Part shown: piece by piece, positions 1 through 32,418 of the stretch
Numbering within the stretch: the first letter of the stretch is position 1
How the letters are laid out: the number at the start of each line of letters is the position of its first letter
From: a virus
Taxonomy: Duplodnaviria > Caudoviricetes
DNA length: 32,418 nt
Virus record (IMG/VR): IMGVR_UViG_3300017754_001847
Coordinates: 1-32,418 of that record
Reading direction: 5' to 3' (one strand)
Program-made: the position numbers and the translations under genes
Notes under the pieces: generated by a model
The model's database searches: none
Seen by the model: the letters and a program-made list of their open reading frames with translations, nothing else
Told to the model about the DNA's origin: nothing

Positions 1-273
1 CCTTGGGTTGCAAAAGAACTGTACGGCGGCAATCGTCGCTGGGTGGTTCTGCATGAAGAAACAATTAATGGCGGGAGTTTTAAGCGCAGGCTTGATTGGT
101 CCGGTCAAATGGACGAAGCTAACGCCCGCCTAATTGCTGCTGCGCCGGACATGCTGGACGCTCTGAAAATGGTGCGTGACTACATCGTCACCATGAAGGG
201 CAAAGGCCACGAGTATCAGATTGTGGTTGACGCAGCAATCGAAAAAGCCACCAGGAGCGCAAGCCATGACTGA
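1..273 (+). CDS. Phage hypothetical protein, 5'-truncated by the window edge
   Basis: Frame is open from base 1 (PWVAKELYGGNRRWVVLHEE...) and contains the ANARLIAAAPDMLDAL motif common in small phage early proteins. Confidence 0.75.
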   Translation, partial: PWVAKELYGGNRRWVVLHEETINGGSFKRRLDWSGQMDEANARLIAAAPDMLDALKMVRDYIVTMKGKGHEYQIVVDAAIEKATRSASHD

Positions 274-403
274 ACAGATCAAAGACGATGAATGGGACGA
301 ATTTGAAGAGGATGAATGCTCGCGCTGTCACGGTGATGGCCGCGACCCGTATACGGACTACCTTTTGCCCTGCCCGCTTTGCCAGGGAGAACAGACGCCA
401 TGA
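266..403 (+). CDS. Small zinc-finger-like protein
   Basis: AGGAG RBS, ATG at 266; CSRCHGDG...CPLCQGE gives two CxxCxGxG-like motifs. Confidence 0.65.
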   Translation: MTEQIKDDEWDEFEEDECSRCHGDGRDPYTDYLLPCPLCQGEQTP

Positions 404-552
404 AGCCCCCTATCCAGCTATCAGGCCCCTACCGTAGGCCAAGGGGCTATCTAAGCACTGCACTGCGGCTAATGGCTGCGTCTTTGGTTGTCGGGTGGGC
501 TTTTGGCGTGGCGTGGGCGCTGTTTATTTCTTGGAGGCATTGTGGAATCTGA
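400..552 (+). CDS. Small single-pass membrane protein (50 aa, not in the ORF track)
   Basis: ATGA overlap with the upstream stop; translation MKPPIQLSGPYRRPRGYLSTALRLMAASLVVGWAFGVAWALFISWRHCGI. Confidence 0.55.
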   Translation: MKPPIQLSGPYRRPRGYLSTALRLMAASLVVGWAFGVAWALFISWRHCGI

Positions 553-907
553 TCGTGAATTACTGGAGCTGGCGGCTAAGGCTGCTGGGTATCAAATCCA
601 TATTTGGGGTACTCCAGGGGAAGAAAATTGCGCGCGCATGGATACAACGGTAGGAGACAGATGGAACCCGATCACGGATGACGGAGACGCGCTGCGGCTG
701 GCGGTGAAGCTGCGCATAACTGTCCATCATCCTAACCCCGCTGATTTGGGTGGAGGCTATGTGACTGCTCGGCTGTGTTTATATAGGTACAGGTATCATT
801 TCTTGAAAGAGAGCTTTTTTGTGGAAAGTTTTGACGGCGATGACTGCGCCGCCGTCCGCCGCGCCATCGTCCGCGCTGCTGCTGAAATTGGAAAGACATT
901 AGGGTAA
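542..907 (+). CDS. Phage hypothetical protein, paralogue of 29505-29837
   Basis: GGAGG RBS before GTG at 542; motifs DRELLELAAKAAGY, WNPITDDGDALRLAV, RRAIVRAAAEIG. Confidence 0.8.
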   Translation: MESDRELLELAAKAAGYQIHIWGTPGEENCARMDTTVGDRWNPITDDGDALRLAVKLRITVHHPNPADLGGGYVTARLCLYRYRYHFLKESFFVESFDGDDCAAVRRAIVRAAAEIGKTLG

Positions 908-964
908 ACCACTATTCCCCATCCCCCATGAAATCCCTAATATGGGGGATCAATTAACAGGAGT
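900..964 (+). promoter_or_regulatory. Operator/promoter copy A: TAGGGTAAACCACTATT, -10 TAATAT (938-943), RBS AACAGGAG; drives recT-ssb
   Basis: One of six copies of the same motif with similar spacing to a -10-like hexamer. Confidence 0.65.
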
Positions 965-970
965 GAGCCA

Positions 971-1936
971 GTGTCCACAAGTGACGCATTAACCATAATC
1001 AGCGGTGATATTTACTCGATCCGCCCGCAATTTGATTCTGCGCTATCGGATCGCAGCTTGTCATTTGAGCGTGAGGCTGGGTTTGCAATCCAAGCCATTT
1101 CCAGGAATGACTTTGCATTGAAGATCGCGATGGAAAACCGGCAGTCCGTGGTGGATGCCGTTACCAATATCGCGGCAATCGGGATCAGCCTAAACCCGGC
1201 CAAGAAACAGGCTTATCTTGTTCCACGGGATGGCCGTATCTGCCTGGATATTTCCTACATCGGGCTGCTGGACTTGGCTATCCAATCTGGCTCCATCTTG
1301 TGGGGGCAATCCGAGCTTGTCTATGAGGCCGATGGGTTTGACCTGAACGGATTCGACAAGCCGCCCACGCATGCCCGCAAGCCGTTTGCCAAGGATCGCG
1401 GCGAGATTGTAGGCGTCTATGTCGTGGTCAAAACACGCGATGGCGACTACCTTACATCGACAATGCAAATTGACGAGGTGTTTGAAATCCGCGACCGCTC
1501 AGCGGCATGGAAGGCATGGATTGAGAAAAAGCGCAAGTGCCCATGGGTTACTGACGAAGGCGAAATGATCAAAAAGACGGTCATTAAGCGCGCCTACAAG
1601 CTGTGGCCTAAGGCTGACCGGCTGGATACAGCAATCCATCACCTGAACACCGAAAATGGCGAAGGGCTGGAAGTAATCGCCCAGGAAGATCAAAAGGCAA
1701 AAGCCTTGATGATTGCGGCCGTGCCTGAGATTGTCCTAGACGTTCAGAGAAAACAGATTGTCGATGCGGTTGTTGGCGCAATCACAGATCACTTCAACGG
1801 CGACGATATTGTGGGCGCTTACGAGGAATACATTGGCATAACAGATGGAGACGAAAAAACCTATCTGTGGAAGCAACTTCCGTCGAACATCCGTTCGGCA
1901 ATCAAGAAACACGGCGAGTCATTGAAAAAGGAGTAA
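971..1936 (+). CDS. recT: RecT-family single-strand annealing recombinase
   Basis: GISLNPAKKQAYLVPR, LDISYIGLLDLA, PWVTDEGEMIKKTVIKRAYKLWP are RecT-family motifs; adjacent to ssb. Confidence 0.9.
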   Translation: MSTSDALTIISGDIYSIRPQFDSALSDRSLSFEREAGFAIQAISRNDFALKIAMENRQSVVDAVTNIAAIGISLNPAKKQAYLVPRDGRICLDISYIGLLDLAIQSGSILWGQSELVYEADGFDLNGFDKPPTHARKPFAKDRGEIVGVYVVVKTRDGDYLTSTMQIDEVFEIRDRSAAWKAWIEKKRKCPWVTDEGEMIKKTVIKRAYKLWPKADRLDTAIHHLNTENGEGLEVIAQEDQKAKALMIAAVPEIVLDVQRKQIVDAVVGAITDHFNGDDIVGAYEEYIGITDGDEKTYLWKQLPSNIRSAIKKHGESLKKE

Positions 1937-1938
1937 AC

Positions 1939-2388
1939 ATGGCATCGGTAAACAAAATACATCTTCTGGGCCACGTGGGGCGTGATCCTGAAATCCGCTA
2001 TCTGCCGTCTGGACAGGCTATCGCCAATATCACCATTGCGACCTCGACCAAGCGTAAGGACAAAGCATCCGGCGAGTACGTCGAGGAAACCCAATGGCAC
2101 CGCGTGACGTTCTTTGATCGCCTGGCAGAGATTGCCGGGGAGTTTGTCAAGAAAGGCTCCCCCCTGTACGTGGGGGGTCGTTTGACCTATCGCAAGTACA
2201 CCGACAAAGACGGGGTGGAAAAGCAATCCACGGACATTATCGCCACGGAAATGCAGCTACTTGGCAGCAAAGACCGCCAGGAACCGCAAGCACCGCGCCC
2301 CAGCCACGATGCAGCCAAGGCGAGGCAGGCACCGAAGCCGGGCGGGGCTTCGGGCTTTGATGATTTCGAGGATTCCCCGCCGTTTTGA
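1939..2388 (+). CDS. ssb: Single-stranded DNA-binding protein
   Basis: MASVNKIHLLGHVGRDPEIRY, TQWHRVTFF, acidic tail FDDFEDSPPF; AAGGAG RBS before ATG at 1939. Confidence 0.95.
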   Translation: MASVNKIHLLGHVGRDPEIRYLPSGQAIANITIATSTKRKDKASGEYVEETQWHRVTFFDRLAEIAGEFVKKGSPLYVGGRLTYRKYTDKDGVEKQSTDIIATEMQLLGSKDRQEPQAPRPSHDAAKARQAPKPGGASGFDDFEDSPPF

Positions 2389-2406
2389 TTCAACAGGAGC
2401 GCAACC

Positions 2407-2622
2407 ATGCAATTCACCTATAACGCCTACCTTCCCCATCACAAGACCCTCCAAGACGTGCGAGACGGGAAAACAATGCTTCTTTTTTCTTGGGACGGGG
2501 AGCGAATGGAGGAAAGCGGATACACCCGTGTCGGCACCGCGCACATCGTCGTCCGCCTTGAGGATGACATTGACGCAGCTATTCGAGGGGCTGGTGTTGG
2601 GCTGGTGGAGGTGGAATCGTGA
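2407..2622 (+). CDS. Hypothetical protein
   Basis: CAACAGGAG RBS, ATG, in operon context. Confidence 0.7.
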   Translation: MQFTYNAYLPHHKTLQDVRDGKTMLLFSWDGERMEESGYTRVGTAHIVVRLEDDIDAAIRGAGVGLVEVES

Positions 2623-2783
2623 TGACTGCCTACGTCGCTTTTACGGTTGGATTTTTCTTGTACGAAGCCGGTAGTTATGGCCGTCAATGGCTGGACTCTG
2701 GCCGCGAGGAACAAGGCTGGCTTTCTTTGCTGTATCTCGCGCTCGGCGCATTCGGCATCTATGCCCTGATTGTGGGGAAGTGA
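2622..2783 (+). CDS. Small two-segment membrane protein (53 aa, not in the ORF track)
   Basis: GGAGG RBS, TGATG overlap; translation MTAYVAFTVGFFLYEAGSYGRQWLDSGREEQGWLSLLYLALGAFGIYALIVGK. Confidence 0.6.
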   Translation: MTAYVAFTVGFFLYEAGSYGRQWLDSGREEQGWLSLLYLALGAFGIYALIVGK

Positions 2784-2784
2784 A

Positions 2785-3426
2785 ATGAAAGAACGACCAA
2801 TTTTGTTTTCCGCGCCCATGGTCCGGGCCATTCTGGACGGGGCTAAGACGCAGACGCGGCGCGTAGTGAAGCCGTCTCGCGGTCGTCCAATCGAATTCCT
2901 TGGCGGGGGCGGATCGGATAGCCCAGACTGGAATAATCCTGAGTGCTGGGGGTATGAGTGGCACGACGGAGCCTCATTTGTGACGCTCAAAGCCGACCCA
3001 ATGGACGCGCATCAATACACCTATCCCTGCCCCTACGGCCAGCCCGGGGACAGGCTGTGGGTGCGGGAGGCGTTCGGCCACTTTGAGCGCAACGACACAC
3101 TGAAGCCCGGCGACACGATCTACTACCGAGCGGACGGTGAGTGCCTCGAACTGCAGCCATGGCGGCCCAGCATCCACATGCCCCGTTGGGCCAGCCGCAT
3201 CACCCTGGAGGTGACAGGCGTCAGGGTCGAGCGCTTGCAGGACATCAGCGAGGCCGATGCGCAGGCCGAAGGATGCGCCGATGTTGACTATTCTGCAGGC
3301 CGCACATATCGCCACGCCTATCGCGATCTCTGGGAGAGCATAAACGGCGAGGGGGCGTGGTCTCTCAATCCGTGGGTTTGGGTCGTTTCATTCCATCGTA
3401 TGGAGGGGGAAAATGGCCGCTCGTAA
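2785..3426 (+). CDS. ASCH/PUA-like phage protein ([17 protein letters not shown] family)
   Basis: [53 protein letters not shown]. Confidence 0.85.
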
Positions 3427-3928
3427 GACATCGCCAGCAGTCAACCTTGTTGGCCGCAAGTTTGCGCGGCTGACGGTAGATGCGGATACAGGAGGCAGAG
3501 ACGAATCCGGTCGCGTCATTTGGAGGTGCTCCTGCGAATGCGGCAACAAACGTAACGCCGTGAGCCGTGACCTAACGTCCGGCAGGACGACATCGTGTGG
3601 GTGCAAAAAGTCCGAGCACGCCAAGAGCGCGGCCACCAAGCATGGGGCCGCAAGCCACCAGCAGCGCGCACCGGAATACCGGTCTTGGACTTCAATGCTC
3701 ACGCGCTGCACCAATCCTTCCTACCACGCATGGGATCGCTACGGCGGTCGAGGCATCAAAGTCTGCGACCGCTGGGTCGGGGGCTTTGAGAACTTCTTGG
3801 CAGACATGGGGCCACGCCCAGAAGGCACCACTCTTGACCGATACCCAAACCCCGACGGCAACTATGAGCCGGGCAATTGCCGGTGGGCGACTCGCACCGA
3901 ACAGAGAAACAACCGGGGGACTAAATGA
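3413..3928 (+). CDS. Free-standing HNH-type (homing) endonuclease
   Basis: N-terminal WRCSCECG...TTSCGC domain; [16 protein letters not shown]...[13 protein letters not shown]...QRNN nuclease motif. Confidence 0.85.
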
Positions 3929-4005
3929 ACTCATTCATCAACGGCCCCGGGAGCTGGGACGCCAATCCTTGGGTCTGGGTGGTCGAATTTAAAAAGCTAG
4001 GGTAA
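3925..4005 (+). pseudogene. Displaced duplicate of the 3' end of the ASCH-like gene (26-aa mini-ORF)
   Basis: Translates [26 protein letters not shown], matching [20 protein letters not shown] at the end of 2785-3426. Confidence 0.85.
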
Positions 4006-4062
4006 ATCCCAATACCAATCCATTGCAAGATGGGTAGACTGGGATTTATCAACCAACAGGAG
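3998..4062 (+). promoter_or_regulatory. Operator/promoter copy B: TAGGGTAAATCCCAATA, -10 TAGACT (4035-4040), ATCAACCAACAGGAG leader
   Basis: Repeated motif with fixed spacing. Confidence 0.7.
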
Positions 4063-4069
4063 AAGCAAG

Positions 4070-4312
4070 ATGAAAGCATTGAAATTGGCGGATGAGTTCA
4101 GGCTGTCTATGACTCACGAAGTCATGGCTTCTTGGGGATCAGACTCTGCCATCGAACTCCGCCGCCTTGCAGAAGTGAATGCGGAGCTTTTGAAGGCAAT
4201 CAACGACCTAAGCGTTACCGCAGAAAGCACAAAGCCTGGAGAATTTTCTGTGGCTAGCCATGCTCTTTTTGCGCTACAAGCCGCAGCCAACAAGGCAAAG
4301 GAACAACAGTGA
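4070..4312 (+). CDS. Hypothetical protein, paralogue of 30701-30952
   Basis: Strong RBS; the C-terminal ~38 aa are nearly identical to 30701-30952. Confidence 0.8.
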   Translation: MKALKLADEFRLSMTHEVMASWGSDSAIELRRLAEVNAELLKAINDLSVTAESTKPGEFSVASHALFALQAAANKAKEQQ

Positions 4313-4593
4313 AAACCACAATCCCCAACTGGACCGGCGCGGCATCGATTGGAATTGCTTTCCAGCCTGCCGAGGACGGTTTGCCGAATCTCGTGGTCGA
4401 GACCCAGCACGGCGGCTCAATGAACTTTACCTTTGCAATGACCCCGGCACAAGCTCGGGCCAAGGCTGCCGCACTGATTCAAGCGGCAAACCTCGCGGAA
4501 TGCTCAAAGCCGTTCAAGGCAGGGATTGCGCTGGAGTCTGGCGAATTCATCCCTGCCGATGAGCTGAACAAGGGTAAGACAAGTGCAATTTGA
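4309..4593 (+). CDS. Hypothetical protein
   Basis: GTGA overlap with the upstream stop. Confidence 0.7.
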   Translation: MKTTIPNWTGAASIGIAFQPAEDGLPNLVVETQHGGSMNFTFAMTPAQARAKAAALIQAANLAECSKPFKAGIALESGEFIPADELNKGKTSAI

Positions 4594-4804
4594 TTTGGTC
4601 GATGGACCTTTATCTTGTGGCGATTTAATCATTATTGAGGTAAATGGGCATCTTATTCCCAAAGTTTCCGACAAGACTAAGCCGCAATTGTTTGTTGTTC
4701 TAAACAATCAGGAGCACGGGAAGCCAGTAAAACTTGAGCCATTCAATACCGAATCCGTATCTCTAAAACCTAAAAAATACATTGCAAGCGGCTGTTATTT
4801 TTAA
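4583..4804 (+). CDS. Hypothetical protein (AT-richer than its neighbours)
   Basis: Fills the gap; its stop abuts operator copy C. Confidence 0.5.
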   Translation: MQFDLVDGPLSCGDLIIIEVNGHLIPKVSDKTKPQLFVVLNNQEHGKPVKLEPFNTESVSLKPKKYIASGCYF

Positions 4805-4865
4805 GGGTAAGTCCTAATTCCAATTAAGCAGGGCATAGGTAGACTGAGCCCATCAACAACAGGAG
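4802..4865 (+). promoter_or_regulatory. Operator/promoter copy C: AAGGGTAAGTCCTAATT, -10 TAGACT (4840-4845), ATCAACAACAGGAG leader
   Basis: Repeated motif with fixed spacing; heads the envelope operon. Confidence 0.7.
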
Positions 4866-4871
4866 TGCATC

Positions 4872-5270
4872 ATGAAAACCGCAATCGTCGCCCTGGCCGC
4901 TATGCTGGCCGTCCCGTGCTTCGCCCAAGAGCCCGCTTTCGGCTTGCACCTGACCACGTACCACAGTCCCAACATCGACTGCGGGAACGGGAAGAACCCC
5001 GGCATCTACGCCCGCTCATCGTTCGGGCTGGTGGTCGGCACTTACTACAACTCGTGCGAACGGCAATCGGAGTACATCGCCTACCGTACGCCTGAGTGGA
5101 AGGGACTGGCCCTCCAGGTTGGCGGCGTCACTGGGTACGTCGAAAAAGTCACGCCATTGGCATTTCCGACTTACCGATTCCATGTGTATGATGGTTACAG
5201 GGCGATGATTTCCGGGGCATCCAGGAATGAACGGACCGTGGTCCACCTGTCTGTCGAGAAGCCGTTTTGA
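4872..5270 (+). CDS. Exported small outer-membrane beta-barrel protein, PagP-like
   Basis: Signal peptide MKTAIVALAAMLAVPCFA; amphipathic aromatic strands; C-terminal Phe (VHLSVEKPF); TYH...NGKNPG...YYNS pattern parallels PagP TWH...NERPWG...FKDS. Confidence 0.55.
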   Translation: MKTAIVALAAMLAVPCFAQEPAFGLHLTTYHSPNIDCGNGKNPGIYARSSFGLVVGTYYNSCERQSEYIAYRTPEWKGLALQVGGVTGYVEKVTPLAFPTYRFHVYDGYRAMISGASRNERTVVHLSVEKPF

Positions 5271-5410
5271 TGCCTCCCGAGCTTCATCCCTACGCCATGG
5301 GCATCTGTGTTGCCCTTGGCGCTTTCTGGATAGCCATAATCTTGGCCGATATAACGGACTGGCTGTTGCGTCCGTCAAAAACAGAGGAAGACAAGAAAGA
5401 TGCTGATTGA
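5270..5410 (+). CDS. Small single-pass membrane protein (46 aa, not in the ORF track)
   Basis: TGATG overlap; translation MPPELHPYAMGICVALGAFWIAIILADITDWLLRPSKTEEDKKDAD. Confidence 0.6.
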   Translation: MPPELHPYAMGICVALGAFWIAIILADITDWLLRPSKTEEDKKDAD

Positions 5411-5858
5411 ACTATGTTTGTCGGTTGCTCTCAATGTGCCGCATCAGCGCATTGCTGCGGTTGTACAACCAGTGATGTATGCCGCCGACCGGCATAGCGT
5501 GGACCCTGCGATCCTTTTCGCCATTGCCAAGCACGAATCAAGCTTTCTCACTGATGCTGTTGGTCTTGCTGGCGAACTTGGTCTATTTCAAATCCATCCA
5601 AAATATCACATGCACCGCTTCAATAGCGTGGATTGGCGCAACCCGTGGGCCAATGCTTCGGTAGGGGCCTACATCCTAGCGGACAACTTACGGGTTACGG
5701 GGACCGTGCGCACGGCACTCAAGCGGTACAACGGCGGGAATGAGGCTGCGCGCAATCCATCGCCCAGAGTTCGCGCTTATGCCGAGCGAGTGCTAGAGAG
5801 CTACGCCAAGGCGCGCAAGTGCTTTGATGGCGGCCAGGCTGGAAAGCCGCTTTTATAA
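5400..5858 (+). CDS. Lytic transglycosylase (SLT domain)
   Basis: AIAKHESSF (catalytic E-S), GELGLFQI, ALKRYNGG. Confidence 0.85.
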   Translation: MLIELCLSVALNVPHQRIAAVVQPVMYAADRHSVDPAILFAIAKHESSFLTDAVGLAGELGLFQIHPKYHMHRFNSVDWRNPWANASVGAYILADNLRVTGTVRTALKRYNGGNEAARNPSPRVRAYAERVLESYAKARKCFDGGQAGKPLL

Positions 5859-5873
5859 ACGCAGGAGAAAGCA

Positions 5874-5999
5874 ATGCAAATCTTGATTTACACAATTGGC
5901 GGACTTGTTTTGACCGCCATTATCGTGCGCGGAATTATTGCGTTCATTGGTGACGCAACTAAGACGCGCAAAAACTCAACCACACGCAGGAGTAAATAA
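5874..5999 (+). CDS. Small single-pass membrane protein preceding the SPFH gene (41 aa, not in the ORF track)
   Basis: AGGAG RBS; translation MQILIYTIGGLVLTAIIVRGIIAFIGDATKTRKNSTTRRSK. Confidence 0.65.
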   Translation: MQILIYTIGGLVLTAIIVRGIIAFIGDATKTRKNSTTRRSK

Positions 6000-6830
6000 G
6001 TGAGTTACATCAAATCTATCGTAGGCGCAATCGTCGGCCTAGTCATGCTGGTAATTGTGTTTGCCAGTTTTTACACAATCGACCAGGGCGAGCGCGGCGT
6101 CATCGTGCGAAACGGTGCCGTCATTGGGACAGCAGACCCCGGACTGCACTTCAAAGCGCCATTCATCGACAGCATCCATGAAATCAAGGTGCGCGATACA
6201 ACCTTGGCTTGGGACAAAACCTTTCCTTTGGAAACCTACACTTTTGATCAGCAACCGGCAAAACTGCATCTGAGCGTAACCTATCGCGTGCAGGCCAGCG
6301 CTGTCGAGCGCGTCTATAGGGAATTCGGGACAGTCGAATCACTGGAACAACGCGCCATTGCCCGCCGCGTGCCTGATGCCATCAAAAACATCTTTGGCAC
6401 CTATACCGCTCCGCGCGCCATTCAGGAACGCGCCAAGCTTTCTGCTGATCTTGCGGCGGCCGTCAAAAAAGCTCACCTCGATCTTCCGCTGGACATTGTT
6501 GGTGTGCAACTGGAAGAAATCGACTATGGACCGGATTATGAGGGCGCAGTCGCGGCCCGCATGAAGGCCGAGGTTGCCATTGCCACAGCAACTCAGAACC
6601 AGAAAACTGCGCAGGTCGAGGCCGATACCAAGGTGCTTCAAGCCAAGGCCGAAGCCCAGGCCACAGAAATGCGCGGCAAGGCAGAGGCATTTGCGATCCG
6701 CGCAAAAACCGATGCTCTGGCGCAGCAGGGCAAGTATCTTGTGCAGCTTGAGATTGCCCAGCGCTGGGACGGCAAAATGCCTGAGTCGATGCCGCCTGAC
6801 GCCGCGATGAGCTTCCTTGGCATGAAGTAA
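6000..6830 (+). CDS. SPFH/band-7 (prohibitin-like) membrane protein
   Basis: N-terminal TM, SFYTIDQGERGVIVRNG...PGLHFKAPFIDSI, coiled-coil AEAQA..., WDGKMP end. Confidence 0.9.
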   Translation: MSYIKSIVGAIVGLVMLVIVFASFYTIDQGERGVIVRNGAVIGTADPGLHFKAPFIDSIHEIKVRDTTLAWDKTFPLETYTFDQQPAKLHLSVTYRVQASAVERVYREFGTVESLEQRAIARRVPDAIKNIFGTYTAPRAIQERAKLSADLAAAVKKAHLDLPLDIVGVQLEEIDYGPDYEGAVAARMKAEVAIATATQNQKTAQVEADTKVLQAKAEAQATEMRGKAEAFAIRAKTDALAQQGKYLVQLEIAQRWDGKMPESMPPDAAMSFLGMK

Positions 6831-6834
6831 AAGG

Positions 6835-6870
6835 AAAAAAGCCCGCTAACCACACGGCCAGCGGGCTAAA
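6835..6870. terminator. Hairpin terminator between the convergent arms
   Basis: AGCCCGCT...AGCGGGCT stem flanked by an A6 run (U-tract on the minus strand). Confidence 0.65.
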
Positions 6871-6905
6871 GCCGTCTCGATGACGGCACAGGAGGCAACT
6901 GCAAC

Positions 6906-7463
6906 CTATTTGCCAGAACCCCGGCTAACAAACCAGTAGGCGAATGCTGTAGACGCTTGGGCAGTGACCCATGCAAAGGCTTGCATGCCAGCTTCGTATT
7001 GCTGGGCGACAGTCATACTGTCCCATCCATCTGTCATGTGGCTGATCATAACCCAGTTAAGCCACAAAGCAGCGAAAGCGAGGAGAACCGTTAGCACAGG
7101 ACGAATGAGGCGGTTAAACACACTGGCGAACACCAGCAGAAAACCGAACTTCCCAGCCGCCTTAATGTCCTCCGCAGTCACTCGTTCAGCACCGGCAATC
7201 TGCCCAATCGCTTCCATCCTGGCGGACTCAATCGCGGACTCGCCCTCGATGATTGCAACCTCTTTTCTACCTTGGGCTTCTGCGCGGGCAATCTCTAGGT
7301 CTTTGTCGCGCATCAGGCCATCGTGCGACCAGCGGGCGCGCTCGTGTTCTAGCTCTAGCTTTTTGGTGTCTACATCTGCTTTCCGGTTCAGCAGGGCGAA
7401 AACCCCGCCAATGATGGAGCCGAATGCAGATGACCCGAGAAGGGCAATGATGGACGAAATCAC
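6906..7463 (-). CDS. Holin-like membrane protein (3-TM, GTA-release-holin style)
   Basis: N-terminal TM, coiled coil, LIRPVLT then two TMs, FAYWFVSR end; GTGA overlap gives a start at 7463. Confidence 0.65.
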   Translation of the reverse strand: MISSIIALLGSSAFGSIIGGVFALLNRKADVDTKKLELEHERARWSHDGLMRDKDLEIARAEAQGRKEVAIIEGESAIESARMEAIGQIAGAERVTAEDIKAAGKFGFLLVFASVFNRLIRPVLTVLLAFAALWLNWVMISHMTDGWDSMTVAQQYEAGMQAFAWVTAQASTAFAYWFVSRGSGK

Positions 7464-7885
7464 TCTCTTACCTCCAGCGCAAACGGGGCACCAGCGGCCC
7501 ACGACATGAGTTTAGTTACTGCGGGCCTGCTTACCAACACTGCGCGCTGCATCTTCCCTGAGGGGTTCTTGATCCTGCCGCGTCTTTCACCGGGGGCGAT
7601 ACACCCCTGTAGCTCGGTTGTCCACCCTAACGATGCATCCCCGGCAAAGTTAGCGGGATGGATCAAAACATGGCTCCGACCGGGAACATTCTTGACTTCG
7701 TAGACTCTACCGAATCTAGGGCTTTGAACAATCACGCATTCGTAAATTCCAGGCGGGATGCAACTAATCTGCCGCACGTTGTCACGCCATGGGAGTTCCA
7801 CAGTATTAACGACTTGCTTGCCAAAGGCTAGGGCTCCGAATGTGCCCTCATCGGTCGATGCCCCGCGAGTCAATACCGCAATCAT
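7460..7885 (-). CDS. DUF5675-like protein, putative endolysin
   Basis: LTR...GTFG.L, TVELPWRDN...SCIPPGIY, VPGRSHVLIHPAN, LQGCI..G, SRPAV; sits among membrane lysis genes; ATGA overlap at 7885. Confidence 0.75.
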   Translation of the reverse strand: MIAVLTRGASTDEGTFGALAFGKQVVNTVELPWRDNVRQISCIPPGIYECVIVQSPRFGRVYEVKNVPGRSHVLIHPANFAGDASLGWTTELQGCIAPGERRGRIKNPSGKMQRAVLVSRPAVTKLMSWAAGAPFALEVRE

Positions 7886-8016
7886 GCCTTCTTGATTTGC
7901 CTGTCCAGCCACAAAGAAACGACGATTGCTACAAATACCATAGCACCAAGCGTAGCCAAGATACCAAGCAAAATACCACCGTCTATGGCTTCTAGCGGGA
8001 TTTGTATTTCGCTCAT
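7882..8016 (-). CDS. Small single-pass membrane protein (44 aa, not in the ORF track)
   Basis: ATGA overlaps at both ends; translation MSEIQIPLEAIDGGILLGILATLGAMVFVAIVVSLWLDRQIKKA. Confidence 0.7.
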   Translation of the reverse strand: MSEIQIPLEAIDGGILLGILATLGAMVFVAIVVSLWLDRQIKKA

Positions 8017-8330
8017 TTCTTCAAGTTCTTAGATGTTAGGTCTACTTTTTGGTCAATACCAGCTCTGACCATAAGAAGCTCCATGTAAAGCTCCACCCTC
8101 TTTAGGGTATCCATCGTCACCATGTTTCCCTCAATCCTTGCAATGTCTTTTTGCAGTTGAACAACCGCCGCGTCAGTCATATCCAGTTTTCGGATGAATG
8201 CCTGTTGAGATTCGTACATCCGCCAGATGAACAAAAAGCACCCCAGGACAAGAGCCCTGACGCCCCAGTCTATGAATTGATTTATACGCTGACGCGCTTT
8301 TAGTGAATCCATGGCCTCATCCTGCTGCAC
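8013..8330 (-). CDS. Membrane-anchored coiled-coil protein (lysis cassette)
   Basis: One TM (WGVRALVLGCFLFIW) followed by a heptad pattern. Confidence 0.7.
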   Translation of the reverse strand: MQQDEAMDSLKARQRINQFIDWGVRALVLGCFLFIWRMYESQQAFIRKLDMTDAAVVQLQKDIARIEGNMVTMDTLKRVELYMELLMVRAGIDQKVDLTSKNLKK

Positions 8331-8822
8331 TTATTGCTCCCTAGCTGTAAAAAACTCTCTAGTCACGTCTCGACCGAATGACAAAGCCATAGACGTAAAC
8401 TGTGATGGACCGTGAATATCCGGATCAACCGCACCAACAGACGCGCCTACAGCCTCATTACAGAACCATTGCTTTTCACGGTCCCAAGTCGCAGGCAACC
8501 AAGTAACAAACGCGCCTCGCCAGTCGTAAGCCTCTCCGGCATGGTCTGCAAACCAGCGTTGAGCCTGCTGCGCATCCCACGACGGCACATCAATGATGAT
8601 CCAATGGTCGGGGTTCAGCTTGACCGTCTTTACCCGTACCCCACCGTCCCGAAGGCTTGCAGAACCGATAGTGACCGAGCCGTCCTCGTGCTCTTCCAAG
8701 ATCGCCTCAACGTGCGTAACGCGCTGGAACGATCCTTTCTGGACAATGCGAGTGCCAGCCCAGCCGATGCGCGTCAGGATGTCGTCTTTGGCGTGGTCGC
8801 CGATGTAGCAAGCACACTTCAT
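8331..8822 (-). CDS. Permuted papain-like (NlpC/P60, YiiX/YaeF-type) hydrolase
   Basis: His before Cys order: VTHVEA...YDW...WFCNEAV. Confidence 0.7.
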   Translation of the reverse strand: MKCACYIGDHAKDDILTRIGWAGTRIVQKGSFQRVTHVEAILEEHEDGSVTIGSASLRDGGVRVKTVKLNPDHWIIIDVPSWDAQQAQRWFADHAGEAYDWRGAFVTWLPATWDREKQWFCNEAVGASVGAVDPDIHGPSQFTSMALSFGRDVTREFFTAREQ

Positions 8823-9232
8823 GGGTAAGAGTCCGCAGTAATAAAAAGCTGGTCTAGCTGTTCATCAGTAAGCCTTAGGGCGGTTGCAAGCGCTTGCAAC
8901 GTTGGGTTGTCTCTATGCACCTCAGAGCTATACTCCCAATCATCTCTAGCATCATCTCCTGCTGGCCCCGGAATGGACGCTAGCGCTTGATCTACCATTG
9001 CCAAAAGTCCAGCAGCACGCAAAGCGCGCCTAGCCTTTCTCATTGGTACTTTGCTTGGTATTGGAGCAGGGGGAAGATTTTCTAGCCTAGTTTCTTCCGC
9101 CTCATTTTCATCAATTTCCAAGCTCCCATTTGGCAAAAGTGAGATTCCTCCATTGCTAATGTCTTGCTCGCTTAAAGCGTGCAAAGCAAACCCGCTTGCG
9201 GTCGATTGGTCTAGAGATTTAAAGTATCTCAT
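8819..9232 (-). CDS. Tail-fibre-associated protein (probable chaperone)
   Basis: Follows the fibre gene; RKARRAL, WEYSSEVHRDNP, LTDEQLDQLF motifs typical of this position. Confidence 0.7.
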   Translation of the reverse strand: MRYFKSLDQSTASGFALHALSEQDISNGGISLLPNGSLEIDENEAEETRLENLPPAPIPSKVPMRKARRALRAAGLLAMVDQALASIPGPAGDDARDDWEYSSEVHRDNPTLQALATALRLTDEQLDQLFITADSYP

Positions 9233-9234
9233 GA

Positions 9235-10869
9235 TTACCTTAGCTCGTAAGTAGTAACCGAAACAACAGCACCAACTTCCGTCATTGAGTAAGAGGCTCT
9301 AGGAGGAACAATAAAACCTCCTGCAAAAACTTGCGTACCACTGCCGTTTACGCCGCCAACGATAGTTCCAATGCTTACGCCGTTAACAGTCGCATTGGTG
9401 ACAAAAGCAGCGACACCAACTTGAACCTCTCTTTTTACAAAAATTGGCCTACTTGTTGTGTTGTAGTAAGTCGTTCCAGAAGTCCTGGTGACTGCCGAAT
9501 ACCTCTGTCCCTGCCCCAGCGATTGAGTTGCGGCAAACGCTTTGCCAAAAGTGCTTTGAACAAGAGTCGGGGCGCTAGCCCAAGTGCCCGCAGTAGCTTG
9601 CGTACTTCTAATAACCGCAATCAATCGATATGCAACGTTTGCTCTTGCTGTCGTGCTGTAAAACGTGATTGCACTATCAGCGCCGCCCGCTCCACCTTCG
9701 GCTGACGTACTAATTAGGCCGGTCTCTGATAAATCATCACCGCCTGCAATATTGATTGCGGCAAGTTCTATTGTCCCTGCATTGTTGATGGCGACTACCG
9801 CAATGTCACTTTCGACCCCGTTTACGGTACCAAGTGTCGAACCACTAGAAATTACAAGGTCATTAGGATCGCCAGAAACCAGAGTAGTCGTACCGGTAGT
9901 TAGCGTTGCGCTCCTGAACTCAAGATTCAACTTTCCGCAACTGATAGTCAAAGCATTGGCTGCAACTGTTGCCGTAAGGCTGTAGTTTGTTTCTAGACTG
10001 CTGATCGATGCAAATTGTTGCCCGTTGTTGTCTTGAATAAATTCAATAACGTTTCCTGGGTTACAAGTGTAGTTAAGAAGGCCAGGAACATTGATGGGCC
10101 AAGCGCCAACAGCTACACATCGAATTTGCTGCCCGTTGCTCATAACTACAGACGTAGTAATTACAGCCCCCGTAACTCTGACAAGATTTCCAAAGCACGT
10201 AGACAGAGGCAAAGCCGCTGAGCTTGCTACGTCTTGCGCACTACCAAGGCCCATAGCATTTCTAACGCTCTGAGAATTTGGGAGCGAAGGGTTGACAGAA
10301 GACAAGAGCCCATAATCAATTGAAGACAGGCCTGAATCTAGAGAGCCTGAATCGTTAATGACAGTGATCGTCGTAACTGATCCAAACACGCTTGAAGTAA
10401 TCGTGCTGTAGATAGTTCCAGAAGTGTTTTCAGTTTTGATTCTTCGTCCAACAGTCAATAAAGAAGTTTGATTACCAGGGACTTGAAATTGCGTGGAGTT
10501 GATATAGCTTGGAACTAGCCCAGAAAGCACCCATTCATTGTTCGAAAACAGTGATTGAACATCGTTAATGCCCGTCAGATTGTCAAACGTCCTAATGGGA
10601 TTAGTAGGCGGGTCGGTGTCCGTAGATGGTGCCCACACCATCTTATAGATAAGCCCATTGGCAAACCAAACCTCTTCCGGAGGCTGCCCGAGAGCGTCAA
10701 GAACAATCGGATTGGTGTTGGCAACCGTACCCGTTGAATCGGTATAGGTGTCTTGCTTTGTCGTTGTTCCTGCGGCGTAGAAAAAAAGCTGGTCCCCTAC
10801 CGCAGGATCGCCAGCGACATTTACAAACTGCGGGCAAGGCCCAAATGGTGAAGGGTTAACAGAAGGCAT
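9235..10869 (-). CDS. Tail fibre / receptor-binding protein
   Basis: N-terminal podovirus head-binding motif (FYAAGTTTKQDTYTD...NTNPIVLDALG); Ser/Thr/Gly-rich beta body; tip TTYYNTTSRPIFV...VPPRASY. Confidence 0.85.
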   Translation of the reverse strand: MPSVNPSPFGPCPQFVNVAGDPAVGDQLFFYAAGTTTKQDTYTDSTGTVANTNPIVLDALGQPPEEVWFANGLIYKMVWAPSTDTDPPTNPIRTFDNLTGINDVQSLFSNNEWVLSGLVPSYINSTQFQVPGNQTSLLTVGRRIKTENTSGTIYSTITSSVFGSVTTITVINDSGSLDSGLSSIDYGLLSSVNPSLPNSQSVRNAMGLGSAQDVASSAALPLSTCFGNLVRVTGAVITTSVVMSNGQQIRCVAVGAWPINVPGLLNYTCNPGNVIEFIQDNNGQQFASISSLETNYSLTATVAANALTISCGKLNLEFRSATLTTGTTTLVSGDPNDLVISSGSTLGTVNGVESDIAVVAINNAGTIELAAINIAGGDDLSETGLISTSAEGGAGGADSAITFYSTTARANVAYRLIAVIRSTQATAGTWASAPTLVQSTFGKAFAATQSLGQGQRYSAVTRTSGTTYYNTTSRPIFVKREVQVGVAAFVTNATVNGVSIGTIVGGVNGSGTQVFAGGFIVPPRASYSMTEVGAVVSVTTYELR

Positions 10870-10877
10870 ACGTTTCC

Positions 10878-12461
10878 TTATTCAGCAGCAGAAACAGGGG
10901 CTGCTCGATAAGCGCCCTGCTTAAGTAGTTTTGCAAGTTGGGTGTTAGAGAATTTACCGGCTGCGTAAGCGGCCTCGCCAACCAAACGAGGGGACGACAC
11001 AGCAGCAAGCCCAGCAGCAGCAGGGATGTTCCCCGTTAACGCAAGACCAGCGCCACCAGTGCCAGTAGCAGCCCTTTGAATCCCCCTTGGAATCCAATCA
11101 TTCAACGATTGACCGGCGATGGCTGGGAAAATTTCTCTACCACCCGCCTGCTCTAGTTGGCGCGCAAGCTCCCCCCTCTTGCCGTAAGACGTATTGACGT
11201 TGTTTCGCATCAATGATTGGAGTTTGCGAATTCCGGTTTCTGCACTTGCCTTTTGGCCAAGAGACAAAGAGCGCTCAATCTCTTTGATGGTTTCTGTGGC
11301 TTCGCTGTATCCCTTCATGACTTTCGAGTATTCCGGGGCTTGCTTGGAAATCTCCGACTTGATGGAGTTGTATACATTGCCAACAACACGGCGCGAATTT
11401 TGTTCATTGAAAGGGATCGATTCCAGAATATCACCAACACGCTGTTTGAGTGCATCAAGCCCCTCGGGCGTATGAAATTCAGCAGGGTCGAGTTTTTTCC
11501 ATCCATCAATTTCTTGATAGACTTGTTTTAACTTGTCAGAAGCGCCCGGGGATTTGATCATCCCCTTATATGTGATACTGCCAACAGCGTCATCCAGTGA
11601 TTTATCAATGCCTTTGAAGTCCAGCACTGTCCTGTCGGCCTTCATCCCGGTCATGCCTTGCCTATAAGCATCTTGTCTTTGTTTGCCCATGGCCTCTAGA
11701 TTCTGTTTTGCGGAGTTCAAAACATCATCCATGTCGGATTGGCCGCGCATTGCTTCACGGAACGATTTTGCAGAAGAGCCGCCTTGCTGACCTGATTTGT
11801 AAGCCTGAGAAATGGCTTCTTCACCAACCCCGGTAGTGGCTCCAAGTGCTTTCCTGCCGATGCTTGCAGCGCCTTTTAAGACTTGACCCGCGATCGGTAG
11901 AGCACCTCCAACCAATGCGCCAGAACCTGCGTCTTCTGGGTTAACCAGACCAGCAGAAGCCCCGCCAGCAATCGCCCCGCCAGCAGACCGAATGCCAAGA
12001 TCAGCAGCCCTGCCAGCAATCGTAGGCGCAGCAGCGCGGCCCGTAGCCATGCCGCCAGAAGCGATAGCAGAACCAAGGCGAGGAGCTTTAGCCAAAGTAG
12101 CAAGCGCACCAAGCGCCTTTACTGCTGGGTGTGTTGCCAAAATTTGGCCCCCGACGCGCCCAACAGCCGGAACAACCGTGTTCCCCGTTCTCTCTTGCGC
12201 TGCTGAAAAATCAGCTTTGCCTTGCTGATTCATGGCCTTGATTCGCGCAGCCTCATCCGATCCGCCAAGGCGGGATAGCCATCCAGCGCCAGTGTCAATA
12301 ACGTCTTTGACGCCACGGACAACACCTCCCGGCAGACTCGTCATAACCTCGTCTTTGAACATGGATGCCACACTTGGAGTAGGCTCTTTTTCGTCAAGCA
12401 GCACATAACGCCCAGCCTGCTTAGTGGCCGGTTGCTCATCGAGTAGTTTGTAAGTCGCCAT
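10878..12461 (-). CDS. DNA ejection (internal virion) protein, P22 gp16 position
   Basis: Large Ala/Gly-rich helical protein with hydrophobic G/A segments; TAATG coupling at 12461. Confidence 0.65.
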   Translation of the reverse strand: MATYKLLDEQPATKQAGRYVLLDEKEPTPSVASMFKDEVMTSLPGGVVRGVKDVIDTGAGWLSRLGGSDEAARIKAMNQQGKADFSAAQERTGNTVVPAVGRVGGQILATHPAVKALGALATLAKAPRLGSAIASGGMATGRAAAPTIAGRAADLGIRSAGGAIAGGASAGLVNPEDAGSGALVGGALPIAGQVLKGAASIGRKALGATTGVGEEAISQAYKSGQQGGSSAKSFREAMRGQSDMDDVLNSAKQNLEAMGKQRQDAYRQGMTGMKADRTVLDFKGIDKSLDDAVGSITYKGMIKSPGASDKLKQVYQEIDGWKKLDPAEFHTPEGLDALKQRVGDILESIPFNEQNSRRVVGNVYNSIKSEISKQAPEYSKVMKGYSEATETIKEIERSLSLGQKASAETGIRKLQSLMRNNVNTSYGKRGELARQLEQAGGREIFPAIAGQSLNDWIPRGIQRAATGTGGAGLALTGNIPAAAGLAAVSSPRLVGEAAYAAGKFSNTQLAKLLKQGAYRAAPVSAAE

Positions 12462-13735
12462 TACTCCATCACCCACGACTTGCCGTTAGAACGCATAACA
12501 CCATTAGGGCCTTGGATTCGACGCCCATTGTATTTAGCAGGGTCCGGCAAAGAGTTGAATTCTGTTTGAGGGGCCGCAGATTTTTGGCTTTTGTTTTGGC
12601 CCAAATCCTGAATGATCATTTCAGGCCGGAGCCCGTACTCAGTAGCCTTTTTCCGGTAATCGGCATCAATGGAATTTTGTTGTTCTTGCATTGCTGCATA
12701 GATTTGCCCAGTGATGTTTTTAAAGTCCTCTGCTTGAGCCTTAGTAAGAACCTTGCCTTTGGCCAAAGTGTTGTAATAGTTGGTAGCACGATCCAGTACG
12801 CCAGAAGCCGCCAAAGCCATCCCAAGTTCAGACTCTCGGACAACAGAGCCGGGATCCAGAAGCTTCATGAACTTTGTCGCAGCGGCAAGAGTAGCGGCAG
12901 GCGACGTAGTGGCTTTGTCTAACGTCTTGTTGATCTGCGCATAAGCGTCAGAAACATCCTTGAAATCTTTTGACTGTGTGCGATAGTCATCAGCCAACTT
13001 CATTTCAATGTTGGTGTTTGCCGTCATCTTTGCGGCATCACGAGTAGCGGAGGCTTGATCTCTTTGAGCTGCAACGGTAGCCGCTGTGTTGGGGCTAACT
13101 GTATTTGCAGATTGCGACAACGTGCGAACACCTCCTGTAAGCGGCTCTACTGCCTGCGTTTGAGTCGTCGCGCCAAGATTGGAGGTAACGATTTGAGGTT
13201 TATTCGCTTCAATGAATTTCGTAGCGCCTAAGGCCTGCTGTTGCTTCCACTGCTGAAATTGAGCAGGATCAGAAGGAATGCGAGAAACCAGCGTGTTAAC
13301 ATCCCCAATCCTAGAAAAGATCGGGGAAATATACGGGTCTTTGTACGCAGATTCCACCCACATAGCCGCATCTTGCGGATTGTTAACCATAGACAAAGCA
13401 TCCCTATGCTGGGCGATCGCTTTGGTCGTGCTTTCAATTCTGTCTTTGTCAATGTCGCTGCGTGTCTTGTCAGTTTCAAGGCGGTTCTTTTCCAGGGCTT
13501 GGAGAGGTCTGTAATTACCGCCAGACTGCAACAACCCTTTCAGGCGATCGAAATCCCCGCCAGAAGCCTTGTAAGCCTCACGAACGGCCCGATCCTCCGC
13601 CAAAGCGGCATCTTGCTGTTGCACGCCTTGCATCAACTGCTTTAGCTGCAATCCCTTCGCATAACGATCTAATGGGTCTTGCAGTTGTACTTGGTTTTGC
13701 CCGAGTTGGGCGATGATGCTGGAATTGAATGCCAT
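12461..13735 (-). CDS. DNA ejection protein, P22 gp20 position
   Basis: Gln/Ala-rich helical protein; KLLDPGSVVRESE motif; synteny. Confidence 0.65.
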   Translation of the reverse strand: MAFNSSIIAQLGQNQVQLQDPLDRYAKGLQLKQLMQGVQQQDAALAEDRAVREAYKASGGDFDRLKGLLQSGGNYRPLQALEKNRLETDKTRSDIDKDRIESTTKAIAQHRDALSMVNNPQDAAMWVESAYKDPYISPIFSRIGDVNTLVSRIPSDPAQFQQWKQQQALGATKFIEANKPQIVTSNLGATTQTQAVEPLTGGVRTLSQSANTVSPNTAATVAAQRDQASATRDAAKMTANTNIEMKLADDYRTQSKDFKDVSDAYAQINKTLDKATTSPAATLAAATKFMKLLDPGSVVRESELGMALAASGVLDRATNYYNTLAKGKVLTKAQAEDFKNITGQIYAAMQEQQNSIDADYRKKATEYGLRPEMIIQDLGQNKSQKSAAPQTEFNSLPDPAKYNGRRIQGPNGVMRSNGKSWVME

Positions 13736-13743
13736 GTTAGAAC

Positions 13744-14730
13744 TTAAAGATATGAGCCGTAATCTTGATTTCCGTATGCGGCCCCAGTGCCAAACCCGCC
13801 TCCGCCGCCGCCTTGGCCTTTCAGCATATTTAGATATTGCTGGTTCTGGTAAGTGTTAATTCCGGTATTAAGTGCATTGCCCCATGCATTAGCGCCACCA
13901 ACAATACCAGCAGCACGAGCGTTACCCATGTCGCTAAGCGCCCCACCAATTTGATTGGACGCATTAGCGCCGGCAGAGGCCACTTGTCCGGTAGCTGTTT
14001 GCCCCGCACCAGAAACACCAGCAAGCCGGTTATAAATGTTGGTGTTATCAGTGTTGTATCGGTTGTATGATTCATTAGCCTTTGTAGAGCCGTAATCGCT
14101 TGCATACCGAGTATGCGCCTTCAAAGTAGCGCCAGAATCGTATTGCCCAAGAGCAGAGGCTCGCGCATTGATTTGCCCAGTCCCTTGATCTAGGCCGAAT
14201 TTAAGACCGCTTTGGTAGACAGGATCAGCCTCTAAATCTTCCGCGCTAAACTTGCGCATGAGAGAGCCGTAATTAGGGTCGCCACTAGCGGCAGCTTGTT
14301 GCTGCGCTTGTTGCTGCGCTTGTTGCGCTAACCGCGCCGTAATTGCAGCGTCCAAGCCGGTTTGGTCAACATTTTGTGTCGGCCTTCTAACTTGCTGCAT
14401 TTCGCCTGAATAGGGGTCGTATTCGTATGATGCATCGCCTTGTCCTTGAGTCGTGTATTGAGATTCAAGTTCTTTCCTAAGTTGGTCATATGTCAATTGC
14501 GGCGAAGAGCCGCCACCAGAGGGAGACAACCCAAGAAGATACGAAAGACGACTGTTTGCGCTAAGGCCTGTTTGCCGAAAAGGCTCAAAGTCAGAACGTG
14601 TTTGGTCATATTGTCGCCGCGCTTCGCGAATCTGCGCCTTAGAAGCGCCCGCACCCGCACCCGCCGCATCTTTTGCGCCTTGGGCGGCAATTACTCCGCC
14701 AACTACTGCACCAGCTGCTGCCCATGGCAT
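13744..14730 (-). CDS. DNA ejection protein, P22 gp7-like
   Basis: MPWAAAGAVVGGVIAAQG N-terminus, DPVYQSGL, SGATLKA..Y; synteny. Confidence 0.75.
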   Translation of the reverse strand: MPWAAAGAVVGGVIAAQGAKDAAGAGAGASKAQIREARRQYDQTRSDFEPFRQTGLSANSRLSYLLGLSPSGGGSSPQLTYDQLRKELESQYTTQGQGDASYEYDPYSGEMQQVRRPTQNVDQTGLDAAITARLAQQAQQQAQQQAAASGDPNYGSLMRKFSAEDLEADPVYQSGLKFGLDQGTGQINARASALGQYDSGATLKAHTRYASDYGSTKANESYNRYNTDNTNIYNRLAGVSGAGQTATGQVASAGANASNQIGGALSDMGNARAAGIVGGANAWGNALNTGINTYQNQQYLNMLKGQGGGGGGFGTGAAYGNQDYGSYL

Positions 14731-14731
14731 A

Positions 14732-15265
14732 TCAATTCCCCTTCCTAATGCATACAATCATGGTCACCCGCTCGTATGCGGTTTCATTTGTGACCCAGTG
14801 CAAATGCTGATTGTCAAACCAAAATAAGTCACCCGGCTTTGTTTCTAGTTCTTCGCCTTCAAAGCAAAACTTTTGCCCTGGAGCGCTTGTGATCTGGACT
14901 GCGAATTTTTGATACCTGCGGGCATGCCACCCTGGGTCTGTGTGCGGCTTGCAAGTAGCCCCGGGAGGAATGCGGGTGATCAACACGCCGCCCAGCTCAT
15001 CCCCTTCAAACTTTCGCATAAGGTCATAGCAAAGAGGCTTGATCCCAAGAACGTCCGAATTTGGATACCAGAATGATTCATGCGCCGCCCCGTCCTGCGC
15101 CCTTTCGGGATCGCCAAAACGAGCCCAAATGTCATCCAGTCCATGATGAGGACTATCCGGAGAGGCGGTCCTTTCTGTGTGCTGATTCCACAGTTGCGGA
15201 TTCTGTTGGAGTTTCCAGTAAATATCCGATACTGGGATTCCAGAGGCTAGCAGTTGGATTTTCAT
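14732..15265 (-). CDS. 2OG-Fe(II) oxygenase, aspartyl/asparaginyl beta-hydroxylase-like
   Basis: VLITRIPPG..CKPHTD (HxD), PGDLFWFDNQHLHWVTN (distal His), RVTMIV (2OG-binding Arg); ATGA overlap at 15265. Confidence 0.8.
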   Translation of the reverse strand: MKIQLLASGIPVSDIYWKLQQNPQLWNQHTERTASPDSPHHGLDDIWARFGDPERAQDGAAHESFWYPNSDVLGIKPLCYDLMRKFEGDELGGVLITRIPPGATCKPHTDPGWHARRYQKFAVQITSAPGQKFCFEGEELETKPGDLFWFDNQHLHWVTNETAYERVTMIVCIRKGN

Positions 15266-15570
15266 GCAGCCACCAACTTCAAAGAGTCTATGGCTTGGTC
15301 TATTGGCGCAACATCCCCAGACCAAATGCAAAGCCAAACGATATCCGTAACCGCCAGCACAGAATGCACGGTATCGGCAGGGATGGAAACAATAGAGTAT
15401 CCATCAAACCGGCGAGTAACTCCATCCACGGTCACATCGGCGCACCCCGACACAAGAACAGACGTATGTCCGTGTTTATGCTTGTGAGATTCAAGCAAAT
15501 AACCACCGGGCGCGGTCGTTTCAACAATGAACGGCTCATTGTCGCCGCCGCCGTGGAATTTCATTTCCAT
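15262..15570 (-). CDS. Cupin-domain protein
   Basis: HKHKHGHTSVLVSG and IPADTVHSV cupin motifs 1 and 2. Confidence 0.8.
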   Translation of the reverse strand: MEMKFHGGGDNEPFIVETTAPGGYLLESHKHKHGHTSVLVSGCADVTVDGVTRRFDGYSIVSIPADTVHSVLAVTDIVWLCIWSGDVAPIDQAIDSLKLVAA

Positions 15571-15818
15571 TACGCTGGTGTCCCGTCAGCTTTTACCCAG
15601 CTCGGTCCTGAGTACCAAATAGGTAGCCCGAGAGTCGTATCAAAATACGTGCGCCCAACCCAAAGAAATGTTGTCGGCCTTTGCGCCGTAGTACCACTTT
15701 GAGTTAGTGCAGACAGTATAGCGAAAATACTGTTAAAAAACGAGGCCCATGCAGGACTTATTCTGCCATCAGTATCAACTTTGCTTTGAATCGGCGGTTG
15801 ATTAATCAGGCTAGTCAT
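15570..15818 (-). CDS. Small virion protein at the tail-needle (gp26) position
   Basis: GRISPAWASFF N-terminus; GTTAQRP...YFDTTLGLPIWY...W motif seen in fibre-like proteins. Confidence 0.6.
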   Translation of the reverse strand: MTSLINQPPIQSKVDTDGRISPAWASFFNSIFAILSALTQSGTTAQRPTTFLWVGRTYFDTTLGLPIWYSGPSWVKADGTPA

Positions 15819-17454
15819 TTGGGTTAATCATCCCGCTGACAAGCGTAAATTGAACAGGATCAACAACACGTATTTTGAACACGTAGTTTCTGTTCCCGCC
15901 GCCCAATCTGGTCCATTCAATGGCGTTTCTGTAGTTGCCAACAGGGCCGATTTCCTTGAACATTTCGGCCCCGTAAGTCTTGCCGTTGTCTCTGGAGATT
16001 TGAAGGCTACACAGAGGATTGGAATAACCTATAGCGGCATTCCCAATCTCCATATCAACTCTGAACTTGTCAACGCTGAATCTCTCTAAATCTGGAGATG
16101 CAACGGTTTCAGAGATTATTTCAGACTCTATCGGCTCTCCATTTTCTGTAAAAACCAGCGGGTCAAGCCTATAGATCACTCCGCTATCAAAATCAGCTAC
16201 TAGGTTATTTTGCAAATAGCTCCACCCGAACTCGCCAATATGCCGTGTTGATTGATAGCTTTTAAGCGATGACCAAATGCCTGTGGAACCGTCATAAAGC
16301 CAGCTATACCCAGCAGATGGAAACGAAATAACAAACATTGGATGCCCGCCAAGCATGTAGCTGTATGAACTGGCATCATCAATAGTTGCGTAATTGTTAA
16401 TTAGATAATCGATATCTGGCGTGCTGATTTTTTCCGGCAGATACCCGGAAAGCTTGGCTACCATGACCTGACCCATCCGATTACGAATTAAAAAAGCTAC
16501 TGAGTTGTCATACTTGGATACACTCCAAGTTGCGCCCAAACCCCATTCTGTAGACGAGCCCTGAATTTGCGCAAATGGAAAATCAAGGGAGCCCGATAAG
16601 CCCCAGAATTCCATGGTTCTGGACCCCATCAAAATCAATTGGCCGCTTGAAGACCAGACCGCCACAATAGGATCGGCGCTACTTTCCGCGTTAGCAAAAA
16701 ACAATGCATCCCAGAATAGGCCATCGTAAAACCCAGAAACATAAAACCTGCTGGATTGGTTCAGACTAATGACAAAATACCCAGCAAGAAACGTAACTGT
16801 CCTGGGTTGGGCGGGAAAAGATGCGCTAGCAATTACCGCGAATGTCGTTAGTGTGTATGAGCCTATGATTGTGGCAACTCCACCCGGGTCCGACTCCATT
16901 TCATATGTGAACGTGGAGGCCCCAGTGACAGTAACAGTGAATGTCCCGTTGTATGCTGCTGGCGTGTTGCCAACGATAACCACAATGTTTCCGGTAGTCA
17001 GGCCATGAGGCGCGGCGGTGGTTAACGTCGCTTGCGTGCCAGACTGAGTAATTGATGTGATTGTTTGCGGCGTTCCCGTCGATGCAACCTTTGAGTATAT
17101 ATACCCATAGGTCCCATCCACAATCATCACTTGATTTCCATTGTCGGTCATGGAAACTCGGCCTAAGCTTGTGTTTAGAGTCGCGATATTTATCAAGTTT
17201 CCAGTATTTGTAATTTGATAAAAAATGTTCCCAATGACTACATAACTCGTGTCGTCACGATCAACTGTCCATGCCCCACGGGGCGGAGTTGGAGAGCCTG
17301 AATCGGCGAATGCCTCAAGCCCTGGCGTTCTATAAGCAACCATGGACGACTTCTCACCCGATGGTCGCTGCTCGCAGTACATATTCTGTATCCGCTTGGC
17401 CGTGACATACGGGGAGCGTGATGCTTGTCCAAGGCCGAAGACGGGGATACGCAT
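15811..17454 (-). CDS. Tail hub / DNA stabilization protein, P22 gp10-like
   Basis: GRVSMTDNGNQVMIVDG, VTFLAGYF, AESSADPIV, ISRDNGKTYG, WTRLG. Confidence 0.85.
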   Translation of the reverse strand: MRIPVFGLGQASRSPYVTAKRIQNMYCEQRPSGEKSSMVAYRTPGLEAFADSGSPTPPRGAWTVDRDDTSYVVIGNIFYQITNTGNLINIATLNTSLGRVSMTDNGNQVMIVDGTYGYIYSKVASTGTPQTITSITQSGTQATLTTAAPHGLTTGNIVVIVGNTPAAYNGTFTVTVTGASTFTYEMESDPGGVATIIGSYTLTTFAVIASASFPAQPRTVTFLAGYFVISLNQSSRFYVSGFYDGLFWDALFFANAESSADPIVAVWSSSGQLILMGSRTMEFWGLSGSLDFPFAQIQGSSTEWGLGATWSVSKYDNSVAFLIRNRMGQVMVAKLSGYLPEKISTPDIDYLINNYATIDDASSYSYMLGGHPMFVISFPSAGYSWLYDGSTGIWSSLKSYQSTRHIGEFGWSYLQNNLVADFDSGVIYRLDPLVFTENGEPIESEIISETVASPDLERFSVDKFRVDMEIGNAAIGYSNPLCSLQISRDNGKTYGAEMFKEIGPVGNYRNAIEWTRLGGGNRNYVFKIRVVDPVQFTLVSGMINPND

Positions 17455-17457
17455 GAC

Positions 17458-17826
17458 TCAATCCACGGCTAGGCGGACCCGCAATTGATCACCGATATTG
17501 GAAATACCTCCTATGTCCCCTTCGCGACATAGGAGGTATTTCTTCCCGTCAATTTCGATGGGCTCACCGCCAGAGTTGTATTTCCCGAAAATCACATAGT
17601 CGCCGACCTTCACACTAACAGGGACTACTTGGCCTGCAAGGTGGTGCCCGCTTGCATCCAGATAAGTCGTGTACACCCGGCCAGGGCCGTGAGCGACAAC
17701 TTTGCCGCAAGGGAACTTTTTGTAATCACCTGTCAGCAAAATTCCACCTGAGCTTTTTTCTTCGGTGACTTGCTCGACAATGATAATGTCGCCAATCGGT
17801 TGAATCGGGAAAGATTTTTCTGCCAT
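17458..17826 (-). CDS. groES: Co-chaperonin GroES-like protein
   Basis: IQPIGDIIIV, EKSSGGILL mobile loop, GKVVAHGPG, VKVGDYVIF.KY.G, IDGKKYLLCREGDI. Confidence 0.9.
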   Translation of the reverse strand: MAEKSFPIQPIGDIIIVEQVTEEKSSGGILLTGDYKKFPCGKVVAHGPGRVYTTYLDASGHHLAGQVVPVSVKVGDYVIFGKYNSGGEPIEIDGKKYLLCREGDIGGISNIGDQLRVRLAVD

Positions 17827-18512
17827 CAAAAGCCTCTGTAAGGGAAAGTATTGGAAAGGTCTAGCGTCTGATCAAAAGGCGTTTTCATTTCAAGCGGAAC
17901 AAAGTTCGTCCTCTTGAGTCTACCCTTTGTATCGATTGCGTCTTTTTGTTGTTGTTGGGTTGCTTGCTTGCCGAAGCTGGGCATGATATCCACCGCCAAA
18001 CATGCCACAAGCGCCGCCTCATATCCCAGCGGCATCACAAGGACCGTGGTCATGTCCAAGTTACCTTGAATCTCGCGCTGGCAGTACAGATAGCACGTAA
18101 ACGCAGCGTAAGGGATTGGGTAAAAGAACATCGTTGCAACGGGATAGTTCATGTCGTAATAGAACCACCTCGGGATAGCCGTGGTGTTCTTGTACGAAAT
18201 CCCGTTCCATTTCAACTGGTCAATCTGATCGACTGGGTAATCGATATTGTTCAATCGAACACGCATCGAGTTGATATTGATGGGCCGACCGCCAGCCAGC
18301 ACACTTGTCGTATAGCTTTGCTGTCCGGCAACCATCGTGAACGACTCTTCGTCGTTACGAAAAATCATCAACTTTTCGTTAGACCACGAATCGACCATGC
18401 GCTGGAGACGACGCAAGACTAATTGCGTATCTCCAGACGAAGGCGTCTGATCCTGACCAAGCACGCCTGCTTGGTACATGGCATCATAGACAATCGTGCT
18501 GACCGTGGTCAT
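17826..18512 (-). CDS. Head-to-tail adaptor (P22 gp4 position)
   Basis: MTTVSTIV.DAM..AGVLG..QTP, LQRMVDSW, PLGYEAALV..LAV. Confidence 0.75.
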   Translation of the reverse strand: MTTVSTIVYDAMYQAGVLGQDQTPSSGDTQLVLRRLQRMVDSWSNEKLMIFRNDEESFTMVAGQQSYTTSVLAGGRPININSMRVRLNNIDYPVDQIDQLKWNGISYKNTTAIPRWFYYDMNYPVATMFFYPIPYAAFTCYLYCQREIQGNLDMTTVLVMPLGYEAALVACLAVDIMPSFGKQATQQQQKDAIDTKGRLKRTNFVPLEMKTPFDQTLDLSNTFPYRGF

Positions 18513-18905
18513 TTAAGCAGCTTTCGGACGGCCCGGGCCTCGCTTGAAATCAGGGATCGTGCCGATTTCCACATCGCCAGTAGATTCCTGTTCATTCTTG
18601 GTTTTGATGATCTGGTCAAATGACGGCGCACCGATATAGCCAAAGTCAGCAGGCGAAGTCTTCCAATCATCACCAAGAGACTTACGCTCTTCTTCGGACT
18701 TCACGACGCGGGCTTTGATCTTCCCGTTCGCCTCAGAGTACATAAAGCGCGGATACTCTTGATAGGAGTAAACAGGCTCTTTTTCGGTCTTGCCATTGGG
18801 CAACTTCTTGCCGAAATACTTATGAGTCGGAGGCTCCCACTCGGACGCCTCCACACCAGCCGTAAGGCCGGGCTGCACTTCGCTGTAGTCAACAGTTTTG
18901 TTCAT
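18513..18905 (-). CDS. Hypothetical protein downstream of the coat gene
   Basis: QEYPRFMY...EEE.. and C-terminal KRGPGRPK; AGGA RBS before ATG at 18905. Confidence 0.7.
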   Translation of the reverse strand: MNKTVDYSEVQPGLTAGVEASEWEPPTHKYFGKKLPNGKTEKEPVYSYQEYPRFMYSEANGKIKARVVKSEEERKSLGDDWKTSPADFGYIGAPSFDQIIKTKNEQESTGDVEIGTIPDFKRGPGRPKAA

Positions 18906-18917
18906 GATTCCTGATTG

Positions 18918-18942
18918 AAAAAGGGAGGGGCGAACCCCGCCC
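18918..18942 (-). terminator. Rho-independent terminator after the major capsid gene
   Basis: GGGCGGGG-TTCG-CCCCTCCC-TTTTT on the minus strand. Confidence 0.8.
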
Positions 18943-18947
18943 AATGG

Positions 18948-20189
18948 TTACGGAGCGACCTGTTGCGATGCCTGCTCAGGGTAAGGCGTTGCCCACCCAT
19001 ACAGACAATCAACACGGTTACCCACGGTGTCGGTCGAAATCGCCGCTTGACGGAAAACACGGAGCGAGAAGCCGTCTTGTGAACGGACCGCACCCCAGCC
19101 GCCGAACTCGGCCAGATCGACCATCTTCACCACCGCCAACTCGAACGCATCTTCATGCCATGCCAAGTTACGGGCATAGCTCGTAGATGCCGTCCCGACG
19201 AAGGTCAGCAGACCGCCGTTAGTCGGAGACGCGGTGACGTTCTGGAACGGACCAGCAGTGATGATCGCAGGGCTGATAGACAGCGTGAGGTTACCGGAGG
19301 CATCCGAAGAACCATCAGCAACCACCACAAACTGCATCGCCTGACCCGTGGACTGTTTGGTTACAGGGTTGACCGAGTTGCAGCCAGCAGCCGTAAACAC
19401 ATCACCAGCGCGAACACGTTGAGCCGCAGCAGCCGTCCAGCCGTTTGTAACCAGCGTCCCAGTATTCGCCCAGCCAGCCGTAAGGCCTTGGTTCGCACCA
19501 TTGACAGCAGGCGTGCCGCCCAGCGGACCAACCGTGTGACGGGCGATGTTTTGAGACATGCCGATCTTGAGGCCGATCGTGTTGGTAGCATCCACAAAGA
19601 TGCCGTCCTCATACTGCTTGGCGATCAGGTTTTGAGCCTGGAAAAATCCAGTCAGCGAAGCGACTTGAGAGGCGTTGGTTCCTTGGTCAATCGCCAGATA
19701 GCGGCGCGAGTCACGCGGAACAGAGAAATCATCCAGCTTCTTGCCCACATCGAACAGGAAAGACACGTTGTTAGGCGACGTGCCGGGCGTGCCGGTCAAG
19801 TTGCCAACGGTGTTTTTGGCGTTGATGTAGCCGTCAATATCAATCTGCTGAGCCAGTTGGATAGCGCCAGGCTTGATGATGCGGTCGGAGAAGTCCTGAA
19901 CCTTCAAGGTCAGATCGGCGCTCGTAAACGAAGTGTCGATGTGCTTTTGTTGGTTCACCACCAGAGGGATGCTCGTTTCCGTGTAGTCCTGCGCTTGATA
20001 CGCAGAGCCGGTGGAAACGGTAAACCGGGCGGGACGCCGAATGTTCAGCGTATCGCCGATCTTCATATTCTCTTTGGCGAACTCCATTTGATGTTTACGG
20101 GAGACTCGCTTACCGAGAATGATGTTGTTGGAAAGCACACGGAGCGTTTCATCCGTGTACATAACCGGGTTCTGAAAACCATTAGCCAT
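18948..20189 (-). CDS. Major capsid protein, P22 coat (gp5) family
   Basis: KIGDTLNIRRPARF, QKHID..FTSADLTL, GDVFTAAG..VNPVTKQSTG...QFVV, RVDCLYGW; strong codon bias. Confidence 0.92.
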   Translation of the reverse strand: MANGFQNPVMYTDETLRVLSNNIILGKRVSRKHQMEFAKENMKIGDTLNIRRPARFTVSTGSAYQAQDYTETSIPLVVNQQKHIDTSFTSADLTLKVQDFSDRIIKPGAIQLAQQIDIDGYINAKNTVGNLTGTPGTSPNNVSFLFDVGKKLDDFSVPRDSRRYLAIDQGTNASQVASLTGFFQAQNLIAKQYEDGIFVDATNTIGLKIGMSQNIARHTVGPLGGTPAVNGANQGLTAGWANTGTLVTNGWTAAAAQRVRAGDVFTAAGCNSVNPVTKQSTGQAMQFVVVADGSSDASGNLTLSISPAIITAGPFQNVTASPTNGGLLTFVGTASTSYARNLAWHEDAFELAVVKMVDLAEFGGWGAVRSQDGFSLRVFRQAAISTDTVGNRVDCLYGWATPYPEQASQQVAP

Positions 20190-20198
20190 GATAAATCC

Positions 20199-21047
20199 TT
20201 ATCGAAGATGTTTTTTTGCCCAAGCATAGTATTTCTCGGGGTCGCTGGGCGGCTCTGTGGCATTGCCACTCGAACCAGACGACACCGGCTTACCAGGGGC
20301 CGGGGCTTCGGATACTTTCGTGGACGGACGTTTTAGCGTGGCCAGCATTTGACCCAAAAGGATTCCATGCATGAATACGGGCTGATCCTGAAATTGCTTT
20401 TCCAAACTCGGGTTTTTGGCGAGGTGATAACTGATCATCGGCCCGTCAGGGTGTTGGACGATCATTTCCACCACAGAATCAGGAAGCCTAGGCTCCCAAT
20501 CCTCTACCACTTCCCGATAGTCTGGAAAATCCTTTTCAGCCTTAGCCCTGCGCTCAAGGAATTGCTTTTCTACTGATTTCTCAGTCTGCTCACGTTCCCG
20601 CTTGCTTTGCTTTTCCTCTTGCTCCGAACGAGATTTTTCGATGATCGCAAGGGCTTTCTGCTCCGCGCGCCATTCAGCACGCGCTGTAAGAAAATCCTCG
20701 TATTCCTCGAACTGTTCTCGCTTCGGCTCACCACTAGGAGTGCTAGCTTCTTTCTTGCCTTCCAGCACAGCAAGAATCCTTGCGTTCTGTTCGGCCAGTT
20801 GTTCCGCTAGCTTTTGGCTTGCATACTTTTCGGCGGTCAGTTCATTAATCCGCTTTTGGATGCTAGCTTGCTTTCGCTCTTCCTTTCGGCGCGCCTTATC
20901 GGCTTCCGCTTCTGCCTGTTCCTTTTGCTGCTCTTCAGTCTGTTCACTTTTCTCTGGTGCGGCCTCATCACCAGCAGGAGCCTTTTGGGCTTCGGCCTCA
21001 ACCTCTGGATTTGCTGCACCAGATTGCAGTTCTTCGTCATCGTTCAT
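20199..21047 (-). CDS. Scaffolding protein
   Basis: Highly charged coiled coil, IQKRINELT, GPMISYHLAKNP; directly upstream of the coat gene. Confidence 0.85.
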   Translation of the reverse strand: MNDDEELQSGAANPEVEAEAQKAPAGDEAAPEKSEQTEEQQKEQAEAEADKARRKEERKQASIQKRINELTAEKYASQKLAEQLAEQNARILAVLEGKKEASTPSGEPKREQFEEYEDFLTARAEWRAEQKALAIIEKSRSEQEEKQSKREREQTEKSVEKQFLERRAKAEKDFPDYREVVEDWEPRLPDSVVEMIVQHPDGPMISYHLAKNPSLEKQFQDQPVFMHGILLGQMLATLKRPSTKVSEAPAPGKPVSSGSSGNATEPPSDPEKYYAWAKKHLR

Positions 21048-21098
21048 GGATTTACCACGTTAAAACCCGGGTATAGGCCACCCGGTAAGCCTTAGATA

Positions 21099-21848
21099 TC
21101 AGGACGACAACACAACCAGCAGGTTTTCGATCTGGAAAGTATCGCCAGCAGTTGCTTTCGTCGCCGTCAGCGTGAACTCGGTTTCTTGCGTCAGGTAGTC
21201 GCGGCTCAGGGTCGGGTTAGCCGTGGTCGAAATACCGCCGCCACCTTGGGCTGAAGTCTGCGAAGCCAGAACGCCCGTACCAATCAGCGTCACGCCATCG
21301 CCCCGACCGGAAATAACCGTGTCAAACGAATAGTTCAGAGCAGATGCAATCGACGGAGACGTAGCCATCGCAGTACCCGCAACACCGTTTGCGTACAGCT
21401 TCAAGGTCTTGACGTTCGCGTTGTTGGACAGCGAAACGTTACCCGAAACTTCCATGCGCCAGTTAAGCGGCAGGAATCCAGGGCCGACCTTCCACGAAGC
21501 TAGCACGACTTCCGAAGTGGTCGAGGCGGTAGCCAAAGAGCCGTTGATGTTGACGATCGCGCCACCACCGGTATTCAGACCAGGGCCAAGATCGGCAAGG
21601 AACGCATTCGCTTGCGACGTAGTGGCTTGAATCTGAACATACCCGGTAGTCGTCGGGCGGAAAGAGCCGCCAGCCGTACCAGTGAAGACCGTAGCCCATT
21701 GATTCGAGGGAATCGACAGGCTAGGCGAAAAGGTGACAGTGACAGAGCCACCGAGCACCGAGGGACCAAAGATAACGTTCGTCAGCGGAGTGACAAACAG
21801 CGGGCTGGTAGTCGTACCAGCAGGAACAATGATGGGCGTAGTGCTCAT
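21099..21848 (-). CDS. Ser/Thr/Gly-rich beta protein, probable virion decoration protein
   Basis: GGAG RBS before ATG at 21848; codon bias resembles the coat gene; located in the head module. Confidence 0.65.
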   Translation of the reverse strand: MSTTPIIVPAGTTTSPLFVTPLTNVIFGPSVLGGSVTVTFSPSLSIPSNQWATVFTGTAGGSFRPTTTGYVQIQATTSQANAFLADLGPGLNTGGGAIVNINGSLATASTTSEVVLASWKVGPGFLPLNWRMEVSGNVSLSNNANVKTLKLYANGVAGTAMATSPSIASALNYSFDTVISGRGDGVTLIGTGVLASQTSAQGGGGISTTANPTLSRDYLTQETEFTLTATKATAGDTFQIENLLVVLSS

Positions 21849-21912
21849 GTGAACTCCAAAGTTATAGCCAGATGCCGTGCCCAACCAAGAAGGCGCGAAT
21901 ATGTTTCATGGT

Positions 21913-22191
21913 TTAGTAGTAATACGAAACATTCACTTCCGCGCCTGCGATAGATGCAATGATCCGAATTGCTGAAAGATCGCCGTTATAGACAAACGGG
22001 GAATTGACCGCCACCGGCATGCCCACCGTAGTAGTGGGAGCCGTACCATCATCACGCCAGCGGATAGCCTGGGTGACTGCGGTAATGATTGCGTAGGTGG
22101 GGCGCTGCGGTTTAGTAGTGGGGATAGTTAGCCCCTGCGCAGTGTCAACCGCGCCCGCTGCAAATTGCTGGTATCCAACAGGAGTAGCCAT
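21913..22191 (-). CDS. Small beta-rich hypothetical, probably virion protein
   Basis: IRWRDDGTAPTTTVGMP motif; lies between portal and scaffold. Confidence 0.7.
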   Translation of the reverse strand: MATPVGYQQFAAGAVDTAQGLTIPTTKPQRPTYAIITAVTQAIRWRDDGTAPTTTVGMPVAVNSPFVYNGDLSAIRIIASIAGAEVNVSYYY

Positions 22192-22240
22192 ATAAACCCT
22201 AGTTTACGTTATTTCAATAAAAAAGCAAGTAGGCACACAC

Positions 22241-24391
22241 TTAGATTATGCCCTTTGCGTCTTCTGCGTCTTGCTCTTCGTCAGATTCCGCTTTTAGCTC
22301 TGGCGGGGTCTGTTGAGAAGCGACAATCAAATCTTTTTGCGCGCCGATTCTGGCAACGTTTTGTTTAGCCTCGGATTCAATGCCCGCAATCTCAATCTTG
22401 AGCAATCCTTCGCGACGGACTTTCTCAAGCTCAAGCGTGTATTCCCGCTCTGCTTGGCGTTCTTTGAACTCGATTTCCAGAACGGCGGATTTTTCCTTGG
22501 CTTGAATCTCCATTTGCGCCTTCTGCAATGACTGCTCTGCACCGGACTCAAGCTCTTTGATGCGCTGATCCATCGCTTCCATGGTCTGGACGTCTTGTTG
22601 CAATTGCTGGTCCTTTTGCTGCATTTCTGCAAGCATCTGCGGGTCAACCTGCGGGCGGCCCTCTTGCTTCGCTTTCTCAGCAGCCAGCACTTGGGGCGGG
22701 AGCATGGCTTTCAGACGCTCAGCAATGATGTCTGCGTCAGCCACGTCCAGCGATTTCACGATCAAATCACCGGCAACCTGCGCAACGGGCGGGAACGCCT
22801 GTACCAACTGCATAAGCGAATCGCTGGTTTCCTGGCGCTTCGTCGCATAGCTCGGCCCGGCTTCGGCAACAACCGCGTACTTCCCCTTGCGAACATCATT
22901 CGTCGCAATGGCATTTAGCGGGTCATTCGGGTCCGGCATTTCTTGGTTAATGCGCACTAACTTCTTTGTATCGTCAGGGTTGATGATCTGCACAATACGT
23001 TCAGTGTCATAGAAGTTAGGGATCACTTCCACAAGGATTTTGCCGGTTAGCGCAATGGCTCTGGCGAGATTGTCCACAAAGTTGAATGTGGCCGTGTCGC
23101 CTTGCTTTTCACGGGCGATAATGGCCCTGCCGGACTTCTCGTCGCTTCGCTCCCCAAGGGAGTTCTGATACATCCCGATGGTCGATTTGATCATCGAAAT
23201 CATCATCTGGCACCAGCGATCCCACCCGGCATCCGGCATGCTTGGGGCTGTTCTTTGGGGGGGGGGAACTAGAATCCCGTCAATCGTGGTCGGCTTGTAC
23301 ACCAAGGCTGAGAAATTCTTGGTGTTGGCATCGCGCCACATGTTCTCATAGCCTTCGTTTTGCCCTTCGGCCATGACCCAAGGTGCGCGAGGCGTCAAAG
23401 CCAAGTGAATGGCCTGCTGCGTCATCCCGAAGTTGAGCATGGACTGAGCATCACGAGCGTGCCGGGTCAATCCTTGATAAACACGCTTCCCATCAAGGAT
23501 CATGTCCGATCCAACGGTGCAGATCACTGGGATGATGGACCCAGGCCAATCGTACTTCTCAAGGATTTGATTGCCGCCCGCAATGGTGTACCACTCGACC
23601 GAATAGCTTTCCACCTCGCGCTCACGAAGGATGGTCACGCCCTCAGGCGGGGTTGGCATTTCGTCTTTGAAGCCTTTCGCCCCATCGCTCATCAGCACCA
23701 TTACGCGCTTGGTGCAGACCCTGCGATAGTAATCAGCAACCAGGATGTTCTCTTTGCCGTCCGACCACTCGCGGGGAATGTCATCCCAAGAAACAGGATC
23801 GGCCTCAGGCCACTTGCTTTCAAATTCATACTTGCTGTAGGGTTGGACGACAAACACCCATTCACGGTCTGACCCGTCGGGCTGCTGGTACTCGGTCGAT
23901 GCGTAGACCGAACTGGAGTCTTGAATAGGCTTGAGGACTAGCTTTTGATCGAATCCATCGGTGTCGGTGTACTCAGAGCAAATGCGCCACCAACCTCTGC
24001 CACCAACCACCGCAGACTCAAACGCTGCATCGTAGACGGCCTCTGCGTTAGAGTCGTTCTCAATGCCTCGGATAAGGCCCTGGAGGATTTCCGCCACTTC
24101 CTTGGATGCGTCACCACTTGCAGGGTGAATGCGCACGCCTGGACGATTCTGGCGCTGGTCATTGACGACTTGGGAAACGAACTGCCTAAGCTGGTTGAAC
24201 TCTAGGCACAGTTCTTTCCACTGCCTGCGCTGCTGCTTTACTTCTTCCGGCCACTGATAGCCAGGGGAATAGACAAACAGCGTATCCGCTTTCTGGTTGT
24301 CGCGGTTGTCCTTGTCCGTGGACTGAATCAGCTCGAAGCGCTCCACGGCCTCTTCGAGAATCTTCTTTGCTTCTTCTGAATCAGGCTTCAT
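22241..24391 (-). CDS. Portal protein, P22-like
   Basis: QWPEEV, FNQLRQFV.QVVNDQRQNRP, AGPSYATKRQE, long C-terminal helical barrel. Confidence 0.92.
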   Translation of the reverse strand: MKPDSEEAKKILEEAVERFELIQSTDKDNRDNQKADTLFVYSPGYQWPEEVKQQRRQWKELCLEFNQLRQFVSQVVNDQRQNRPGVRIHPASGDASKEVAEILQGLIRGIENDSNAEAVYDAAFESAVVGGRGWWRICSEYTDTDGFDQKLVLKPIQDSSSVYASTEYQQPDGSDREWVFVVQPYSKYEFESKWPEADPVSWDDIPREWSDGKENILVADYYRRVCTKRVMVLMSDGAKGFKDEMPTPPEGVTILREREVESYSVEWYTIAGGNQILEKYDWPGSIIPVICTVGSDMILDGKRVYQGLTRHARDAQSMLNFGMTQQAIHLALTPRAPWVMAEGQNEGYENMWRDANTKNFSALVYKPTTIDGILVPPPQRTAPSMPDAGWDRWCQMMISMIKSTIGMYQNSLGERSDEKSGRAIIAREKQGDTATFNFVDNLARAIALTGKILVEVIPNFYDTERIVQIINPDDTKKLVRINQEMPDPNDPLNAIATNDVRKGKYAVVAEAGPSYATKRQETSDSLMQLVQAFPPVAQVAGDLIVKSLDVADADIIAERLKAMLPPQVLAAEKAKQEGRPQVDPQMLAEMQQKDQQLQQDVQTMEAMDQRIKELESGAEQSLQKAQMEIQAKEKSAVLEIEFKERQAEREYTLELEKVRREGLLKIEIAGIESEAKQNVARIGAQKDLIVASQQTPPELKAESDEEQDAEDAKGII

Positions 24392-24420
24392 GTTTGTGTG
24401 CGCTTACATCAATTATTGCA

Positions 24421-25944
24421 TTATCCATGGGAAGGGTAGTAATTACCAGAGGTAGGCATGAAATCCTCTATATTTATGGCTTTCCTCGGCTTTTTCGACC
24501 CAACCATGTCCGCCCCACGGCCCAGCATGCCCAAGGTGTCCACGCCGTCATCAGGAGAGCCGGCAGGGAATACGAGGCACTGGCGCTGTAGCTCAGACAC
24601 CCAAGCAGCACGCGGCCACCACAACCGCCCCATCCCAGCCACCGCAATGATTGCCTGCGCTTTGGTCGGCTTGTCCCCGATGTGCGGGAGCCATTCGATG
24701 CGACAACTAACGCGGCGCTCTATCATCCGTTGTTTTAGCCTACCCTCAACAGCCCTTCGGATAGGCCCGGTCTCCCCAAACCACGCAAGGGGAGACCACT
24801 TAGCCATCATGTCGATTTTCTTCTCAATCCACACCTCAGGCCCGGTCTGACCTCTCCACCAGTCCAGCAGGTAGTAAGATCCATCCGGCGCAATTCCTAG
24901 GATGCCGTGCTCGGTCCAATCCCCATCCTCTGGGGTAACTGCATAATCGCTGGCCCCGATGATCTGCATTCCCTCAGGGCACGACTCATACCGCACCATG
25001 TCATCCTTGCGGAACAAGATGCCATCATCAGGGGCTGGCCGCTGCTGATATAGGCTCGACCATGTACGCCGGTTCAGCCGGAACTGTGCCCAATGCTTTT
25101 CATCAAACCATTCGGTCCATAGCATTTCCCCAGGCTTGCGGCCAAGAGGGTCCGTGTTGGTTGTGCTTTCGGCCTGCAGGCACAGCACGCGCCAGACATT
25201 GCCGTCCCGACACTGAATATCACCAGACTCACCCGCCCAACTCTCAGGCAGGATGCGCCCGCAAATGTCGTCCTCGTGCCATCGAGTATTGATGATCACA
25301 ACCCACCCGCCAGGGATAAGACGGGTCAACAGATCATCCTCATAGGCTTGGTACGTCCTGTCTCGGATCACTTGAGAGTCAGCCTGTTCACGGCCTTTCA
25401 CTGGGTCATCGATCACAATCCCGTGTGCTCGGTTGCCGGTGACCCCGCCCATGATGCCGCAAGCGATGTATTCCGATCCATTGGACAAGGCGAACTCATC
25501 AGCCGCCCTAGAATCGTCGTTGAGTGAGCATTGGAGGATGCCGATAGTCTCAGGCGATCTCAACATCTGGCGGGTTCTGCGCCCATGCCTGCGGGCCAGA
25601 TCATCACCGTAGCTGGCCAGGATCACCCGGCGATTAGGCAAAGTCCCGAGATACCAGCTTGGCGCGACCACCGAAGCGTAAGTAGACTTAGCCGACCCAG
25701 GCGGGGCCATGATCATCAATCGACCGTGCGGCGTCTCCATACAGCGCTGCATTTCATCCAAGATCAAGCCGTGGTGCTTGGCTTGCTGGGTCTCGATCAG
25801 GGGGATTTTGCTGTTCTCCTCCGCATCAATGGCAGGAGAGCCAGGGACAGGAACACGTGAGGCAAACGCCCTCAGGTTACGGCGGCACTGCCGTCTATCC
25901 AGCAGCACAGCAGCAGCTTGCTCAGGACTTAGCGCGGCTTGCAA
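24421..25944 (-). CDS. terL: Terminase large subunit
   Basis: Walker A-like APPGSAKST, Walker B GIVIDDP, TRWHEDD, YQQRP, nuclease ASDYA...DDGVD. Confidence 0.95.
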   Translation of the reverse strand: MQAALSPEQAAAVLLDRRQCRRNLRAFASRVPVPGSPAIDAEENSKIPLIETQQAKHHGLILDEMQRCMETPHGRLMIMAPPGSAKSTYASVVAPSWYLGTLPNRRVILASYGDDLARRHGRRTRQMLRSPETIGILQCSLNDDSRAADEFALSNGSEYIACGIMGGVTGNRAHGIVIDDPVKGREQADSQVIRDRTYQAYEDDLLTRLIPGGWVVIINTRWHEDDICGRILPESWAGESGDIQCRDGNVWRVLCLQAESTTNTDPLGRKPGEMLWTEWFDEKHWAQFRLNRRTWSSLYQQRPAPDDGILFRKDDMVRYESCPEGMQIIGASDYAVTPEDGDWTEHGILGIAPDGSYYLLDWWRGQTGPEVWIEKKIDMMAKWSPLAWFGETGPIRRAVEGRLKQRMIERRVSCRIEWLPHIGDKPTKAQAIIAVAGMGRLWWPRAAWVSELQRQCLVFPAGSPDDGVDTLGMLGRGADMVGSKKPRKAINIEDFMPTSGNYYPSHG

Positions 25945-26395
25945 TTTTCGCCAAGTCTTCGTCAGACAACAAAGCAGCGCTTACCTGAAGCGGCCCACCA
26001 TCTGCGCCAGTCAGCTCCACCGCCTTGAAGTCGCCGTACTTCTTCGGTCGGAGCTTCCCAGCCATCCATTTGCGAGCATCAATGCGCAACTGGGATCTGC
26101 GAATGTTGTCGCCATTCAGCATCCATCCAGCATCATCCTTGCCATTCGCTTCCATCCAGTCATTCTTGGAATTGTCGGCAATTGACAACACATCGTCGAA
26201 CAGAGCATCTGCCTGGACCTCCCGCGCGCGCGTGTATTGGTCACGGAACTGCTCAAACTGCCCCAGCCACCGGAAAACAGTTGCCTTCCTTGGCATGTTG
26301 TCCTCGGAGCAAATCGAGCGCAGGCTTTCCCCGTCTGCCAATCTCTCGCAGATTTCGTCGGCTACCTCTTGCGTAAACTCTGATTGACGCGGCAT
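25922..26395 (-). CDS. terS: Terminase small subunit (Sf6-like)
   Basis: ICERLADGESLRSIC, VFRWL, RSQLRIDARKWMAGKLRPKKYGD. Confidence 0.92.
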   Translation of the reverse strand: MPRQSEFTQEVADEICERLADGESLRSICSEDNMPRKATVFRWLGQFEQFRDQYTRAREVQADALFDDVLSIADNSKNDWMEANGKDDAGWMLNGDNIRRSQLRIDARKWMAGKLRPKKYGDFKAVELTGADGGPLQVSAALLSDEDLAKIASRAKS

Positions 26396-26419
26396 GCTCT
26401 TATGTTAGCACACGCAAAC

Positions 26420-26451
26420 CAAAAAGAAAAGCCACCTGTTACAGTGGCTTA
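26420..26451 (-). terminator. Rho-independent terminator downstream of the tRNA and upstream of terS
   Basis: AAGCCAC-TGTAACAG-GTGGCTT-TTCTTTTT on the minus strand. Confidence 0.75.
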
Positions 26452-26485
26452 AGGTCTTGTTTGACCATGGAGAAACTTGATTTTG

Positions 26486-26562
26486 TGGTCCGCCGTGCAG
26501 GAGTCGAACCCACATCAGTCTGACTAGAATTCAGAGGCATTATCCAGTTATGCTAACGGCGG
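26486..26562 (-). tRNA. tRNA-Arg(UCU), 77 nt, CCA encoded
   Basis: CCGCCGT/ACGGCGG acceptor, GCAT-AACTGGATA-ATGC D arm, TCTGA-ATTCTAG-TCAGA anticodon arm, GTGGG-TTCGACT-CCTGC T arm, ACCA end. Confidence 0.92.
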
Positions 26563-26568
26563 ATTGGT

Positions 26569-26739
26569 TTAGCTCCAAATCCTCCTCCACCACGGTCTAG
26601 GGAATGCTTCTTCCCATGCCTGTTGCGGCGTTAAGCCGATCCCCAATGAATACCAAAAACCTTCCACATCAGGTTTTGACAATACATACCAAAACCCATC
26701 TATTTTGATGATTCTCGGTACAGCTTTTCCACTCTTCAT
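26569..26739 (-). CDS. Small hypothetical protein (56 aa)
   Basis: ACAGGAG RBS before ATG at 26739; IGLTPQQAWEE motif. Confidence 0.7.
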   Translation of the reverse strand: MKSGKAVPRIIKIDGFWYVLSKPDVEGFWYSLGIGLTPQQAWEEAFPRPWWRRIWS

Positions 26740-26761
26740 GCCTTGCTCCTGTGTTATTGGG

Positions 26762-26929
26762 TGGGGTGGCCGGTCTGTTACCTCCGGCCCGGTTTCACGT
26801 AGCGACGGGCTGCATTTCACCGTACATCTAGCAGCACTTCTTACACAATCCCCAGTCGCACCATTACAGTGCGTTACGGCGGGTTTGCCTAGCATCGTCG
26901 CTGCGGGTCAGCATCCCGCATTCACCCCA
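26762..26929 (-). ncRNA. Candidate structured RNA with tRNA-like closing stem, 5' arm and 3' arm
   Basis: TGGGGTG/CACCCCA closing helix; GCGGG-ATGCTGA-CCCGC 5' hairpin; GCCGG-AGGTAACAGA-CCGGC abutting the 3' strand. Confidence 0.6.
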
Positions 26930-27074
26930 TAAACTTGTTATGCACAAAATATCCCCATCGCGCCGCCATTAAATCTGCCCAATACCATTCATCGGGAAGT
27001 TTTCCTTCTACGCGCAGACGATAGTTTTTCTTTATCAAATGCTTTAGATACAAATGGAAAATGAGAAACTTCAT
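26922..27074 (-). CDS. Small hypothetical protein (50 aa, not in the ORF track)
   Basis: GAGG RBS; translation MKFLIFHLYLKHLIKKNYRLRVEGKLPDEWYWADLMAARWGYFVHNKFMG. Confidence 0.55.
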   Translation of the reverse strand: MKFLIFHLYLKHLIKKNYRLRVEGKLPDEWYWADLMAARWGYFVHNKFMG

Positions 27075-27094
27075 TGTTACCTCAGCTCTCTAAA

Positions 27095-27262
27095 ATCGAT
27101 GTAATGGGCTGGCTGGGCGCAACTCCAGCATTTACCAGCTTTTTCACCCGCCGCCTGCCGGTAACTCTTTCTGCCATGCGGTCCTTAATCGCATACTCGG
27201 GCGTGTCTTTAGCGGGTTTAATATTCCGCCTTGCTCTCCACGCCGCAGCCCATTACATCAAT
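27095..27262 (-). ncRNA. Candidate structured RNA closed by a perfect 14-bp helix
   Basis: GATGTAATGGGCTG (27098-27111) / CAGCCCATTACATC (27246-27259); internal GGCGTG..CACGCC arm; GCTGG-AGTTGCGC-CCAGC abutting the 3' strand. Confidence 0.7.
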
Positions 27263-27265
27263 CTC

Positions 27266-27382
27266 TAAGGCTCCGGCTTTGCACCGGATTGCATGCCTCG
27301 CGTCTATGTTCAGCCCGTTTGCCTGCATGTACCTACTAGGGCCTATCGGCGTAGAGTGCCGCACTGTTCTAAACAAACCTCA
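27266..27382 (-). ncRNA. Candidate structured RNA with a T-loop-like arm
   Basis: TGAGGT/GCCTTA closing stem; TCCGG-TGCAAAG-CCGGA (5 bp plus 7-nt loop) abutting the 3' strand. Confidence 0.45.
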
Positions 27383-27494
27383 TTACTAAAATCTCTGAAT
27401 TAGTTAGTTAGCTCTTACTTGCTCATGGCTATCTCCTTGAGATTTCCCGCTCGTTACGCTTTGGCGAGTTTGCGAAAACACCTAAAGAACCTCT

Positions 27495-27537
27495 ATTCTC
27501 TCCACTTCTAGGCTATCTGCAATAGGGGGTTACCCTA
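27495..27537 (-). promoter_or_regulatory. Operator/promoter copy D: TAGGGTAACCCCCTATTGCAG, -10 GAGAAT; drives the ncRNA/tRNA cluster
   Basis: Most palindromic copy of the repeated motif. Confidence 0.65.
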
Positions 27538-27759
27538 GTCTTTAGGCGGATCAATAAGGCGCATCCAATGCGTCAACCGCTCCACCTTGTTTCCGCAGAT
27601 TTCCGCATCCCTCCAGCACATTTTTCCGGTCGCATTTGGGTGATATGCAGCCCAAAAGATGCGGCGCGGCGAATACAAGTGCTTTAGGTCTGGATGCCAC
27701 AAACAGCCCATGATTGGAGTCCCATCCTTTGGCGCTGTTTCAATCGGCATCCATTCCAT
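27535..27759 (-). CDS. DUF551-like small phage protein
   Basis: WMPIETAPKDGTPI...THWMRL..PP. Confidence 0.8.
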   Translation of the reverse strand: MEWMPIETAPKDGTPIMGCLWHPDLKHLYSPRRIFWAAYHPNATGKMCWRDAEICGNKVERLTHWMRLIDPPKD

Positions 27760-27800
27760 TAATCGTCCCAGCCTTCCATTTCATTCTCCTGTATGTTGGT

Positions 27801-28032
27801 TGATGGCGGCCGCGTAGTCGCAACCCTACGTTTTCACGCTTGACCATCATGTATTTAAGCTAGGCATTAGCGGGCGTTACCCCTCCGTTGCTTTTCACCC
27901 TAGGGCCAGCCTAAATACATCATGACCATCATGGGGGCGGACTATTTTGCACCCGAATATCCTCTGGGCCTGGGTGCTTCCAGATTCCAGCCTCTCCCCT
28001 AAGGGTCTCTCGGAATAATCCGCCTTCATGAT
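27801..28032 (-). other. Three back-to-back long hairpins in an intergenic region
   Basis: Inverted arms at 27801-27806/27844-27849, 27849-27861/27908-27920 and 27928-27946/28014-28032. Confidence 0.65.
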
Positions 28033-28070
28033 AGCCCCCGCTACTCTCCCGGGGTGGTCACTTCCTCTAT

Positions 28071-28814
28071 TTAATCACACAAATAGAGCCATTGGACGCC
28101 TTTCGACCCCAGCTTAATCAGCGCCTGCACGCCAATTTCTGCGGCCATGGACAGGATGCTGTTTCGCTTTTCAGCATCAGCAGCAGCATAAGCAGCAGCA
28201 TAAGCAGCAGCAGCAGCAGCAGCAGCAGCATAAGCAGCATCATCAGCAGCAGCATAAGCAGCAGCAGCAGCATAAGCAGCATCATCAGCAGCAGCATAAG
28301 CAGCATCATCAGCAGCATAAGCAGCATCATCAGCAGCATAAGCAGCAGCAGCGCGCGCCGCTCTTGCCACCGCAACCACTTGGCTAAATTCAGTCAGCGC
28401 CTCGCACGCGACGGATGCCGCCTCAAGCGCCACCTTATGCGCCGGGATGACTTCTCCAGCAGCGCGCAAAGCGACCGGCAGAATCTGCCTTGCAGTCTGC
28501 AAAACTACTTCTTTTGCAAATTCCTGCTGGTCGATCGTATCGCTCCCGAGTTGCGCTACCGCAACACGGCGCATGCCTTTTGCCCTGGCCGCATTGTCGG
28601 ACCAGCGCGAGTCGTTCAGCCGGATTTTGAAGCTGCGGACGGCAGACCCAACACAGCTAGGCTCGTCGCCGTGAGGCATGCCCATGGCGTAACAAACTGC
28701 CGCCTCAACACACATTTGTCCGGGGATGGGCTCACCCAATCCACTCGAAAGCCCGCAATCAACCGTCTCAACGACCTTTTGCGCGATTTCTTTGGTGATT
28801 TCAACTTTTTGCAT
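28071..28814 (-). CDS. Hypothetical protein with an internal Ala/Asp/Tyr repeat tract
   Basis: AACAGGAG RBS; MCVEAAV...HGDEPSCV...IRLND motif. Confidence 0.8.
   Translation of the reverse strand: MQKVEITKEIAQKVVETVDCGLSSGLGEPIPGQMCVEAAVCYAMGMPHGDEPSCVGSAVRSFKIRLNDSRWSDNAARAKGMRRVAVAQLGSDTIDQQEFAKEVVLQTARQILPVALRAAGEVIPAHKVALEAASVACEALTEFSQVVAVARAARAAAAYAADDAAYAADDAAYAAADDAAYAAAAAYAAADDAAYAAAAAAAAAYAAAYAAADAEKRNSILSMAAEIGVQALIKLGSKGVQWLYLCD
28172..28352. repeat. Imperfect trinucleotide-based tandem repeat (GCA/TCA/ATA units)
   Basis: Repeats of CATAAGCAGCATCATCAGCAG and (GCA)n, encoding AAYAADD units. Confidence 0.9.
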
Positions 28815-28877
28815 TTTGCACTCCTGTTAGGTTTTGGTGATGCATGCCCCCTGTCACGAGGCATGCTGCTGGGAGTT

Positions 28878-28920
28878 ACTGTATTTCCCTTCCGCCTGTT
28901 TGTCATTGGGACAAACCCTA
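28878..28920 (-). promoter_or_regulatory. Operator/promoter copy F: TAGGGTTTGTCCCAATGACA, 17 bp spacer, TACAGT
   Basis: Repeated motif; -35 ATGACA and -10 TACAGT at 17 bp spacing. Confidence 0.7.
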
Positions 28921-29505
28921 GGTTCTAGCAGAAAGTTTCCGATTCGCCATCCAGTCCCGGCTAATCTGCCCCTTCCCAGGCTCCACAAATGCCATGAACC
29001 GAGTGTCTACGCCTGTCGGGATGATCGTTACCTTTACACCCTCCGGCCAGATCACGTTAGCCTGCTGGTGCAGCCGCTTGTGGTCTATTTGCTGCTGGGT
29101 TGTTGCAATAATCAAGCCAGAATCTCGCGGCGCAAGGTTCACGCGCTCCGGTCTTTGGTAGCGCTCCAGGCCTTTTTCTTTCCTCGCATTGGCACGCTTA
29201 TTGCGTCCTTTCTCTGCGGCAAGCTCTCGGCGGCGCTGGTTTGTGGCCTCTTTCCGCCTTGCAAGCTCTATGCTGGCTTGCTTTTGGTACTCGCTGCACG
29301 CCTTGGGGTCAGTGAAAAACCGAAAGCTCTTGTCCGCGCCGCCCTTGAACAGAGTACCGGCCCTTGTCAGGTCAGACATGTAAACGCTGATAGAGTTCCG
29401 GTTCTTGCCCAAAATATCTGCTATTTCTTGGGTGCTGCGGCCATCCGGGGAATTGCACAGGGCAACGATTTGGCGGGCAAGTTCGCTTGTTCTTGAGGCG
29501 GGCAT
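28918..29505 (-). CDS. Winged-HTH-like DNA-binding protein
   Basis: GRSTQEIADILGKNRNSISVYMSDLTRAGTL followed by a beta wing and a basic helix. Confidence 0.65.
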   Translation of the reverse strand: MPASRTSELARQIVALCNSPDGRSTQEIADILGKNRNSISVYMSDLTRAGTLFKGGADKSFRFFTDPKACSEYQKQASIELARRKEATNQRRRELAAEKGRNKRANARKEKGLERYQRPERVNLAPRDSGLIIATTQQQIDHKRLHQQANVIWPEGVKVTIIPTGVDTRFMAFVEPGKGQISRDWMANRKLSART

Positions 29506-29837
29506 TATTTCATTGCCTTTCCAATTTCAGCAGCAGCGCGGACAACCGCTTTTTTGTCGTCGGAATCAGATGCGCAAAAAACCTCTTCGCAGCTTTCGGA
29601 GTCATAGCGGATAACGTCCCATCCTCCGCCCTCCATTGGGATCAAGCCAAATCTAAGTGCTACCTGTAGCCGTCGATTGTCTCCATCATCGTTGAGCGGG
29701 TCCCATCTTTTTTCCATCCCGCGCACGCGCAGGTATTCGCCTTGTGCTCCATCTGGATATGGAGGGAAATAGATGAATTCATATCCAGCAGCCTTAGCCG
29801 CCAGCTCTAACAACTCCCGGTCAGTCTCTGCGCTCAT
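29505..29837 (-). CDS. Hypothetical protein, paralogue of 542-907
   Basis: DRELLELAAKAAGY, WDPLNDDGD, VRAAAEIGK. Confidence 0.8.
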   Translation of the reverse strand: MSAETDRELLELAAKAAGYEFIYFPPYPDGAQGEYLRVRGMEKRWDPLNDDGDNRRLQVALRFGLIPMEGGGWDVIRYDSESCEEVFCASDSDDKKAVVRAAAEIGKAMK

Positions 29838-29995
29838 TTCATTGCCTTCGTAATCGTGCTCAAGGCCTCTACCTGTGCGGTTAGCTCTGAGCGCTGGGTT
29901 AAAAGAAGCTGGATTAGCTTTTCCTGCTGGCCGTTGCGCAGGGTTAGTGCGTCAACGATTGCCAGCAGCTCGGCTAGCTTTTGTTCTGGGTTCAT
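29834..29995 (-). CDS. Small coiled-coil protein (53 aa, not in the ORF track)
   Basis: ATGA overlaps at both ends; translation MNPEQKLAELLAIVDALTLRNGQQEKLIQLLLTQRSELTAQVEALSTITKAMK. Confidence 0.65.
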   Translation of the reverse strand: MNPEQKLAELLAIVDALTLRNGQQEKLIQLLLTQRSELTAQVEALSTITKAMK

Positions 29996-30297
29996 TTGCT
30001 GGCCCGGATAGCATCACGAATTGATATTGATGTATCCAAAACACCGATATCAAATCCAAAATCTCGTGGCCTAAATTGAGTGTCAGATAGCCGGTAATGT
30101 GCAGCCATCGTATCCTGATAAATTTTGTATTCGCGCCCAGCAATCTCCGCATCCTCTTCCTTGGTTGCAGAGCGGATGGCGGCGGCGAATTTTTTAATAG
30201 CCACCTCTGAATGCCCGTAATCCGTCATCCAATCGCCCAAGTCCGGATCAGTCAATCCAGCCTCGCGCGCCATGCGCAAAACGTCTTCTCTGTTCAT
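29992..30297 (-). CDS. Hypothetical protein
   Basis: MNREDVLRMAREAGL...FAAAI...AIRA pattern common in betaproteobacterial phage proteins. Confidence 0.7.
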   Translation of the reverse strand: MNREDVLRMAREAGLTDPDLGDWMTDYGHSEVAIKKFAAAIRSATKEEDAEIAGREYKIYQDTMAAHYRLSDTQFRPRDFGFDIGVLDTSISIRDAIRASK

Positions 30298-30301
30298 TCC
30301 A

Positions 30302-30502
30302 TCACCTGGGGGAAGAGTTGCAGCGGTCGATAACAGCACGTATGCTTCTAATCTCTTGCCATCGCAAAGCGATTTTTTCCGTCACTGCCCACTCAAGCAC
30401 ATCTTGCAATTCAGTCAGCAACTCATCCCGCTCCTCCTGCAATCTCTGGGCGATTGCCTTGATTGAGTCAAGGGCGGATTCTTCGATTTCGATACGGGCC
30501 AT
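30302..30502 (-). CDS. Hypothetical protein
   Basis: ATCAACCAACAGGAGG leader before ATG at 30502. Confidence 0.7.
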   Translation of the reverse strand: MARIEIEESALDSIKAIAQRLQEERDELLTELQDVLEWAVTEKIALRWQEIRSIRAVIDRCNSSPR

Positions 30503-30700
30503 TTCTACCTCCTGTTGGTTGATTGTGTGCTTAGCTCGGAAGGCCGGGCAGCCCGGGCAGGCATTGAACTGGGCCATAGCGCTTAACAGCCCTCCTATCA
30601 AACCATTCGACTTGCGTCTTTCCTTTTTCTTCCGAACTAAACATACACCTCTAGTATCTACATGCCAGCCCAGGCTTATTAGGGCTGGCGGCTGGGATGG

Positions 30701-30952
30701 TCAGAGTTCTTTTGCCTTGTTGGCTGCGGCTTGTAGCGCAAAAAGAGCATGACTAGCAACAGAAAACTCTCCAGGTTTTGTGCTTACTGCGGTAACGCTT
30801 AGGTCGTTAATTGCTTTAAATAGGAGCACATTCATTTCTGCAAGCCTAATGATTTCGGTAGACGCATCTTCAAGCACACTTTGAATGTGGCGCTGACTGC
30901 ATGTGGTTGAAATGCGGTGCGGATTAATCATCGCCCATTCCAATGCTTTCAT
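30701..30952 (-). CDS. Hypothetical protein, paralogue of 4070-4312
   Basis: AACAGGAGAAGC RBS; shared C-terminus. Confidence 0.8.
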   Translation of the reverse strand: MKALEWAMINPHRISTTCSQRHIQSVLEDASTEIIRLAEMNVLLFKAINDLSVTAVSTKPGEFSVASHALFALQAAANKAKEL

Positions 30953-30984
30953 TTCGGCTTCTCCTGTTTGGTTGCGATGAATGA

Positions 30985-31027
30985 ATTATCGGCCCGTCAA
31001 CAAGAAAAACAATAGAGGAAACCCTAA
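30985..31027 (-). promoter_or_regulatory. Operator/promoter copy E: TAGGGTTTCCTCTATTG, -10 GATAAT
   Basis: Repeated motif; shares AAAGACATTAGGGT with copy A. Confidence 0.65.
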
Positions 31028-31034
31028 TGTCTTT

Positions 31035-31220
31035 TCATCCAGCATTTACAGGCCAATACATCAGACAAGTCCCGTCATCCTCTATCGGCGGGGCCATCCA
31101 TGAGGTGCGCTCGCCAGCAGGCGATGCCCACAAAACACGTCTGCACATACCGCAAAGCTCGGACTGAGCGCCTAGGCATCTAGTGCAGTCGCTTGGCAGT
31201 GTTTTAACCTCTTGCATCAC
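31035..31220 (-). CDS. Small Cys-rich hypothetical protein
   Basis: DCTRC...LCGMCRR...C..YWP. Confidence 0.65.
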   Translation of the reverse strand: MMQEVKTLPSDCTRCLGAQSELCGMCRRVLWASPAGERTSWMAPPIEDDGTCLMYWPVNAG

Positions 31221-31794
31221 GCAACTCCTTTAGCTTTCGCCGGTACGTTTCCTTGATCTGAATCAGTTCCTCGCGGCTCCATTTGTGCGGCACATTATCC
31301 GCCTCCAGGGCCTCCCATTTCTCTTGCCCGATCCGCGCTATCGCCCCGGCCTTTATCTGGTGCGGCTTGGCCCCGTGCGGACCGTTACAGCCCTCGCACT
31401 CTCCTAGGCAATTGTCCTCATTGAACCGAAGGTGCCCAGCAGCTCCACGGCTTCTAACGTGGCCTGCGTGCTGCACTCGTCCAGGCTCCGAAGCGAACGC
31501 CCTGCCACACACAAAGCAGCCTTTGTCCTGGTCTCGCTCACGAACGAAACTATTGAAGGCCACTTGCGCTTCCGCAATCAACTTGGCAATACTTTTCAGA
31601 GCCTGCTTTCTCTCCCGGTCGCTGGCGCGCTCTGCTTTCTGCTGCGCCTTTACCCTCTTCGCCTCTTCCCTGTCTCTCTTTGCAATCAGGGCCAGCGCCC
31701 AGCCCTCGGCGCACTCTACGTGAACGATCTGGCTGGGCCTTTCTTGTACTAGCTTACCCCTGCAATGGGCGCACCGCGCACGCTTAAACGCCAT
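31204..31794 (-). CDS. ninG: NinG/Rap-family endonuclease
   Basis: AQVAFNSFVRERD..GCFVCG, HAGHVRSRGAAGHLRFNEDN..GEC..CN. Confidence 0.9.
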   Translation of the reverse strand: MAFKRARCAHCRGKLVQERPSQIVHVECAEGWALALIAKRDREEAKRVKAQQKAERASDRERKQALKSIAKLIAEAQVAFNSFVRERDQDKGCFVCGRAFASEPGRVQHAGHVRSRGAAGHLRFNEDNCLGECEGCNGPHGAKPHQIKAGAIARIGQEKWEALEADNVPHKWSREELIQIKETYRRKLKELRDARG

Positions 31795-31801
31795 GCGTCA
31801 T

Positions 31802-31993
31802 TCAGTCCTTGCGAGGCGTTGCGGCATCTTGCAAGTTTTGCACCATATCGCTCAAAGCCTCTGCGGTATAAGGCTTGTCTTTGTCCGTCAAAGACCCGCC
31901 CAACGTAACAACGTCCGCCGCCAAAGAGACGGGCACCGTGACAACAGCCGTAGCCGCCTTAGCCAACGATTCAAGCATTCCAAACATGATCAC
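31802..31993 (-). CDS. Small conserved phage protein
   Basis: AGGAG RBS; VVTVPVSLAADVVTLGGSLTDKD motif. Confidence 0.7.
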   Translation of the reverse strand: MIMFGMLESLAKAATAVVTVPVSLAADVVTLGGSLTDKDKPYTAEALSDMVQNLQDAATPRKD

Positions 31994-32034
31994 ACTCCTG
32001 CAATGCCTCCAGAAATAGCGCGGAGGCTCCCGCT

Positions 32035-32418
32035 TTACTGATATTTTCTTGGACTTTTGTAAATCGGCTCAACACCTGATTGGACCGCCATCGCCACTAA
32101 AAATTCCATCCAACTGCTAAAAACCTTTTTGCCCATCTTGCTCGTGCGCTGCGGCAGCATGATCACCCTGCCGTCAAAAGCAGCCATTCGCATTTCGCCC
32201 TTCCAACAGCCAGTAAGGACATTTTTCCAATCCTCATCCGTAGCCCACTCCATCACGCCGTTGATGCATAGCTGTTTCTGTTGCGCAAAGCCGGCAAGGT
32301 AGGGCCATTGGGCGGCGTTCTGATCAAGGCTGCGGGTTGGCTCGCTGATTGCTACCGCGTAGCCCTCTGGGGCCTCTCGGATAGCCTCGCAAGCTCTATT
32401 CCTAGCCTCTTGATGGGC
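32035..32418 (-). CDS. ninB: NinB/Orf-family recombination protein, 5'-truncated by the window edge
   Basis: Open frame from the edge: EAPEGYAVAISEPTRSLDQNAAQW...EDWKNV...RTSKMGKK.FS. Confidence 0.85.
   Translation of the reverse strand, partial: AHQEARNRACEAIREAPEGYAVAISEPTRSLDQNAAQWPYLAGFAQQKQLCINGVMEWATDEDWKNVLTGCWKGEMRMAAFDGRVIMLPQRTSKMGKKVFSSWMEFLVAMAVQSGVEPIYKSPRKYQ

Follow-up and report, generated by a model that had tools for sequence, protein, structure and literature searches.

The minus strand of a phage contig encodes two real tRNA-shaped RNA frames that have no anticodon and that belong to two uncatalogued, recurrent phage families, referred to here as families A and B. The contig (IMG/VR record IMGVR_UViG_3300017754_001847) was analysed over its whole length of 32,418 nucleotides, hereafter called the window. 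Its two frames, E2 (27262-27095) and E3 (26929-26758 including a CCA, 26929-26762 without it), had been described in a first-pass annotation together with a third element, E1 (27266..27382), as an array of tRNA-like scaffolds of unrelated sequence, each with a closing helix, variable cargo and a 5-bp hairpin. The three elements and their 5-bp hairpins were all found in the sequence at these minus-strand positions. The description as scaffolds with variable cargo was supported for E2 and E3, with covarying frames, interiors swapped between close relatives and 142 insert clusters in family A, but not for E1. Likewise, the closing helices of E2 (14 perfect pairs within 17 bp) and E3 (7 bp) were retained and that of E1 was not. 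Within the window the sequences are unrelated; outside it, both E2 and E3 have many relatives, each in a large family of its own.

The cassette lies directly upstream of terS

PHROG matches identified the gene set of the window, a linear record that is about 83% complete, as that of a P22-like podovirus. They also placed the cassette between nin-like small genes and terS/terL, directly upstream of terS (26395-25922, minus strand, phrog_1482). The neighbouring features reported by the first-pass annotation, all on the minus strand, were recovered. ARAGORN and Rfam called a tRNA-Arg (TCT) with the 3' end ACCA at 26486..26562 (RF00005, 49.7 bits). This was the sole tRNA call in the window with either method, E1-E3 forming no cloverleaf, and apart from it no meaningful Rfam score was obtained in 26380-28100. 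A terminator scan located an intrinsic terminator ahead of terS at about 26450-26420 (called 26450-26429). The first of two small ORFs in the ORF list, of 56 aa (26569..26739), has no PHROG or Pfam family; it is missing together with the tRNA from the contig of one relative, and a search for relatives based on it returned two weak, uninformative loci. The second, of 50 aa (26922..27074), had two matches in a protein search (86% and 56% identical). Its stop codon lies inside the 5' acceptor strand of E3 (26922-26929), where translation could hinder folding of the frame. Because of this overlap, a cut before 26929 would leave the mRNA of the 50-aa ORF without a stop codon.

At the upstream side, a 74-aa DUF551 ORF (27535..27759, minus strand; Pfam PF04448, 24 bits against a cut-off of 22) is left out of the contig of one relative. 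A probable minus-strand promoter (TTGCAG, 16 nt, GAGAAT; 27522-27495) was read from the sequence. The first-pass annotation had listed it as copy D of a repeated promoter. The stretch is conserved in relatives, where it is joined to E1 or E2, but it is weak by consensus, was not called in a consensus scan, and no second copy was found within the window. A ribosome-binding site followed by a three-codon minigene was seen immediately upstream of E1 (27437-27415), and an ORF of 247 aa (28071-28814) without PHROG or Pfam family contains a long alanine/aspartate/tyrosine repeat tract. When the whole region was compared with named phages, matches were mostly to the tRNA and the DUF551 ORF, and the cassette was absent from the 66 loci of relatives identified by their terminase. 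A strict scaffold rule applied to 26450-28070 returned two units, E2 and E3, against a mean of 0.15 in shuffled sequences (1/100 shuffles reached two); this rule undercounts, since neither E1 nor the real tRNA satisfies it, and nor do most of the T4 and T5 RNAs considered below.

E3 is a divergent member of family A

Family A frames consist of a 7-bp acceptor, a hairpin with a GCTGA loop, a variable insert and a 5-bp arm with TCAGC in its loop. E3 was found to have an acceptor of seven Watson-Crick pairs followed by C-CCA, a hairpin (26919-26903), a 114-nt insert and a T-like arm (26788-26769) of 5 bp with CAG in its loop. This loop has 10 nt and is not a canonical T-loop. The central three of the five loop-loop pairs between GCTGA and TCAGC are kept in E3. 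A family A model built without the window (R1) gave E3 a score of 32.9 bits (E 4e-7), the next best score being 13.1. Folding of E3 alone was marginal (z -1.9; 9/200 shuffles as good). The probability of its acceptor helix was 0.34-1.0 in isolation and 0.12-0.36 in the whole transcript, where it is a minority fold among competing folds.

For this family, 172 distinct copies of 76-230 nt were gathered, including copies in P1, HK620 and the Qin prophage of E. coli K-12. Species genomes contained it at 116 positions, and of the 80 listed almost all were in Proteobacteria; 1403/5426 E. coli genomes were matched by pieces of the P1 array. HK620, P1, a lambdoid E. coli phage, Magnus and ZC03 all carry family A copies that have no RNA annotation. 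In the Qin prophage, an equally unannotated variant lies between dicF and dicB (L442, 2457-2584; 25.7 bits); it has a 21-bp closing helix and its 3' end is located about 25 nt ahead of dicB. A tRNA on the same strand was present in 11/67 family A loci and none was found on the opposite strand. Exact patterns made from the 3' parts of E3 and of E0, an upstream element described below, matched nothing in viral contigs.

Alignment of 16 family A copies supported the proposed structure. Over 22 proposed pairs, 97.7% of 352 cells were paired, a value reached by 0/500 shuffles, and 9/22 pairs had changed on both sides; the members of the families were picked by patterns drawn up after E2 and E3 had been seen, so these pair counts lean towards structure. 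Two tests are free of this selection bias. One of them used a pattern for the 5' part of family A only: a 3' module was found within 270 nt in 94 of the 112 distinct hits in species genomes, compared to 7.9 in shuffles. The other, a sense/antisense comparison, is given with the leader hairpin below. Frame loops are much more conserved than the inserts. The loop-loop helix is nearly invariant, and its covariation is therefore thin: no two-sided change occurred in the 16-sequence alignment, and 67 copies contained three apparent compensations and at least one break.

The acceptor is followed by N-CCA in 19/167 family A copies (37 with the 8-bp register) versus 3/167 at a control offset; an encoded CCA is missing in 130/167 copies in either register. 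The alanine G3-U70 pair was found in 0/167 copies. Alanine charging of family A RNAs thus appears unlikely and, considering also the non-canonical loops of E2 and E3, charging and EF-Tu binding are doubtful on sequence grounds.

Two further observations were made in family A arrays. The arrays of HK620 (L197, ~1285-1318), Magnus (L200, ~1255-1290) and P1 (L325, ~944-977) contain a short reading upstream, which we take to resemble the tmRNA tag. The tRNA cluster of ZC03 (L201, ~565-600) displays hammerhead-like core motifs by eye, which were not called in an Rfam search at the gathering threshold.

E2 represents family B, with a long closing helix

E2 is closed by a helix of 17 bp, made of 14 perfect pairs, one G-U and two further pairs. 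Inside it are a D-like arm (27244-27200), a variable interior and a T-like arm (27129-27112) that is stacked on the closing helix without a spacer. None of 200 shuffles folded as well (z -4.7), and pair probabilities were 0.86-1.0 in the whole predicted transcript. As in E3, the T-like loop is not a canonical T-loop; it has 8 nt. Family B frames have a closing helix of 12-17 bp, often a tRNA-like D arm, and an 8-nt T-like loop. All the features used to delimit the family (a helix of at least 12 bp, a GCGT/ACGC D-like stem and a 5-bp arm with an 8-nt loop) were present in E2. The model R2, built without the window, describes the 3' module of family B only, the whole-length alignment being too poor; it gave E2 a score of 26.1 bits (E 6e-5), with a next best score of 10.4.

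Each of the 12 pairs of the family B closing helix took more than one pair type across 14 rows, one of which is probably a chance match, and 3/5 pairs of the T-stem showed two-sided changes in 15 sequences. Covariation in homologues, proposed earlier as a check on the array, was therefore found as compensatory changes in both families. E2 shares 16 nt with the array locus L069. The D-like arms of family B look by eye like the D arms of class II tRNAs. Six other arrays (L103, L114, L125, L143, L179 and L187) contain units with canonical tRNA T-loops, tRNA-like D arms and a large insert, which could link tRNA genes to family B as intermediates. Within the interior of E2 (~27175-27135), for which no insert homologue was found, there is an internal loop with two purine-rich strands; these may resemble the RNase P double T-loop, which contacts the elbow of tRNA.

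The array extends upstream to a conserved leader hairpin

The array reaches upstream to 28060, beyond the three elements originally flagged. At its head is a minus-strand leader hairpin (28029..28060) common to loci L069-L072, L074 and L075 (L073, being the contig of the window itself, was excluded from every count). A shorter variant was found in 121 loci (L076-L196), and about 570 viral stretches are estimated to carry it. The leader hairpin (28060-28029) had no Rfam match. Loose ends in relatives carry a sigma-70-like promoter just upstream of it, and the hairpin also led to three unrelated contigs of phages whose non-coding arrays span 0.7-1.4 kb. Where leader-hairpin loci had a tRNA call, the tRNA was on the same strand (19/19), often at 23-45 nt from the start of the hairpin. 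The sense/antisense test used 110 loci, dereplicated from 127 and chosen by the leader hairpin alone: frames with a helix of at least 11 bp occurred 16 times in sense and once in antisense orientation, never in shuffles and once in 198 kb of controls.

Two units were detected between the leader and the DUF551 ORF, both on the minus strand. A long-stem unit (27925..28034; z -2.9, 0/100 shuffles) matches L115 at 23/24 nt, with a stem C-G changed to T-A in L115; its 3' strand is possibly also the 5' strand of the next unit. That unit, E0 (27797..27931), has a 7-bp closing helix followed by ACCA. It can be drawn in a short form (27849-27797; z -3.1) or a long form from 27931 (z -4.5), with 0/100 shuffles as good for each. 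E0 was not matched by the family B model R2; pieces spanning 27851-27797 are kept in the contigs of runs X2 and X5.

In such junctions one strand serves twice, as the 3' strand of a long helix upstream and as the 5' acceptor strand of the next frame. Since one strand is shared by two helices, the two folds are mutually exclusive until one is cut. Shared strands were seen in the window, where an 11-nt junction occurs twice (27933-27923 and 27851-27841), and in L115, L125, L159, L194, L197 and L198. They were found in 14/55 genome copies versus 1.8% in controls, and in 8/43 viral copies versus 4%.

Modules are exchanged between relatives and E1 is an optional insert

Close relatives of the cassette were DNA contigs from 7 public runs. 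The 45.8-kb contig of one relative (run X10) keeps E3 with one difference over 184 nt, and the 50-aa ORF ahead of it is replaced by 102 other letters. Both ends of E2 are kept in the same contig, its 104-nt interior being replaced by 84 other letters, and the promoter is joined straight to 27269, leaving no E1. In the contig of another relative, the promoter is joined to 27365. The cassette is thus a string of exchangeable modules. Run X12, the RNA nature of which is only guessed, covers the DUF551 ORF, E0 and the tRNA, and none of E1-E3; this coverage counts neither for nor against their expression. A putative minimal E3 in run X2 was rejected as not established, resting on 30 loose letters.

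E1 is such an optional insert. In both relatives with a fused promoter its proposed 5' strand (27382-27377) is absent. The proposed 6-bp helix contains two G-U pairs and had a probability of 0.13-0.24 in isolation and 0.0 in the transcript; 57/200 shuffles folded as well as E1 (z -0.5). The only real motif inside it is a 5-bp hairpin with a 7-nt T-loop-like loop (27272..27288, minus strand; pair probability 0.6-1.0). Similar hairpins occur in 6 other array loci.

The inserts vary far more than the frames. Those of the 172 family A copies fell into 142 clusters, 122 of them single. One divergent cluster had 7/12 insert pairs changed on both sides and a second had 11; three small clusters of near-identical inserts contained no compensatory change. 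Short inserts barely fold better than shuffles (median z -0.55; 5/54 below -2), and no significant folding was obtained for the inserts of E2 and E3 (z -1.4 and -0.6).

The general architecture is known from T4 and T5

The general architecture of these elements is already known from T4 rnaC and T5 RNA1/RNA2; families A and B are uncatalogued. In the T4 and T5 records, stable RNAs are annotated in between the tRNA genes (rnaC and rnaD, the species 1 and 2 RNAs, in T4; RNA1, RNA2 and RNA3 in T5), two of the T5 RNAs being annotated as 'tRNA-like stable RNA with unknown functions'. They are likewise phage RNAs, of 73-144 nt, beside tRNA genes. T4 rnaC and T5 RNA1 and RNA2 resemble E2 and E3 in their paired ends, the T arm by the 3' strand and the large interior in place of an anticodon arm, and E2 and E3 showed the whole T4/T5-type arrangement, including a co-located phage tRNA. 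The T4 and T5 RNAs differ in having canonical TTCRA T-loops, whereas E2 and E3 have the loops described above. In 680 records the T4 pair is conserved intact; among family A inserts, by contrast, most bear no relation to each other. R1 and R2 had no match in the T4 and T5 regions (L322 and L323), and none of the best 40 of 49 records showed a T4 or T5 match over E1-E3.

tmRNA also combines an acceptor and a T arm with a large insert in place of the anticodon arm. It was excluded on the basis that E1-E3 had no ARAGORN or Rfam call, no G3-U70 pair and no visible tag frame. Rfam gave no match for E0-E3 or for family A and B copies; a strong match to a characterised family, which the first-pass annotation had named as removing novelty, was thus not seen. 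A match to Betaproteobacteria-1 in L079 was discarded because the structure differs.

Y RNAs (YrlA) have a tRNA-like domain without anticodon and occur in some phages (PMC4201824). YrlA/YrlB were excluded, as the topology differs and the contig had 0 TROVE matches (the control was positive in 2/14 genomes). C4 of P1 and P7 and CI of P4 are small phage RNAs cut from a precursor by RNase P at the closing helix (PMC11143913, PMC5499578); they have no equivalent of the T-loop, unlike the E2 and E3 frames with their T-like arms. Up to E 10, the C4 and CI models of Rfam matched nowhere in 26380-28100. DicF is cut from a polycistronic prophage leader by RNase E and RNase III (PMC5069750), with a family A copy directly behind it. 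It differs in that it has no tRNA-like frame and is an antisense RNA of 53-72 nt that depends on Hfq, and the neighbouring Qin frame is unannotated. A literature search, with most subscription papers including the original T4 and T5 work outside its scope, found no description of families A or B. In PMC10690425, four of the six supplementary files contained no family motif; the families may be among the 10,006 unnamed candidates of that study.

Frames as proposed handles for a structured cargo

We hold, with about even confidence, that the frames are processing and stability handles and that the swappable structured cargo acts in trans, probably on proteins. The insert is likely the working part of the excised RNA, and its most plausible mode of action is to bind a protein of the host or the phage; that it acts in trans is what we infer. 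A single transcript would start at the promoter (27522-27495) and end at the terminator, and host RNase III and RNase P would likely release the frames from it as stable small RNAs carrying the folded insert. RNase III would cleave in the 17-bp helix of E2, and E3 would be cut by RNase P before 26929 and then trimmed to the encoded CCA. In family A, the GCTGA-TCAGC loop-loop pairing may replace the normal elbow formed by the D- and T-loops.

The frames have features used by host processing enzymes, namely a 7-bp acceptor with enriched N-CCA and long helices. RNase P is reported to cut the phage C4, CI and M3 RNAs, all without a T loop (PMC5499578, PMC11143913); a review states that RNase P requires a T-loop or a similar loop (PMC4919913). 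The 3' end of the 72-nt form of DicF is attributed to RNase III (PMC5069750). Counted from the annotated start, this end is at position 2454, inside the 21-bp closing helix of the Qin copy, a placement by length arithmetic and not by the original mapping. This lends indirect published support to the cutting of such helices in vivo.

The main rival is that the frames are cis-acting cut marks, like the t-elements of plant mitochondria: they would split a polycistronic message so that the mRNA downstream carries a protective fold at its 5' end, and the insert would be secondary. This fits the window, where E0, E2 and E3 each have a ribosome-binding site and a small ORF within about 40 nt downstream, and it agrees with the short distance between the Qin copy and dicB and with the enrichment of shared strands over controls. 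It does not fit the family. A ribosome-binding site and ORF within 45 nt was found in just 6/66 family A copies, with 7/66 at 135-180 nt, and the median distance was 191 nt. Inserts that covary on their own, and ORFs that are swapped in relatives while the frames stay, also argue against cut marks, and we consider this explanation unlikely.

Alternatively, the frame itself could be the effector, an anticodon-less mimic of the tRNA elbow and acceptor that soaks up tRNA-binding proteins such as tRNA-cutting defence nucleases. The conservation of the frame loops relative to the inserts and the frequent position of copies among tRNA genes are in its favour. Anticodon nucleases, however, recognise the anticodon loop, which is absent here, and the loops of E2 and E3 are not canonical T-loops. 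Long covarying inserts would moreover be needless for such a mimic, which makes this reading improbable.

Slightly less credible still is that the inserts are antisense guides for phage or host mRNAs, as in P1 C4, P4 CI and DicF, a role that the first-pass annotation had put forward. The high diversity of the inserts would suit guides; family A adjoins dicF in K-12 and in P1 sits in a leader annotated with a dicF-like region, and the E3 insert has a 14-of-15 complement within the upstream DUF551 ORF. Against the phage's own genome, however, complementarity was at chance level: the observed score was reached by 12/60, 48/60 and 20/60 shuffles for E1, E2 and E3, respectively; the contig in which C4/CI-type target boxes would lie is about 83% complete. 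The Magnus insert matched its own locus only among 50,697 phage records, and covarying inserts conserve stems, not sequence.

That the elements are decayed tRNA genes or functionless chance hairpins agrees with the closing helix of E1 and with the tRNA resemblance of the family B D-like arms, but it is very improbable given the covariation, which appears largely to refute it for E2 and E3, the spread over hundreds of phages and an E3 that is nearly unchanged while the neighbouring ORF is replaced.

Implications

With the frames read as handles for a cargo acting in trans, a broader proposal can be made, which we advance only tentatively. Phages of Proteobacteria may share an RNA display system, in which a few standard frames present more than one hundred swapped, unrelated RNA domains that are released by host nucleases. 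Recombination at the conserved ends of the frames would exchange the inserts, and in one frame a kissing-loop elbow would stand in for the D/T contact. If true, the arrays would correspond, at the RNA level, to accessory-gene hotspots and would hold a large unread stock of RNA effectors, for example anti-defence decoys.

The tRNA-like stable RNAs of T4 and T5 are still annotated without function, and families A and B show that their design is widespread and modular. The presence of family A in P1, HK620 and the Qin prophage of K-12 makes processing and function directly testable. Candidate RNA effectors of phages are thereby listed in the 142 insert clusters, and for the expression of stable RNAs in bacteria the frame may be a natural scaffold.
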